From a virus (Duplodnaviria > Caudoviricetes), in the IMG/VR virus record IMGVR_UViG_3300032753_000045, positions 1 to 50,175 of that record: a stretch of DNA of 50,175 bases. The stretch is one strand, 5' to 3'. Positions within the stretch are counted from its first letter, which is position 1, and each line of letters starts with the position of its first letter. The notes under the pieces were generated by a model. The model was not told the DNA's origin. It saw only the letters and a program-made list of their open reading frames with translations, and did not search any database. Shown in pieces: positions 1-50,175 of this stretch. The translations under genes were made by a program, and so were the position numbers.

Positions 1-169
1 TTTGGCGTAGGAGATCCCCTCCTCATCTAAGCGGGCATAGGGGTAGCATAACACGCGCCCGCTCGGAAGTGCATACCAAAGATGCTGCGTATCATACAAA
101 TACGTTACGCGACCCGCGCTAAATTCATAGCCCGGATTACGCATCGCTCTGGTATAGGCTGACTCAAGT
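1..169. repeat. Terminal direct repeat, left copy (matches 50007-50175); circular assembly overlap
   Basis: Direct comparison: identical except positions 10, 13 and 43; 44-169 is identical. Confidence 0.95.
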
Positions 170-1659
170 TCTTGCCAGTAAAGCACCGCCCATTGGTTTG
201 CTCGGCGCCACGCGTCCACAGTTTTTCTAGCGTCAGATTCGGGAAGGATAACCCCGTAATTACGACCCATCGCAGCAAAAGCACCAATACCACCACCATA
301 ACCACATGAAAGAATAGCGACCTTGCCAATCTGTCTGCGATCAGGAGTAATGTCTGCTTCATCGCAATGGAAAATTCCCGCAGCTTCTCGAACATAAATA
401 TCCTTTCCAGTCCTAAAAATATCGAGGACTTCTTCGGCTTGAGGCTTATTCGATAGCCAAGGATTGCATCGCGCCTCAATACCCGCCCAATCCGCCACCA
501 CTAGGTATTTACCCTTAGATGGAATAATGGCTGGACGTAGCATCCCTTTTAGCACATCGGTCACTCTTTTGCCATAGCGCGGCACAATATCCTCGCCTTT
601 GACCATTGCATCGCGCACCAACTCAGGCTCTTTAGCGCATTTACGCGTAAAGTTATGCACCTGTAGCCCAAAGCTAGAAGCCCTTCCCGTAGCTGAACCG
701 CCATTAAACATAAAGGCACCACGAACGCGGTGATCCTCGATGTCAGCCAAATTCACCATCCGTTGAAACTTAGCTACAGATGAAGCCCACAAATCATCGG
801 CGCATTGAATGACATCGGCTACATGAGGTGGTACTTCGTCTGGGTTTTCGTCTGAAAAAGCGAGGAGAGTATTTCGGACGTTTTTGTCGATTGAATACTT
901 CTTTCGACCCTCTTTATAGCTCTCCATGAGCTTGAGCGCTTCTTCACCAACCCGCGACTGAACCCACTCCCGCATCTTGGGAGAACGAACTGAGGTGATT
1001 TCGCCTTCGGTGATCTCGACCACAAGTTTCTGTACTTCCGCGATTTCTTCTTTCGAGTACAACATAGCAGCTTGGGCAAGTGGTACGTCGACCAATACAC
1101 CCTTATCATTAATGCGCTCGTTGATATGGTAATCATTTAATTCTTCCTTCGATAATGGACGCATTGCTTGGCTGATACTTCGCATAGCGCGAACGTCCTG
1201 TTCGCAGTACTCAATCATTTCTTTCATCAAGATTGGGTCATTGTTAAATGTTCCATCCGATTGCGGAATAGATAAAGCGCGAACCAGTTGGGATCCTCGA
1301 AAATCTTTACGCATCGATGCGCCTGAGAACCGACCGACATCCTCCAATGATCCGGGGGCGCAGTTGGCTCGCGCTTGCGTAGCGGTGCAATAGAATTGCT
1401 CAAGCTTGAAATTAACCTGCAAAACATACCAAAAGATTAACCGCTCGAACGCAGCATTGTGAGCGTAAATCATGCCTTTGTGCCGCATGACTTCTTCTGG
1501 AAAAGGCATGTCAGGCGTCCACGTTATAACTTCGTTATTACCAAAAGCATACGACATACACAAGACCTCTGTAGAGATGTCTTGCGCGTAGTTGTACACG
1601 CCTCGCGTTAACAAGTTACAACGGGACTTGGTTTCAAAGTCAACCCAAAGAATGGTCAT
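1..1659 (-). CDS. polA: Family A DNA polymerase, N-terminal part (continues across the junction into 50006-49719; about 648 aa in total)
   Basis: Manual translation from ATG 1659: MTILWVDFETKSRCNL (exonuclease I motif), VVADWAGIEAR (motif A), RQIGKVAILSCGYG (motif B, Leu at the E. coli 762-equivalent position). Frame is continuous with ORF 49719-50150. Missed by the ORF track because it runs off the edge. Confidence 0.92.
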   Translation of the reverse strand, partial: MTILWVDFETKSRCNLLTRGVYNYAQDISTEVLCMSYAFGNNEVITWTPDMPFPEEVMRHKGMIYAHNAAFERLIFWYVLQVNFKLEQFYCTATQARANCAPGSLEDVGRFSGASMRKDFRGSQLVRALSIPQSDGTFNNDPILMKEMIEYCEQDVRAMRSISQAMRPLSKEELNDYHINERINDKGVLVDVPLAQAAMLYSKEEIAEVQKLVVEITEGEITSVRSPKMREWVQSRVGEEALKLMESYKEGRKKYSIDKNVRNTLLAFSDENPDEVPPHVADVIQCADDLWASSVAKFQRMVNLADIEDHRVRGAFMFNGGSATGRASSFGLQVHNFTRKCAKEPELVRDAMVKGEDIVPRYGKRVTDVLKGMLRPAIIPSKGKYLVVADWAGIEARCNPWLSNKPQAEEVLDIFRTGKDIYVREAAGIFHCDEADITPDRRQIGKVAILSCGYGGGIGAFAAMGRNYGVILPESDARKTVDAWRRANQWAVLYWQELESAYTRAMRNPGYEFSAGRVTYLYDTQHLWYALPSGRVLCYPYARLDEEGISYAK

Positions 1660-1853
1660 TTGCCTTGTTGATGCTTTCTGCCAGAACCTTTGCGGGTATG
1701 GCTTAGACTTTTAGTGTGATGCACTTTCTCGCTTTTGATGCTTAGCGATGGAAAAATGTTTTTAATATTTAATTGCGCCATTTTTACCATCAGCATCTTG
1801 ACTTCGCTGATTTGCCGACGCTCTGTCGGGTTTAAATTTGATCTGTCTACCAT
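1656..1853 (-). CDS. Small basic hypothetical protein (probable start MVDRSNL)
   Basis: ORF track 1656-1892; RBS AGAGGA precedes ATG 1853; stop overlaps the polymerase start. Confidence 0.6.
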   Translation of the reverse strand: MVDRSNLNPTERRQISEVKMLMVKMAQLNIKNIFPSLSIKSEKVHHTKSLSHTRKGSGRKHQQGK

Positions 1854-1876
1854 GATTTGTCCTCTAGTTAAATTAG

Positions 1877-1951
1877 GTGGGGCTACTCGCAAGTCTTTTT
1901 AGTCGTTCGTCCTCGAGTACTTGAGCTGAATAGTGTCAGTACTTTCACCCC
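1877..1951 (-). ncRNA. Putative structured RNA element, copy 1 (GGGGU-GAAAG...GCGAGUAGCCCCAC)
   Basis: Shares a 14-nt identical end and the GAAAG motif with 45812-45882; closing stem GGGGU/GCCCC; intergenic. Confidence 0.5.
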
Positions 1952-1957
1952 GTGTTC

Positions 1958-2632
1958 TTATACTGCTGCTCTGCGACGGCGAACTGGCGCCGCTGGTGCT
2001 GGAGCTGCTTCTGCTTCTTCTACTTCTGGCGCTTCTAATTCAGGCGCTTCTTGTGCAGATTCCACATTCATGGATTCAAAGCGAATTACACGAATCTTAG
2101 GGGTATAAACCTTACCATAAGACTTGTGCGTGTAGTGCTCAGTTTCTAATGCCACGATTGCTACTGGCGTAGTTGAATCTTTTTCAATTTGCTCAGAGAT
2201 CTCAACACCCAATGCTTGGATGGCGCGTTTGCCACCAGTTGCAGTGGTCGCCCAACGAGCTGTAAGTCCTTTGTCGTCGCCATTGATGCAAGTCATTTCC
2301 AAACCTACTTGCAACTCCCAACCTTTTTTAGCGTTGGCTGGTGCAGGCTCAAGTTCAGGCAATGGCTGATTGATAGGAACCATTTTCTCACCTAACACTT
2401 CAGACGCGCCCCAAGCGATGTAACCATGTACAAAACTAAAAGGATTGATTGCCCACTCAGAACCATCTTGAATTTCAGTCTGGTCAGATCCAAAAACCCA
2501 ATGACCTGTTTTGTCCATCTTGATAATAACGGTACCAACATCAGTGACGTTAGCCAAATTGGACTTTAATGCTTTAGATAAATCCGCTACTGCTGGAAGG
2601 TTTGCACCTTTAAATGTTGTCAAATTGCTCAT
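1958..2632 (-). CDS. Putative single-stranded DNA-binding/annealing protein
   Basis: Lies between the Cas4-like nuclease and PolA; acidic, Ala/Pro-rich tail ending RRRR; family recognised by eye. Confidence 0.6.
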   Translation of the reverse strand: MSNLTTFKGANLPAVADLSKALKSNLANVTDVGTVIIKMDKTGHWVFGSDQTEIQDGSEWAINPFSFVHGYIAWGASEVLGEKMVPINQPLPELEPAPANAKKGWELQVGLEMTCINGDDKGLTARWATTATGGKRAIQALGVEISEQIEKDSTTPVAIVALETEHYTHKSYGKVYTPKIRVIRFESMNVESAQEAPELEAPEVEEAEAAPAPAAPVRRRRAAV

Positions 2633-2644
2633 TGCTCTTTGCTC

Positions 2645-3769
2645 CTAGTTAAGTTTATTTAAGGCAGCGGTGAGTTGCTTGCCGATTTGTAAAACCTCTG
2701 GTCTGGGATCGCTCTCAGGTACCAAAGTACTGCCACTACTTACTGCTACTACTAAATCTTTTGGAACTTCTTTTTCAAAAGGCTTTAATGCTTTTTCCAT
2801 TTGCGCGGGTGATTTGAGTTTGCGTGGTTCATAAACTACGCCGCCTTCATATTTAGAGAAATGCAACTCGGCTTCTTTTTCGTCAGCCCATTGTCGTATG
2901 GCTCTCTTTGCTACAAGCTTATAGCCCGGAACTCTAACGTCGCTTTCCAACATCTGTTGTGCCAAAGCCCGAAGTTCTTTAATCCAATCCTCAAGGACAT
3001 CGGCTTGTTGCAAATAAGTTGAGATAAGTTCGGGTTTCAAATTCTTTAATGCGATCTGTGTCGAACGCGCAACCGAGTCGGTCATGATTGGGCAAACAGG
3101 TTTGGCGCGGCACCAGCGGCAATGTTTACCAGACTTCATTGGTGCGTCTTTACGCTTGGCTTCACGCACTGCTACTGCTAGCTCTTGCTCAAACTGCTTG
3201 ATACGCTCGATGCTTGTTGTCCAACGACGGATCTCAGGGGGTTGAACAATGATGATCTCGACGTCATCAACATCTTCAAAAGCCCATGCTGTGGCAGGCG
3301 TACGCATCGCGGCGGCGGCGTAGAATAGACCTTGATAGTTTTCTTCTGCATTGACGATGACGCCAGAGCCAAACTTCCAATCCAATACCTTGGCAGAACG
3401 CTCAAGCTTACCAATCAGATCTGTGGAACCGAATACGCCGGGCAAAAAGTCCCCAAAATCTACTTCAGCTTCCACCATGTAATCCATTTCAGACAATGGA
3501 TCAACTTGATTTAATAACTCTAAAGCAGGCAAAATCTTGTCATCTAATAGCTCTTGAGTTAGCACAAGCTTTTCGTATTTGAACCCAATCATGGATTCAG
3601 GTGGTAAATTTTTATCTAGGATTTCTGCGATTGCGTTATGTAGCAATGTTCCTTCATCAGCATACTTGCTAGAAGAGTTGGGGATGTTTTCGCATAGCTT
3701 GACCGATGCGGGGCAGTTGATTACCCGAGAAGCGGAAGAACCGCCTACAATTGCTGAATGCTTTGCCAT
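2645..3769 (-). CDS. Cas4-like PD-(D/E)XK exonuclease (DUF2800 type)
   Basis: HS..GGSSASR..NCP, FGSTD, VLDWKFG, QG..YA and C-terminal HCRWCRAKPVC motifs. Confidence 0.85.
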   Translation of the reverse strand: MAKHSAIVGGSSASRVINCPASVKLCENIPNSSSKYADEGTLLHNAIAEILDKNLPPESMIGFKYEKLVLTQELLDDKILPALELLNQVDPLSEMDYMVEAEVDFGDFLPGVFGSTDLIGKLERSAKVLDWKFGSGVIVNAEENYQGLFYAAAAMRTPATAWAFEDVDDVEIIIVQPPEIRRWTTSIERIKQFEQELAVAVREAKRKDAPMKSGKHCRWCRAKPVCPIMTDSVARSTQIALKNLKPELISTYLQQADVLEDWIKELRALAQQMLESDVRVPGYKLVAKRAIRQWADEKEAELHFSKYEGGVVYEPRKLKSPAQMEKALKPFEKEVPKDLVVAVSSGSTLVPESDPRPEVLQIGKQLTAALNKLN

Positions 3770-3800
3770 TTTTCTTTATCCTTTTTTCTTTAGAACTGTC

Positions 3801-3828
3801 AGTGTAACAGATTATTTTTTGAGTGCAA
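3801..3828 (-). promoter_or_regulatory. Putative sigma70 promoter for the leftward replication operon
   Basis: Minus strand TTGCAC-16 bp-TACACT with TG extension; shares AATCTGTTACA with the promoter at 5476. Confidence 0.5.
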
Positions 3829-3850
3829 CACTTTTTATGATATATTTCTT

Positions 3851-4132
3851 ATGAACGAACGCGAACGTGAGATAGAAAAGTATTTTGTTTGGTCAGTTGA
3901 GTCTATTGGTGGAAAGACCTATAAGTTTAAATCACCAACACAACGCGGCGTTTCAGATCGTATTGTTTGTATTCCAAACGGCAATACATGGTTTGTAGAG
4001 TTAAAACGACCTAAGGGTGGATACCTGTCGCCAATGCAGGAAATATTTAGAGATGATGTTGTAGCTTTAAAACAACGATACGCATGTTTATATACGAAAG
4101 AAATGATTAATGACTGGATTGTTAAAGCTTAG
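3851..4132 (+). CDS. VRR-NUC domain nuclease
   Basis: REREIE...KFKSP..RGVSDRI...FVELKRPKGG.LSPMQ motif pattern. Confidence 0.88.
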   Translation: MNEREREIEKYFVWSVESIGGKTYKFKSPTQRGVSDRIVCIPNGNTWFVELKRPKGGYLSPMQEIFRDDVVALKQRYACLYTKEMINDWIVKA

Positions 4133-5456
4133 GGACTATCAAGAAAAAGCCGTTGACTTTTTGTACGAGAACGATAGGGCGATGATTTTAGCATCAGTAG
4201 GCGCGGGTAAAACCGCGATTGCTTTAACTGCCATGAATGAAATGCTTGTTAACAAATTTGTTAAGCGCTGGCTAGTGTTGGCGCCCAAGCGCGTTTGCAC
4301 CGATGTCTGGGCACAAGAGCGTGACAAGTGGGCTAAGGGTTTATCCCTATCAGTTTGTATTGGCACCCCTAAGCAACGGCTGACAGCCCTTAGCTCCAAG
4401 TCCAAAGTTGTGGTGATTAACTATGACAACATTCAATGGCTTACTGAGCAGTATTTAGATTTTGATGGTATTGTCTTTGATGAGTTAACCAAACTCAAAA
4501 ACCCGTCTGGCACACGGTTCAAAGCCCTCAATAAAGTGCTCGATCCCATAAAGATTCGTTGGGGGCTTACCGGATCCTTTACCAGCAACGGTTTGGAGGA
4601 TGTCTTTGGTCAGTGCAAGATCGTTGACCAAAAGCTATTAGGTCGCAGCAAAGGTGCCTTTTTACAGCAATACTTTGTCTGTATCAACCGCGACTTTGGT
4701 GAATGGCAACCGCGATTAGGATCACTAGAATCAGTAATGCAACGTATTCGTCCTGCAACATTTCTATTAGAGTCATCGGAGTATAAGGATAAGTTGCCAC
4801 CATTGCGAACCGTAGAGATACGTTGCGATTTGCCAGATCGCGATCCCTACGAGAAGATGAAAAAAGACTTTGTACATCAGTTTCCCGAAGCAAAAGTAGT
4901 AGCTGCTAATTCTGCCGTAGTTACGCAGAAACTACAACAGATGGCATCGGGTTTTTGTTACTACACAGAAAAAACAGCGTCTAGTAATCCCGGGCAATTT
5001 GACATCAAACAGACGCCAGTGTGGTTTTCAGACCACAGATTTGACTTGTTAGAAGATTTGCTAGCCGAGAACCAGCGCGCCAATACGCTAGTTGTTTACA
5101 ACTACAAGGAAGAACTGGCTGAACTCAAGCGCCGTTATCCGCATGCCGTCACGCTTGATGATAAAGACGCCATCGAGCGCTGGAACGCAGGCAAGATAGA
5201 GCTGCTACTCATTCATCCCAAGTCCGCAGGGCATGGCTTAAATCTACAGCATGGCGGTAACAAGCTGGTGTTTATCAGTTTGCCTTGGAGTCTTGAGTTG
5301 TACGAACAGACCATCGGGCGATTGCATCGCAGCGGTCAAAAGCAAGAAGTTTGGTGCTACGTCTTGCTGACCAACAAAACCATTGACGAGCGCATCTGGG
5401 CGGCGTTGGCGGACAAGCGGGCGATTAGCGATATAGCGATTGAAGAGTTGAAATAG
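4110..5456 (+). CDS. SNF2-like superfamily 2 helicase
   Basis: LRDYQ, GAGKT Walker A, DELT, GLTGS, SAGHGLNLQ, QTIGRLHRSGQ. Confidence 0.92.
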   Translation: MTGLLKLRDYQEKAVDFLYENDRAMILASVGAGKTAIALTAMNEMLVNKFVKRWLVLAPKRVCTDVWAQERDKWAKGLSLSVCIGTPKQRLTALSSKSKVVVINYDNIQWLTEQYLDFDGIVFDELTKLKNPSGTRFKALNKVLDPIKIRWGLTGSFTSNGLEDVFGQCKIVDQKLLGRSKGAFLQQYFVCINRDFGEWQPRLGSLESVMQRIRPATFLLESSEYKDKLPPLRTVEIRCDLPDRDPYEKMKKDFVHQFPEAKVVAANSAVVTQKLQQMASGFCYYTEKTASSNPGQFDIKQTPVWFSDHRFDLLEDLLAENQRANTLVVYNYKEELAELKRRYPHAVTLDDKDAIERWNAGKIELLLIHPKSAGHGLNLQHGGNKLVFISLPWSLELYEQTIGRLHRSGQKQEVWCYVLLTNKTIDERIWAALADKRAISDIAIEELK

Positions 5457-5475
5457 CAAAAAAGCAACACAATGC

Positions 5476-5503
5476 TTTACAACACAAATAAATCTGTTAC
5501 AGT
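5476..5503 (+). promoter_or_regulatory. Putative sigma70 promoter
   Basis: TTTACA-16 bp-TACAGT with TG extension, upstream of a run of small ORFs. Confidence 0.5.
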
Positions 5504-5526
5504 AACTTATCTTGAAAGGATTAGTA

Positions 5527-5745
5527 ATGAAATGGCTTAAAAAGAAAGAACCAGTGAAGGTCTATAGCTGGAGATCATTAACCGATATTTTGGCAACACT
5601 GTCTGAAGAGCAAGTGTCTGAATTATTGGATCAAGAACTCGAAGGTGCCAAGCGTTGGTCTATCGTACAACGCTTGCATCAACGGTACACCATTCTCCGT
5701 GCAGCGCGAGAACGGGCGGAATTAAAGAAACAAATAGCTGCGTAA
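5527..5745 (+). CDS. Hypothetical protein
   Basis: ORF track 5512-5745; AAGGA RBS before ATG 5527. Confidence 0.7.
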   Translation: MKWLKKKEPVKVYSWRSLTDILATLSEEQVSELLDQELEGAKRWSIVQRLHQRYTILRAARERAELKKQIAA

Positions 5746-5769
5746 ACTGATTTAACTAGAGGAAAAATC

Positions 5770-5982
5770 ATGGCAAAAAATGAATATATTTGGACTAAAG
5801 CTGGTACCGACATCACTATCCGATGGAAAACACGGCATAACTGGGTACCGCCATCCGAGCAACAAGAATACAAAGATAAGTGGCGCTACTATCAAAATCT
5901 GCCTATTCGTGCTTTAGACGCGGACGCAAGAGAGATGTATGAAGTCGCTCTTCAAAAAGCTAAAGTGGCTCGAATTAAATGA
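5770..5982 (+). CDS. Hypothetical protein
   Basis: ORF with AACTAGAGGA RBS. Confidence 0.75.
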   Translation: MAKNEYIWTKAGTDITIRWKTRHNWVPPSEQQEYKDKWRYYQNLPIRALDADAREMYEVALQKAKVARIK

Positions 5983-6062
5983 CCAATGACGAAGCTATGG
6001 TATTTGCCGGGATAGTATTTCTTGGCTTTTTTATCGTAGCAATTCTATTTATTAGAGGATAA
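5979..6062 (+). CDS. 27-aa membrane peptide (MTNDEAMVFAGIVFLGFFIVAILFIRG)
   Basis: Manual translation; ATGA overlap with the upstream gene. Confidence 0.5.
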   Translation: MTNDEAMVFAGIVFLGFFIVAILFIRG

Positions 6063-6067
6063 ATAAA

Positions 6068-6238
6068 ATGAACGATTTATCGCATGACTTGATTAAGCTT
6101 AAAAAGCTTATTAATCAATTAGAAGTACTAAATGCCAATCCCGGATTGGTCGGAAAAAAATTAATTACAGATGCAGTAGAAGAGATTAAAGTAGCAGTTA
6201 TCCGACTAGAAATTCAGGTGGCGAATTATGCAGACTAG
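6068..6238 (+). CDS. 56-aa hypothetical protein
   Basis: Manual translation MNDLSHDLIKLKK...; AGAGGA RBS. Confidence 0.6.
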   Translation: MNDLSHDLIKLKKLINQLEVLNANPGLVGKKLITDAVEEIKVAVIRLEIQVANYAD

Positions 6239-6335
6239 TTGGGCTGATAAGGTGGCTATTACTGTAATAGTAATAGCCACTATCATTCTTCTTTCTGCCA
6301 TTCGCCTTGGGATACGATTGGGAGGCTGGGCATGA
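6228..6335 (+). CDS. 35-aa membrane peptide (MQTSWADKVAITVIVIA...)
   Basis: Manual translation; overlaps both neighbours. Confidence 0.5.
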   Translation: MQTSWADKVAITVIVIATIILLSAIRLGIRLGGWA

Positions 6336-6511
6336 CTACTTGGACATTATCTGAATTAAACGACAATACGAACGTAAAACCGAATGACTGCCCTGCGGTC
6401 ATTATTGATAGCGGCGCTAGCGTGGAGCCGATTCCGTTTGCGGGGATGGTTGATCTTTCGATTACAAACGGCGAACAAAAGATTGAAATTAAAAAGACAT
6501 GGGAGTTCTAA
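6332..6511 (+). CDS. 59-aa hypothetical protein (MTTWTLSE...)
   Basis: GGAGG RBS; ATGA overlap. Confidence 0.55.
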   Translation: MTTWTLSELNDNTNVKPNDCPAVIIDSGASVEPIPFAGMVDLSITNGEQKIEIKKTWEF

Positions 6512-6675
6512 TGGACGAAAAAGAAATAGCCAAATTGCAAGAAAAGTTGGCTAAAGCATTAGCTGACGCGGACTATTGGCGCCTCATGTACGATAAATTA
6601 ATTAAGCATATCGATCATCAAGATAGTTATGTGCGTCATTTAGAACAACAGGTTTGGGGAGGGAAAACATTTTGA
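6511..6675 (+). CDS. 54-aa coiled-coil hypothetical protein
   Basis: GGAG RBS; TAATG overlap. Confidence 0.55.
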   Translation: MDEKEIAKLQEKLAKALADADYWRLMYDKLIKHIDHQDSYVRHLEQQVWGGKTF

Positions 6676-7157
6676 GCGAAGATATTAATGATGATTGGGA
6701 AGGCACGCCGATTACTAACGCAGAATATAGGCGTATCAGAGAACTTCAAAAACGAGCATTAGAGGATTTGAAAACTTTTGAAGATAAACACCCAGCACCA
6801 ACATCGCAAGGTATTGGCGATGTTAATAGTACTGCTAAAGGTTCTGGCGCTCGCTATAACGATGGCAAACCCAACTTTAGTTTAATTCCATTGGTAACTT
6901 TGGAAGATGAAGCGCGAGTCTGGTCTTACGGCGAACGCAAATACGCTGCATGGAATTGGGCTAAGGGAATGCCTTGGTCAGTACCATTAGCTTGTGCATT
7001 GCGCCATATCTCGGCATGGCAGCGCGGGGAAGAGAACGACGAAGAATCTGGTTTGCCTCATCTTGCTCATGCTATGTGCAATCTGCGTATGTTAATGTTG
7101 TACAGTAAAACGTATCCCGAAGGGGATGATCGACCACCAAAGGAACTAATGCCATGA
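6672..7157 (+). CDS. dATP/dGTP diphosphohydrolase domain protein (DUF5664 type)
   Basis: GARYNDGKP..SLIP...YGERKYAAWNWAKG...LRH...DEESGLPHLAHAMCN signature; probable TTG start 6672 after GGAGG. Confidence 0.85.
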   Translation: MSEDINDDWEGTPITNAEYRRIRELQKRALEDLKTFEDKHPAPTSQGIGDVNSTAKGSGARYNDGKPNFSLIPLVTLEDEARVWSYGERKYAAWNWAKGMPWSVPLACALRHISAWQRGEENDEESGLPHLAHAMCNLRMLMLYSKTYPEGDDRPPKELMP

Positions 7158-7717
7158 GCTATATTTTGTACCCGTTTTTAGTCATTATTAATTTAATTGG
7201 CACTTTGCTAACGTATCCGTTAGCTTTTATCGTTGCTATTTGCTATAGCTATCAAGACGGCTGGTGCAATAACGCCACCGTATGGCAGAACAGCCCGCGT
7301 CTATGGAAGATTTTGTCGTGGTTCCAAGCCCCAGACAATAGCTTAGACGGCGACCAAACATTTCAAGCAAGCCATACCCCTTGCTGGTGGTCTAAAGTCC
7401 AATGGCTATGGCGTAACCCTTTCTATGGGTTTGCTGTCGTGACGTTTGACGGCTCTACTGGCATGTCATATTCAGGGGATCTACATTGCGATGAAAAGAA
7501 CCCGGGGCATATTTTGGTAAAAGGACATGGTTTATTTCAGTGGGTCTATACCAAGCATATTTTTGGTAAGTGTTTATATCTAAACTTTGGCTGGAACATT
7601 CGCGCGTTAGTTGACCCTGCTTTCATAACCCCGGATCAGTGGCATAACAATACCGCTCTGATTGCCAAATATCCTGCTACGTTTGCCTTTAGCCCACGGC
7701 TGGTAAGCTATCAATGA
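7154..7717 (+). CDS. Conserved phage membrane-associated hypothetical protein
   Basis: N-terminal hydrophobic segment; WFQAPDNSLDGD and WLWRNPFYGF motifs. Confidence 0.7.
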   Translation: MSYILYPFLVIINLIGTLLTYPLAFIVAICYSYQDGWCNNATVWQNSPRLWKILSWFQAPDNSLDGDQTFQASHTPCWWSKVQWLWRNPFYGFAVVTFDGSTGMSYSGDLHCDEKNPGHILVKGHGLFQWVYTKHIFGKCLYLNFGWNIRALVDPAFITPDQWHNNTALIAKYPATFAFSPRLVSYQ

Positions 7718-7860
7718 GTGCCAATCTCATCATCCTTACAGGCTTGATTTACGCTTACATTTGCGCGGAACAAGCATGGAAGGGGGATATTGGATTGGCT
7801 TGTATGTATGCGGGGTACGCTTTTGCCAACTATGGAGCGTACTTGCTGGCAACTAGATAA
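7714..7860 (+). CDS. 48-aa two-helix membrane peptide (MSANLIILTGLIYAYICAEQ...)
   Basis: Manual translation; ATGA overlap. Confidence 0.6.
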   Translation: MSANLIILTGLIYAYICAEQAWKGDIGLACMYAGYAFANYGAYLLATR

Positions 7861-7886
7861 TCTTTTATAATTGTTGCATTGCAACA
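7843..7886 (+). promoter_or_regulatory. Sigma70 promoter with an overlapping palindromic operator TGTTGCA-T-TGCAACA
   Basis: TTGCTG(7843)-17 bp-TATAAT(7866); perfect 7-1-7 palindrome at 7872-7886 across the expected start site. Confidence 0.6.
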
Positions 7887-7902
7887 TGAATAGGAGATTG
7901 CT

Positions 7903-8025
7903 ATGTTTGATTTTGAAAAGCCTTACAAGCAGTATGAAGAGTTAATAGAACGCGTTAGACAAGTAAACGAGTTCTGGCTTAATTCGGTGTTTTATTCAAT
8001 TAAAGAATTTTTTAAAATTAAGTGA
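7903..8025 (+). CDS. 40-aa amphipathic helical peptide (MFDFEKPYKQYEELIERVRQVNEFWLNSVFYSIKEFFKIK)
   Basis: AGGAG RBS; has its own promoter and terminator. Confidence 0.7.
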   Translation: MFDFEKPYKQYEELIERVRQVNEFWLNSVFYSIKEFFKIK

Positions 8026-8486
8026 TACCTAAAGGTTGCAATTAGCAACCTTTTTTCATACTTATAGGTATAAAAAGATATACAAATATCGGACAACAAT
8101 GTCTTATTTTTGCATGACTTTTTATTGAAATTTCATGCACTTACAAGCGTTTTTAAAATAGGTCAGCTAACAATAACAAAGTAAATTTTTAGCAAATAAC
8201 AAAGTAATAAAAAGTTTCCCGAACGGGAAGAATTGATAAAAAAATGTGCAAATGTAAAGAAATATTCCCGAACGGGATATTTTGTAAGAAAAAGTTATAA
8301 CATTCACAATGTTAAACACAACAAAAGTATGTTAAATGACTCATTAATAAGGCTTTAAGTTATTTAAGGACTCTTTAATAAGTCAACAAATGTGTAGTTA
8401 GTTACACATTTCATGTACAAAATGTCAACAAAAACGTACATATACCGACAATATGTCTACAAAACTGCAAATTTTGTACTTATAGG
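8025..8486. repeat. Non-coding array of about nine distinct paired or palindromic operator-like motifs
   Basis: For example TTCCCGAACGGGA x2, GACTC(A/T)TTAATAAG x2, AATAACAAAGTAA x2, ATGTC(A/T)ACAAAA x2, TGCATGA-N15-TCATGCA, TAACATT-N3-AATGTTA, AAATGTGTA-N6-TACACATTT; no ORF of 60 aa or more; flanking genes converge. Confidence 0.85.
8031..8056 (+). terminator. Intrinsic terminator
   Basis: AAAGGTTGC-AATTA-GCAACCTTT followed by a T run, just after the stop at 8025. Confidence 0.6.
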
Positions 8487-8899
8487 TTGTAGGTTTTAAT
8501 AGGTTCGTGGCTTTTTAAATCTACATTGCAAGCCCATTTAACTGCTTCCTCAGCCGTTAACCCCATCCGCATACATACTTCGGCAGCCATCGCCCCTGAG
8601 CCGATAGCCATAAAGGTTTTAGCTCTTTCCCATTCCAAATCTTCACCGCAATAAAAAAGACCTTCTTTGGTCAATTTTATAAAAGAACTATCAGGTTTTA
8701 GCTTTGGTTTAACTTTGCTTTTTTTGTTGATGTATTCAACTACTTTTTCGCAATCGCTCCAGTTGCCCGCTACACCTAACCAACCACCATCTATGGATAC
8801 AACTTTTTCATCAAAATACTTAATACCAGTATCTTCATCTGAAAACTGACTGTCTGAAACCAAAACTTTATTAGTCCAATCGCCAACAATAGTAGTCAT
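8480..8899 (-). CDS. Ntn-hydrolase (HslV/proteasome beta-like) peptidase
   Basis: N-terminal MTTIV, then DSQ, GVAG, AIGSGA..A, AEEAV..A...D pattern. Confidence 0.7.
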   Translation of the reverse strand: MTTIVGDWTNKVLVSDSQFSDEDTGIKYFDEKVVSIDGGWLGVAGNWSDCEKVVEYINKKSKVKPKLKPDSSFIKLTKEGLFYCGEDLEWERAKTFMAIGSGAMAAEVCMRMGLTAEEAVKWACNVDLKSHEPIKTYNL

Positions 8900-8901
8900 G
8901 T

Positions 8902-9885
8902 TTACACCTTGTTTATGCAGCCTCTAAACTCAAACTCACCGTTTTGCTCGTCCGATACCATAATTAGTTCTGGCATGAGCATCCTGCCTTGGTCAAAGGA
9001 TAGCATAACGAATCCGGAGCGCCAGTCGAGAGGGTTATCTTCCACATACTCGAAGGTAGGACTCATCGGATCAGCCAAACATCCGGTCTGAACCCCAAAA
9101 AAGTTGCCTTGATAATTTGAAATCGGCTGTACGGCGAGGACATGCGTATGCCCCGTAATGATGTTTGTGTTGCCCGCTGCCAGCAAATTGCTATAACCCG
9201 CCGTGCGTCCACCCTTAAAACGGTGTTTTACAACGGTTTCTTCACCGATCCAAAAGCTCCAACAAGTTTCCCACTCAGGAAAGTGGTATTTCAGGCTAAA
9301 GCCATCTACACCGCTATATTCTGGCACCTTATTAACCAACCATGACTCGTAGCGCATGTCATGGTTTCCTAGCGTCCAAATTAACCGACAGCCGGGAGGT
9401 CTATGTTTAACGATTTCATCAAGGTGATAACGACAATTTTGTAGCTCTTGCAATACCGTGGGCTTGGCATCGTAATTAATCGATGGGAAACGGCTCAAAA
9501 CCTGCCCATCGAAGGCGTCGCCATTGCAGATGATGACCTGTGGCTTAAAGGTGTCAATCATCAACAGGAGGGCTTTAAATGCCGTTGTAGTGGTATCTGT
9601 AAAATGCGCGTCTGAAAACACAATAACGCGCTTTACCTTGTCAACGTCAATGCCTCTTCGGACGTTATGGGCTGCTTGTTCTACTTTTTTGAGTGGGGGC
9701 TTTTTTTCATCCCGTTGAGAATTGCTGGTAGGAAGATCTATCTTGTAGCGAATCTCAAGATTTCGTCGGCGGGTCAAGGCACTTCTAGGGTTTATACCTA
9801 ATTCTTTTCCTACAAGGGTAGGAGAACCTAGTTTTTTCCAAAGTGCAATAAACTCCTCGTCTGAACAAACAGCTTTAAACACCAT
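8902..9885 (-). CDS. Calcineurin-like metallophosphoesterase with N-terminal HTH-like segment
   Basis: SDAH, NGDAFD, LGNHD and GHTH motifs. Confidence 0.88.
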   Translation of the reverse strand: MVFKAVCSDEEFIALWKKLGSPTLVGKELGINPRSALTRRRNLEIRYKIDLPTSNSQRDEKKPPLKKVEQAAHNVRRGIDVDKVKRVIVFSDAHFTDTTTTAFKALLLMIDTFKPQVIICNGDAFDGQVLSRFPSINYDAKPTVLQELQNCRYHLDEIVKHRPPGCRLIWTLGNHDMRYESWLVNKVPEYSGVDGFSLKYHFPEWETCWSFWIGEETVVKHRFKGGRTAGYSNLLAAGNTNIITGHTHVLAVQPISNYQGNFFGVQTGCLADPMSPTFEYVEDNPLDWRSGFVMLSFDQGRMLMPELIMVSDEQNGEFEFRGCINKV

Positions 9886-9901
9886 GTAAAACCCCTATTT
9901 A

Positions 9902-10111
9902 TTAGAATTTACCCGCTATCTTCTTAATCTTTTGTTCCATTTCCCAATCCTCGCGGCATTCTGCGGAGCAAAAACGCCCTTCGGGAATCAATTCATTACA
10001 GCAAAGGCAGTGCCCAGTGTAAGGGTGTTTTTTTTCATTACGAACCGCTTTTATAGCTAATTCACGGTGCAAAGCTTCCATGTCGGACGCTTCGTCAAAA
10101 AAATCGCTCAT
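9902..10111 (-). CDS. TraR/DksA-like C4 zinc-finger protein
   Basis: N-terminal MSDFFDEA (DxxDxA); CLCC...C.AEC. Confidence 0.65.
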   Translation of the reverse strand: MSDFFDEASDMEALHRELAIKAVRNEKKHPYTGHCLCCNELIPEGRFCSAECREDWEMEQKIKKIAGKF

Positions 10112-10557
10112 GCTAAGGTACCACCTACATTTTCATAAAAGGCTTCAAGATGAGCCATTGAATTAGTCCTCTGCCCATAGGGGCTATTAGGCAGACTAGC
10201 CCAAATACGATTGCATCGAATAATAGCATCTTGAAATCTCCCATCATTAATTAACATATCTGCGCCAGTTTCTTTAATCAGTTCTAGCGCAATCATATCT
10301 TGTGCGTGTGGGGAAAAGTCTACGGCGCCTACGCGAGTCTTATAGGCGTCATATATTCGTTCTAATATTTGGTATTTGCCAGCCGCTGTAGAGGTCAAAC
10401 CATTGATGGTGATGTGTTTACGGGGGTGGTCTTTATAGCTTTGAAAAAGTGTTCCGCCATACAGAACATTGTAGCCTTCGTCAGAATGCGCCAATAAATC
10501 TCTGCCAATCTCTGAAAAACCGATGGTTTTAAGCAACGCTATTTCATTGTTGGTCAT
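10108..10557 (-). CDS. Endolysin, lambda R-like lytic transglycosylase
   Basis: SE...GYNVLYGG...HP...STAAGKYQIL...FSP..QD...WASLP. Confidence 0.9.
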   Translation of the reverse strand: MTNNEIALLKTIGFSEIGRDLLAHSDEGYNVLYGGTLFQSYKDHPRKHITINGLTSTAAGKYQILERIYDAYKTRVGAVDFSPHAQDMIALELIKETGADMLINDGRFQDAIIRCNRIWASLPNSPYGQRTNSMAHLEAFYENVGGTLA

Positions 10558-11002
10558 CTGGCAGTCCTAATCTTTCGCGTTCGTATTTTTGCAATAGTTC
10601 ATATTTTAGGGTTACTTCAGCGCATTCTCCAGCAAGTAATGTGTACTTGGTTTCTGCATCAATTCTGAGGGAGGTGGCTGATCCTGATAACAGGGGACTG
10701 GAACTTGGTGAGCGCAACCCGTTAGCATAATAGCGGCGCAAAATGATAGTTTTAGCAGCGAGTTCATCTTGAAGTCCTTTAACAATTAAATCGTGTTGTT
10801 GTTTTTTGGCTTTGTTTTCCGCAAGTTGCTCCTTGACGATTCGCGTTTGCTCTTCTTGGTATCTAAGAAACTTATTATGCTCCCAATGCCAAGGAGTATA
10901 GCCAACGCAAAATAGCACCACAGCAGCCAATCCAATTTCGATGTAGGTGATAACATTACCTGAGAAGAAGCCAATGGCTTTACTGAGAAGAGTTTTCCAC
11001 AT
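10544..11002 (-). CDS. Rz-like inner-membrane spanin
   Basis: N-terminal TM, coiled coil, embedded lipoprotein gene. Confidence 0.8.
   Translation of the reverse strand: MWKTLLSKAIGFFSGNVITYIEIGLAAVVLFCVGYTPWHWEHNKFLRYQEEQTRIVKEQLAENKAKKQQHDLIVKGLQDELAAKTIILRRYYANGLRSPSSSPLLSGSATSLRIDAETKYTLLAGECAEVTLKYELLQKYERERLGLPDDQQ
10612..10767 (-). CDS. Rz1-like outer-membrane lipoprotein spanin, embedded in Rz
   Basis: Manual translation MNSLLKLSFCAAIMLTGC-AHQVPVPCYQDQPPPSELMQKP...; lipobox LTGC; Pro-rich. Confidence 0.8.
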   Translation of the reverse strand: MNSLLKLSFCAAIMLTGCAHQVPVPCYQDQPPPSELMQKPSTHYLLENALK

Positions 11003-11222
11003 TTTTATCTGTCGCTGATTGAGCGCCTACATAAACACCGCTACCGCCAATTAAAGCCCCTAGCCCCATGCCAAAAGCTGAAAAGTCCATTGAGTGATTC
11101 AAAATGGCGTGAATAAAACCAAGAGCAATAAACGATAAAGCCCCTAAAAATAGCGATACGCGACCGACACACCAAGTACGATTATCGTTTTGGGTCAACA
11201 TGTCGACAAAAAACTTTTTCAT
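10980..11222 (-). CDS. Putative holin (2 TM)
   Basis: Two hydrophobic helices; lies in the lysis cassette. Confidence 0.65.
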   Translation of the reverse strand: MKKFFVDMLTQNDNRTWCVGRVSLFLGALSFIALGFIHAILNHSMDFSAFGMGLGALIGGSGVYVGAQSATDKNVENSSQ

Positions 11223-11401
11223 TTTTTCTTTTTGGGTGCTGTCTTTTTGGCAACAACTGGGGCTTTTTTAGCTGCGGGCTTACGAGTAGTCGCTTTTTTG
11301 ACCAGTTCTTTCTTTGGTTTTACTGGTACTTCTACTGGGAATTCTGGCAGTTTGGATTCAACTGGTTTTTTACGGAGGAGAGCACAGATTCTAGCGAACA
11401 T
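11219..11401 (-). CDS. Lys/Ala-rich histone H1-like small protein
   Basis: KKATTRKPAAKKAP...KKKK composition. Confidence 0.55.
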   Translation of the reverse strand: MFARICALLRKKPVESKLPEFPVEVPVKPKKELVKKATTRKPAAKKAPVVAKKTAPKKKK

Positions 11402-11664
11402 TATTTATCCTGTTTGGTATCTAGTTTTGCCATTATCAAGTCTAACGTATGTTCCATTCTTGATAGTCTTTGATCTAAATCAGTCTTTTTAACATATTCA
11501 TTTGGAAGCATTACTTCAAGCTTTTTCATGTCTTTTGCCAATTGGCTCTGGGCATCACTTACTTCTTTTTGACTGCGAGAAATGCTGTTAGTCCACCACC
11601 CAATCAGCCCGCTAATAAACATGTAGGCTAGGGTTATTGCCGCAATAATCGATTCCCAAGACAT
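11401..11664 (-). CDS. TM plus coiled-coil protein of the lysis region
   Basis: N-terminal TM; EYVKKTDLDQRL..MEHTLD pattern. Confidence 0.65.
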   Translation of the reverse strand: MSWESIIAAITLAYMFISGLIGWWTNSISRSQKEVSDAQSQLAKDMKKLEVMLPNEYVKKTDLDQRLSRMEHTLDLIMAKLDTKQDK

Positions 11665-11692
11665 GCTTTACCCCTCATTTAAACACTAAAAG

Positions 11693-12127
11693 TTACAGGA
11701 AGTTTAACACTTCTTCTGGTTTTACAAAAGCATCTGGGTTATGTTCCGTATACTCCCACCAAAGAAATTGATTTGTTGCAAGGTATTTGCGGTCTTTCAG
11801 TAAATTAATGTTTTCAGGGTGTCCAAAAATCTTTGGGTCAGAAACTGCCCAAAGCACAATACCCGGTTTGCCTTCGCTCCAAGCTAAATGCTGAAAAAAG
11901 CTATCTACGCCGATCCAAGTGCGGCACTCTTTAATAAGCTGTCGCAGCTCATTCATTGGCAAATTCTTTCGAAAATCAGAAACTAACTGCTTTTCCCCTT
12001 CTACGCCAATCTGAACGATATGTTCATTTTTCGCTATTTCTTGTACAAGTTCTTTCCAATATGGATAGTTTTTGGGGTTTTCTGTACCTTTTAGCAAAGG
12101 TTTGGCAAACGGATGGATTAGGATCAT
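11693..12127 (-). CDS. GT9-like glycosyltransferase, C-terminal GT-B domain
   Basis: ILIHPFA...KNYPYWKELV...IGVDSFFQHLA...KPGIVLW. Confidence 0.75.
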   Translation of the reverse strand: MILIHPFAKPLLKGTENPKNYPYWKELVQEIAKNEHIVQIGVEGEKQLVSDFRKNLPMNELRQLIKECRTWIGVDSFFQHLAWSEGKPGIVLWAVSDPKIFGHPENINLLKDRKYLATNQFLWWEYTEHNPDAFVKPEEVLNFL

Positions 12128-13089
12128 AGGTAAAGCTTTCTGTAAGCGTTCTCTAGGCTATCTGTCCATTTCCATTGATCCATTTTGGCGTATATATTCC
12201 AAGGCTCTATGTCCCCAAATAGCGATTGCGCTTCGGCGATCGATCTGCCCGGGACAACATCTGGGTAACAAGTGAATACAACAGGATTGGCAATATCACG
12301 CAAAACCCGACTAAAAACGATATGATCACCAAGACCAGAATTAAGCACCACAATAGTAGACCCGTTGTAACGGAGGATATTTCTGAAAATAGCTTCGTCA
12401 TGGTCGTACATTTCCTTTTTAATTTCGCTACGAATGCCCCCTTGCGGGTTTTTTAAATGCCACGAATTGGCATTAGGGACAACTATAACCTCATACCCTT
12501 TTTTATGTAAACCGTAGGTAAATAAAGTTTCTTCCCTATGCGCTATTCGGGATAACCCTAGGTTGTAATCCCAAACGCCAGCGCGGTATAAAAAAGAGCA
12601 ATGTAAGTGTTCTACTTTTTTGACCTCATCGATCATATTCCATTGAATATTGGGTTCAACATCGATGTATTTAATTTTGCCCGTAGCGTTTACTTGCCTT
12701 AGAGGAGGCGTCAAAATGGCGCCGCCCACAGCCCCAAGCCGAGAGGTCTGTAGCGCGTAGCTATACAAATTTTGCAATACATTGGGTTCTGGAATGCAAT
12801 CATCATCTACCCGCCAAACCCATTCGTAACCCATTCTATTGGCTTGTTGATGGATATGGTGTTGCCCTTTTTTGGGCGCGAACTGCCACTCCCATTTAAT
12901 GCCTTTGGCATCCATTTGCTGGAAAAGACTTTGATAAATAAACTCTTTTCGCATATCCAGTGGATCGTCATTATCATCAAAAATGACCAGCTTATCGGGA
13001 AGTCTGGTCTGATTGATAACCGCGTTTAAAACCAAAGGCAAGGTCGTAAAATATCGACCTCTTGTGGCTATGGAGCAGAGTACTTGCAT
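12124..13089 (-). CDS. GT2 glycosyltransferase fused to a GT9-like N-terminal domain
   Basis: RVDDD DxD motif, HREET; C-terminal VVLNSGLGDHIVF. Confidence 0.8.
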   Translation of the reverse strand: MQVLCSIATRGRYFTTLPLVLNAVINQTRLPDKLVIFDDNDDPLDMRKEFIYQSLFQQMDAKGIKWEWQFAPKKGQHHIHQQANRMGYEWVWRVDDDCIPEPNVLQNLYSYALQTSRLGAVGGAILTPPLRQVNATGKIKYIDVEPNIQWNMIDEVKKVEHLHCSFLYRAGVWDYNLGLSRIAHREETLFTYGLHKKGYEVIVVPNANSWHLKNPQGGIRSEIKKEMYDHDEAIFRNILRYNGSTIVVLNSGLGDHIVFSRVLRDIANPVVFTCYPDVVPGRSIAEAQSLFGDIEPWNIYAKMDQWKWTDSLENAYRKLYL

Positions 13090-14312
13090 AGCATTAAATT
13101 AGCGCGATTAGTGGCAGAAAACGGAGCAGGGGTATTCGATATAAACCCTTGTTCACTGATATATTCAAACTCAAAGCCGGGGAAATGGCTTTCATTTAAA
13201 CCATGCAGTTTGTGGTGCTCACCCCAGAATCCTTTAGGTTCATTCCAAGGCACCGAAATTAATAAACGATTGCAATGCTTTTTTAGTTTTTCCACAAGCT
13301 CCAAGCCGTTATCTAAATGCTCAATGACTTCAAAAGCAATAATGTTGGCGGCTTTTCCAAGATCATAGGTATTAATATCAGCATGTACAAAATTTCTGTT
13401 AAAACCCCAATCTTGTTCTTTTGCCACTTCGATAATAATCGGGTCATAGTCTAAGCCAACATAGTCATAGTAACTTGGAAAAAATTGGCTACCGTATCCT
13501 GTAGAACATCCGATTTCCACAATGTTTGTTCTATCATCCAGATTTTTTGCAGCCCATTCATACCGCGCAGTTTCTCGCGAAAACACAGAATCGCCTTTTA
13601 AAAATACGGCTCGTTCATAGTTATTGGATAACAAATAACGGTAATGATCTATGTTCCATTTTTTAGCTAGGCGCAATTTATTTGCATGGAATTTTAATGA
13701 ATAATCAGGCACTAATTCAGGATCATGAACAGTACCTTCGGCAACATGGTAGATAGGAAAATCACCCCGATAGCCCACATCTATTAGCCTAAAGCCCGCA
13801 TCTGTAGCTCGTTTGCAAAAGTCTATATCTTCGCAGCCGCCCGTTTCAAAGGATTCGTCTAGTACGCCAATATCAACAAATACTTGGCGGTCAATCATGG
13901 TACAAAAGAAAACGCCGAACGGTTGATTTGTAATACGAGAATTTAAAGTTAAAACAGAAGCGATGTCGCCAACATCTAGTCGTTTTAACCAATCATTTTT
14001 TGGTTGTTCTAACAGCAAAGTGTCGTTATTAAGTAATACTATTTTATGCCCAATAGCATTCAAAATTCCTTGATTAATAGCTTTGGCAAAACCTAAAGGT
14101 TCATTATTCCAAACTATAAACAAATTCGGAATAGCAGTTGATAGATAGTCTAAATAAAATCGAGTATTATCAGTACAGCCATTAGCAGAAATGACCAACT
14201 CTATGTCGGTCATTTCCGTGTATTTAATTATGGAGTCAATACATGGTTTTAAATATTTCTCACAATTATTGTAAGTCGGTATAACTACCGAATATTTTGG
14301 GGATTGCATCAC
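13068..14312 (-). CDS. GT2 glycosyltransferase fused to a SAM-dependent methyltransferase
   Basis: SVVIPTYN, LLNNDT, GCEDIDFC; VEIGCSTGYG, FEVIEHL. Confidence 0.88.
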   Translation of the reverse strand: MMQSPKYSVVIPTYNNCEKYLKPCIDSIIKYTEMTDIELVISANGCTDNTRFYLDYLSTAIPNLFIVWNNEPLGFAKAINQGILNAIGHKIVLLNNDTLLLEQPKNDWLKRLDVGDIASVLTLNSRITNQPFGVFFCTMIDRQVFVDIGVLDESFETGGCEDIDFCKRATDAGFRLIDVGYRGDFPIYHVAEGTVHDPELVPDYSLKFHANKLRLAKKWNIDHYRYLLSNNYERAVFLKGDSVFSRETARYEWAAKNLDDRTNIVEIGCSTGYGSQFFPSYYDYVGLDYDPIIIEVAKEQDWGFNRNFVHADINTYDLGKAANIIAFEVIEHLDNGLELVEKLKKHCNRLLISVPWNEPKGFWGEHHKLHGLNESHFPGFEFEYISEQGFISNTPAPFSATNRANLMLCKYSAP

Positions 14313-14331
14313 TAATCCTTTAAAGTTTAAT

Positions 14332-14697
14332 TTATGGTAACGCTACCCAAGATTTGGTTGTTTCATCCCAGGTATACATTTTTCCATCCGCAGGGAAAGG
14401 AATAGGCGCTTCCCAAGTCCAATTTGTTTTATTTAGTGTCCAACTTGGAAACGGTTGTGGAGCATAGAAAACATCGTCTTTTGCGTCATAGATATAACCT
14501 ATGCCAGCGTAATTTCCGCGTAGGGCTTGACCACTATCAGGTTTTCCGTCATTACCGTAATGTACCCCACCTTTAGTATTGTATGAGGTTTGGATCCACT
14601 GCCCGGGAGAAGAGTCAACAAACGTCTTAAAAAAATCGGCTTCAGCCACAATTACTTGTGTAACAACATTGTTAACTACTTTTGCATAATGGCTCAT
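14332..14697 (-). CDS. Conserved fibre-associated protein
   Basis: MSHYAKV...WIQTSYN...RGNYAGIGY.YD...PQPFPSW pattern, usually found after Gly-rich fibre genes. Confidence 0.7.
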   Translation of the reverse strand: MSHYAKVVNNVVTQVIVAEADFFKTFVDSSPGQWIQTSYNTKGGVHYGNDGKPDSGQALRGNYAGIGYIYDAKDDVFYAPQPFPSWTLNKTNWTWEAPIPFPADGKMYTWDETTKSWVALP

Positions 14698-14733
14698 AAA
14701 ATCACCTTATTAATCACTGTTAAAAAATTATAG

Positions 14734-14976
14734 CTAATTTGCTTCTTCACTAACTATAGTAGCGGTAGAAGTTTCCCTATCTATAATCATATATCCATGA
14801 CAAGCAACATTCCAATCTTCAGAATTTTCCTCTTTTTCACTAGAAGAGGGAACTTCTAAAACAAAATTTTTAAAAAGAAACTCTTTACCGTTTTCAAAAA
14901 CTCTCCAGACATGTTCAGAAGTACCACGCCCGGGCAATCCTCTGGTCTTATTAAATCGAATTAAATATTTATTCAC
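14734..14976 (-). CDS. Hypothetical protein
   Basis: YLIRFNKTRG.PGRG...HVWRVFENGKE; tightly packed in the operon. Confidence 0.7.
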   Translation of the reverse strand: MNKYLIRFNKTRGLPGRGTSEHVWRVFENGKEFLFKNFVLEVPSSSEKEENSEDWNVACHGYMIIDRETSTATIVSEEAN

Positions 14977-15660
14977 TTAAATAACTTCCGGGAAAGTCGT
15001 TTGACAGATTGGCGGAATAAATTGAGGGTAAACAGTAAAATGAATAAAACGCATACTTTCTGCCGCCACGCTTCTACTAAAAGAATGCGCGAGCCAAGAG
15101 TTTGTAAGCATCAACATACCGGGTTTTGCTTCGTAACAAATAGAATTACTTGCTGGGGTAGCTTTAGTAGCATCTTTTTCACGCAAATTTATTTGAACTT
15201 TTCCAGCTTTTGGATCATGGAATAAAACTTTTGAACAGTTTTCAGGGCACTCTAAAAAATAAAACCCAACAATTTGAGTTCCAAATCCGTGTACATGCTG
15301 CTCCATACCCGAATGTTTTGCATGGTCTTGACACCAAAACTCATCAAAAAAAGTTCTAATATTGGTTAAATCATAGCCTTGCGAATCTAAGATATCCCAA
15401 GACACATTTAAGATATAGTCCGTTAGCTCTTTAATATTAGGGTCATCGTGAAAATTTTGTGTTTGATAGACCGGATATATTTCATCTAACTGTGGTTTTT
15501 CAACTTTAGCTTTTTGAACATAAAGCGCCGCAACTTCCCGAGCTTTTTCTAAATATTCCGATTTCATGATGGAATAAATAGCGGTTGGAAAATAATACTC
15601 TACTGAAAATTGATCGCTATTGTTTAGATCAACTTTCGCTTCTTGATTTTCAGTAGTCAT
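14977..15660 (-). CDS. 2OG-Fe(II) oxygenase-like protein (TIGR02466 type)
   Basis: FPTAIY...HVH...GFYFL...FHDP...SWLAHS pattern; probable start MTTENQ after AAGGA. Confidence 0.75.
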   Translation of the reverse strand: MTTENQEAKVDLNNSDQFSVEYYFPTAIYSIMKSEYLEKAREVAALYVQKAKVEKPQLDEIYPVYQTQNFHDDPNIKELTDYILNVSWDILDSQGYDLTNIRTFFDEFWCQDHAKHSGMEQHVHGFGTQIVGFYFLECPENCSKVLFHDPKAGKVQINLREKDATKATPASNSICYEAKPGMLMLTNSWLAHSFSRSVAAESMRFIHFTVYPQFIPPICQTTFPEVI

Positions 15661-15679
15661 TTTAAAAATATTTTCCTTA

Positions 15680-18600
15680 TTAAGCTGTGTAAGTACCACT
15701 ACTTGTAAACGTATGAATCGTGTTTCCGCTACTAGAGGTTACTGTACCACCAGTGCCTTTTTGACTTCCAGTATACGATAGAATAAATATACCAGATCCA
15801 CCTGACCCGCCGTTATTATACCCAGCTCCACCACCACCACCCGTGTTGGTACCGCCATTACCGCCGTTACCGTGGCTGCCACCACCCCCTCCGCCAGCGC
15901 CGCCTGATCCGCAACCGCCGCCGTTGAATCCAGAAGCACCGCCACCGCCACCAGCATAAGTTATTGAAGTACCAGAAATGCTAGATGATTTACCAGCACC
16001 ACCACTACCTGAGGAATTTCCGCAACCAAAGCAAGGGCTACCATTACCGCCTGCGGCATTGGCACCGCCACCGCCGCCGCCATTATACCGACGACCTGTA
16101 CCACCGTTATTGCCTTGTCCAGCAGTACCAGAACCACCAGATGAACCACAAGGAGAACCAGTATAACCACCAGCACCAGAACCACCACTACCAGAATTGG
16201 CACCACCACCGCCTACTGCAGTAACAGTAGAAATAGTGCCGCCAGAAAATACGGAATTGCTACCATTAGATGATTGACCACCGCCACCACCAACGGTAAC
16301 GGTATATGCAGTGCCGACTGACACAGTAATAGAGCCAGTTAGATAGCCGCCTGCGCCGCCCCCACCACCACCGCTTCCGCCCGCAGAGCCGCCGCCGCCG
16401 CCAGCAACAATTAGATAGTTAACACTATAGGCAGTATTAACTAAGGCATTGTAGCCCCATACAGGTAGCCATCCTTGGGTAGAATCTATATAAACAAAAG
16501 TAACTGCTTCGCGCTGTAGATTTAATAAACCGTTACCAGTGCCACCCAATAATTTATTGCCATTTGGGTTAATTGTTAAATTATTGGTAGAAAAAGTACC
16601 AGCATAATCCACCAAAGAAATTTGTTGTCCAGAAGTTGGGCTTGCTGGCAAAGTCATGGTAATCCCACCGCTAGTGGTATTAATTGGATAACCATTACCC
16701 GCAGAAGCAGTGAAATTGGCAGTTTGAACTGATTGCCATGTTACGCCGCCGTTTACACCAGAATAACCAGAAATACCGCTAAATCCAGAATATCCAGATA
16801 TACCAGAACCGCTATATCCAGAATAACCAGAAATGCCTGATCCGCTATATCCAGAAATACCCGAATAGCCACTAATTCCGGAAAAACCTGATGCGCCGTT
16901 GATACCGCTATAACCAGAAATACCGGAATAGCCGCTAAATCCGGAAGTGCCAGTAGCACCATTTTGACCGCTATAGCCTGATATTCCACTAAAACCACTA
17001 TAGCCAGAAATACCAGAAAAACCGCTGTATCCGCTTACGCCTGAGCCGCTATAGCCGCTAATGCCACTATATCCGCTAATACCAGAATATCCCGAAATGC
17101 CTGAGAAACCGCTGTAGCCGCTTACGCCGCTTCCAGAATAGCCGCTAGTGCCGCTATAACCACTAAAACCAGATATACCGCTATAGCCACTATAACCGCT
17201 AATACCTGAATAACCAGATACACCGCTAAAACCAGAAATACCGCTATAGCCAGAAGTCCCATTTTGTCCTGAATATCCACTTATGCCAGAAAAACCACTA
17301 TAGCCAGAAATACCTGATCCGCTATAGCCTGATATGCCGCTATAGCCGCTAATTCCTGAAAAACCGCTGTAGCCGCTAATGCCCGAATATCCGGAATAGC
17401 CGCTAGCGCCATCGTGACCGATAGTTCCGTTTTGACCAGAGAATCCACTAAAACCAGACTGTCCAACTGTGCCTGAATAACCAGAAATACCGCTGTAACC
17501 TGAAATTCCTGAATAACCACTTATGCCAGAGTAACCACTAAAACCAGACAATCCTGATCCGCTGTAGCCTGATATTCCTGAACCGCTGTAACCAGAGTAG
17601 CCGCTATATCCACTAATTCCTGATCCTGAATAGCCTGAATATCCGCTAATACCAGATGCACCATTTGTGCCATTAGCTCCAGAATAACCGCTATAACCAC
17701 TTGTGCCTACTGCGCCACTATAACCGCTATATCCGCTTGTTCCAATTGCACCGCTGTAGCCAGAGTAACCGCTTATACCCGATCCACTAAATCCTGATAT
17801 ACCGCTATAGCCCGAATAACCAGATATGCCAGAAGCACCATTTGTTCCATTGCTACCAGAAAAACCAGAAATTCCACTAAATCCAGAATAGCCGGAATAA
17901 CCAGAAGTTCCAACAGCCCCAGTAGCAGTAATTGTCCAATTGCTAAAAGATGCTCCACCACTAACATATGTCATATTGACTGTTAATGTAGTGCCTGTAA
18001 ATGCTGTAATTAAGCCTTCCATAAATTGTGATGGCACAGATGTAGCAAATACTCTGATATATTGCCCAACAGCAAAAGCTGTAGTGGAAGCATCTAAATT
18101 AGTAGTAAAAGATTTGCTACCAAGGCTTAATGAATTTGATCCTGTTGCGGTCAATCCATAATATCCCAAACCGGAATATCCGCTAAAACCGCTAATTCCT
18201 GAAAATCCAGAAGCTCCATTAATCCCGCTGATACCACTAAACCCAGATATGCCGCTAAAACCACTATAGCCACTAATTCCACTAAAACCTGAATGACCTG
18301 AAATACCAGAATATCCACTGATTCCGCTAACCCCCGATGTACCCGAAAACCCTGAAAAACCTGAATAGCCAGATACACCGCTTCCTGAATAACCAGAAAT
18401 ACCAGAACCCGAATAACCGCTTATTCCAGAAAATCCTGAAATTCCCGAATAACCACTGATACCACTGTATCCGCTGATTCCAGAATAACCACTTTCTCCA
18501 CTAATACCAGAAAAACCTGAATAGCCTGAAGTTCCTACAATTTGACCAGCATTAAACCAAATAGTGCCATTCCAAATCCATAGATCACCATCAGAATCTA

Positions 18601-19633
18601 CAATATAAGCATCATTTACTTGATTACCTGTTGGTGGTAAATCAGCGGGAGTGGCAACAGAGCCTTTGATATTGATGTTTGCGCCTTGTTGACCGCTAAA
18701 TCCACTAAAACCAGAATATCCAGAATAGCCAGAAGTACTCAAACCTGAGTAACCCGAGATACCGCTATAGCCTGACTCCCCAGACCATCCGCTATATCCA
18801 CTAATACCTGAAAATCCGCTATATCCAGAATAGCCAGAAGTACCCACACCAGAAAATTGTGTCCAAACAATCGGCGTAATTCCAATCGTTCCAGATTTTG
18901 GAGCAATAACTACCCATCCAGTACCGTGATTATCTGTTCCATATTCAATGAAAGTAAAAGATCCGGGTACTTCGCTCCAAACATTCATGTCAAGTGCTCG
19001 AGTCCAAGCACCCGCGGCTGCAACATAGATACCATTTTCGGCAGCGTTATCTTGATCTTTTACGCAAACACGGTCGCCAGCTACAGTAGTGTAGCCGTCA
19101 ATAGTTTGTAAACCTGACAGAGTAATATTGCCGCCGCCTTTAGATACAGGGAGGGTAGCAACTTGACATTCTGCTTTTGCAACCATACCTTGTGCGATTG
19201 CATCGGCATATTGTTTGTTAACTAAATCATTTTGATTAACAGGTAAAGTATTTACTTGACCTGTAACCGTAAACATATTTTGAAACGCGGCTGAATATAA
19301 ACCGTTTTCTAAACCTTCTATTTGAACGAAAGCACTACCAGTACCCGCAGTCATCAAATTGACTACAAAATCTCCGATATTCCATGCTCTTGGAACTGTA
19401 CCTTCTTCGCCTCGAGTAACTGTCCAAACATCGCCTGTTACATTGGTAACATAAACAATTTCGTTAATTAAACTATTTGTTGCATTAACTATTGTTGCGG
19501 TAAATGCTTGCCCTGTAGCGGGCGAAGGAAAGTTAACAGAAGTCCCGCTTGCAACTGTGATCGTAGTATCAGTACTACTTACAGGAAGTGCAAGTGCAGT
19601 TTGGGCTTGATTGGAGAATAATAGTATTGCCAT
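15680..19633 (-). CDS. Long tail fibre with (Ser-Gly-Tyr/Ile/Phe)n collagen-like repeats and a C-terminal Gly-rich domain
   Basis: 1317 aa; N-terminus paralogous to 19932-21344; ITLSGLQTIDG...GDRVCVKDQ domain; several hundred residues of SGX repeat; C-terminus YLIVAGGGGG...HTFTSSG. Confidence 0.85.
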   Translation of the reverse strand: MAILLFSNQAQTALALPVSSTDTTITVASGTSVNFPSPATGQAFTATIVNATNSLINEIVYVTNVTGDVWTVTRGEEGTVPRAWNIGDFVVNLMTAGTGSAFVQIEGLENGLYSAAFQNMFTVTGQVNTLPVNQNDLVNKQYADAIAQGMVAKAECQVATLPVSKGGGNITLSGLQTIDGYTTVAGDRVCVKDQDNAAENGIYVAAAGAWTRALDMNVWSEVPGSFTFIEYGTDNHGTGWVVIAPKSGTIGITPIVWTQFSGVGTSGYSGYSGFSGISGYSGWSGESGYSGISGYSGLSTSGYSGYSGFSGFSGQQGANINIKGSVATPADLPPTGNQVNDAYIVDSDGDLWIWNGTIWFNAGQIVGTSGYSGFSGISGESGYSGISGYSGISGYSGISGFSGISGYSGSGISGYSGSGVSGYSGFSGFSGTSGVSGISGYSGISGHSGFSGISGYSGFSGISGFSGISGINGASGFSGISGFSGYSGLGYYGLTATGSNSLSLGSKSFTTNLDASTTAFAVGQYIRVFATSVPSQFMEGLITAFTGTTLTVNMTYVSGGASFSNWTITATGAVGTSGYSGYSGFSGISGFSGSNGTNGASGISGYSGYSGISGFSGSGISGYSGYSGAIGTSGYSGYSGAVGTSGYSGYSGANGTNGASGISGYSGYSGSGISGYSGYSGYSGSGISGYSGSGLSGFSGYSGISGYSGISGYSGISGYSGTVGQSGFSGFSGQNGTIGHDGASGYSGYSGISGYSGFSGISGYSGISGYSGSGISGYSGFSGISGYSGQNGTSGYSGISGFSGVSGYSGISGYSGYSGISGFSGYSGTSGYSGSGVSGYSGFSGISGYSGISGYSGISGYSGSGVSGYSGFSGISGYSGFSGISGYSGQNGATGTSGFSGYSGISGYSGINGASGFSGISGYSGISGYSGSGISGYSGYSGSGISGYSGFSGISGYSGVNGGVTWQSVQTANFTASAGNGYPINTTSGGITMTLPASPTSGQQISLVDYAGTFSTNNLTINPNGNKLLGGTGNGLLNLQREAVTFVYIDSTQGWLPVWGYNALVNTAYSVNYLIVAGGGGGSAGGSGGGGGGAGGYLTGSITVSVGTAYTVTVGGGGGQSSNGSNSVFSGGTISTVTAVGGGGANSGSGGSGAGGYTGSPCGSSGGSGTAGQGNNGGTGRRYNGGGGGGANAAGGNGSPCFGCGNSSGSGGAGKSSSISGTSITYAGGGGGASGFNGGGCGSGGAGGGGGGSHGNGGNGGTNTGGGGGAGYNNGGSGGSGIFILSYTGSQKGTGGTVTSSSGNTIHTFTSSGTYTA

Positions 19634-19652
19634 AGCAAACCCTTACAAACTG

Positions 19653-19922
19653 TTAGAGAATAGAATAAGTATCGTTAGCTGCGCCAGTAAATTCAATTTT
19701 GGATACTGGGAAATTTAAAACATAGTAAATTTGCCCTGAAATACTTCCAGTTGGAGTTACAGATGGGTAATAGTTTGTGCCATCTAAAGAAAAAGCAATT
19801 GCTTTTCCAGCAGCGGTAGAATTTAACACTAAAGTTGCGGGAAGTTGAATTCCAACAGCATTAACAATTGCTGTTGAACCTGTTAGTGTGCCGTTAATTG
19901 GGCTGCCATAGTTAGTAGTCAT
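19653..19922 (-). CDS. Small virion-associated beta-rich protein
   Basis: In the tail operon; FSLDGTNYY. Confidence 0.65.
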   Translation of the reverse strand: MTTNYGSPINGTLTGSTAIVNAVGIQLPATLVLNSTAAGKAIAFSLDGTNYYPSVTPTGSISGQIYYVLNFPVSKIEFTGAANDTYSIL

Positions 19923-19931
19923 ATTAAATCC

Positions 19932-21344
19932 TTACGCTGTATAGGTTCCAGAAGATGTAAATTGCATGATAGTAAAGGCGCCAGAAGTAGTAACAGTTGG
20001 GCTTCCAGTAGTAAGACCTGTGTAATTTACTGTAGGTACAGAGAGATACCCTACACCAGAACCGCCAGTGCCGCCGGGCGCGCCTGATCCACCGCCACCG
20101 CCACCGCCAGTATTAACTGTTCCGTTCCCCCCAATGCCGCCATTTGAACCGCTACCGCCGCCGCCATTTCCGCCAGAAGCTGGTGTTCCCCCAAAAGCTG
20201 CACCGCCGCCGCCGCCGCCAGCTAAATAAATGGTAGAGCCTGTGATAATGGTGCTTAGACCAACACCGCCATTTCCTGCGTGTCCATAGCCGGGTCCACT
20301 ATAAGGGTACGCAGTTTGACCCGCCGCTCCAGCGCCACCGCCACCGCCGCTAGCATAACCATAACCTTGACCACCGTTATTACCTTGACCAGAAGTTCCC
20401 GCGCCGCCTAATGAACCGTAGTTACCAACAGAGCCGCCTTGACCGCCGCCGCCTGATCCGCCGTTTGCACCTTGTCCAGCTCCGCCTGAACCGCCGCCAA
20501 TTGCAGATACGATTCCAGTGATACTAGAATTTCCACCATTAGTAACGCTAGCACCGCCAGCGCCAATGATGAAGGTGTAAATAGTTCCGGGTAAAAGATT
20601 TGTTGTAGAAGAAAGATATCCGCCAGCACCGCCGCCACCGCCATCGTTCCCACTAGTACCCCCACCACCGCCGCCAGCAACCAGCACATAGGATGCTGGA
20701 TACGTCACGATTGGTGGCACTACGCTTGTACCTGAGTTTTGTAAAACGTAAGCATCAAAATTTGAGCTATAAGTCAAAATTAAAGGATATCCCGCCCAAA
20801 TATCGTTGGCAATCAACGGATAGTTATTACCTTTAACAATCGGTTTAGCAGCCAAAATGGTTGACCCCAATGTAAGCTGCAACGTAGCCGCGCCTGTATT
20901 GGCATTTAAACCTTTTAATATAAAATTAAAACCATCGGGTAACGTAGTAAGATTTGAGTTAATTTGACTTGTTAAGGCATTCGCTGTTCCGCCAGCGGTA
21001 TTGAAAGAATATTTACCGTTTTGAAATTGATCGACTTGAATTAAGCTTTCCATTGTCCCCTTAGTAGGGTACATACCAAAGCTGTTCCCGGTAAGCCAAG
21101 TTTGCGCCAATGTGCCTTCTTGTGCTCGAACAACCGTAACTGTATCGCCAGAACGAGCAGTTACTAATACTATTTCATAACTAGTACTGGAGTTATTGTA
21201 AATAGTAGCTAGAAAATTTTGACCACTTACTGGAGTTGGAAATAACGAACCAGTGCCTGCCTGAAGATAAATGGTAGTATCAGTGCTAGTGATCGGGCTT
21301 GCCAATGCAGATAGAGCATTATTAGCGAATTGCAGAATAGTCAT
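19932..21344 (-). CDS. Short tail fibre with Gly-rich C-terminal domain
   Basis: FANNA.S.LA...EIV.VTARSGD..TVVRAQEGT N-terminus; follows the baseplate genes. Confidence 0.85.
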   Translation of the reverse strand: MTILQFANNALSALASPITSTDTTIYLQAGTGSLFPTPVSGQNFLATIYNNSSTSYEIVLVTARSGDTVTVVRAQEGTLAQTWLTGNSFGMYPTKGTMESLIQVDQFQNGKYSFNTAGGTANALTSQINSNLTTLPDGFNFILKGLNANTGAATLQLTLGSTILAAKPIVKGNNYPLIANDIWAGYPLILTYSSNFDAYVLQNSGTSVVPPIVTYPASYVLVAGGGGGGTSGNDGGGGGAGGYLSSTTNLLPGTIYTFIIGAGGASVTNGGNSSITGIVSAIGGGSGGAGQGANGGSGGGGQGGSVGNYGSLGGAGTSGQGNNGGQGYGYASGGGGGAGAAGQTAYPYSGPGYGHAGNGGVGLSTIITGSTIYLAGGGGGGAAFGGTPASGGNGGGGSGSNGGIGGNGTVNTGGGGGGGSGAPGGTGGSGVGYLSVPTVNYTGLTTGSPTVTTSGAFTIMQFTSSGTYTA

Positions 21345-21353
21345 AGCAAAACC

Positions 21354-21971
21354 TTAATAAGTAACATTGAAAGTATACTGGAAAGGGAGCTGTAAAGCAC
21401 CTGAATTTATTGCCGCTTGCATAATTGGCGCAAAAGTTACTAAGGAGCTTGACGGGTTTATAGCTATATCCACTACGTTGTTTGAAGCAAAAGTGACGCT
21501 AATATCATAGGTATTTGGGATAGGTAAAGGAATACCGTTTTCTTGTGCCAAAAATCTATAAATCCTGTTTTTTAACCAAACAGTGTTAAATTGAAAGCCG
21601 TCGCCTTTATAAAAATTCCAAGTGACAACTCGTTTAAAAATATCGTCGGTTGTTTGATAGAAACCTGCTGGAGAAACGATGACGTTTGCGTTATACACTG
21701 TTGTATCGTAAATAGCTTCGTCATATACGCCAGAAGAGATATTTCCAGAATACGGTAATACGGGTCTAATAATTCCGTAAATACTGTAGACTGTCCAATC
21801 TAATAATGGAGCTATTTGTTCAGTATATACAGGTAAATTTAGACTATTTGTATTATCTAAATATGTTTGAGAAATATTATTATAAGCGGTAAAAAAAGCT
21901 TGTAAATCTTCAACATACGCATCTTGCGTATATTGTTGATATAGGTAAGCTGGAAGAACCGTTGTTTGCAT
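21354..21971 (-). CDS. Baseplate wedge subunit
   Basis: Position after baseplate J; LLDW...IYGI.RP, TDDIFKR..TWNFYKGDG. Confidence 0.75.
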   Translation of the reverse strand: MQTTVLPAYLYQQYTQDAYVEDLQAFFTAYNNISQTYLDNTNSLNLPVYTEQIAPLLDWTVYSIYGIIRPVLPYSGNISSGVYDEAIYDTTVYNANVIVSPAGFYQTTDDIFKRVVTWNFYKGDGFQFNTVWLKNRIYRFLAQENGIPLPIPNTYDISVTFASNNVVDIAINPSSSLVTFAPIMQAAINSGALQLPFQYTFNVTY

Positions 21972-21972
21972 A

Positions 21973-23604
21973 TTAACCTTGAGTAATTGTTACTAACTCA
22001 GTAGCGGTTTCAAAATAGCTTTCAGGATCTCCATAAATTAAACCTGTGCCTGAAGCGGGGCTTACTACAGTGCCATTAATTGTTATGGTGAAAACCATGC
22101 GTGACAATAAAGGGGCTGGAACTAAACTTGCAATCGCGGTTTGGAATACATTTTGTAATTCAAATACATTAATTGGTTGTCCAACATAAATACTGTTGAT
22201 GTAACTAACAATTGCTGGATTACCTAATTGAGCAACTGCTGAAGGGGATACATAATTTAACGACGTTGTATTCCAAACTAATCCAACTGTCACTGTTTGG
22301 ACTGGGGGAATTACAAAAGTAATGTTGTAAGTATCGGGGTAATCATTAATTGAAACCGTTTCGTTTCTTAAATTTGGTGTGACAATACCGCCACTGACAT
22401 ACGCCCCAGCACTAGCCGAATCAAATCCTGTATAGCCTAGAACAGAAGAAGCACCCGGATTAGAAGCTAATGGATAAGTAAAAGTATTGAAAGTTACTTT
22501 TGTAAAGGTATAAGACCCGTTATAAGCAGTAGGACTGCAACCAGCAATAAATCCAGAGCTAGTTCCAGTGGGTAATCCATGAGGTTCTGAAGTTACTACA
22601 GTAACAGTTCCGCCTCCTGTACTTGCCCATGAAATAGTAGAAATGCTTACGCCTAATTCAAAAGTAGTTTGTCCAGTTACTATAGCGATAAACGGTACAT
22701 TATTAATACCTGTCATGCCTGTTACACCAGCAATGTTAATTACTTGCCCTGTTGTGTAACCGTGATTTAAGTTTGTAGTGACTACGGCGGGATAATCATT
22801 AGTAATGTTTGTGACGCCTAAAGTTGATCCAGTGAGGGTCGAAATATCAAAAACACCTTTAAAAATAGCGTTTGCAACAGAATAAGGATCGCCACCCCCT
22901 ACGATAACTTCCCATTGAGCGGTGTTAACTTCGCGGACTGCAATTAATCTTGCTTGAACACCTGAAACTTTTTGTAATTGAGTTTTTAAAAAAGTAGGCA
23001 TTCCTTGAGCAGAAGCTAATCCTGCTTGAATTACTTGTGCTCGATATTCTTGAATTGGTTGTACGGTAGCTCCGGGTAACCCCGCAGTTAAGTTTGTACA
23101 GGTTAATGTCACTCCCGAAGGAATGGACGTAATAATTTGAGTAACGGTTCCGATTGGAACCGCCCATGATCCTGCTGAGGTAGCAAGACAATAAAGCGCT
23201 ACACTTTGACCATTTGTTTGAATGATTCCGCCGTCTTGAACGGTATATTGGTAGCTACCATCAGACACTGTAAAACCGATAGGAATAACAAATCCGGGGC
23301 TTCCGCTAAACGTAACGTAAACAGATGTATTTGAACCAACTCCTTGTTGAACGCCATAAACTTGCCCTAATTGGTACAGAATAGAAGGGTTGGCGGTAGC
23401 TGGACTAATTGAATTTACAAGGTCTACGAACGCTTGATCTTGAACTACTACGGCGCCTGCGGCAGTAGAAGCCATATCTTCCACTAAAGAACCGGGTAAA
23501 TTGGTTGTTAAACCGGGGGCAAGAGCAGTTGCTGCTGCAATTTCAGCTTGTAAAAGATCTGCTGGAAGAGCTGGCACTGCGCCAGCGGTAGTAATTTGTG
23601 CCAT
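21973..23604 (-). CDS. Baseplate J-like protein with inserted beta-barrel domains
   Basis: Baseplate J pattern; two VTT...HG...G...NG.F inserts. Confidence 0.8.
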   Translation of the reverse strand: MAQITTAGAVPALPADLLQAEIAAATALAPGLTTNLPGSLVEDMASTAAGAVVVQDQAFVDLVNSISPATANPSILYQLGQVYGVQQGVGSNTSVYVTFSGSPGFVIPIGFTVSDGSYQYTVQDGGIIQTNGQSVALYCLATSAGSWAVPIGTVTQIITSIPSGVTLTCTNLTAGLPGATVQPIQEYRAQVIQAGLASAQGMPTFLKTQLQKVSGVQARLIAVREVNTAQWEVIVGGGDPYSVANAIFKGVFDISTLTGSTLGVTNITNDYPAVVTTNLNHGYTTGQVINIAGVTGMTGINNVPFIAIVTGQTTFELGVSISTISWASTGGGTVTVVTSEPHGLPTGTSSGFIAGCSPTAYNGSYTFTKVTFNTFTYPLASNPGASSVLGYTGFDSASAGAYVSGGIVTPNLRNETVSINDYPDTYNITFVIPPVQTVTVGLVWNTTSLNYVSPSAVAQLGNPAIVSYINSIYVGQPINVFELQNVFQTAIASLVPAPLLSRMVFTITINGTVVSPASGTGLIYGDPESYFETATELVTITQG

Positions 23605-23927
23605 TAGCTTGCCACCGTAGATTGAATAACTGTTCCGTTTTGAAATACCGCTGCTATATTGTATGTCGGATTGACCGCATTTTGTTGCTTGACAATCGTT
23701 AAACTAGCAAAATGCGGTGCATATTGACTTTGTGTTCTGTTTACCGCTATATCGGGCGGAATCTGTGTCATAACTGAATTTTGAGCAGGGATTCCATAGT
23801 TTGCGTAAAACGGGCTTTCGCCTTGATTTAGCCGTAAAGTTTGAGCTAAAGTTGCCAGCCAAATATAACTGGTTTCGGTTACTTCTACCCATTGCTTGGT
23901 TGCTGGATCTACGCCGTAAGTTCTCAT
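23604..23927 (-). CDS. Baseplate wedge / sheath initiator (gp25-like)
   Basis: L.QTLRLNQGESPFYANYGIP; synteny. Confidence 0.75.
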   Translation of the reverse strand: MRTYGVDPATKQWVEVTETSYIWLATLAQTLRLNQGESPFYANYGIPAQNSVMTQIPPDIAVNRTQSQYAPHFASLTIVKQQNAVNPTYNIAAVFQNGTVIQSTVAS

Positions 23928-24574
23928 ACTGGTTTTCCTGAATTATCCGTACCTGCTTTAACGCCGCTATGAACGTGATTTTCAAGGCTAATACTTCCTG
24001 CGGTGACATCACCGCTAGCAGAAATACTTCCTGTGACCGTTAAATTTCCTGTAATAGTAACGCCAGATGCGTCAATCGTCATCTTTGTGTTACCGATTGT
24101 TACTGTCGTGCCTGTGGGGGTAAGTGTAATAACACAGTTATTATTACTATCGCGTATAACGGCTCCATTAGGAGCACTAATGTTAACGGCGTCAGGATCG
24201 ACTGACTCCCAATCTTTATTGCCTAAAGGCACAAAAATAAGCCCGCCAAGGTTAAAAGGAGTAGTTAAAGGGGCTAACCCTTGTCCAAGACCGTTGATGC
24301 CACCCAAGCGCGTATCGGCTGCTATGCAGACCCCATAATCGCCGACTTGTACAGGTAATCGTACATATTTGCTTTCGGCAATAGCGCAAGTAACCGGGGG
24401 GAACGTAAAATTACCACCCGTATCGATTTCAAAATTTACGGTGACAATTGCACCGTTTACGGCAGTTACGCGGGCAGGCAATTGCAAACCAAAATTTTCT
24501 TGGTTTGAATCCATGCGGTTTTGGATATACTCGGTAATCGTAACCGCAAAGGGGGTTTTTTGAGAGAGATCCAT
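23924..24574 (-). CDS. Baseplate central spike
   Basis: N-terminal OB-fold pattern; C-terminal ISLENHVHSGV HxH metal-binding tip. Confidence 0.85.
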   Translation of the reverse strand: MDLSQKTPFAVTITEYIQNRMDSNQENFGLQLPARVTAVNGAIVTVNFEIDTGGNFTFPPVTCAIAESKYVRLPVQVGDYGVCIAADTRLGGINGLGQGLAPLTTPFNLGGLIFVPLGNKDWESVDPDAVNISAPNGAVIRDSNNNCVITLTPTGTTVTIGNTKMTIDASGVTITGNLTVTGSISASGDVTAGSISLENHVHSGVKAGTDNSGKPV

Positions 24575-24576
24575 AA

Positions 24577-25572
24577 TTAGAACGCTACCCCGGGTATTAC
24601 TGCATCAATAACTGTTACCCAACTATCTCCGTTAGGTTGCCTACTGCTACCAATATGATGCAATTTATTCACCATAAATACACCATTAAATGCCAAATTA
24701 TTTCTAAATTGGGAGTTATTGTTGATTACGTTATTTACTGGAATATTATTTTGGAAAGTAATGTAATCGCCAACATTCAGATCGGCTCGCATAATGACTC
24801 GAGCTTGAATAGTTGCAATATCGATCCAAGTTAGATTACCAATAATATCGGTAAATGCAATTTGTTTTGTGCCTGTAGGAGTTACTGTGCTATCGCTTAA
24901 TAAAAACCCTTGACTAGTAGCAGTGATACTCGCTCCTGCATAGGTAGGGTCTGGATTAATCCAACGACTGATTTCCTGAACTTTTTTAGCAAAGGCAATA
25001 AAACTAGTAAATTGCCCTTTGGCTTCTTCGGTATATATCAAATTTGAGCTAAAACTACCTGAAACATTGGTACCTGCGCCATACGCATTTTTTAAGGCTT
25101 GAGTAACGGCTTCTGTCAATGTCTGACCTTTATTCCACGCCATTGTTATATTGGCGGCGGCATTGGGGTTTACTTGCGCAGGGATTAAAACAATATCTAA
25201 TCCTACTTCAGTACCTTGCCATGTAGAAAACGATTGAAGAATTGATCCGTTTACAATTACTCCAGCTTGATTTGGGTTGGCAAAGGGTAAACCCTTAGAC
25301 ATGCCGACACCGATTTGAATTTTGGCATAGTCATACCCAAATCCGCTTGCTTGCTTAACTGGGTTAAAACTGGCTTTTTGTCCTAGATCTTTTAAATCTA
25401 CACCCCAAAGTTTTATGTGGCTATTACCTGCGGGTTGATGATACCAAGTTTGAAACACGTCTAAATCAAGCCGTAAACAAGAGTAATTATCAACACCAAG
25501 AACTGATTGTGAACTAAAAGTTATTGGTGAAGAAGCTCCTACAGGCGTGATCTGGACAGAGTACGACCTCAT
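24577..25572 (-). CDS. Baseplate hub protein
   Basis: Size, synteny and C-terminal H.G.SRQP...SWVT. Confidence 0.75.
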   Translation of the reverse strand: MRSYSVQITPVGASSPITFSSQSVLGVDNYSCLRLDLDVFQTWYHQPAGNSHIKLWGVDLKDLGQKASFNPVKQASGFGYDYAKIQIGVGMSKGLPFANPNQAGVIVNGSILQSFSTWQGTEVGLDIVLIPAQVNPNAAANITMAWNKGQTLTEAVTQALKNAYGAGTNVSGSFSSNLIYTEEAKGQFTSFIAFAKKVQEISRWINPDPTYAGASITATSQGFLLSDSTVTPTGTKQIAFTDIIGNLTWIDIATIQARVIMRADLNVGDYITFQNNIPVNNVINNNSQFRNNLAFNGVFMVNKLHHIGSSRQPNGDSWVTVIDAVIPGVAF

Positions 25573-25841
25573 GGGGTGATCTCAAAATTTCCACTGCTTG
25601 CTCTATAAACAAGCTTTGAAGTTTTAAAATAACCATACACCAAATTAATATCAAAATGATCTGGTGATGAAATAATAGGGTTAGTTACGATCAAGTTTCC
25701 AGAGTTATCGTAAATACTTATGTAATAGCGTGGAGCATAAATATTCCAAGTACAAATTGCTACATAAGTAATTCCGTCTAAGGTCGGATTAAACTGAAAA
25801 TTAGCGTATGGTGACGGGTTAAAATTAACAAAAGTTGTCAT
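25569..25841 (-). CDS. Small baseplate protein
   Basis: FQFNPTLDG..Y.....WNIY..RYY; synteny. Confidence 0.7.
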   Translation of the reverse strand: MTTFVNFNPSPYANFQFNPTLDGITYVAICTWNIYAPRYYISIYDNSGNLIVTNPIISSPDHFDINLVYGYFKTSKLVYRASSGNFEITP

Positions 25842-26470
25842 TGTGGTACCACGCTTTCACCGGGCGCTAATCCTAGTGGATTTGTCCAATTTGTTGTAGT
25901 TGGCAATCCGTTTGATACTGCGTTCATTAAAGTGCCTTGAATTGATTCAGCGGCAGATTGGGTAATCAACGGTTGCACGAAATCCCATTGGTACATATAT
26001 TGAACTTGTTTATCACTAGCAGGCGTAATATCGCGCAGCCCTGTTAATAGACAGTTAAAATAAGTGTATGCGGGGGTAATTACAGTAAAAGTTCCACCTG
26101 TAGAAATGTGCGTTTGAATGCCCAATTGCAAAGCAGTAAGAATCGCTTGTTTTAGTGTATAGCCGCCATGAGTTTGTGCTGGGCAAACCATCATCATACT
26201 GACATCTAAAGGCTGCTGTACGACCGCATTGGCAGCCGTAGCAAAGTTCGCAAAAGGATAAGTTGCTACATCCCATTTTGCTAAGCTGCCTCCGGGTAGC
26301 GGTTTGAAATGGGCAAAAAATTCACCGTTTTCAATTCCGGGGATATCAAACATTTCGGTCAGCAAAGTTATAGGTGCATAACCCCCTAATAGATTGGCAA
26401 GTCCGCCTTGCAACCAAATTGGTGCTATTTCATAAACGGCGGAGAATGCGGTTTTTCCAAAAGAAGCCAT
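25838..26470 (-). CDS. Tail tube initiator / baseplate organiser
   Basis: Directly follows the tape measure gene. Confidence 0.65.
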   Translation of the reverse strand: MASFGKTAFSAVYEIAPIWLQGGLANLLGGYAPITLLTEMFDIPGIENGEFFAHFKPLPGGSLAKWDVATYPFANFATAANAVVQQPLDVSMMMVCPAQTHGGYTLKQAILTALQLGIQTHISTGGTFTVITPAYTYFNCLLTGLRDITPASDKQVQYMYQWDFVQPLITQSAAESIQGTLMNAVSNGLPTTTNWTNPLGLAPGESVVPQ

Positions 26471-26472
26471 AG

Positions 26473-28017
26473 TTATCTTCCTGTCGTTCCGGCTAATTGC
26501 GCGGAGGCGTTTGGTATAGATGTGCCCGGAGCACCTTCAAAAGTAATTTGCATGGCGTAATTTTGTCTGCGGCTTCTTTCAACAGGATCAATTTGATAAT
26601 TGTAGTATCTCTCGTAATTAATATTAGCCTCAACGCCTTCTTTACGACCTACGCCGCTTTGTAAGCGTTTTAAAGTAGCTGCTTCGGTGTTCATTAATTC
26701 CCAACGCATAAACGCGATTTGCTCATCTTCAGGGGTATTTGCGGTTAATGGGTGTCCCATTACCTTTGCAAAGAGCGCTTGACGCGCTTTACCCCATTGA
26801 GCCAATCCAACGTGCCCGCCGCCAATATCATTACTAGCGGCAGGATTAAACCCGCTTTCGCCGTAAAGTCCGCCCATAAAACCAGCGACTACATCAGGTT
26901 TAACCCCTAACCCCGCTAACATCATAGCGGTTTTTTGCGCGGCAGAATTAAGTTGTACTTGGTCTTTACCTAATACTTTATGTTCCCAATTACCAATTTG
27001 TTGCATTCCTTGATAAGTGCCTGCTACAAACCCCGGTATTTTTGACACAACCCATGCAATTGCTTGCCCAAGCATAGCTAAACCATTGAAAAATTCTTTG
27101 ATTTGCTGTTTTCCTTCTGGGCTGTTGATAAATTCTGTTAAATCTTTAATGGCGCTTTTTACTTCATCGCTTTTAAGAAAATCTGCAATAGCTTGTTCAA
27201 CCGCTTGAGTCAGTTGAATTAGTGGCTGAGTTAGACCCTCTAAGTTATCTAGCAAATTGACTTCAATCGAATTTCCAGCTTCGCGGATTTTTACCCAAAA
27301 ATCTTGCCAGCGTTTGCTACTTTCTTCAGAAAGCTTAAATTTCTGTAAACCTTCAGCGGCTTGTGCTGCTGCATTATCTAAATCTTTAAGGCTAGTTTTA
27401 GCCAAACGAATAAGATTTTCATCGCCGCCAACCAAATCTGTCCAACCCATCGTTTTAGCGTAGGAAAGGTTTTGACCAGAGTTAAGAAACTGTTCGCGAA
27501 TTGTTTTTAAAATTGGCGCTAAATTTTGAAATGCGTCTTGATTTAGATTGCCACCCGCATTGAAAAGCTTATAGGACTCTTCGGGTGTTCTTTGAATACG
27601 CGCAATACTGGCTAAAGCTGACTCAGGATCAATGTATCGACCATAGTAAGTATTGGCAGAACGTAATTGAGCAGTGCTAACGCCGACACCTTGCGCGCGG
27701 CGATATACATCGCTTCCAGACGCTGCTAATGCACCAAAGCCAAACCCAGTTCCAGCCGCGCTAAAAGCGACCCATTTTGCCGCAGATATAGCCATAGAAG
27801 CCATATTGCGAGCAATATTGAAAGTGGATACGGATAAATCTTTAAATGTTGTGGAAACGTCTTTTGCAGACTTATTTACTTTATCAAAGTGTTTATTGAT
27901 GTCCTGCCACTTTTTGGCTTGTTGATCCATTTGTTTGACGTATTTATCAAACGTGGCTTGAAAAGCTTTAAACTTTTCATCTTGGACATCAATCTCAATA
28001 ACACTTTTTACAGCCAT
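26473..28017 (-). CDS. Tape measure protein with C-terminal phage tail lysozyme domain
   Basis: Helical Ala/Gln-rich body; AGFMGGLYGESGFNPAA.N...HVGLAQW. Confidence 0.85.
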   Translation of the reverse strand: MAVKSVIEIDVQDEKFKAFQATFDKYVKQMDQQAKKWQDINKHFDKVNKSAKDVSTTFKDLSVSTFNIARNMASMAISAAKWVAFSAAGTGFGFGALAASGSDVYRRAQGVGVSTAQLRSANTYYGRYIDPESALASIARIQRTPEESYKLFNAGGNLNQDAFQNLAPILKTIREQFLNSGQNLSYAKTMGWTDLVGGDENLIRLAKTSLKDLDNAAAQAAEGLQKFKLSEESSKRWQDFWVKIREAGNSIEVNLLDNLEGLTQPLIQLTQAVEQAIADFLKSDEVKSAIKDLTEFINSPEGKQQIKEFFNGLAMLGQAIAWVVSKIPGFVAGTYQGMQQIGNWEHKVLGKDQVQLNSAAQKTAMMLAGLGVKPDVVAGFMGGLYGESGFNPAASNDIGGGHVGLAQWGKARQALFAKVMGHPLTANTPEDEQIAFMRWELMNTEAATLKRLQSGVGRKEGVEANINYERYYNYQIDPVERSRRQNYAMQITFEGAPGTSIPNASAQLAGTTGR

Positions 28018-28026
28018 TTTGATTTC

Positions 28027-28335
28027 CTACAATAAAGTTTTGCTTTTTATAGCTCTAATTAAATGCCTTTGACGGTATTCTGACGCATCATCAAACTTCC
28101 CGCCCACTTCTTTCATAAGTTCATCAAAATGCTTGTAAGTAATGAAGTCTAGGATACTATGGATGATTCCTTCACCTTCTTGCCAGTACTTTCGGTCTTG
28201 GTCAATGTCGGTAAGCCATTCTGATACCCCGTACAATCCAAGGATGTAAGTTCCCAATTTCGCAGCGCACCTGCCATCTCCAAAAAGGAATTCTTTAAAT
28301 CCTTCGGTGCGACTTTGGAGATTGCTGTAAAAAAC
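28027..28335 (-). CDS. Possible -1 frameshift extension of the tail assembly chaperone
   Basis: The -1 frame is open from just before G-TTT-TTT (28335-28329) to the stop at 28027. Confidence 0.4.
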   Translation of the reverse strand, partial: VFYSNLQSRTEGFKEFLFGDGRCAAKLGTYILGLYGVSEWLTDIDQDRKYWQEGEGIIHSILDFITYKHFDELMKEVGGKFDDASEYRQRHLIRAIKSKTLL

Positions 28336-28733
28336 ACAAGGGAACTTAATACCTCAGCTTCTTCATCCTCACTTAGAACTTCTCTCTTTACTGCTACATC
28401 AAAGGGAATGGTTTCCCATCCCTTTTCTGTACTTACTATTACATTGGTCAAACGAATAATTTCGTTTACTAACCCAAATTTAACTCCTCCTGCGCCTTCC
28501 CAATTTCCTGCTTTTGTTGCTATGGATTTCAAAGCAGCATAAGCAAGTTGTGGGGCAGATAAAGCTAAATGAGCCTGACTAATACCATCAAAACACTGAC
28601 TAAATACTTTGCCTAACTCTAAATAAAATTGTTCAAATACAGATCGACTAATAGAAGTGGAGTGAATGTAGATTGTTCCATTTTCATCAGTCTGCACCTG
28701 CATCACAAGGGACAGATTACGATCGATTTTCAA
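28149..28733 (-). CDS. Tail assembly chaperone
   Basis: Between the tube and tape measure genes. Confidence 0.75.
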   Translation of the reverse strand: MKIDRNLSLVMQVQTDENGTIYIHSTSISRSVFEQFYLELGKVFSQCFDGISQAHLALSAPQLAYAALKSIATKAGNWEGAGGVKFGLVNEIIRLTNVIVSTEKGWETIPFDVAVKREVLSEDEEAEVLSSLVFFTAISKVAPKDLKNSFLEMAGALRNWELTSLDCTGYQNGLPTLTKTESTGKKVKESSIVS

Positions 28734-28747
28734 TTTTTATCCTTTCA

Positions 28748-29191
28748 TTATGCTGCGTCAAATAGTGTTGAGTTGATGTTATATACGCCGCGTAAACGAA
28801 CAACTAGACCAGCTTGATTACCGTCAAACGCAGTTTCTTGAATGCTCATTAAAACACAGTTATTCAATTGAAATGGTGGCAATACTTGGGTATCTGGGTA
28901 AATCGTAACAGACCCTAAAGTAGTGTTGGTTTCAATTTGGTTTTTATAAGCAGCGCCAAGAGCTTGAGTTCTTAACAGATGCATCGTTACTGTTCCGTAA
29001 ACATACGGTTCTGGGCTTGTAACAGCGCCAGTTAGCGTGCCGATAAGCAACGAAGTGTCGCCATCGAACGCTAAACTGATCGCTTCGCGAGCCAAATATC
29101 CAGCAGTGACATTTAATTGGGTATAGTCAGCGTACACAACGCTGGCTAGTAGCCTATTTAATGTACCTTGTTGAATTTGTGGATTTGACAT
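28748..29191 (-). CDS. Tail tube protein
   Basis: 147 aa, directly after the sheath gene. Confidence 0.8.
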   Translation of the reverse strand: MSNPQIQQGTLNRLLASVVYADYTQLNVTAGYLAREAISLAFDGDTSLLIGTLTGAVTSPEPYVYGTVTMHLLRTQALGAAYKNQIETNTTLGSVTIYPDTQVLPPFQLNNCVLMSIQETAFDGNQAGLVVRLRGVYNINSTLFDAA

Positions 29192-29203
29192 TATTTATTC
29201 TCC

Positions 29204-30499
29204 TTAAACTGGAATGTTAGATGCAGTTAAGTAAATAGTAATGGAGCTAAATCCTCTAGCTGGTACGAATGTCAAGCTTAAACCGTTATAAGTTCCAGTA
29301 GCGTAATCACTAGGATGTTGTGCTACATAGTTTACAAACGAAATGGCGTTAACCGTTGCTGGGCTAAGAATTAATCCAAACGAAATACCGTTATTAACTG
29401 TTGCTTGCGCTACTTTCTGCAAAGTATTAATACCAGCTTGATTGTAGTAAAGCGGATTAGTTGGCAAATTGCTTCCGTTAATAATTGCATTTGCTAAAGC
29501 TTGAGCAACATTAATTGAAAGCCAGTCTACACAATACCAATAATTAAAGGGGTTCAAGTCCATGAACGTGCCGCCTTCAATTAAAGTATTGCTAATTCCG
29601 CCTTGGGCACCAGTGCCAATCCAGTTAACGCCAGCAGCCAACAATTGAGTTTGTTGTGTGCTAGTTAAGGTACTGTAGGCAGTGACAGAGTAAACATAAG
29701 TGTACTCAAGCGGATGCGCTAAATTATTTGCGCCCGGATTGTAACTTAATGTTGCCCAGAAAATAGCTGCGGCGCTAAATTCACTTGATGGAGCACTTGG
29801 GCTTTGCAATGAAGCAAACACAGATTTAATACCTGCCCACCCAGTGTAGGTAGCTAGCGTTGTAGTTACATAAAAGTACACTTGTGCAGTTGTACCTTCG
29901 TACTGTTTAGCCATTGTTTGAGCGGCGGTAATATCCCATGTTTTTGGCAATAAATAGCTATAAAACTGAATAGTTGGATTAGCTATGTATGCTTCTAAAG
30001 CGGTTATACCGTTTGCTACAGTGTTTGTACCTAACTCCAATACATAAACAGGTGTGACGCTTCCTTGTGCAAAGAAAGTATTGTTCATTGCAACAAGTTC
30101 AGCGACATCTTCCAAAGTTACAACACCTTGGGTTGTTACAGAGCCGGGGCTACCTGCCAACGGATATGTAAACGTATATGCACCTGTAGAAGTTGCGGCA
30201 AAAGTACCGTTGTAAGCAGCGGGAGTTACACCAGTAATGTTTACTTCAACAGTGTCACCGGAAGGAATGCCGTGTGGAGTAGTTGTAGTTACAGTTACTG
30301 TCCCTGTGCTCAATATCATTGAAGTGATAGAAACGGCGCCAGATAAAATACTTGCTAAGCTACTTGCTTGAGTTAGCAAATAAGGGGTTCCCGCAGCGAG
30401 CGTAGTTGCTCCCTGTGAGATAAACGCGCCTGTTTGTTGTAGCGTATTAGGCGCGCTTGCCACCTGTTGGGTGACAACGACATTGACAATATTTGGCAT
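29204..30499 (-). CDS. Tail sheath protein (DUF3383 type)
   Basis: MPNIVNV.V, YWY.VDWL, NPLYYNQAGINTLQ. Confidence 0.85.
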   Translation of the reverse strand: MPNIVNVVVTQQVASAPNTLQQTGAFISQGATTLAAGTPYLLTQASSLASILSGAVSITSMILSTGTVTVTTTTPHGIPSGDTVEVNITGVTPAAYNGTFAATSTGAYTFTYPLAGSPGSVTTQGVVTLEDVAELVAMNNTFFAQGSVTPVYVLELGTNTVANGITALEAYIANPTIQFYSYLLPKTWDITAAQTMAKQYEGTTAQVYFYVTTTLATYTGWAGIKSVFASLQSPSAPSSEFSAAAIFWATLSYNPGANNLAHPLEYTYVYSVTAYSTLTSTQQTQLLAAGVNWIGTGAQGGISNTLIEGGTFMDLNPFNYWYCVDWLSINVAQALANAIINGSNLPTNPLYYNQAGINTLQKVAQATVNNGISFGLILSPATVNAISFVNYVAQHPSDYATGTYNGLSLTFVPARGFSSITIYLTASNIPV

Positions 30500-30512
30500 T
30501 TTTGCCCCCTAA

Positions 30513-30827
30513 TTAGATGTAGCTGATTGCTAAAGTTTGACCAGTACCGGGACTTACAACAATACCATTAGAAACTGGGAAATCAATATTAACAACACCA
30601 GCAGTTGCAGGGATCACTGCAACTTCATTAGCTGCGCCAGCAGCACCAGTGGTAGCGGCATCATAAACTGAACCAGCGCCAGAACCTGCAACTAAAACGC
30701 TAATTTTAGCAATACGACCTGCTGTTGTTTTAACAACAGTAGTGGCTGTGATATTAAAAAATACTTTTTGACCTTGGGCTGTTAATAAAGCACCATTTTG
30801 AACGGTTGGGTTGGTAACGATTGCCAT
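30513..30827 (-). CDS. Small virion structural protein
   Basis: Beta-rich; GIVVSPGTGQTLAISY. Confidence 0.7.
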   Translation of the reverse strand: MAIVTNPTVQNGALLTAQGQKVFFNITATTVVKTTAGRIAKISVLVAGSGAGSVYDAATTGAAGAANEVAVIPATAGVVNIDFPVSNGIVVSPGTGQTLAISYI

Positions 30828-30880
30828 TTGTAACTCCTTTTATACACTTGATTGAGATAACAACATCTTACTACTTAATT

Positions 30881-31882
30881 TTATACTGGAACAGTACCTT
30901 CTGTCAGGGTAATAAAGGCATGTTCGATTAATTGTCTTGCAATATTATTTACGGTGGTTTGAAAATAACTTATTTCAAAAGTAATTACTTTCTTCTGCGC
31001 GATTATCCCCATTTCAGGTTGAGTGACTTTTTCGTCCTGCATAATGGGCATATTCATTAATCCTATATTATCGGTATTTCTACTGTAATTTAGGATATAT
31101 TCAACAAAATTCAACGCATCGTGATTTCTGACCCCAAAAAGCTCGATTCTGACAGTATCTTTAGTCAACTGCCAAGGGTTAGATTCTGGGTCTAAAAGTG
31201 GAAAATCTTGTAAAGCAACCGTCTGCCGTGGGTCAATATCGACCGATGCGTATACTGGAGGCAAGTTTTGTTCCACCAAATAGGACGGATACATCGGGAA
31301 AAATTGATTCAAACTAAGCCAAATTGGAAGGCTATTTGATACGATAACGCTATTGGTATCAAAACCCGTCATTGAATCGATAATCTGCGTATCCATAATG
31401 GAATACAGAGCATCGCCGCGGTAATGGTATAGATCCGCCTGTTTATAGAAATTTTCTCTACGGCTAAAAGCGAATCGATTTCCTTGATAATTCGCAATAT
31501 AAAGGAATTGTGGGTTAACCAAATTAAAGTCTTGAACGGGTTTAGTCGCCGTAAAAATAACGTGGTTGTAAGTCGTGGTTCTATCCGCTAATTGATGCAA
31601 TTCTTGATTAAAGTGGAACGAACCAGATACCGTTAATTGCCTTGCTGGAACGCCTTCAGGGTAGTTATCGTATAGCAGTCTGTTATATTGCGACGCATTA
31701 TAAAGAGCAGAATCAGTTAAAAGGCTAGCGTTTACCCAAAATACATAGCCATCCAAAGGCAATACTAGCTTTACATAAAGCGTAAAAGTAACCTGTTCAT
31801 TACCTGAAAGTGTTTCGGCACCTTGAGCTAAACCAGCGCCAAGTTGGGGTTTTGCGGTTGCCGCTTCTACTGCCGATGCCAT
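30881..31882 (-). CDS. Neck / head-closure and tail-terminator-like protein
   Basis: FTLYVKLVLPLDGYVFWV; synteny. Confidence 0.65.
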   Translation of the reverse strand: MASAVEAATAKPQLGAGLAQGAETLSGNEQVTFTLYVKLVLPLDGYVFWVNASLLTDSALYNASQYNRLLYDNYPEGVPARQLTVSGSFHFNQELHQLADRTTTYNHVIFTATKPVQDFNLVNPQFLYIANYQGNRFAFSRRENFYKQADLYHYRGDALYSIMDTQIIDSMTGFDTNSVIVSNSLPIWLSLNQFFPMYPSYLVEQNLPPVYASVDIDPRQTVALQDFPLLDPESNPWQLTKDTVRIELFGVRNHDALNFVEYILNYSRNTDNIGLMNMPIMQDEKVTQPEMGIIAQKKVITFEISYFQTTVNNIARQLIEHAFITLTEGTVPV

Positions 31883-32352
31883 TATTCAATCCATCCTTTT
31901 AAGGAGTTTTCAAAAATGCCCGTATCAATAAATGATGGACGGCGAATTCCTGTTACAACTTTTTTAAATTTTTGACCTTTACGGATTTTTTTAGGGGTTC
32001 TACCATTGACCGTGCGGCTGTTAATGCCTTCTAAAGCCGCTTTAGTTGGTATCCCTTGTTCGCCATATCTACCAGCCACTCGTTCAACTTCTTGTGTCGT
32101 CAAAAAATCGTGCATTTTATCGGTAATTGTCTGTCCACTTACCGCAAAAACAGATTTTACAGATACATCCATGTTTTTTTCCATCATTTCTAAACCGATT
32201 GCGGCGTCTTTTGCAATCAAATCGGCTATTTCTTGTTGATGGGCGTTATAAAACATGGAAAATAGCCCGTATCTTTCTTCAAGATCTTTTCCAACGGTAT
32301 AGGTTGTTCCTTCAATTTCTGGAACTTCTATAACGCCTAAATTCAGTTTCAT
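31882..32352 (-). CDS. Neck / tail completion protein
   Basis: RRPSFIDTG C-terminal motif. Confidence 0.7.
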   Translation of the reverse strand: MKLNLGVIEVPEIEGTTYTVGKDLEERYGLFSMFYNAHQQEIADLIAKDAAIGLEMMEKNMDVSVKSVFAVSGQTITDKMHDFLTTQEVERVAGRYGEQGIPTKAALEGINSRTVNGRTPKKIRKGQKFKKVVTGIRRPSFIDTGIFENSLKGWIE

Positions 32353-32810
32353 TAACTTAGTCCCCAGAGAGTGCCAAGTTGTTGCATATAGCTTAATGCT
32401 AGGCGTCCGTAGGGGTCTTTAATCCTTTGTAAATCTAAAATACTAAGGTCACGCAAGCCGTGTCCTACAGAAAGAGATTCATTAGTGCTTACATCGCCAG
32501 CCGCGTTTACGACGCCAGCTACGAAATTATTAATTCCAAATTGGGCGCGTAAAGTGGCAAAATAGTTTTGCCCGGGTAAGTCTTGCTGAAATTGCAATAA
32601 TTGACTTCCAGCCCAGTTGTAGACTGTTAAAGTATAAATATCGGGTACAGTGGCAGCAAAATCGGTTGGTACGATATCTAATGCCACTACATAAGCGTAA
32701 TTCCAGCCCGGGTCAGTTGGGGACATTGCAGTAGTGGGTATACCCATAACGGCTCGCGCCCAGTCGATAAAGCCGTTTAAAGAAGGTGGCGAAACAATTG
32801 GATCAGCCAT
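32352..32810 (-). CDS. Head-tail adaptor
   Basis: KDPYGR..L...Q..G C-terminal pattern; synteny. Confidence 0.7.
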   Translation of the reverse strand: MADPIVSPPSLNGFIDWARAVMGIPTTAMSPTDPGWNYAYVVALDIVPTDFAATVPDIYTLTVYNWAGSQLLQFQQDLPGQNYFATLRAQFGINNFVAGVVNAAGDVSTNESLSVGHGLRDLSILDLQRIKDPYGRLALSYMQQLGTLWGLS

Positions 32811-32847
32811 AGAACCATCCTAGAAAGATTTTCTATATTCTAAATGA

Positions 32848-32868
32848 AAAAGCCCCACAAGGGGGCTA
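32848..32868 (-). terminator. Intrinsic terminator
   Basis: AGCCCC hairpin plus T run on the minus strand, after the stop at 32873. Confidence 0.55.
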
Positions 32869-32872
32869 TTTA

Positions 32873-33379
32873 TTATCCTTTTCTTGGTCTGCCACGTCCT
32901 TTTGGTGCTTCACCTTCATGAATCACTTCAATTTTTTGGTCAAACTTTTCACTTTGATCGGCAGCGTTCTTCTTATCTTCGGTAATTTCAAACTCAATAC
33001 CACCTTTTTGTTTGATCCCCATTTCTTGTGCTTTCAGCGAAATGATTTGATCTTGTGCTGCGGCAGTAATGCTACGAGCTTCTTGAGCGCGGTCAATATT
33101 TTCTTGGTCAGATTGACTGATACCCGCTTCAATTGCTTCGACATTGATTGGTTTTCCGATGCGATAGCATAAGCCGCCAAAGCCTTTTTTAACTTTAGTG
33201 ACTTCCATCATTCCATACAACTCGTGCTGTTTAATGATCGCATCGACTTGAATTTGATCTTGACTTAGCTTAATTTGTGCTCCAGCACGGATTTTGTGTG
33301 AAAAAGGTCTAATGTTCTCAGGTAACATATATGTGAACAAAAAGTCTTGCTTACTGCAATTTGCGATAAATAATTCCAT
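32873..33379 (-). CDS. Conserved hypothetical protein downstream of the major capsid gene
   Basis: LFIANCSKQ...F.Y..PE; C-terminal KGRGRPRK AT-hook-like tail. Confidence 0.75.
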   Translation of the reverse strand: MELFIANCSKQDFLFTYMLPENIRPFSHKIRAGAQIKLSQDQIQVDAIIKQHELYGMMEVTKVKKGFGGLCYRIGKPINVEAIEAGISQSDQENIDRAQEARSITAAAQDQIISLKAQEMGIKQKGGIEFEITEDKKNAADQSEKFDQKIEVIHEGEAPKGRGRPRKG

Positions 33380-33395
33380 TATTTTCCCCTAGTAT

Positions 33396-33474
33396 GGGTG
33401 GGAAGCCGATGATGCGGGGTCTTTTGAACCCCCGGCTTCCCATAAAGAATGTTCCCAGCATCACTTGGGTTCTT
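33396..33474 (-). ncRNA. Putative two-hairpin RNA with loop-bulge pairing
   Basis: Stem UGGGAAGCCG/CGGCUUCCCA carries bulge GCAUCAU, complementary to loop GUGAUGC of the upstream hairpin. Confidence 0.5.
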
Positions 33475-33484
33475 ATATATTAAC

Positions 33485-33508
33485 AAAAAACCACCCCGAA
33501 GGGTGGTT
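33485..33508 (-). terminator. Intrinsic terminator after the major capsid gene
   Basis: AACCACCC-UUCG-GGGUGGUU plus U run. Confidence 0.85.
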
Positions 33509-33526
33509 AAATCCTCACGCAGGATT

Positions 33527-34552
33527 TTAATAGGCAGCCGAAATAATCGTCATACCTTCTGGACGGATACCCCAACCAGAGGTGCTACGCATTGTGTAGA
33601 GGGTAGTAATACCACCGTCTGGCAATGGAGTAGGAATCTCTGTAGGTGCAGCCACGTCGCAGAGCATCAAAGATGTTGCAGTTGTATTTGGTGTCAATTC
33701 AGCAAATACGTTGGTGTTGATGCGAGAGTTTGCTTTAGGGATCTTGAGTTCTGGAGCAATTAAGATGATTGCGTCAGTACCGCCGTAACCTTGACCGATG
33801 AGAGTGTCATCAGCAGCAAAGCTTACATCGTCACCACCTGCCCACTGAGCTACGGTTTCAACCAAGCCAGCAGCAGTTTCAACACCAGCGCCGATACGTT
33901 GGAACTGTGTCAAGGACACGATACCGCCGTAGCTGATCTGTTGAATGAAACGCTGTGGAGCAAGGAATACCAAGCGCAAAGGTTGACCAATTTGCAATGT
34001 AGTAGTTTTTAAGTTACCGATTGCATTTAGCAAGAACTGAGCTAATTGACCAGAATCCCATGTGCTGTAGCCTACGTTACCGTTGCTGTCTGCACCTAAG
34101 TTGATGCGAGTAGCGCCAGAAGTATTGAGCAAGCCTTCGCCGTTGGCTGGGTTGTAGCCATAGAGAAGAGCATTACGCAACTGCTGAGCGATACCTTGAC
34201 GAGCAGCAAGACGAAGAGCCTCTGGGAGTGCATAGCCCCAAGCACCAGTAGCAGCTTCATCGAAGTTGTCGTACTGAGCGCGGGTTTGCAGACGATAAGT
34301 AGCAGTACTAATCATCGAAGGGATAACAGATGCGCTTGGCAACTGGTTAGCAGTCGATTGGTTAGCAGATACTTGAGTCGTCAACTGAACCTTTTTAGCG
34401 TAAACATAAAGGTCAGCCTCGCCTAAGCGTGGCATTGGGTTCTCTGTTGCCAGAGTTGTAAACGCACCAGAAGCTAAGCTGTACTGCATAATCAGCTCAG
34501 GCATCATGAAGTGTGGATTTACTGTTACATATGAAGGTGCAAAACCTGACAT
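33527..34552 (-). CDS. Major capsid protein
   Basis: 341 aa, biased codon use, follows scaffold and decoration genes, followed by a strong terminator. Confidence 0.85.
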   Translation of the reverse strand: MSGFAPSYVTVNPHFMMPELIMQYSLASGAFTTLATENPMPRLGEADLYVYAKKVQLTTQVSANQSTANQLPSASVIPSMISTATYRLQTRAQYDNFDEAATGAWGYALPEALRLAARQGIAQQLRNALLYGYNPANGEGLLNTSGATRINLGADSNGNVGYSTWDSGQLAQFLLNAIGNLKTTTLQIGQPLRLVFLAPQRFIQQISYGGIVSLTQFQRIGAGVETAAGLVETVAQWAGGDDVSFAADDTLIGQGYGGTDAIILIAPELKIPKANSRINTNVFAELTPNTTATSLMLCDVAAPTEIPTPLPDGGITTLYTMRSTSGWGIRPEGMTIISAAY

Positions 34553-34566
34553 GATCTATTCCTTTC

Positions 34567-35226
34567 TTAGATTAGAACAACTGCTACAGGAGCAGCAGAT
34601 GAGCCACCAACGATGGTGTTAGACCAGTTAGCATTGCCAGTACCAGAATTGTAGTTAACAATTTTGTTACCAGAAGTGCTAATACGCAAGATTTTGCAAG
34701 GTACTGCAAAGTTGCTCGTTGCTGTTGTTGTTAAACGGAGGTTTGTTGTATCCCAATACACAGTTTCAGTGATAGAGCTACCAGCCAAAGCTACGATAGA
34801 AGCATCGCAAGGCAATGGAATACGAGCGCCTGAACCGAAACGGTAGAAGTTTACAGACATGCCGGGTGAATACAATGGTGCTGTGCTTTGTGGGGTTGTG
34901 ATACCTTGGAAAGCTTGGTTAAACACGGAAATACCAGTAGGAGCAGCTACAGTAGATGCTTGGATAATGGTAGAACCTAATGTGTCAGTACCGGGTTGTG
35001 TATCGCCAGAATAAACACCAGATTGTGCAGTTGGGATCAATTCAGCAATTGGAACTCCGCCCCATAAAGGAGAAGTAGCAGATGTTGAAAGAACGCCGCC
35101 AGCTAACCAGAATTTAACTGCTGGATCGTCGAGTGCATCACCTTGTGTAAAACCAGCGGAGTTGACATTAAATAAGCCAGCAGCGTTGGTTGTTACCATT
35201 GGTTGTAGAGAAATTTGTGCGGTCAT
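34567..35226 (-). CDS. Capsid decoration / cement protein
   Basis: QGDALDDPA..F.L.GG...PLWGG.PI.E; precedes the major capsid gene. Confidence 0.75.
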   Translation of the reverse strand: MTAQISLQPMVTTNAAGLFNVNSAGFTQGDALDDPAVKFWLAGGVLSTSATSPLWGGVPIAELIPTAQSGVYSGDTQPGTDTLGSTIIQASTVAAPTGISVFNQAFQGITTPQSTAPLYSPGMSVNFYRFGSGARIPLPCDASIVALAGSSITETVYWDTTNLRLTTTATSNFAVPCKILRISTSGNKIVNYNSGTGNANWSNTIVGGSSAAPVAVVLI

Positions 35227-35236
35227 GGCTTATTCC

Positions 35237-36076
35237 TTATCGCTTAACATTTTCAGTATTAAACTTCACGACCCGATGAGTTGGGAGCTTGAAGTCACCT
35301 AACCATGCTTCCATATCACCACGGTATTCAGTGATGGTACGACCAGCTTGGTCTTTCTTGTGCAACGCGATCAATTGACCTTTTGCGATTGCGCCAGTTC
35401 CACGGGAAGCAGCAAGAGCGTCAGCATAAACACGTTTTTCAACGATTTGCAACATTGCTTCGTCAGCAATCTTGTTGATGTTTACGTTTTTCATTTCGTC
35501 GCTATGAGCTTGCAAACCACGGAGCATACGTTTGCGATAAGCCATTAAGCTTTCGCCTTGTAATGGACGTGATGCAGATTTACCAAAAGCTGAGTAAACA
35601 GAATCAGCTTTAGCTTGACAATCAGCGTATGCGGCTTCTTCGTCATCTTTCTTAGCTGCTTCTTCGTCGTCATCTTTACGGTCATCTTCTTCGTCGTCGT
35701 CTTTTTTGAACTCCATATGACCCGGATGTTCAATTTCGCCTTCGTCATCTGGCTTGATCTCGCCAGCTTTGCCGTGCTCTTTAGGATCAGATCCCTCTGC
35801 GTCCTTCTTAGCCTTACGCATCATGAATTTCTTAGCTTTAGCTTCAGACTCATCGTCATCTTTCTTAGCTTCTTCTTCTTCATCATCGTCACATGCTTCC
35901 ATGTCGTCATCTTTTTTCGCTTTAGCTTTTTTATCAGCCGCAGTTACTAGGGGTGGCGCAGGAAGGTTTTTTTCCATTTCATCTAAACGGGACATTGTTT
36001 TTCCCAATAAAGACATAATGGCATCTAATTTATCGCCTTGGGCATCTGCCTTTGGCTCAATCTTATTTTCAGTCAT
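35237..36076 (-). CDS. Capsid scaffold protein
   Basis: Acidic KKDD repeats; GAGG RBS before MTENK; PLQGES...YRKR. Confidence 0.75.
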   Translation of the reverse strand: MTENKIEPKADAQGDKLDAIMSLLGKTMSRLDEMEKNLPAPPLVTAADKKAKAKKDDDMEACDDDEEEEAKKDDDESEAKAKKFMMRKAKKDAEGSDPKEHGKAGEIKPDDEGEIEHPGHMEFKKDDDEEDDRKDDDEEAAKKDDEEAAYADCQAKADSVYSAFGKSASRPLQGESLMAYRKRMLRGLQAHSDEMKNVNINKIADEAMLQIVEKRVYADALAASRGTGAIAKGQLIALHKKDQAGRTITEYRGDMEAWLGDFKLPTHRVVKFNTENVKR

Positions 36077-37886
36077 TTTCAGACACCTCATTGTTAGTTA
36101 ATAAAACTCCAGCGGCGTCGCCGCCTTTGTCCCATACTCCCTTTGAACCCCTAGCTTTCGTAACGATTGCTATGTGATCCAGCAGGAATGGCACACCCTC
36201 AATCAAGAGTGGCTCGCCATTCTCGGTTGTAAGTGTAATGTTACCAGCAGTTTGGTCAAAAACAACTGCTGGGGAAGTCGATACTTCGCCTTCCAAAATT
36301 TCGGAAATCGCATCTTGGTCATAGATCTTTGCAATACCCCAGACTTCATCGCCTTTAATGTAAGGTAGCAAAACAGAACCAACTGCACGATTTTTAAACT
36401 CTTCGGTTGTTAATACTTGAGTTTCAGGATGATCCATGATTACCATCAAGCCGTTACAACGCTGTAAAAACTCATCGTTTAAATACAAAGATGGATCACG
36501 CCAAACATGTTCGCCAATGCTTGAACGGAACGCTAAACCAGTACCTGTGATGCGAATTGCTAGCAAAGCAATGTTGGCGTACATCTGTGGGCTAGCTAAT
36601 AAACCTTCAGCGATTAATTTGGCTACATCAGTTTCAGTCTTAGCCATAGCAATTTTGAACGCATTTTCTAAGCCCGGATGTAGTGGCATTGGCGGCACTG
36701 TTGGGCTACACCAATCAGAACCAGAAGATTCGTAATTTAGTTTTACTTCTTCTTTCGAGAAATTGTGAGCAACGTAATAGCAGAATTGTCCGTCATCATA
36801 AAGAACTTCTAGCTTGCCTTTGTAGTCAATGCCAGTTTCTTCTAAACATTCACGGCGAGCGCATTCTTCAATGGTTTCATTACCTTTTTGGTGTCCGCCG
36901 GGAATACACCAAGTTCCGGGATAATCACCTCCGCCCATACCTCTACGAATCATTAAAACTTCTTCGTTCGGGGTAATAAACATAATGCCAGCAGCTCTAC
37001 CTTGAGCGCCGCCCATGTTATCTTCAGGTTTTACTTCTTTTGGTGGCTCTGGAACTAATTTAGCATTTTGTTCAATTGCTTCGTTTTCGGCATCTGGTAC
37101 GCAATTTGGTACGCTTTTCCCGTCTTTTTCTTTCATGCCATATTGAGTGTAACCTTCCCAACATGGGTCACTATCAGGGATAGCTTGAGCGTACTCAATC
37201 AAAGCGTCGCACATTTCTTCTAAATGGCTTTGTGCCTCATCAGCATCGCATTTCCACTTTTTTAAAGATTTATTAATCCGTGAATTAGGATCGTGTGCGG
37301 TCTTTTCGGACGTTAATTTGGCTTTCATGCCTTTCATGCGAGCGCAGAAAGACTCTTTACGAGAACCACCTTCAGGTTGCGGGGCTTTTAAATGGGCGCC
37401 ATGTTCCTTGTTATAGGACTCACGACCTTTTTCATTTAAACCGCCATTTTTGTTTTTACCCTCTTTAGTTTGCCAAGCCTCAGAATCTTCAACACCAAAG
37501 CGAGGTACTACTTCTTCGTCGCAATCGTCATCTTTTTTCATGTCTTTAACATGTTGAGCGACTTGATACAGCTTTTCGCCAATGTCTTTGATCTGTAATT
37601 TGCGTAATTCGTGGCTTAATTCGCCTTTGCGAACCACAATATTGCTGTCAGTTTCAAACTCTGTAGGCGCCAAAAGGACGGGCGCAGATATCAAAGAATC
37701 CTCTTTTAATGCTTTTACTTTCATTTCTTTTAATAGAAGTTCATTGAGCCATTCGAGGTTTTCTTCCTCGCTGTCATCTTTGTGTTTTACGAATTTTTCA
37801 CCTACTGATTTTGGAATACCAATATTAGACTTGCCCGCAGCAGCGGCGTACATTGCTTTTCGTTGGTTTTCCGACTGAAATGGCAT
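36069..37886 (-). CDS. Multidomain head maturation protein: small cargo domains + Nudix hydrolase + DUF2213-type protease domain
   Basis: Nudix box GGHQKGNETIEECARRECLEETGI; C-terminal IRITGTG..R...DHP...STSPAV...LLDHIAI...GVWDK. Confidence 0.8.
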   Translation of the reverse strand: MPFQSENQRKAMYAAAAGKSNIGIPKSVGEKFVKHKDDSEEENLEWLNELLLKEMKVKALKEDSLISAPVLLAPTEFETDSNIVVRKGELSHELRKLQIKDIGEKLYQVAQHVKDMKKDDDCDEEVVPRFGVEDSEAWQTKEGKNKNGGLNEKGRESYNKEHGAHLKAPQPEGGSRKESFCARMKGMKAKLTSEKTAHDPNSRINKSLKKWKCDADEAQSHLEEMCDALIEYAQAIPDSDPCWEGYTQYGMKEKDGKSVPNCVPDAENEAIEQNAKLVPEPPKEVKPEDNMGGAQGRAAGIMFITPNEEVLMIRRGMGGGDYPGTWCIPGGHQKGNETIEECARRECLEETGIDYKGKLEVLYDDGQFCYYVAHNFSKEEVKLNYESSGSDWCSPTVPPMPLHPGLENAFKIAMAKTETDVAKLIAEGLLASPQMYANIALLAIRITGTGLAFRSSIGEHVWRDPSLYLNDEFLQRCNGLMVIMDHPETQVLTTEEFKNRAVGSVLLPYIKGDEVWGIAKIYDQDAISEILEGEVSTSPAVVFDQTAGNITLTTENGEPLLIEGVPFLLDHIAIVTKARGSKGVWDKGGDAAGVLLTNNEVSEND

Positions 37887-37897
37887 AGGTTAAAACC

Positions 37898-38698
37898 CTA
37901 ATAAATTTTCTTGGATTGTAACGCTTCTTTACCTTTTTGGGTAATCATTTCGTCGGGCAGTTGACTCACCCGGTATAAATACTTATACCTACACCGACAA
38001 TATACCTCTTCGCCGGGAGCGACTACATCCGTAGTATAGCCATTTTTTGGTTTGACGTAACCATTTTTTTGCGCCCAGCTATTGCGTATCAAAAATATTT
38101 TGTCATCCAATTCACGGTGATCTTCGCGATAATCGTAGTTCGCTTGACGCCAATTGCTATGCCATTGTGCAGCAATCGCGCCCGCATCGAGCGCTACGAT
38201 TTCATTGATATTGGCTACTAGTTTGTGCGTTTGGTCAATAATGACGCGGCGCTCTTTAAACGGCAGCATGCCGAGCTCTTTTTTAATGTGTTTTTTCTCT
38301 TCTTGACGATTGATCGTCTTACTTCCGCCGGGCGGAATCGATGTAGCCCATCCGGAAAAGCGACGCAGCGTGTTGCTAATCGATTCTTCACGGTTATATT
38401 TGATTAAGTTGGCACTCGCAACGATGCGGCGATCCAATTCAGCGCGCAATCTAGGGGTCAGTTTATCCACAGTAAAGCGGCTAACATCCTTGTTTACAAG
38501 CCCACCTTTGGTCACTAAGCGGTCAAAAGCACCTTTTAAAGAGCGCTCTAATTCTTTTTGCAGCTTTTCAGGCGTAATTAATGATTTTACAGCCGCAGTT
38601 TTAAGCTCTTCCATCCAATATTTAAGTCTAGCTTCGTTCTCAAAGCCATATGTGATGTAGTAATTGACCGCTTGCGTAAGGACTTCGTAGAAAGTCAT
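37898..38698 (-). CDS. Head morphogenesis (Mu gpF / SPP1 gp7-like) protein
   Basis: DQTHKL, W.S..R...R.DH, PGEEVYCRC. Confidence 0.85.
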   Translation of the reverse strand: MTFYEVLTQAVNYYITYGFENEARLKYWMEELKTAAVKSLITPEKLQKELERSLKGAFDRLVTKGGLVNKDVSRFTVDKLTPRLRAELDRRIVASANLIKYNREESISNTLRRFSGWATSIPPGGSKTINRQEEKKHIKKELGMLPFKERRVIIDQTHKLVANINEIVALDAGAIAAQWHSNWRQANYDYREDHRELDDKIFLIRNSWAQKNGYVKPKNGYTTDVVAPGEEVYCRCRYKYLYRVSQLPDEMITQKGKEALQSKKIY

Positions 38699-38708
38699 TG
38701 CTTTGTCT

Positions 38709-40115
38709 TTAAGCTAATTTAGGTAAATTAGTCTGTTCTGGGATTGGAATTTCGTATTCCGCAATATCATCCATATCCAATTGCATATTCGATTTAAACA
38801 TTTCTGGCATTTCAGACAGATTGTCTTGCGCCCATTGAATTAAGTTAGCTCTGTTTTGTGGGTCAATTACAGGTAAAAGAGTACGAAGTACTTCAGTCAT
38901 ACCTTTAAGCTTAACTTCGTCTGTTTTAACTAATTCGCTTGGAGTTTCCTCGATCATAGAGTCCCAACTTGGAGTAAACGCATCTTTCCATTCGTAGAAC
39001 GCTTGTTCATACGTTTTTCCTGCGTACATTTCGGGATATTTATTTTGAATTGCTTCAAAAAATTGTTTGTTCCATGCGCGGTGCATTACGATTTTGTCAA
39101 AAAATTCAAACAAAGTTCGCATATCGTTGCGTAACCCTGTGACATACTGAGCAATTGCAATTGCGTCTTGACTGCCTTCTGCAAAGCTGTTGGCTAGAGC
39201 TTCATCTTTTAAGAGAATGGCTGGCACGTCGGTTGCGGCTGCAATGTTGGCGATAATGTTATCACGCGCAGTAGTCATCGCGGTGTCGGTATTGTTCAAG
39301 TCGATAGACTCAATGTCCTCATCAATATCAATTGATAAGACGTTACCGGTGGTACCTTGTTGCAAGTAGCTACGCTTAATACCAGCGGCTGTTTGCATCA
39401 AACGATTTACGATAGAGCCTGATTGTTTTTGCTTAATAACCAGCAGACCCGCCTTGAAAGTGACCAAATCGTCAGTAACCATAGACTGAACGAATGATTT
39501 CAAAGGATACAGGGCGCGCTGAAATACTGAACGACCTGTAAAACCAAAACCGGATGGCTGGAAGCTTAAATAAATCGGCGTATTGTTAAACACGATACAG
39601 CTACGACTTGGATGATAAGGTTGACCCGCAGCCGTAATGTACGATAACGGCTTTTGAAAGTCTGGCGCGTTGGGGTTTTGGTTGGTGACGGTTGAGCCAG
39701 CAAGGTTTAACGGGTCAAGTTTATTAAAGTACAAATTCAAATCGGGCAACTTCCAAGGATCAATCTCTTGGTCAGTTGGAATACCTTCGGCGCCATAAAC
39801 AATTGCGGCTACACCATATACACGTTTAAGAAAGGTTACGTCACGGATAAGATTAGTCGCATCTAAATTATTCCACTCTTCATGAAACGCTTTAATTAAC
39901 ATTTCTTTTGGGTGTACATCCATCGCAATTAAACGTGGTTTTGATAAAGCTAATACGATGGGTTTTTCAATAATCTTAGCAGCTAGCGGGTGGTACTCAA
40001 AAATGGCTTTACAAGTCTGATAACCTGCGGGACTGCCCGGTTCAATAGAATCCGTCTGAAGAAACTCCATCAAGGGAGAAGGTAGGGATGTATTGGAGAT
40101 GCTTATATCAGACAT
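38709..40115 (-). CDS. Portal protein (DUF1073 type)
   Basis: 468 aa directly after terL; HPSR, GRSVFQ, IAAA.DVPA..L. Confidence 0.85.
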   Translation of the reverse strand: MSDISISNTSLPSPLMEFLQTDSIEPGSPAGYQTCKAIFEYHPLAAKIIEKPIVLALSKPRLIAMDVHPKEMLIKAFHEEWNNLDATNLIRDVTFLKRVYGVAAIVYGAEGIPTDQEIDPWKLPDLNLYFNKLDPLNLAGSTVTNQNPNAPDFQKPLSYITAAGQPYHPSRSCIVFNNTPIYLSFQPSGFGFTGRSVFQRALYPLKSFVQSMVTDDLVTFKAGLLVIKQKQSGSIVNRLMQTAAGIKRSYLQQGTTGNVLSIDIDEDIESIDLNNTDTAMTTARDNIIANIAAATDVPAILLKDEALANSFAEGSQDAIAIAQYVTGLRNDMRTLFEFFDKIVMHRAWNKQFFEAIQNKYPEMYAGKTYEQAFYEWKDAFTPSWDSMIEETPSELVKTDEVKLKGMTEVLRTLLPVIDPQNRANLIQWAQDNLSEMPEMFKSNMQLDMDDIAEYEIPIPEQTNLPKLA

Positions 40116-40150
40116 AGATTATTCCCAAAAATATATTGCCCATCATACCA

Positions 40151-41437
40151 CTAGAATCCGAGTTTGTTACCTAATCCGAGCGCAATTCCATAGACGGTTG
40201 CGTCTAACAGATCGTCACTTCTCTTGTGGGCGTCTGGATCCCCTAGTCTAAAGGAAGCCAATTGTGTCAGCAAGTGATTTCGCGTAGCGCCTTTAAACGC
40301 CACTGTTTTGTTGTACGCATACTCGCTAATCTTGAGCTTTTCTTGATGGTAGTAACCTGACACACTGACGGCGCGTTCATCTTTGCCTGCTTGCACCAAC
40401 TTACTGTCGATCGGGCGCATCGCCCAACCGCGGTTGGCAGCTTGTTGCAGAAGGATCGAACCTGTCGCGGTGTCCTCGGCAAACACGCCCGCGCTACCAT
40501 ACCTTGCCCCACAGCCCCTAGCTAACTCTTCTAGCCTTGAGAACACACTGGGAATCCAATGCTCGAGCAGTCCGCCATCAATCTGAACGACATCCCAGTC
40601 TAAGATGGTCAGCGGTACGCCAAACTCGTTGAGCGCAAAGAACACCACAGCCGTTCCGTCATGCTGCTTACCACCTTTGACCGCAGTATCGAGTACGGCG
40701 TACACCGCGTCGCAGTTGGTTGGGTATTGTACGGGTAAACCCTCAACCAATAGCTTGTCGGCTCCGAACAGCGCAATGTTCGACCAGTCGACGAATTCCG
40801 CCAAGAACTCTTGTTGGAACACCATCGGGTGGTTGCGCTCGCGTTCGCGCTCCAATTCATCAAGCGGAACATAAGGGTTTGTACTAGTAGGCGCATGGAA
40901 AGAGCTAAACCCTAAGTCGGGTTCTTGACAAGCTGCATAAAAGAAGTTGTCTGGATCTAGCCCGTTCGGAGTAGAGAATACCCACGATACTCCGCGAGTG
41001 GTCAACATGGTTGGCTTGATCGACTTGAACCAAATCTCATCTTTCATCTGCGGTGACTTGGTAAACCCGGCTTCGTCAATCAGCACCAAGTTGTACTCGC
41101 GCCCGCGACCTGCTAGCTCATTGTCGTTCAGTGTCCAGAAGTCAATCTTGCCGCCAGTGAGTAACTTGATGGTACCGTCGTTGCGGTTGGCACTTTTAAT
41201 GATGGGGTCTAACATGTCGCGCAGGTGATCCCACGGCTCGGCAAGTTGTTTGTGTTCGGGCGCGAAGATGCCAACGGATTGCCCATTGCCCGCGCCCCTA
41301 GCTGCAAGCCATTCCAGAAAGCGTGTTTTTCCCCAGCGTCGTCCACAACGCACTGCGTTTAAGCGTTGTTGCTGTAAAAACAGGGCGTGTTGCCCTGAAT
41401 GTAATACTGGAAGTTTGACCCTACGGGTATCAGCCAT
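40151..41437 (-). CDS. terL: Terminase large subunit
   Basis: RCGRRWGKT Walker A, LIDEAG Walker B, FSTP, QEFLAEF, DDLLDA. Confidence 0.95.
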   Translation of the reverse strand: MADTRRVKLPVLHSGQHALFLQQQRLNAVRCGRRWGKTRFLEWLAARGAGNGQSVGIFAPEHKQLAEPWDHLRDMLDPIIKSANRNDGTIKLLTGGKIDFWTLNDNELAGRGREYNLVLIDEAGFTKSPQMKDEIWFKSIKPTMLTTRGVSWVFSTPNGLDPDNFFYAACQEPDLGFSSFHAPTSTNPYVPLDELERERERNHPMVFQQEFLAEFVDWSNIALFGADKLLVEGLPVQYPTNCDAVYAVLDTAVKGGKQHDGTAVVFFALNEFGVPLTILDWDVVQIDGGLLEHWIPSVFSRLEELARGCGARYGSAGVFAEDTATGSILLQQAANRGWAMRPIDSKLVQAGKDERAVSVSGYYHQEKLKISEYAYNKTVAFKGATRNHLLTQLASFRLGDPDAHKRSDDLLDATVYGIALGLGNKLGF

Positions 41438-41850
41438 TAGCTAATAGCTTTCTGCTCGGGGGTGGGGTCTGGCAGCGTATTCTCAATGACGATGCGTAAT
41501 TCATTGGAGCTATCAGCTTCTGGCTTGGCAGGTTTCCAGCCATGTAAGTGCGTGAGCACTGTCGTTGCAGCTTTGGTGTCGCCATTGAGAGCGTTTCTCA
41601 TTAAGGAACCGCTTACATCTGCGTGATTTTTAGCGCGACCATAAATAACCGCTTCGGCAGCTTTTGGGTCAAATTGGCAAAGACGATTGAAGTCTACGGG
41701 CAAAAAGCCAGCAGCTATAGCTAGTGCGTCACCGGCAAGACCGCGATAGGCAGCATCATAGATGTTGGCAATCTCTTCTTCGGTAGCTTCGATTTTATCG
41801 GTCTTATGGTCAATTGAATAAAATAGGGGATCTGGTGTAAAACGCTCCAT
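41437..41850 (-). CDS. terS: Terminase small subunit
   Basis: Immediately upstream of terL; HTH-like N-terminus; A..GD.KA...L...HGW. Confidence 0.8.
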   Translation of the reverse strand: MERFTPDPLFYSIDHKTDKIEATEEEIANIYDAAYRGLAGDALAIAAGFLPVDFNRLCQFDPKAAEAVIYGRAKNHADVSGSLMRNALNGDTKAATTVLTHLHGWKPAKPEADSSNELRIVIENTLPDPTPEQKAIS

Positions 41851-42183
41851 GATTACCTCCTAAGATTGACGATAGCCCGATATTAGCATAAACCCTTAAA
41901 TATGCAAGTTATTAGGGTTTACCCTATAGTTGTGGGCTATGGGTTAATAGTTAGTGACTACTAACTTAGTTTTAAAAATTACAAAAATTTTTTCGGCTTT
42001 TGCAAAGCACTTTTTTGCGTAGTTACCAGAATAAAAAACCCCGTCATCGTACCCACCTATTTTAATGACCCCCTTTTTCGATTTTATATGGCAAAAAAGC
42101 GGCGGCATATAGAATAAGGCTTAGCGGGCGATATAGCCACGCAAGCCCCTAGCTACAAGCCTCTAGCCCCTAGCTAATAGCTT

Positions 42184-42211
42184 ATTGCGTATAAGGTAGA
42201 TTATGTCAAAC
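42184..42211 (+). other. dif-like XerC/XerD recombination site
   Basis: ATTGCGTATAA-GGTAGA-TTATGTCAAAC, compared with E. coli dif GGTGCGCATAA-TGTATA-TTATGTTAAAT; 11-6-11 layout. Confidence 0.75.
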
Positions 42212-42215
42212 AATA

Positions 42216-42747
42216 ATAGGTCAAATTGTCATTGTGTAGCTGATAGCTCAAAGCTAAAAGCTAGGGGCTAACGGCTTGAAATTTAAAACCGGAGCGGGGC
42301 GCGATCAAAATTGACCTAAATTAAAAAGCCCCTAGCTATTAGCTATTAGCAAAAACCAATTAGCCCAAAACTGATAGCTCTTAGCTCTTATCCATTCGCA
42401 TATTGGCATGGTCAAAATGGCATAGGTCAAATAGGTTAATTGTCATTTGCAAAAATGTTAGCGCCAAAAAATAAATATAAATATCCTATTTTTTACAACT
42501 CGAATTCTAAAAAGTAAAAAAAATATGACAATTTGACCTATTTTCAGCTCAAAGCCGCTAGCTATAAGCCCGCCCTGTTAGGTCATCACCCCCAAAACCC
42601 ATGACCGAACCATGACCCAAAAAAATGACAATTCCCCGCCTTGTTGCAAAAAAGCAAAATAATTGTAAAAAAATTGTTTACACTTACAAAAACTTTGCTA
42701 TACTGAAATTGTAGTAACGCAATAAACACAATGACAATTTGACCTAT
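42216..42747. repeat. Iteron-like ATGACAATTTGACCTA repeats in both orientations around an AT-rich core; putative replication origin
   Basis: Perfect 22-bp inverted pair 42216-42237/42726-42747; third copy 42525-42541; partial copies 42308-42318, 42408-42446 and 42578-42633. Confidence 0.6.
42677..42704 (+). promoter_or_regulatory. Strong sigma70 early promoter
   Basis: A-rich UP element, TTTACA-16 bp-TATACT with TG extension. Confidence 0.7.
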
Positions 42748-42760
42748 AAGGGGCTAGAAA

Positions 42761-42982
42761 ATGAAGAGTTTTAAAGTTATAGAGTACGCAAAAAAGCCCG
42801 CGAATGGCGGCGGCTTTGTTATGAATTTTTTATTTGACAGTGGTTTTTATGGCTCGATCGATACCCGCTATGGTAATAATTTGACCTTGCGCGGCGTGAA
42901 TGGCGGCATTGTAAACAAGGGCAAAAACTATGCTAGCGCCCTGGCGGCTATCAATGAATTTTTAACTAGTGAAGGGGTTTAA
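42761..42982 (+). CDS. Early hypothetical protein
   Basis: First ORF after the promoter; AAGGGG RBS. Confidence 0.7.
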   Translation: MKSFKVIEYAKKPANGGGFVMNFLFDSGFYGSIDTRYGNNLTLRGVNGGIVNKGKNYASALAAINEFLTSEGV

Positions 42983-42984
42983 AA

Positions 42985-43101
42985 ATGGAAAACACTAAAA
43001 ACGATGTCAGCATATGGGAAATTTTGGGTGCTTGCGTGCTAGGTGCATGTATCGCCGTTATTTGTTTAACAGTCTATTTTTACGCGACGGGGGGTTTTTA
43101 A
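42985..43101 (+). CDS. 38-aa membrane peptide (MENTKNDVSIWEILGACVLGACIAV...)
   Basis: Manual translation; AAGGGG RBS. Confidence 0.6.
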   Translation: MENTKNDVSIWEILGACVLGACIAVICLTVYFYATGGF

Positions 43102-43103
43102 TC

Positions 43104-43250
43104 ATGGCTCAAAAACTAACATTTAACACGCATGGCTGGATTGTGATTTGTATAGAGCGCGGATCATGGCTCCAGCACTTGCGTTTTGACACCAAAAAAG
43201 CCGCGCAAGAGTTTTTAAAAGAAAACTCCGCCGCGTGGTTTTGCGGTTAA
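43104..43250 (+). CDS. Early hypothetical protein (MAQKLTFNTHGW...)
   Basis: 3' part of track ORF 43014-43250; GGGGG RBS. Confidence 0.6.
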   Translation: MAQKLTFNTHGWIVICIERGSWLQHLRFDTKKAAQEFLKENSAAWFCG

Positions 43251-43280
43251 ACATTCAATTAACTAGAGGAAAAATTGAAA

Positions 43281-43892
43281 ATGAAAACATACGATAGAGA
43301 ATTTTTTATTCCTGAAAGCTATAAGCTATTAGCCGAAAGCCACGCGCTAGGGTTTGCAGCTTATGGCGCTAATGAGCCGCGCCCCGTCGCGTTGATTTTT
43401 AGTGGCAAATCTAACAAGCCCCGCGCCCATTATAGATTTGCAACAATCGAAAAACGCGACGCCTACATTAGCGAAGAATTGAGCAAGCTAGAAAAAGCCG
43501 CCGCCGATAAGCTAGAGCGCCGCGAGAAAATCAAGCAATTAAGCGCCGCGCATGATGTAAAAGCGGGGGACGTTTTCCGGTGCTCATGGGGTTACGATCA
43601 AACTAATATAGATTTTTATCAGGTTTTGAGCGTATCTGGTCAAATGGCAAAAATTAGTCAAATCCGCGATATATCAGAGGATAGCCGCGAATGTTTTATG
43701 CAAGGCGAGAGTGTACCAATGGCGGGCGCCTTCATTGGCAAAGTATTAAGCAAAAAAATCCAGCGATATAGTGAAGATTCAGAGCCCTATTTTAGGATCA
43801 ATTCATTTTCAAGCGCGCGCCGTTTTAAACCCGTCGCGGTAATTGAAGGCAAGGCAATCTATAAGCCTAGCGAATGGACGGCATACGCCTAA
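43281..43892 (+). CDS. Conserved early protein of the SWGYDQTN family
   Basis: F.GK..KP..HYRF...E.RD; GDVF..SWGYDQTNIDFYQV. Confidence 0.8.
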   Translation: MKTYDREFFIPESYKLLAESHALGFAAYGANEPRPVALIFSGKSNKPRAHYRFATIEKRDAYISEELSKLEKAAADKLERREKIKQLSAAHDVKAGDVFRCSWGYDQTNIDFYQVLSVSGQMAKISQIRDISEDSRECFMQGESVPMAGAFIGKVLSKKIQRYSEDSEPYFRINSFSSARRFKPVAVIEGKAIYKPSEWTAYA

Positions 43893-43920
43893 TTTTTAAT
43901 TAACTAGAGGATATAAAACT

Positions 43921-44208
43921 ATGATACAAACCGACGATTTTACCCGCGTAAACAATGACTCAAACGGCAATCCGCGTTACGTTTGCCATTTTTTAGCGTT
44001 TACCACAAGCGACGATCTAGCCGATTATTCAGGGCTAGATAGAATTAGCAAAAAATATGAGCTAGCATTAAAACGCGCTAAACCATTGGGCGGGCGCCGT
44101 TTTCATAATAAACAATATGGCGGCGGGATTGTTTTCGGCTCTATTTATAACTTAGGGCAATTATGCGCCGATATCAATTCAATAAGGGGGGTTTTGGAAA
44201 ATGCCTAA
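43921..44208 (+). CDS. Conserved early protein (NDxNGNPRYV family)
   Basis: FTRVNNDSNGNPRYVCHF...GGRRFHNKQYGGGIVF. Confidence 0.8.
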   Translation: MIQTDDFTRVNNDSNGNPRYVCHFLAFTTSDDLADYSGLDRISKKYELALKRAKPLGGRRFHNKQYGGGIVFGSIYNLGQLCADINSIRGVLENA

Positions 44209-44440
44209 ATTTAGAATTTATACGGACGAAAAAATAACAGTATGGCAGCGCGTCGGCTTAGTAATAGACGCCGAAAGCGAGCGCCAATTAACGGAAATAT
44301 TAAACGAGCCGCCATTATTCGAATTAGCTATGCGAGCCGGAAAAATTGAATATAACGGGGACGTCCAGCCCTATTGGGAATCAGAGGATCACGCCGAATG
44401 GGATCACGATAGCGCCGATGTAACTTTAATTGGGAGGTGA
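44201..44440 (+). CDS. Acidic early hypothetical protein
   Basis: ORF track; RBS; overlaps neighbours. Confidence 0.7.
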   Translation: MPKFRIYTDEKITVWQRVGLVIDAESERQLTEILNEPPLFELAMRAGKIEYNGDVQPYWESEDHAEWDHDSADVTLIGR

Positions 44441-44655
44441 AAATGATTAACTTAAAAAACGATATAGACACTAATAGATTTTCTATTAGCCTAGATTCAG
44501 AGGAATTTTTAGCAATCACGCGGGCGCTCTATTGGTATCAGGATAAATTAACAAATCAAGAAAGAGCACGGGGGCGCGATAACGCCGAATGGGACACTGT
44601 TATATTTTTAAGGCAGCAATTAAGCGAATTATTAAAACAAGAGGCAAAAATTTAA
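44437..44655 (+). CDS. Early hypothetical protein
   Basis: ORF track; GGAGG RBS. Confidence 0.7.
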   Translation: MKMINLKNDIDTNRFSISLDSEEFLAITRALYWYQDKLTNQERARGRDNAEWDTVIFLRQQLSELLKQEAKI

Positions 44656-44667
44656 AAGGGGTTAAAA

Positions 44668-44955
44668 ATGGAATTTTGGACAGATTCAAGCGGGCGGCTA
44701 GAGCTGCAATTAACACTGGAGCAAGCGCGGCGCGGCTATCATTCGGGCGCTTGTGATAATGACATTTTCGAATTGAGCCGCGATCCGGCTATTAGCCGCC
44801 AGCTATTAGCTTTTAGCCCTAAGCTAGTAGCCGACGCCTTGCAAGAGTATGGCGGCTGGAGCTATGCCGAATTATCAAACCATGCCGATAACCTAGAGCG
44901 CCTATTGTGGATCGCTTGCGGGGATATTGTGGATTTTACTTTTATAGAGGATTAA
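44668..44955 (+). CDS. Conserved acidic early protein
   Basis: HSGACD.D...L.EYG.W...EL..H..NL.RLLWIA.GDI pattern. Confidence 0.75.
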   Translation: MEFWTDSSGRLELQLTLEQARRGYHSGACDNDIFELSRDPAISRQLLAFSPKLVADALQEYGGWSYAELSNHADNLERLLWIACGDIVDFTFIED

Positions 44956-44960
44956 ACAAA

Positions 44961-45146
44961 ATGAAAACATTAAGCGAATTAGTAGCGGATCAAGGAATGG
45001 TAGAAAGCAAGGAAATTAAAAAGTTAATGAGTAGTTATAAAAGGCGCTGGAACAATATTAGCGGGCGCGGTTTTCCTAGTTATAGGGGGCAATCTACCGC
45101 CGAATATGTAAGCCAATTTTTAAGCCAAAACCATTTAACCCCATAA
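44961..45146 (+). CDS. Early hypothetical protein (MKTLSEL...)
   Basis: ATAGAGGATTAAACAAAATG leader, also present at 45210. Confidence 0.65.
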   Translation: MKTLSELVADQGMVESKEIKKLMSSYKRRWNNISGRGFPSYRGQSTAEYVSQFLSQNHLTP

Positions 45147-45166
45147 TAAATTACCAGTTAAAACGC

Positions 45167-45188
45167 CCCGCCTTGCGCGGGGTTTTTT
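45167..45188 (+). terminator. Intrinsic terminator
   Basis: CCCCGC-loop-GCGGGG plus T6. Confidence 0.7.
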
Positions 45189-45226
45189 GGCGGTTAATTT
45201 TGACCGGCAATAGAGGATTAAACAAA

Positions 45227-45391
45227 ATGAGCAAATACTACATTTTTAAAAACCTATGCAAGGGCGGCGCGTTTTACTGTAACGGCACCCGCTATATTAA
45301 GCGATCAAATAGGACGGCAGCGCTAGCCGAAAACCCCGCCCGGTGGTTTTATTTTGGGCAATATGATCTATGCACCTTTGAAAGATACTGA
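45227..45391 (+). CDS. Early hypothetical protein (MSKYYIFKNL...)
   Basis: Same 21-bp leader as 44961; F..L..G..F..NG..YIK.S.RTA pattern. Confidence 0.65.
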   Translation: MSKYYIFKNLCKGGAFYCNGTRYIKRSNRTAALAENPARWFYFGQYDLCTFERY

Positions 45392-45811
45392 TTAAAAAGC
45401 GCCGCCATAAGGCGGCTATCTATTATTAGCCCCTAGCCCCTAGCTATTCGCTAGCGGCTATCCGGCGGGCTATTGTCGCGAATATCGCGCCGCTATCAGG
45501 CGCGCGGGTTATTGGCGAGAATAGCGCCCCTGCACTATTCGCAAGCCGCGCACCTTGCGTGCTATCTTGCGCCCTTTAAAAATTTGAGTGTATCGCGGCG
45601 ATATATAGCCGCCCGCGCCTTATGTTATTAAGGGCGCGCCCCGCTAACCCTGATAAACAAAGGGCGGCAAGGTTTTGCCCTTGCTTAAAGTTAAGGTAAA
45701 ACTTTAAAAAAGCGCCGTAAACCGTTGATTTTGCTATGTTTTTTGATTTTATAAGGGTAAACCCTATGATGCACAGCAACAAATTATTGGGTTACATCGT
45801 GGTTTAAAAAA

Positions 45812-45882
45812 GTGGGGCTACTCGCTGCGTCTGGTCGGCTATGTAGTCACAACCCAACAACCCAGCATCCGCTTTCGACCCC
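45812..45882 (-). ncRNA. Putative structured RNA element, copy 2 (GGGGUC-GAAAGCGGAUGCUGG...CCAGACGCAGCGAGUAGCCCCAC)
   Basis: Nested stems GGGGU/GCCCC, CUGG/CCAG, GGUUGUG/CAUAGCC; followed by a U run; related to 1877-1951. Confidence 0.55.
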
Positions 45883-45890
45883 TAAGAGGA

Positions 45891-46052
45891 CTAACTTGCT
45901 TTGCTTGGGCGTCCGCCCAGCTTACCGTTATTGCGTACAGCCTGTGTTTTAGCAGGCGATGATACATGCCCGCCCTTTGTGCCCAAAGCTTTAGCTGCTT
46001 TTGACAGCGTAAACTTGACGGCTCCAGAATCGTTACGAGTTGGTTTGTTCAT
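45891..46052 (-). CDS. 53-aa basic KGG-type protein (AAKALGTKGG...NGKLGGRP)
   Basis: Manual translation; recognisable small basic phage family. Confidence 0.7.
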   Translation of the reverse strand: MNKPTRNDSGAVKFTLSKAAKALGTKGGHVSSPAKTQAVRNNGKLGGRPSKAS

Positions 46053-46096
46053 ATTATTTTCCATGAAAAATGCTAAACCTAAGCGCTTAGGGTACC

Positions 46097-46273
46097 CTAG
46101 TGTAACCTACATGGGGTGTACATAACATACCCTTCGGGCGCGGACAACAAACGCAGGATTGCCTTGCTTTCAATCAATTCAGCCAGCTTCATCAGTTCTG
46201 GCTCAACGCACACAATTTCCAGTGCGTTAAAGCCAGCCTGTTCACTAAGATCAAATAGTTCTTCTTGAGTCAT
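46097..46273 (-). CDS. 58-aa hypothetical protein (MTQEELFDLSEQAGF...)
   Basis: AGGAGG RBS. Confidence 0.6.
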   Translation of the reverse strand: MTQEELFDLSEQAGFNALEIVCVEPELMKLAELIESKAILRLLSAPEGYVMYTPCRLH

Positions 46274-46291
46274 AGCTAAATCCTCCTTAAC

Positions 46292-47299
46292 CTAATCATT
46301 TAGGTTTTGTTTAACAATGTCAATACCTTCTCCAATCCATTGCATTACAGGCACTGCCATTGAATTACCTAACGCTTTATATCTCAAACCATCTGGTGAA
46401 GCTAAACTTTTACGCCAAGGAACATTCGTAAAGTTATCAGGAAAACCCTGTAATCGCTCACATTCAACGGGTGTCAATCTTCGTATGGTAGCGTTATTTT
46501 CAATCAATGGCACGTTGCCTCCGCCTGTACCCCAACGGCTTGTCACTGTTTGACAAGTTTCACCCATTTCTTTAACACGGCTATCCGCAGGGTGAGTTTC
46601 ATATGCCTTTTGAACTATGAAGGTTTCACTTCCTCCAGCGAGGACTCCACCGCTTGCTTTAAGGGTTTCTGCAATATCTCCCTCGCGATATTGAGCAAGG
46701 CTACTTTCAAAGTACGCGGGAGATCCTTTTGTCGGCGATGGGCGCGGCGTAATATCCCGGCGCAAGCTATTTTGCTCAAATAATACTGCGGCGGTAGGTC
46801 GCCAATCTCCAAGGTAGCCGACAACAAACACTCTTCTGCGTCGCTGTGCCACTCCGAAGAAACGAGCGTCCAACACTCTGTAGGAGAACCCATACCCGAG
46901 TTCTGCCAACGCCCCGAGGAAGGAACCAAAGTCCCGTCCTCCTGACGATGACAAGACACCGGGGACGTTTTCCCAGACGAACCATTTTGGCTTAAAGTGG
47001 TCAAGCATGCCACAATAGACGAGTGCCAAGTTACCGCGCGGATCATCCATTCCTTTTCTAAGCCCTGCGACTGAGAAAGATTGGCAGGGAGTTCCGCCGA
47101 CGAGGAGGTCAATTGATTCATTTAAGTTCCATTCTTTGTATTTAGTCATGTCACCAAAGTTTGTGACAGTTGGATAGTGATGCGCTAACACCGCAGACGG
47201 AAAAGGTTCTATTTCAGAAAAACCAGAAGCTTTCCATCCCATATGATGCCAAGCCATCGTCGTTGCTTCGATACCACTACAAACTGATAAGTATCGCAT
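46292..47299 (-). CDS. DNA cytosine-5 methyltransferase
   Basis: SVCSGIE, GGTPCQSFS, WENVPGV, QRRRRVF, RRLTPVECERLQGFPD, YKALGNS. Confidence 0.95.
   Translation of the reverse strand: MRYLSVCSGIEATTMAWHHMGWKASGFSEIEPFPSAVLAHHYPTVTNFGDMTKYKEWNLNESIDLLVGGTPCQSFSVAGLRKGMDDPRGNLALVYCGMLDHFKPKWFVWENVPGVLSSSGGRDFGSFLGALAELGYGFSYRVLDARFFGVAQRRRRVFVVGYLGDWRPTAAVLFEQNSLRRDITPRPSPTKGSPAYFESSLAQYREGDIAETLKASGGVLAGGSETFIVQKAYETHPADSRVKEMGETCQTVTSRWGTGGGNVPLIENNATIRRLTPVECERLQGFPDNFTNVPWRKSLASPDGLRYKALGNSMAVPVMQWIGEGIDIVKQNLND
46615..47121 (-). CDS. Overprinted +1-frame ORF resembling the beta polypeptide of M.EcoHK31I-type methyltransferases
   Basis: 168-aa ORF wholly inside the MTase gene; LS..LE.GD.P..YYLS..AC.GILRRA.RR.K.LP..L..AL motif. 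Confidence 0.55.
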   Translation of the reverse strand: MNQLTSSSAELPANLSQSQGLEKEWMIRAVTWHSSIVACLTTLSQNGSSGKTSPVSCHRQEDGTLVPSSGRWQNSGMGSPTECWTLVSSEWHSDAEECLLSATLEIGDLPPQYYLSKIACAGILRRAHRRQKDLPRTLKVALLNIAREILQKPLKQAVESSLEEVKPS

Positions 47300-49638
47300 T
47301 ACGCACTCCGTTTCATATCTAATACTACGGCTTTTGGCTCAGGTGGTACCTCAATCATACGCCGTAAATCCGATTTTTTGTATTGATCCTGAACCTCTGG
47401 CGCCACAAAAATATGCTTTTTGTTGGGGTAATCGTTCGATGCAATCCGCCCCATGTCTACCCAGCCCGCCTCTTTAAGTGCATGAAGCAAAGCGCTTTGG
47501 GGTACCTTGGTTCCCGATGGCGCAAGGCTAGCTAGCTTATCGCATACGATATGGAACGGCGAACCAATTACGCCGCGAGCAAACTCACCGACGCGGTTTT
47601 TGAGCATTTCTACGATAAAGGATTCAGCCATTGACCTACCATGCTCAATCAAATTCATTTTGAACTCAGTCATGCCCGGCGTTTCGCCCGGGTTAAAGTG
47701 TGATACGTCGCGATCCCACAAGCTAGCAGCTATTTGCTCAAAGCCCCCAGCGTTATACCAATCCCAAATGCGTTTACCTTCACCATTAGTCATGCGAGGT
47801 GTATCCGATTGGATACAAAACCATCTTCTATCTTGTGATGCCAAACTAATAGGAATTTGCTCATTCGAGAATGCCAATACGAATAGCCTATTAGCCATCT
47901 GGTATGGGTGTAAACCCTTACGATTGATGTTGAGCATCTCGGGAGGCGCTGCAATGATTGGCTTGAGTTTGTTCGCCAATGCACGGCGAGCGGCTGCGTC
48001 TGGCTCTTTCAATTCGTTGATAATCAAAATCTCTGATTCGAGGTCATATCCCCACTGCGAATGCAAGCTATCGCTATCCATGTAACCGCGATTCTTTAAA
48101 CGCGCTCCACAGACTGACCAGATAAACGGCGCCCACATGGTATCTTTGCCGCAACCTTCATCGCCCACATGCAATACTGCATGGTTAATTTTGATGTTTG
48201 GATGCTGAAGTTTGAACGCCATAATATCGAGCAAGTGATTGCGGTCTGCCTCGATTGGCACAAGGCGCTCGAGCAAGTCTGTCCACATGGAAATATCACC
48301 GACCTCTACATCTTGTATATCGGGTCTAGCATCTACCCAACGATTGCCGTACACATCACCTTCACGCCCAACAAATACGGATTCGCCAGCCGCGTAGGTA
48401 ATACCAACTAAAGCTTTGGCATTGTGAGCTTGTCTGTTTTCGTCGTAGCAGACTGAGGCTTCAATTTTGCGTCCTGTGTGAACTGATCGGCAATTAATAT
48501 GTCGAAATATTGCGTTAAACGTGCCTCGAGAGATCTCCCGTCTTTCGACAAGATCGAAGTAAGCGTCGTCGTCTTGGACATACGCGAATCGTTCATACCA
48601 ATCTTCCTTTTCTATTCTGGCTAACTCTTTTCTTTCTATTTCCGCAATGATTTTGGAAGCATCAGAAAACATGGTTGTTGGCGTAATTAGCTCTAAAGCC
48701 TTAGCCATTTTTTCGGTTAATAATTCGGAGCGAACTCCGGGTTGATGTTTTGGCGCGCCATTGTCGGCTGCCCATTCAAGATAAGCATGCGAATCAAACG
48801 ACTGGCAATGCTCGTGATAGCAGCAAAATGCCCGATTGACGGGGTGATAACGTGCCATTGGGTTGCCATCGCTATGTTCAGCACTGTTGGGGCAAACGAT
48901 ACCGTACCACCCAGCGCCATTGGCTTTCTCGAGCAACATACCGTTATCGGAAACCCATTGCAGTATATCGTCGTCACCATCGTCAGTGAGCGCGATACGC
49001 TGCATGGAGGCTGTGTCTGCATCATTCGGCACAACCCCCAGCGCGTCGCAGATTTGCTCAAGCGTAAACTCACGCTCGGCATTAAATTCTATTAGTTTGG
49101 CAGCAAAGTTATCCTTGCCAGCCTTTAGATTGATAGAGCCGGGTACGCGCACGTTACGCACTGCGTTCGTGGCTCCCCCATCAGTGTATCCAGCGGCAGC
49201 AATCGCCGTAATTGCAGCGGTGAACTCACCTTTAGATGGCTGGTTATCAAAGTCAAATATGTAACCCCACTGCTGATTGCCGGGAGATGTTTCGATCTTC
49301 CATGTTGGTTCGAGCGGCGGTGTCTTAGACTTGGTTCCGATGTCATCTAACATCAAAAAGAGCACATGCTCGCAATTGGCAGATGAAGCAGATAGCTTGC
49401 CGTTCTCAAAACGATCGATAATGAAACTACCTGTGTTGACGTACAAGGCTGTTTCAGGCTTGATTTTGGTTGGCAGAGAAGGCAACCAAGTGTATTTTGG
49501 GGTGCCATCGTTATGCAGAACAGGCTTACCTTCTTTTTTAACAGGTTTTTGCTGAACTAAAAGTAGTGTTTCGCCTTCTGCTGGGAGTTTTGCTAAATAT
49601 TCAATGAAATCAATCTGTGATATTATTTTGGAAGCCAT
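47299..49638 (-). CDS. Primase (RepB/AEP-like) - SF3 helicase fusion
   Basis: LMLDDIG, IETSPGNQQWGY, C..H...C.HEHC zinc motif, GDEGCGKD Walker A, FSN, DRRW. Confidence 0.9.
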   Translation of the reverse strand: MASKIISQIDFIEYLAKLPAEGETLLLVQQKPVKKEGKPVLHNDGTPKYTWLPSLPTKIKPETALYVNTGSFIIDRFENGKLSASSANCEHVLFLMLDDIGTKSKTPPLEPTWKIETSPGNQQWGYIFDFDNQPSKGEFTAAITAIAAAGYTDGGATNAVRNVRVPGSINLKAGKDNFAAKLIEFNAEREFTLEQICDALGVVPNDADTASMQRIALTDDGDDDILQWVSDNGMLLEKANGAGWYGIVCPNSAEHSDGNPMARYHPVNRAFCCYHEHCQSFDSHAYLEWAADNGAPKHQPGVRSELLTEKMAKALELITPTTMFSDASKIIAEIERKELARIEKEDWYERFAYVQDDDAYFDLVERREISRGTFNAIFRHINCRSVHTGRKIEASVCYDENRQAHNAKALVGITYAAGESVFVGREGDVYGNRWVDARPDIQDVEVGDISMWTDLLERLVPIEADRNHLLDIMAFKLQHPNIKINHAVLHVGDEGCGKDTMWAPFIWSVCGARLKNRGYMDSDSLHSQWGYDLESEILIINELKEPDAAARRALANKLKPIIAAPPEMLNINRKGLHPYQMANRLFVLAFSNEQIPISLASQDRRWFCIQSDTPRMTNGEGKRIWDWYNAGGFEQIAASLWDRDVSHFNPGETPGMTEFKMNLIEHGRSMAESFIVEMLKNRVGEFARGVIGSPFHIVCDKLASLAPSGTKVPQSALLHALKEAGWVDMGRIASNDYPNKKHIFVAPEVQDQYKKSDLRRMIEVPPEPKAVVLDMKRSA

Positions 49639-49660
49639 TTAATCCTCTAGTTATTGGTTA

Positions 49661-49696
49661 GAAAAGGTTTGAATCTCCGTGGGTTCAAACCTTTTC
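49661..49696. terminator. Strong hairpin between polA and the primase gene
   Basis: GAAAAGGTTTGAA...TTCAAACCTTTTC 13-bp perfect stem. Confidence 0.55.
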
Positions 49697-49718
49697 GCTT
49701 TATTGGACACTCAGTTTA

Positions 49719-50175
49719 CTACTTTCCGTAACGCGTCATAATCTTAATCTCCACATCTAAGGGCAAACCCTCACCCCAAGCTGGCGCTGCACGCATAACG
49801 GATTCCATCTCACATTTTACTTCTTCTGGGCGGTCTGTTTCGATGACGATTTCATCATGGACATGCAATACAACGTCATCGAGCTGGCGTAAAGAATTAC
49901 GCAAAATATCATTAGCAACCGCTTGAGTAATGTTTTCACAAGCTAGACCTTTCCACAACCTAGCCCTAGCCCATTCGGTAGCCATCGCAGCGGGTTTCCA
50001 CGCAGCTTTGGCGTAAGATATCCCCTCCTCATCTAAGCGGGCATAGGGATAGCATAACACGCGCCCGCTCGGAAGTGCATACCAAAGATGCTGCGTATCA
50101 TACAAATACGTTACGCGACCCGCGCTAAATTCATAGCCCGGATTACGCATCGCTCTGGTATAGGCTGACTCAAGT
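49719..50175 (-). CDS. polA: Family A DNA polymerase, C-terminal part
   Basis: LPSGR.L.YP, ENITQAVA.D, LHVHDEI (motif C). Confidence 0.92.
   Translation of the reverse strand, partial: LESAYTRAMRNPGYEFSAGRVTYLYDTQHLWYALPSGRVLCYPYARLDEEGISYAKAAWKPAAMATEWARARLWKGLACENITQAVANDILRNSLRQLDDVVLHVHDEIVIETDRPEEVKCEMESVMRAAPAWGEGLPLDVEIKIMTRYGK
50007..50175. repeat. Terminal direct repeat, right copy
   Basis: Matches 1-169. Confidence 0.95.

What the first reader, a model, noticed from the sequence alone, without database searches (positions are those of the whole stretch)
8025..8486. Candidate DNA decoy (operator-sponge) array: about nine different paired operator-like sites packed between convergent genes
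Seen, nearly back-to-back: (1) ATACCTAAAGGTTG 8025 / ATACTTATAGGTAT 8058, with a third partial copy near 8477; (2) GATAT-N4-ATATC 8077 next to GACA-N4-TGTC 8092; (3) TGCATGA-N15-TCATGCA 8111-8139; (4) AATAACAAAGTAA at 8172 and 8195; (5) TTCCCGAACGGGA(A/T) at 8216 and 8265; (6) TAACATT-N3-AATGTTA 8298-8314 plus another ATGTTAA; (7) GACTCATTAATAAGGC 8338 / GACTCTTTAATAAGTC 8369, near-palindrome GACTCATTAATGAGTC; (8) AAATGTGTA-N6-TACACATTT 8388-8411; (9) ATGTCAACAAAA 8422 / ATGTCTACAAAA 8453, with ATGTAC..GTACAT, GACA-N3-TGTC and TACAAAA-N7-TTTTGTA. Each module has its own sequence, and three pairs are 31-33 bp apart (about three helical turns). Both flanking genes end here, so there is no downstream gene to regulate, and the phage lacks a matching set of regulators. 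Established: tandem palindromic operators typify autoregulated toxin-antitoxin, R-M controller and defence-locus promoters. Inference: a modular collection of captured operators that titrates or tethers host DNA-binding proteins as the genome replicates, i.e. a non-coding counter-defence or host-reprogramming device.
Basis: partly seen in the sequence, partly recalled or inferred. Interest (0 to 1): 0.88.

Follow-up and report, generated by a model that had tools for sequence, protein, structure and literature searches.

The report
Phage array mimicking host antitoxin operators
A 454-base gene-free spacer in a freshwater phage is built of short paired DNA sites, at least four of which copy, in sequence and spacing, the control sites that bacteria place in front of their own toxin-antitoxin regulator genes, so the phage may use its DNA as a sponge for host defence proteins.

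Summary
In relatives the spacer is a mosaic of 50-100-nt modules that are gained, lost and reordered; the array is single-copy in 6 of 6 complete genomes and is shared by phages with almost no proteins in common. Four modules match host operators. The 8337/8368 pair (31 bp apart) equals paired palindromes, also 30-31 bp apart, upstream of HipB-like HTH genes with HipA. The 8215/8264 pair (49 bp) equals sites 49-50 bp apart upstream of Y4mF-family antitoxin/HipA-N-domain genes. The 8111-8139 inverted repeat equals a site between the -10 and the ATG of DUF6088 genes (two host loci only). The 8025/8058 pair (33 bp) equals sites before a 'mobile mystery protein A' HTH gene (one locus). Matrices built from host sites alone rank the phage pairs first and second in the whole genome. 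No cognate HTH gene occurs in the window or 223 related loci. The sites are operator mimics (fairly secure); a sponge for host antitoxin/toxin complexes is the most likely function (inferred, untested). Five modules have no host counterpart yet.

The parts
8031..8056 (+). Intrinsic terminator of the + strand (replication-module) operon: 9-bp stem, 5-nt loop, T run
   Evidence: Sequence; compensatory G-C to C-G change in both arms in L004
8025..8071 (.). p-type pair: two 14-bp near-palindromes (8025-8038, 8058-8071), 33 bp apart; the first overlaps the terminator
   Evidence: One or two p copies in all 6 complete genomes. Bacterial-type contig L274 has the same palindrome twice, 33 bp apart, 6 nt upstream of a mobile mystery protein A HTH gene
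8077..8103 (.).
   Evidence: conserved in relatives. No host counterpart for the second one in 5 genomes; the first was not searched
8111..8139 (.). B-type inverted repeat: 7-bp arms, 15-bp spacer
   Evidence: Both arms intact in 7 of 9 aligned relatives. Same arms and spacer length between a -10 and the ATG of DUF6088 genes in G006 and G008
8172..8207 (+). Module C: exact 13-nt direct repeat (8172-8184, 8195-8207), 23 bp apart
   Evidence: absent from L004; not searched in host genomes
8215..8279 (.). D-type pair: two 16-bp palindromes (8215-8230, 8264-8279), 49 bp apart; mimic of the Y4mF-family (HipB-type) antitoxin operator. The first also reads as a - strand terminator
   Evidence: Host-derived matrix ranks them 1st and 2nd in the window, 23.3 and 19.2 bits. 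Host sites 49-50 bp apart upstream of Y4mF HTH plus HipA-N-domain genes. Terminator-like call on the - strand
8298..8314 (.).
   Evidence: found only in L002 and L084 by nhmmer
8337..8385 (.). E-type pair: two 18-bp near-palindromes (8337-8354, 8368-8385), 31 bp apart; mimic of the operator pair of HipB-like XRE regulators of hipBA loci
   Evidence: Host-derived matrix ranks them 1st and 2nd, 21.3 and 16.2 bits, next best 7.6. Host pairs 30-31 bp apart upstream of HTH and HipA genes. Single copy in 6 of 6 genomes. At most 3 of 37 distinct copies are free of stop codons in any of the six frames
8388..8411 (.). Module G: 9-bp arms, 6-nt spacer inverted repeat
   Evidence: kept in close relatives; no match in 5 host genomes
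8417..8464 (+). Module F: 17-nt direct repeat (8417-8433, 8448-8464), 31 bp apart
   Evidence: No host counterpart in 5 genomes or 101 genomes
8477..8489 (.). Third, partial p-type copy at the right edge, overlapping the stop of the HslV-like gene

Best explanation
The spacer is a non-coding array of operator mimics. At least four of its paired sites reproduce, in sequence and in centre-to-centre spacing, the autoregulatory operators that Burkholderiales-type bacteria place in front of HTH antitoxin or regulator genes of toxin-antitoxin-type loci: two different hipBA/hipBST families, one mobile-mystery-protein-A locus and one DUF6088 locus. The phage carries none of the cognate HTH or toxin genes, and no gene lies downstream of the sites. 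The sites are therefore most likely bound by the host's own antitoxin dimers, alone or with their toxin. As the phage genome replicates, the number of sites outgrows the host's one or few operator sets and acts as a sponge. This would either keep toxin-antitoxin complexes assembled on DNA or draw repressor off the chromosomal operator so that more antitoxin is made, and either way would delay toxin release and abortive infection. Shown here: the identity of the sites, their spacing, conservation, modular turnover, single-copy state, and the absence of cognate genes. Inferred: binding by host proteins, titration, and benefit to the phage.
For: E pair: the relaxed pair pattern hit 24 genome loci, and 6 betaproteobacterial ones carry near-perfect 18-bp palindromes 30-31 bp apart. 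Pfam finds an HTH gene next to them in L248, L235 and L243, and HipA in L248 and L232. In 5 host genomes the close matches (0-2 mismatches) lie at that locus, bar one 2-mismatch site in G006; G008 has two further 3-mismatch sites. D pair: sites 49-50 bp apart adjoin a Y4mF-family antitoxin (TIGR03070, 85.4 bits against a cut-off of 71.65) and a HipA-N-domain gene in L249, L251, L252, L253, L258, L262 and L274. Matrices built only from host sites place the phage pairs 1st and 2nd in 50 kb. 0 of 200 AT-rich 50-kb null sequences hold such a pair at the host spacing. Among distinct phage variants the spacing is 49 bp in 19 of 20 D pairs and 31 bp in 32 of 33 E pairs, and sites are more conserved than spacers. 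B and p counterparts. No cognate HTH, HipA or DUF6088 homologue in the window plus 223 viral loci; no Pfam HTH in 20 small ORFs. One array per genome in 6 of 6 complete genomes. At nucleotide level G004 shares with the window only the array and the HslV-like gene. Modules assort independently.
Against: There are no binding, expression or infection data, and the host is unknown. Five of the nine groups have no host counterpart in what was searched (groups 4 and 6 and the first palindrome of group 2 were not searched). The p match rests on one bacterial-type contig: 0 of 151 genomes had the strict pair, and single-site hits equal the control. The B match rests on two host loci: of 9 hits in 121 genomes only G006 adjoins a DUF6088 gene. 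In the 301-genome D search, 26 genomes matched against about 18 with a backwards-control match, and only 5 of the 12 stored loci had the HTH gene, so that case rests on context, not on counts. Phage E site 2 (16.2 bits) scores below the weakest host site in leave-one-out scoring (17.3). The first D site also looks like a terminator for the late operon. In G004 the array sits just upstream of a helicase/Prim-Pol operon, so a regulatory role there is possible. Relatives carry iteron-like triple repeats next to E. Whether hipBA-type loci defend against these phages is not established.
Confidence: 0.5

Rival explanations
1. The sites are real host-repressor binding sites, but the phage uses them for its own regulation. 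Bound host antitoxins would act as roadblocks or terminator helpers between the convergent operons, or would gate a promoter or small RNA so that phage transcription senses the state of host toxin-antitoxin systems.
For: The array always lies at borders of transcription units: convergent in the window and G001-G003 and G005, divergent in G004, L145 and L147. The first D site reads as a - strand terminator with a conserved A run. In G004 the array lies about 60 nt upstream of a helicase gene. In L152 the E pair lies 43 nt upstream of a gene.
Against: In the window no gene lies downstream on either strand. No sigma-70-like promoter was found in 7600-8900, against 4.5 expected from shuffles. A separate good terminator already ends the + operon. 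There is no Rfam match.
Confidence: 0.17
2. The spacer is, or contains, the phage origin of replication or another essential cis-acting site. The palindromes and repeats would be binding sites for initiator and host architectural proteins next to an AT-rich unwinding region.
For: It is single copy per genome, lies in the most AT-rich tract, and sits beside replication genes in the window and in G004. Relatives carry three to four direct repeats at 21-22 bp spacing beside E. GC skew changes sign here.
Against: The window has only pairs, each different, with no run of three or more identical iterons. Module content differs widely between close relatives, and some have gaps of about 30 nt at this junction, although in G004 (L059/L061 records) the array was then found elsewhere in the genome. 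G003 and G004 share the same repeat type but no replication protein. The skew switch coincides with the strand switch of the genes. Four modules are explained by host toxin-antitoxin operators.
Confidence: 0.1
3. The sites are neutral leftovers: promoter fragments of toxin-antitoxin cassettes once carried by phages and since lost, or short shared sequences that merely serve as recombination linkers between genome modules.
For: The modules are mosaic and sit at module borders. Toxin-antitoxin loci are themselves mobile.
Against: Sites and their spacing are kept in 19 of 20 and 32 of 33 distinct variants while the spacers drift. E is 92-94% identical between phages that share almost nothing else. 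No remnant of HTH or toxin coding sequence is found in 224 viral sequences. Several different operators are collected at one place.
Confidence: 0.1
4. The spacer encodes small proteins or one or more structured small RNAs, and the palindromes are RNA stems.
For: Both strands fold better than shuffles (z -3.9 and -4.2). Small ORFs of 30-50 aa with non-ATG starts exist. A relative has a known sRNA motif next to its array.
Against: At most 3 of 37 distinct E copies are open in any frame, and D and F are open in several frames at once, so there is no frame signal. By eye, changes in the arms of E and B are not compensatory. There is no Rfam hit. Identical sites in hosts lie in promoter DNA upstream of genes.
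Confidence: 0.06

Closest known systems
hipBA / hipBST promoter operators bound by HipB
   Same: Palindromes bound by a Cro-like HTH dimer, several per promoter, autoregulating a kinase-toxin operon (PMC8262856, passages read). The phage D and E pairs match such sites in sequence and spacing.
   Different: In the phage there is no hipB, hipS or hipA gene and no downstream gene. The sites sit with operators of other loci in one array. The E. coli operator consensus is recalled only and is a different sequence.
Phage antitoxin mimics: T4 Dmd protein, and pseudo-ToxI RNA repeats of a Pectobacterium phage (recalled from memory, no call)
   Same: A phage counter-measure aimed at toxin-antitoxin abortive infection by supplying a stand-in for a component of the system.
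   Different: Those mimic the antitoxin itself, as protein or RNA. Here double-stranded DNA would mimic the operator, the antitoxin's DNA target, and several systems are addressed side by side.
Chromosomal or plasmid titration loci, such as E. coli datA for DnaA and plasmid iteron or incompatibility loci (recalled)
   Same: Clusters of binding sites with no gene to regulate, acting by sequestering a DNA-binding protein in a copy-number-dependent way.
   Different: Those bind one protein of the replicon's own control circuit. This array collects sites for several unrelated foreign (host) regulators.
Mobile regulatory cassettes (promoter-early stem-loops) of T4-type phages (recalled)
   Same: Short conserved intergenic modules shared between otherwise divergent phages and associated with mosaic shuffling.
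   Different: Those are promoter plus stem-loop units repeated many times per genome upstream of genes. Here there is one array per genome, no promoter match, and host-operator identity.
Iteron-type replication origins (lambda, P1, plasmids; recalled)
   Same: An AT-rich, single-copy, repeat-rich non-coding region near replication genes.
   Different: No run of identical iterons in the window. The content is not constant among close relatives. Four modules match host toxin-antitoxin operators.

Membership tests
HipB-type (XRE/Y4mF HTH) antitoxin operator sites | Palindromic sequence matching sites found upstream of hipB-type genes | tested here: met
   Host-only matrices score 23.3 and 19.2 bits (D) and 21.3 and 16.2 bits (E), ranks 1-2 of the window. 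Host leave-one-out range is 11.8-28.4 (D) and 17.3-30.9 (E); E site 2 is just below that range
HipB-type (XRE/Y4mF HTH) antitoxin operator sites | Two or more sites at a fixed spacing | tested here: met
   Phage 49 bp and 31 bp; hosts 49-50 bp and 30-31 bp
HipB-type (XRE/Y4mF HTH) antitoxin operator sites | Located in the promoter of the cognate HTH/toxin operon | tested here: not met
   No HTH, HipA or HipS homologue in the window or 223 viral loci; both flanking genes end at the spacer. They are therefore mimics, not working operators of a phage toxin-antitoxin locus
HipB-type (XRE/Y4mF HTH) antitoxin operator sites | Bound by the HTH antitoxin | not testable with these tools
   Needs gel shift, ChIP or pull-down
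Intrinsic (rho-independent) terminator | G+C-rich stem-loop followed by a T run, downstream of a gene | tested here: met
   8031-8056 on the + strand with a compensatory change; 8229-8216 on the - strand by scan. This explains part of groups 1 and 5 only
Iteron-type origin of replication | Three or more direct copies of one 17-22-bp unit at helical phasing | tested here: not met
   The window has only two-copy families. Some relatives do have 3-4 copies at 21-22 bp
Iteron-type origin of replication | Repeat type covaries with an initiator protein | tested here: not met
   G003 and G004 share the repeat type but no replication protein at blastp E of 1e-5 or better
Known RNA families (Rfam 15) | Covariance-model match at the gathering score | tested here: not met
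   0 matches in the window; only sub-threshold noise in 7850-8600
Protein-coding small ORFs | One reading frame kept open across diverged copies | tested here: not met
   E: at most 3 of 37 copies open in any frame. D and F: several frames open at once. B is too conserved to tell
Sigma-70 promoter cluster | -35 and -10 hexamers with 16-18 bp spacing | tested here: not met
   0 sites in 7600-8900 against 4.5 in shuffles

The most novel reading that the evidence does not exclude
Phages of freshwater Betaproteobacteria carry an evolvable, modular 'operator sponge'. Each 50-100-bp module copies the operator of one host toxin-antitoxin or abortive-infection locus and, once amplified by phage replication, sequesters that system's DNA-binding antitoxin-toxin complex. 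Module content would track the host's defence repertoire in an arms race. The HslV-like protease-subunit gene that travels with the array may belong to the same anti-toxin-antitoxin toolkit. The still unmatched modules (F, G, C and the triple repeats of relatives) would then be operators of defence loci not yet recognised.
Probability: 0.4. Interest if true: 0.93.

Novelty: categorically new. Interest (0 to 1): 0.86.

Why it matters
Known phage answers to toxin-antitoxin defence are proteins or RNAs that imitate the antitoxin, or inhibitors of proteases. A stretch of plain double-stranded DNA that imitates the operators of several host systems at once would be a new class of counter-defence. 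It would be invisible to gene-based annotation. It would also offer a way to read, from phage non-coding DNA, which host loci matter as defences, here two hipBA/hipBST families, a mobile-mystery-protein locus and a DUF6088 locus. Each module names a candidate binding protein, so the idea can be tested directly. Even if the sponge idea fails, the finding stands that unrelated phages share single-copy arrays of host operator copies, conserved better than their genes, and that needs an explanation. Two full-text searches (listings and abstract starts only) showed no paper describing such arrays.

Tried and rejected
- Public RNA runs: no RNA holder was listed.
- tRNA and tmRNA: none.
- Rfam: none at the gathering score, only noise at E up to 10.
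- Cultured-phage DNA search of 7000-9500: no match. Terminase and HslV-like protein searches gave only distant relatives.
- Exact 21-mer core of E: 0 hits in 185,579 species genomes, so no prophage copies and no recent verbatim capture.
- Strict p pair: 0 of 151 Burkholderiales genomes. The 16-mer and 14-mer p palindromes in 5 host genomes gave nothing beyond the control.
- G palindrome: 0 of 5 genomes.
- F pair: 0 of 5 genomes and 0 of 101 genomes.
- Second palindrome of group 2: only 1-mismatch hits, not followed up.
- B palindrome in 121 genomes: 9 hits, but 8 are unrelated chance palindromes.
- Metagenome p-pair scan: 79 loci, mostly unrelated hairpins or tandem repeats; only L274 was informative.
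- attP reading rejected: no integrase-size unknown ORF and no bacterial copy.
- cos/pac reading rejected: the terminase genes are 32 kb away.
- Resemblance of E to T7-type promoters considered and dropped: no phage RNA polymerase gene was seen.
- Covariation in E and B arms was judged by eye; the count of structure pairs was not run.
- Supplements of papers were not consulted.

Full report
**What the window is.** The window is a whole IMG/VR virus record of 50,175 nt, estimated 100% complete. A DNA polymerase gene is cut by the record ends, so the map is circular or permuted.
- Replication genes lie on both strands around position 1: polymerase, exonuclease, VRR-NUC, SNF2 helicase, primase, methyltransferase.
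- A + strand block ends at 8025: dGTP diphosphohydrolase-like, DUF7338 and two tiny ORFs.
- The late genes run on the - strand from the terminase (about 41.8 kb) down to lysis genes, a metallophosphoesterase and an HslV-like gene that ends at 8480.
- The finding is thus the spacer between two converging operons. There is no tRNA and no Rfam family, and no close cultured relative.

**Observation.**
- The spacer is 454 nt with 27.5% GC and lies in the largest AT-rich tract of the genome.
- Against 200 dinucleotide shuffles, strict local direct repeats (3 vs 0.10) and 9-bp inverted repeats (10 vs 2.5) are in excess. Looser definitions are not. Chance statistics alone give moderate support.
- The first copy of group 1 overlaps a good intrinsic terminator of the + operon (8031-8056). 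Its stem carries a compensatory double change in L004.
- The motifs occur nowhere else in the genome.

**Relatives show a mosaic.** Two protein-anchored scans gave 140 related viral loci.
- The junction downstream of the HslV-like gene varies from about 30 nt to several hundred.
- The window's spacer breaks into modules that occur independently: B (8071-8169), C (8171-8208), D (8209-8295), E (8329-8385), G (8384-8416) and F (8404-8479).
- L083 has F before E, L003 has E almost alone, and L044 has B alone.
- Exact-pattern scans found the E core in 39 viral contigs and the B core in 31. Many of these have unrelated flanking genes in every orientation.
- A recurrent order emerges: B, D, E, then a set of direct repeats that differs between phages, then one or two p palindromes.
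- In 6 of 6 complete genomes the array is a single locus.
- G004 shares almost no proteins with the window. At nucleotide level it shares only the HslV-like gene (76%) and the D-E stretch (73% over 181 nt). Its E module is 92-94% identical to those of G005, G001 and G002, and its D module 85% to G005's.
- In G004 the array lies 6.5 kb from the HslV-like gene, just upstream of a helicase/Prim-Pol operon, next to an Rfam Betaproteobacteria-1 RNA.

**Origin and RNA readings.** At this stage an origin of replication seemed the best reading: single copy, AT-rich, iteron-like triple repeats in relatives. However, the window has only different two-copy families, and G003 and G004 share a repeat type without sharing any replication protein. 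RNA readings gained nothing beyond a general excess of foldability on both strands.

**The E pair matches host hipBA operators.**
- The verbatim E core is absent from 185,579 species genomes.
- A relaxed pattern for the pair hit 24 loci. Most are unrelated tandem repeats.
- Six betaproteobacterial loci (L232, L246, L235, L243, L236, L248) carry near-perfect 18-bp palindromes of the same sequence, 30-31 bp apart, in intergenic DNA.
- Next to them lie 106-113-aa XRE HTH genes (Pfam HTH_31 in L248, L235 and L243) followed by HipA kinases in L248 and L232.
- In five such genomes the close matches (0-2 mismatches) lie at that locus, bar one 2-mismatch site on another G006 contig; G008 has two further 3-mismatch sites.
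- The phage E pair has the same 31-bp spacing.

**The D pair matches Y4mF/HipA-type operators.**
- Searching the D palindrome in the same genomes found a pair 49 bp apart in G009. It lies directly upstream of an 86-aa HTH gene and a HipA-N-domain gene.
- The HTH is a Y4mF-family antitoxin (TIGR03070, above the curated cut-off).
- In 301 Burkholderiales genomes the pair pattern matched in 26, often as two or three sites at 49-50 bp. The backwards control matched in about 18 genomes, so the raw count is weak evidence.
- Of the 12 stored loci, 5 have the Y4mF gene and a HipA-N-domain gene beside the sites. The rest are GC-rich chance matches or lack the gene.

**Quantitative check for D and E.**
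- Matrices built from host sites alone rank 8215 and 8264 (D) and 8337 and 8368 (E) first and second in the whole phage genome, far above the third hit.
- No such pair arose in 200 AT-rich 50-kb null sequences.
- Phage scores lie inside the host range, except E site 2, which is just below it.
- Across distinct phage variants the spacing is 49 bp in 19 of 20 D pairs and 31 bp in 32 of 33 E pairs. The sites are more conserved than the DNA between them.

**Two further modules have thinner support.**
- B: the B inverted repeat (7-bp arms, 15-bp spacer) occurs with identical arms and spacer length exactly between a -10 hexamer and the start codon of DUF6088 genes in G006 and G008. The two proteins are 63% identical. 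A wider sample added no further case.
- p: the strict p pair was absent from 151 genomes. In it the p palindrome occurs twice, 33 bp apart as in the window, 6 nt upstream of a 'mobile mystery protein A' HTH gene (TIGR02612, above cut-off).
- Only 1.7 kb away in L274 a Y4mF antitoxin/HipA pair is preceded by three D-type sites. One bacterium can therefore own at least two of the loci whose operators the phage array copies.

**What the phage lacks.**
- No homologue of any cognate HTH, HipA, HipS-like or DUF6088 protein occurs in the window or in 223 viral loci.
- No Pfam HTH was found in 20 small ORFs.
- At most 3 of 37 distinct E copies are free of stop codons in any frame.

**Interpretation.**
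- That four modules are copies of host toxin-antitoxin-type operators is well supported for D and E, moderately for B, and by a single locus for p.
- hipBA operators are bound by HipB in an inactive HipA-HipB complex, and HipB loss frees the kinase (PMC8262856, passages read).
- The most economical function is therefore a copy-number-driven sponge for these complexes or for free antitoxin, which would blunt abortive infection. This step is inference.
- The same paper only hypothesises that Hip kinases act in phage defence.
- Rivals are: use of host repressors for the phage's own transcription control, an origin, neutral scars, or RNAs.
- Modules C, F, G and groups 2 and 6 remain unexplained.
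- Two literature searches listed no description of such arrays (listings only).

Noticed in passing
window 8480-9885 (- strand): The HslV-like gene (N-terminal Thr motif; phrog_1040) with its metallophosphoesterase neighbour is the most widely shared protein gene among otherwise unrelated phages: 79-96% aa identity in G001-G005. It adjoins the array in 5 of 6 complete genomes. A protease-subunit mimic beside an antitoxin-operator array might be functionally linked; this is speculation.
   Followed up: partly
L205 4369-4494 (- strand) = G004: Rfam Betaproteobacteria-1 RNA (RF02932, 90.7 bits against a gathering score of 49.4) sits about 200 nt from the array of a related phage. This is a hint at a betaproteobacterial host and at ncRNA cargo in this variable region.
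   Followed up: no
relatives, e.g. L145, L147, L151, L176 and L143, L163, L172: Downstream of the E pair many phages carry 3-4 direct repeats of an 11-13-nt unit at 21-22 bp, or three copies of a roughly 20-nt unit. The window has module F instead. These are iteron-like and no host counterpart was sought for them.
   Followed up: partly
L274 8889-11200: A bacterial-type metagenome contig with a small toxin-antitoxin island: a mobile mystery protein A gene and a Y4mF antitoxin/HipA pair 1.7 kb apart, each with its own operator set. Both operator types are copied in the phage arrays.
   Followed up: yes
window 1-1659 and 49719-50175: The DNA polymerase gene is split by the ends of the record, so the assembly is circular or permuted and opened inside a gene.
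   Followed up: no
window 8054-8069 and 8472-8487: A 16-nt direct repeat (14 of 16 identical) brackets almost the whole array. It corresponds to p-type copies at both ends and could favour loss or exchange of the array by recombination.
   Followed up: no
window 43921-44208: A small early ORF matches Pfam Phage_TreK (Staphylococcus phage terminal-repeat-encoded protein family), E 1e-17.
   Followed up: no
L263 848-1408 (- strand): Next to the DUF6088 gene of G006 lies a second small regulator with an AbiEi_4 antitoxin domain (25.9 bits, cut-off 25). This suggests that the locus is part of an abortive-infection-type island.
   Followed up: no
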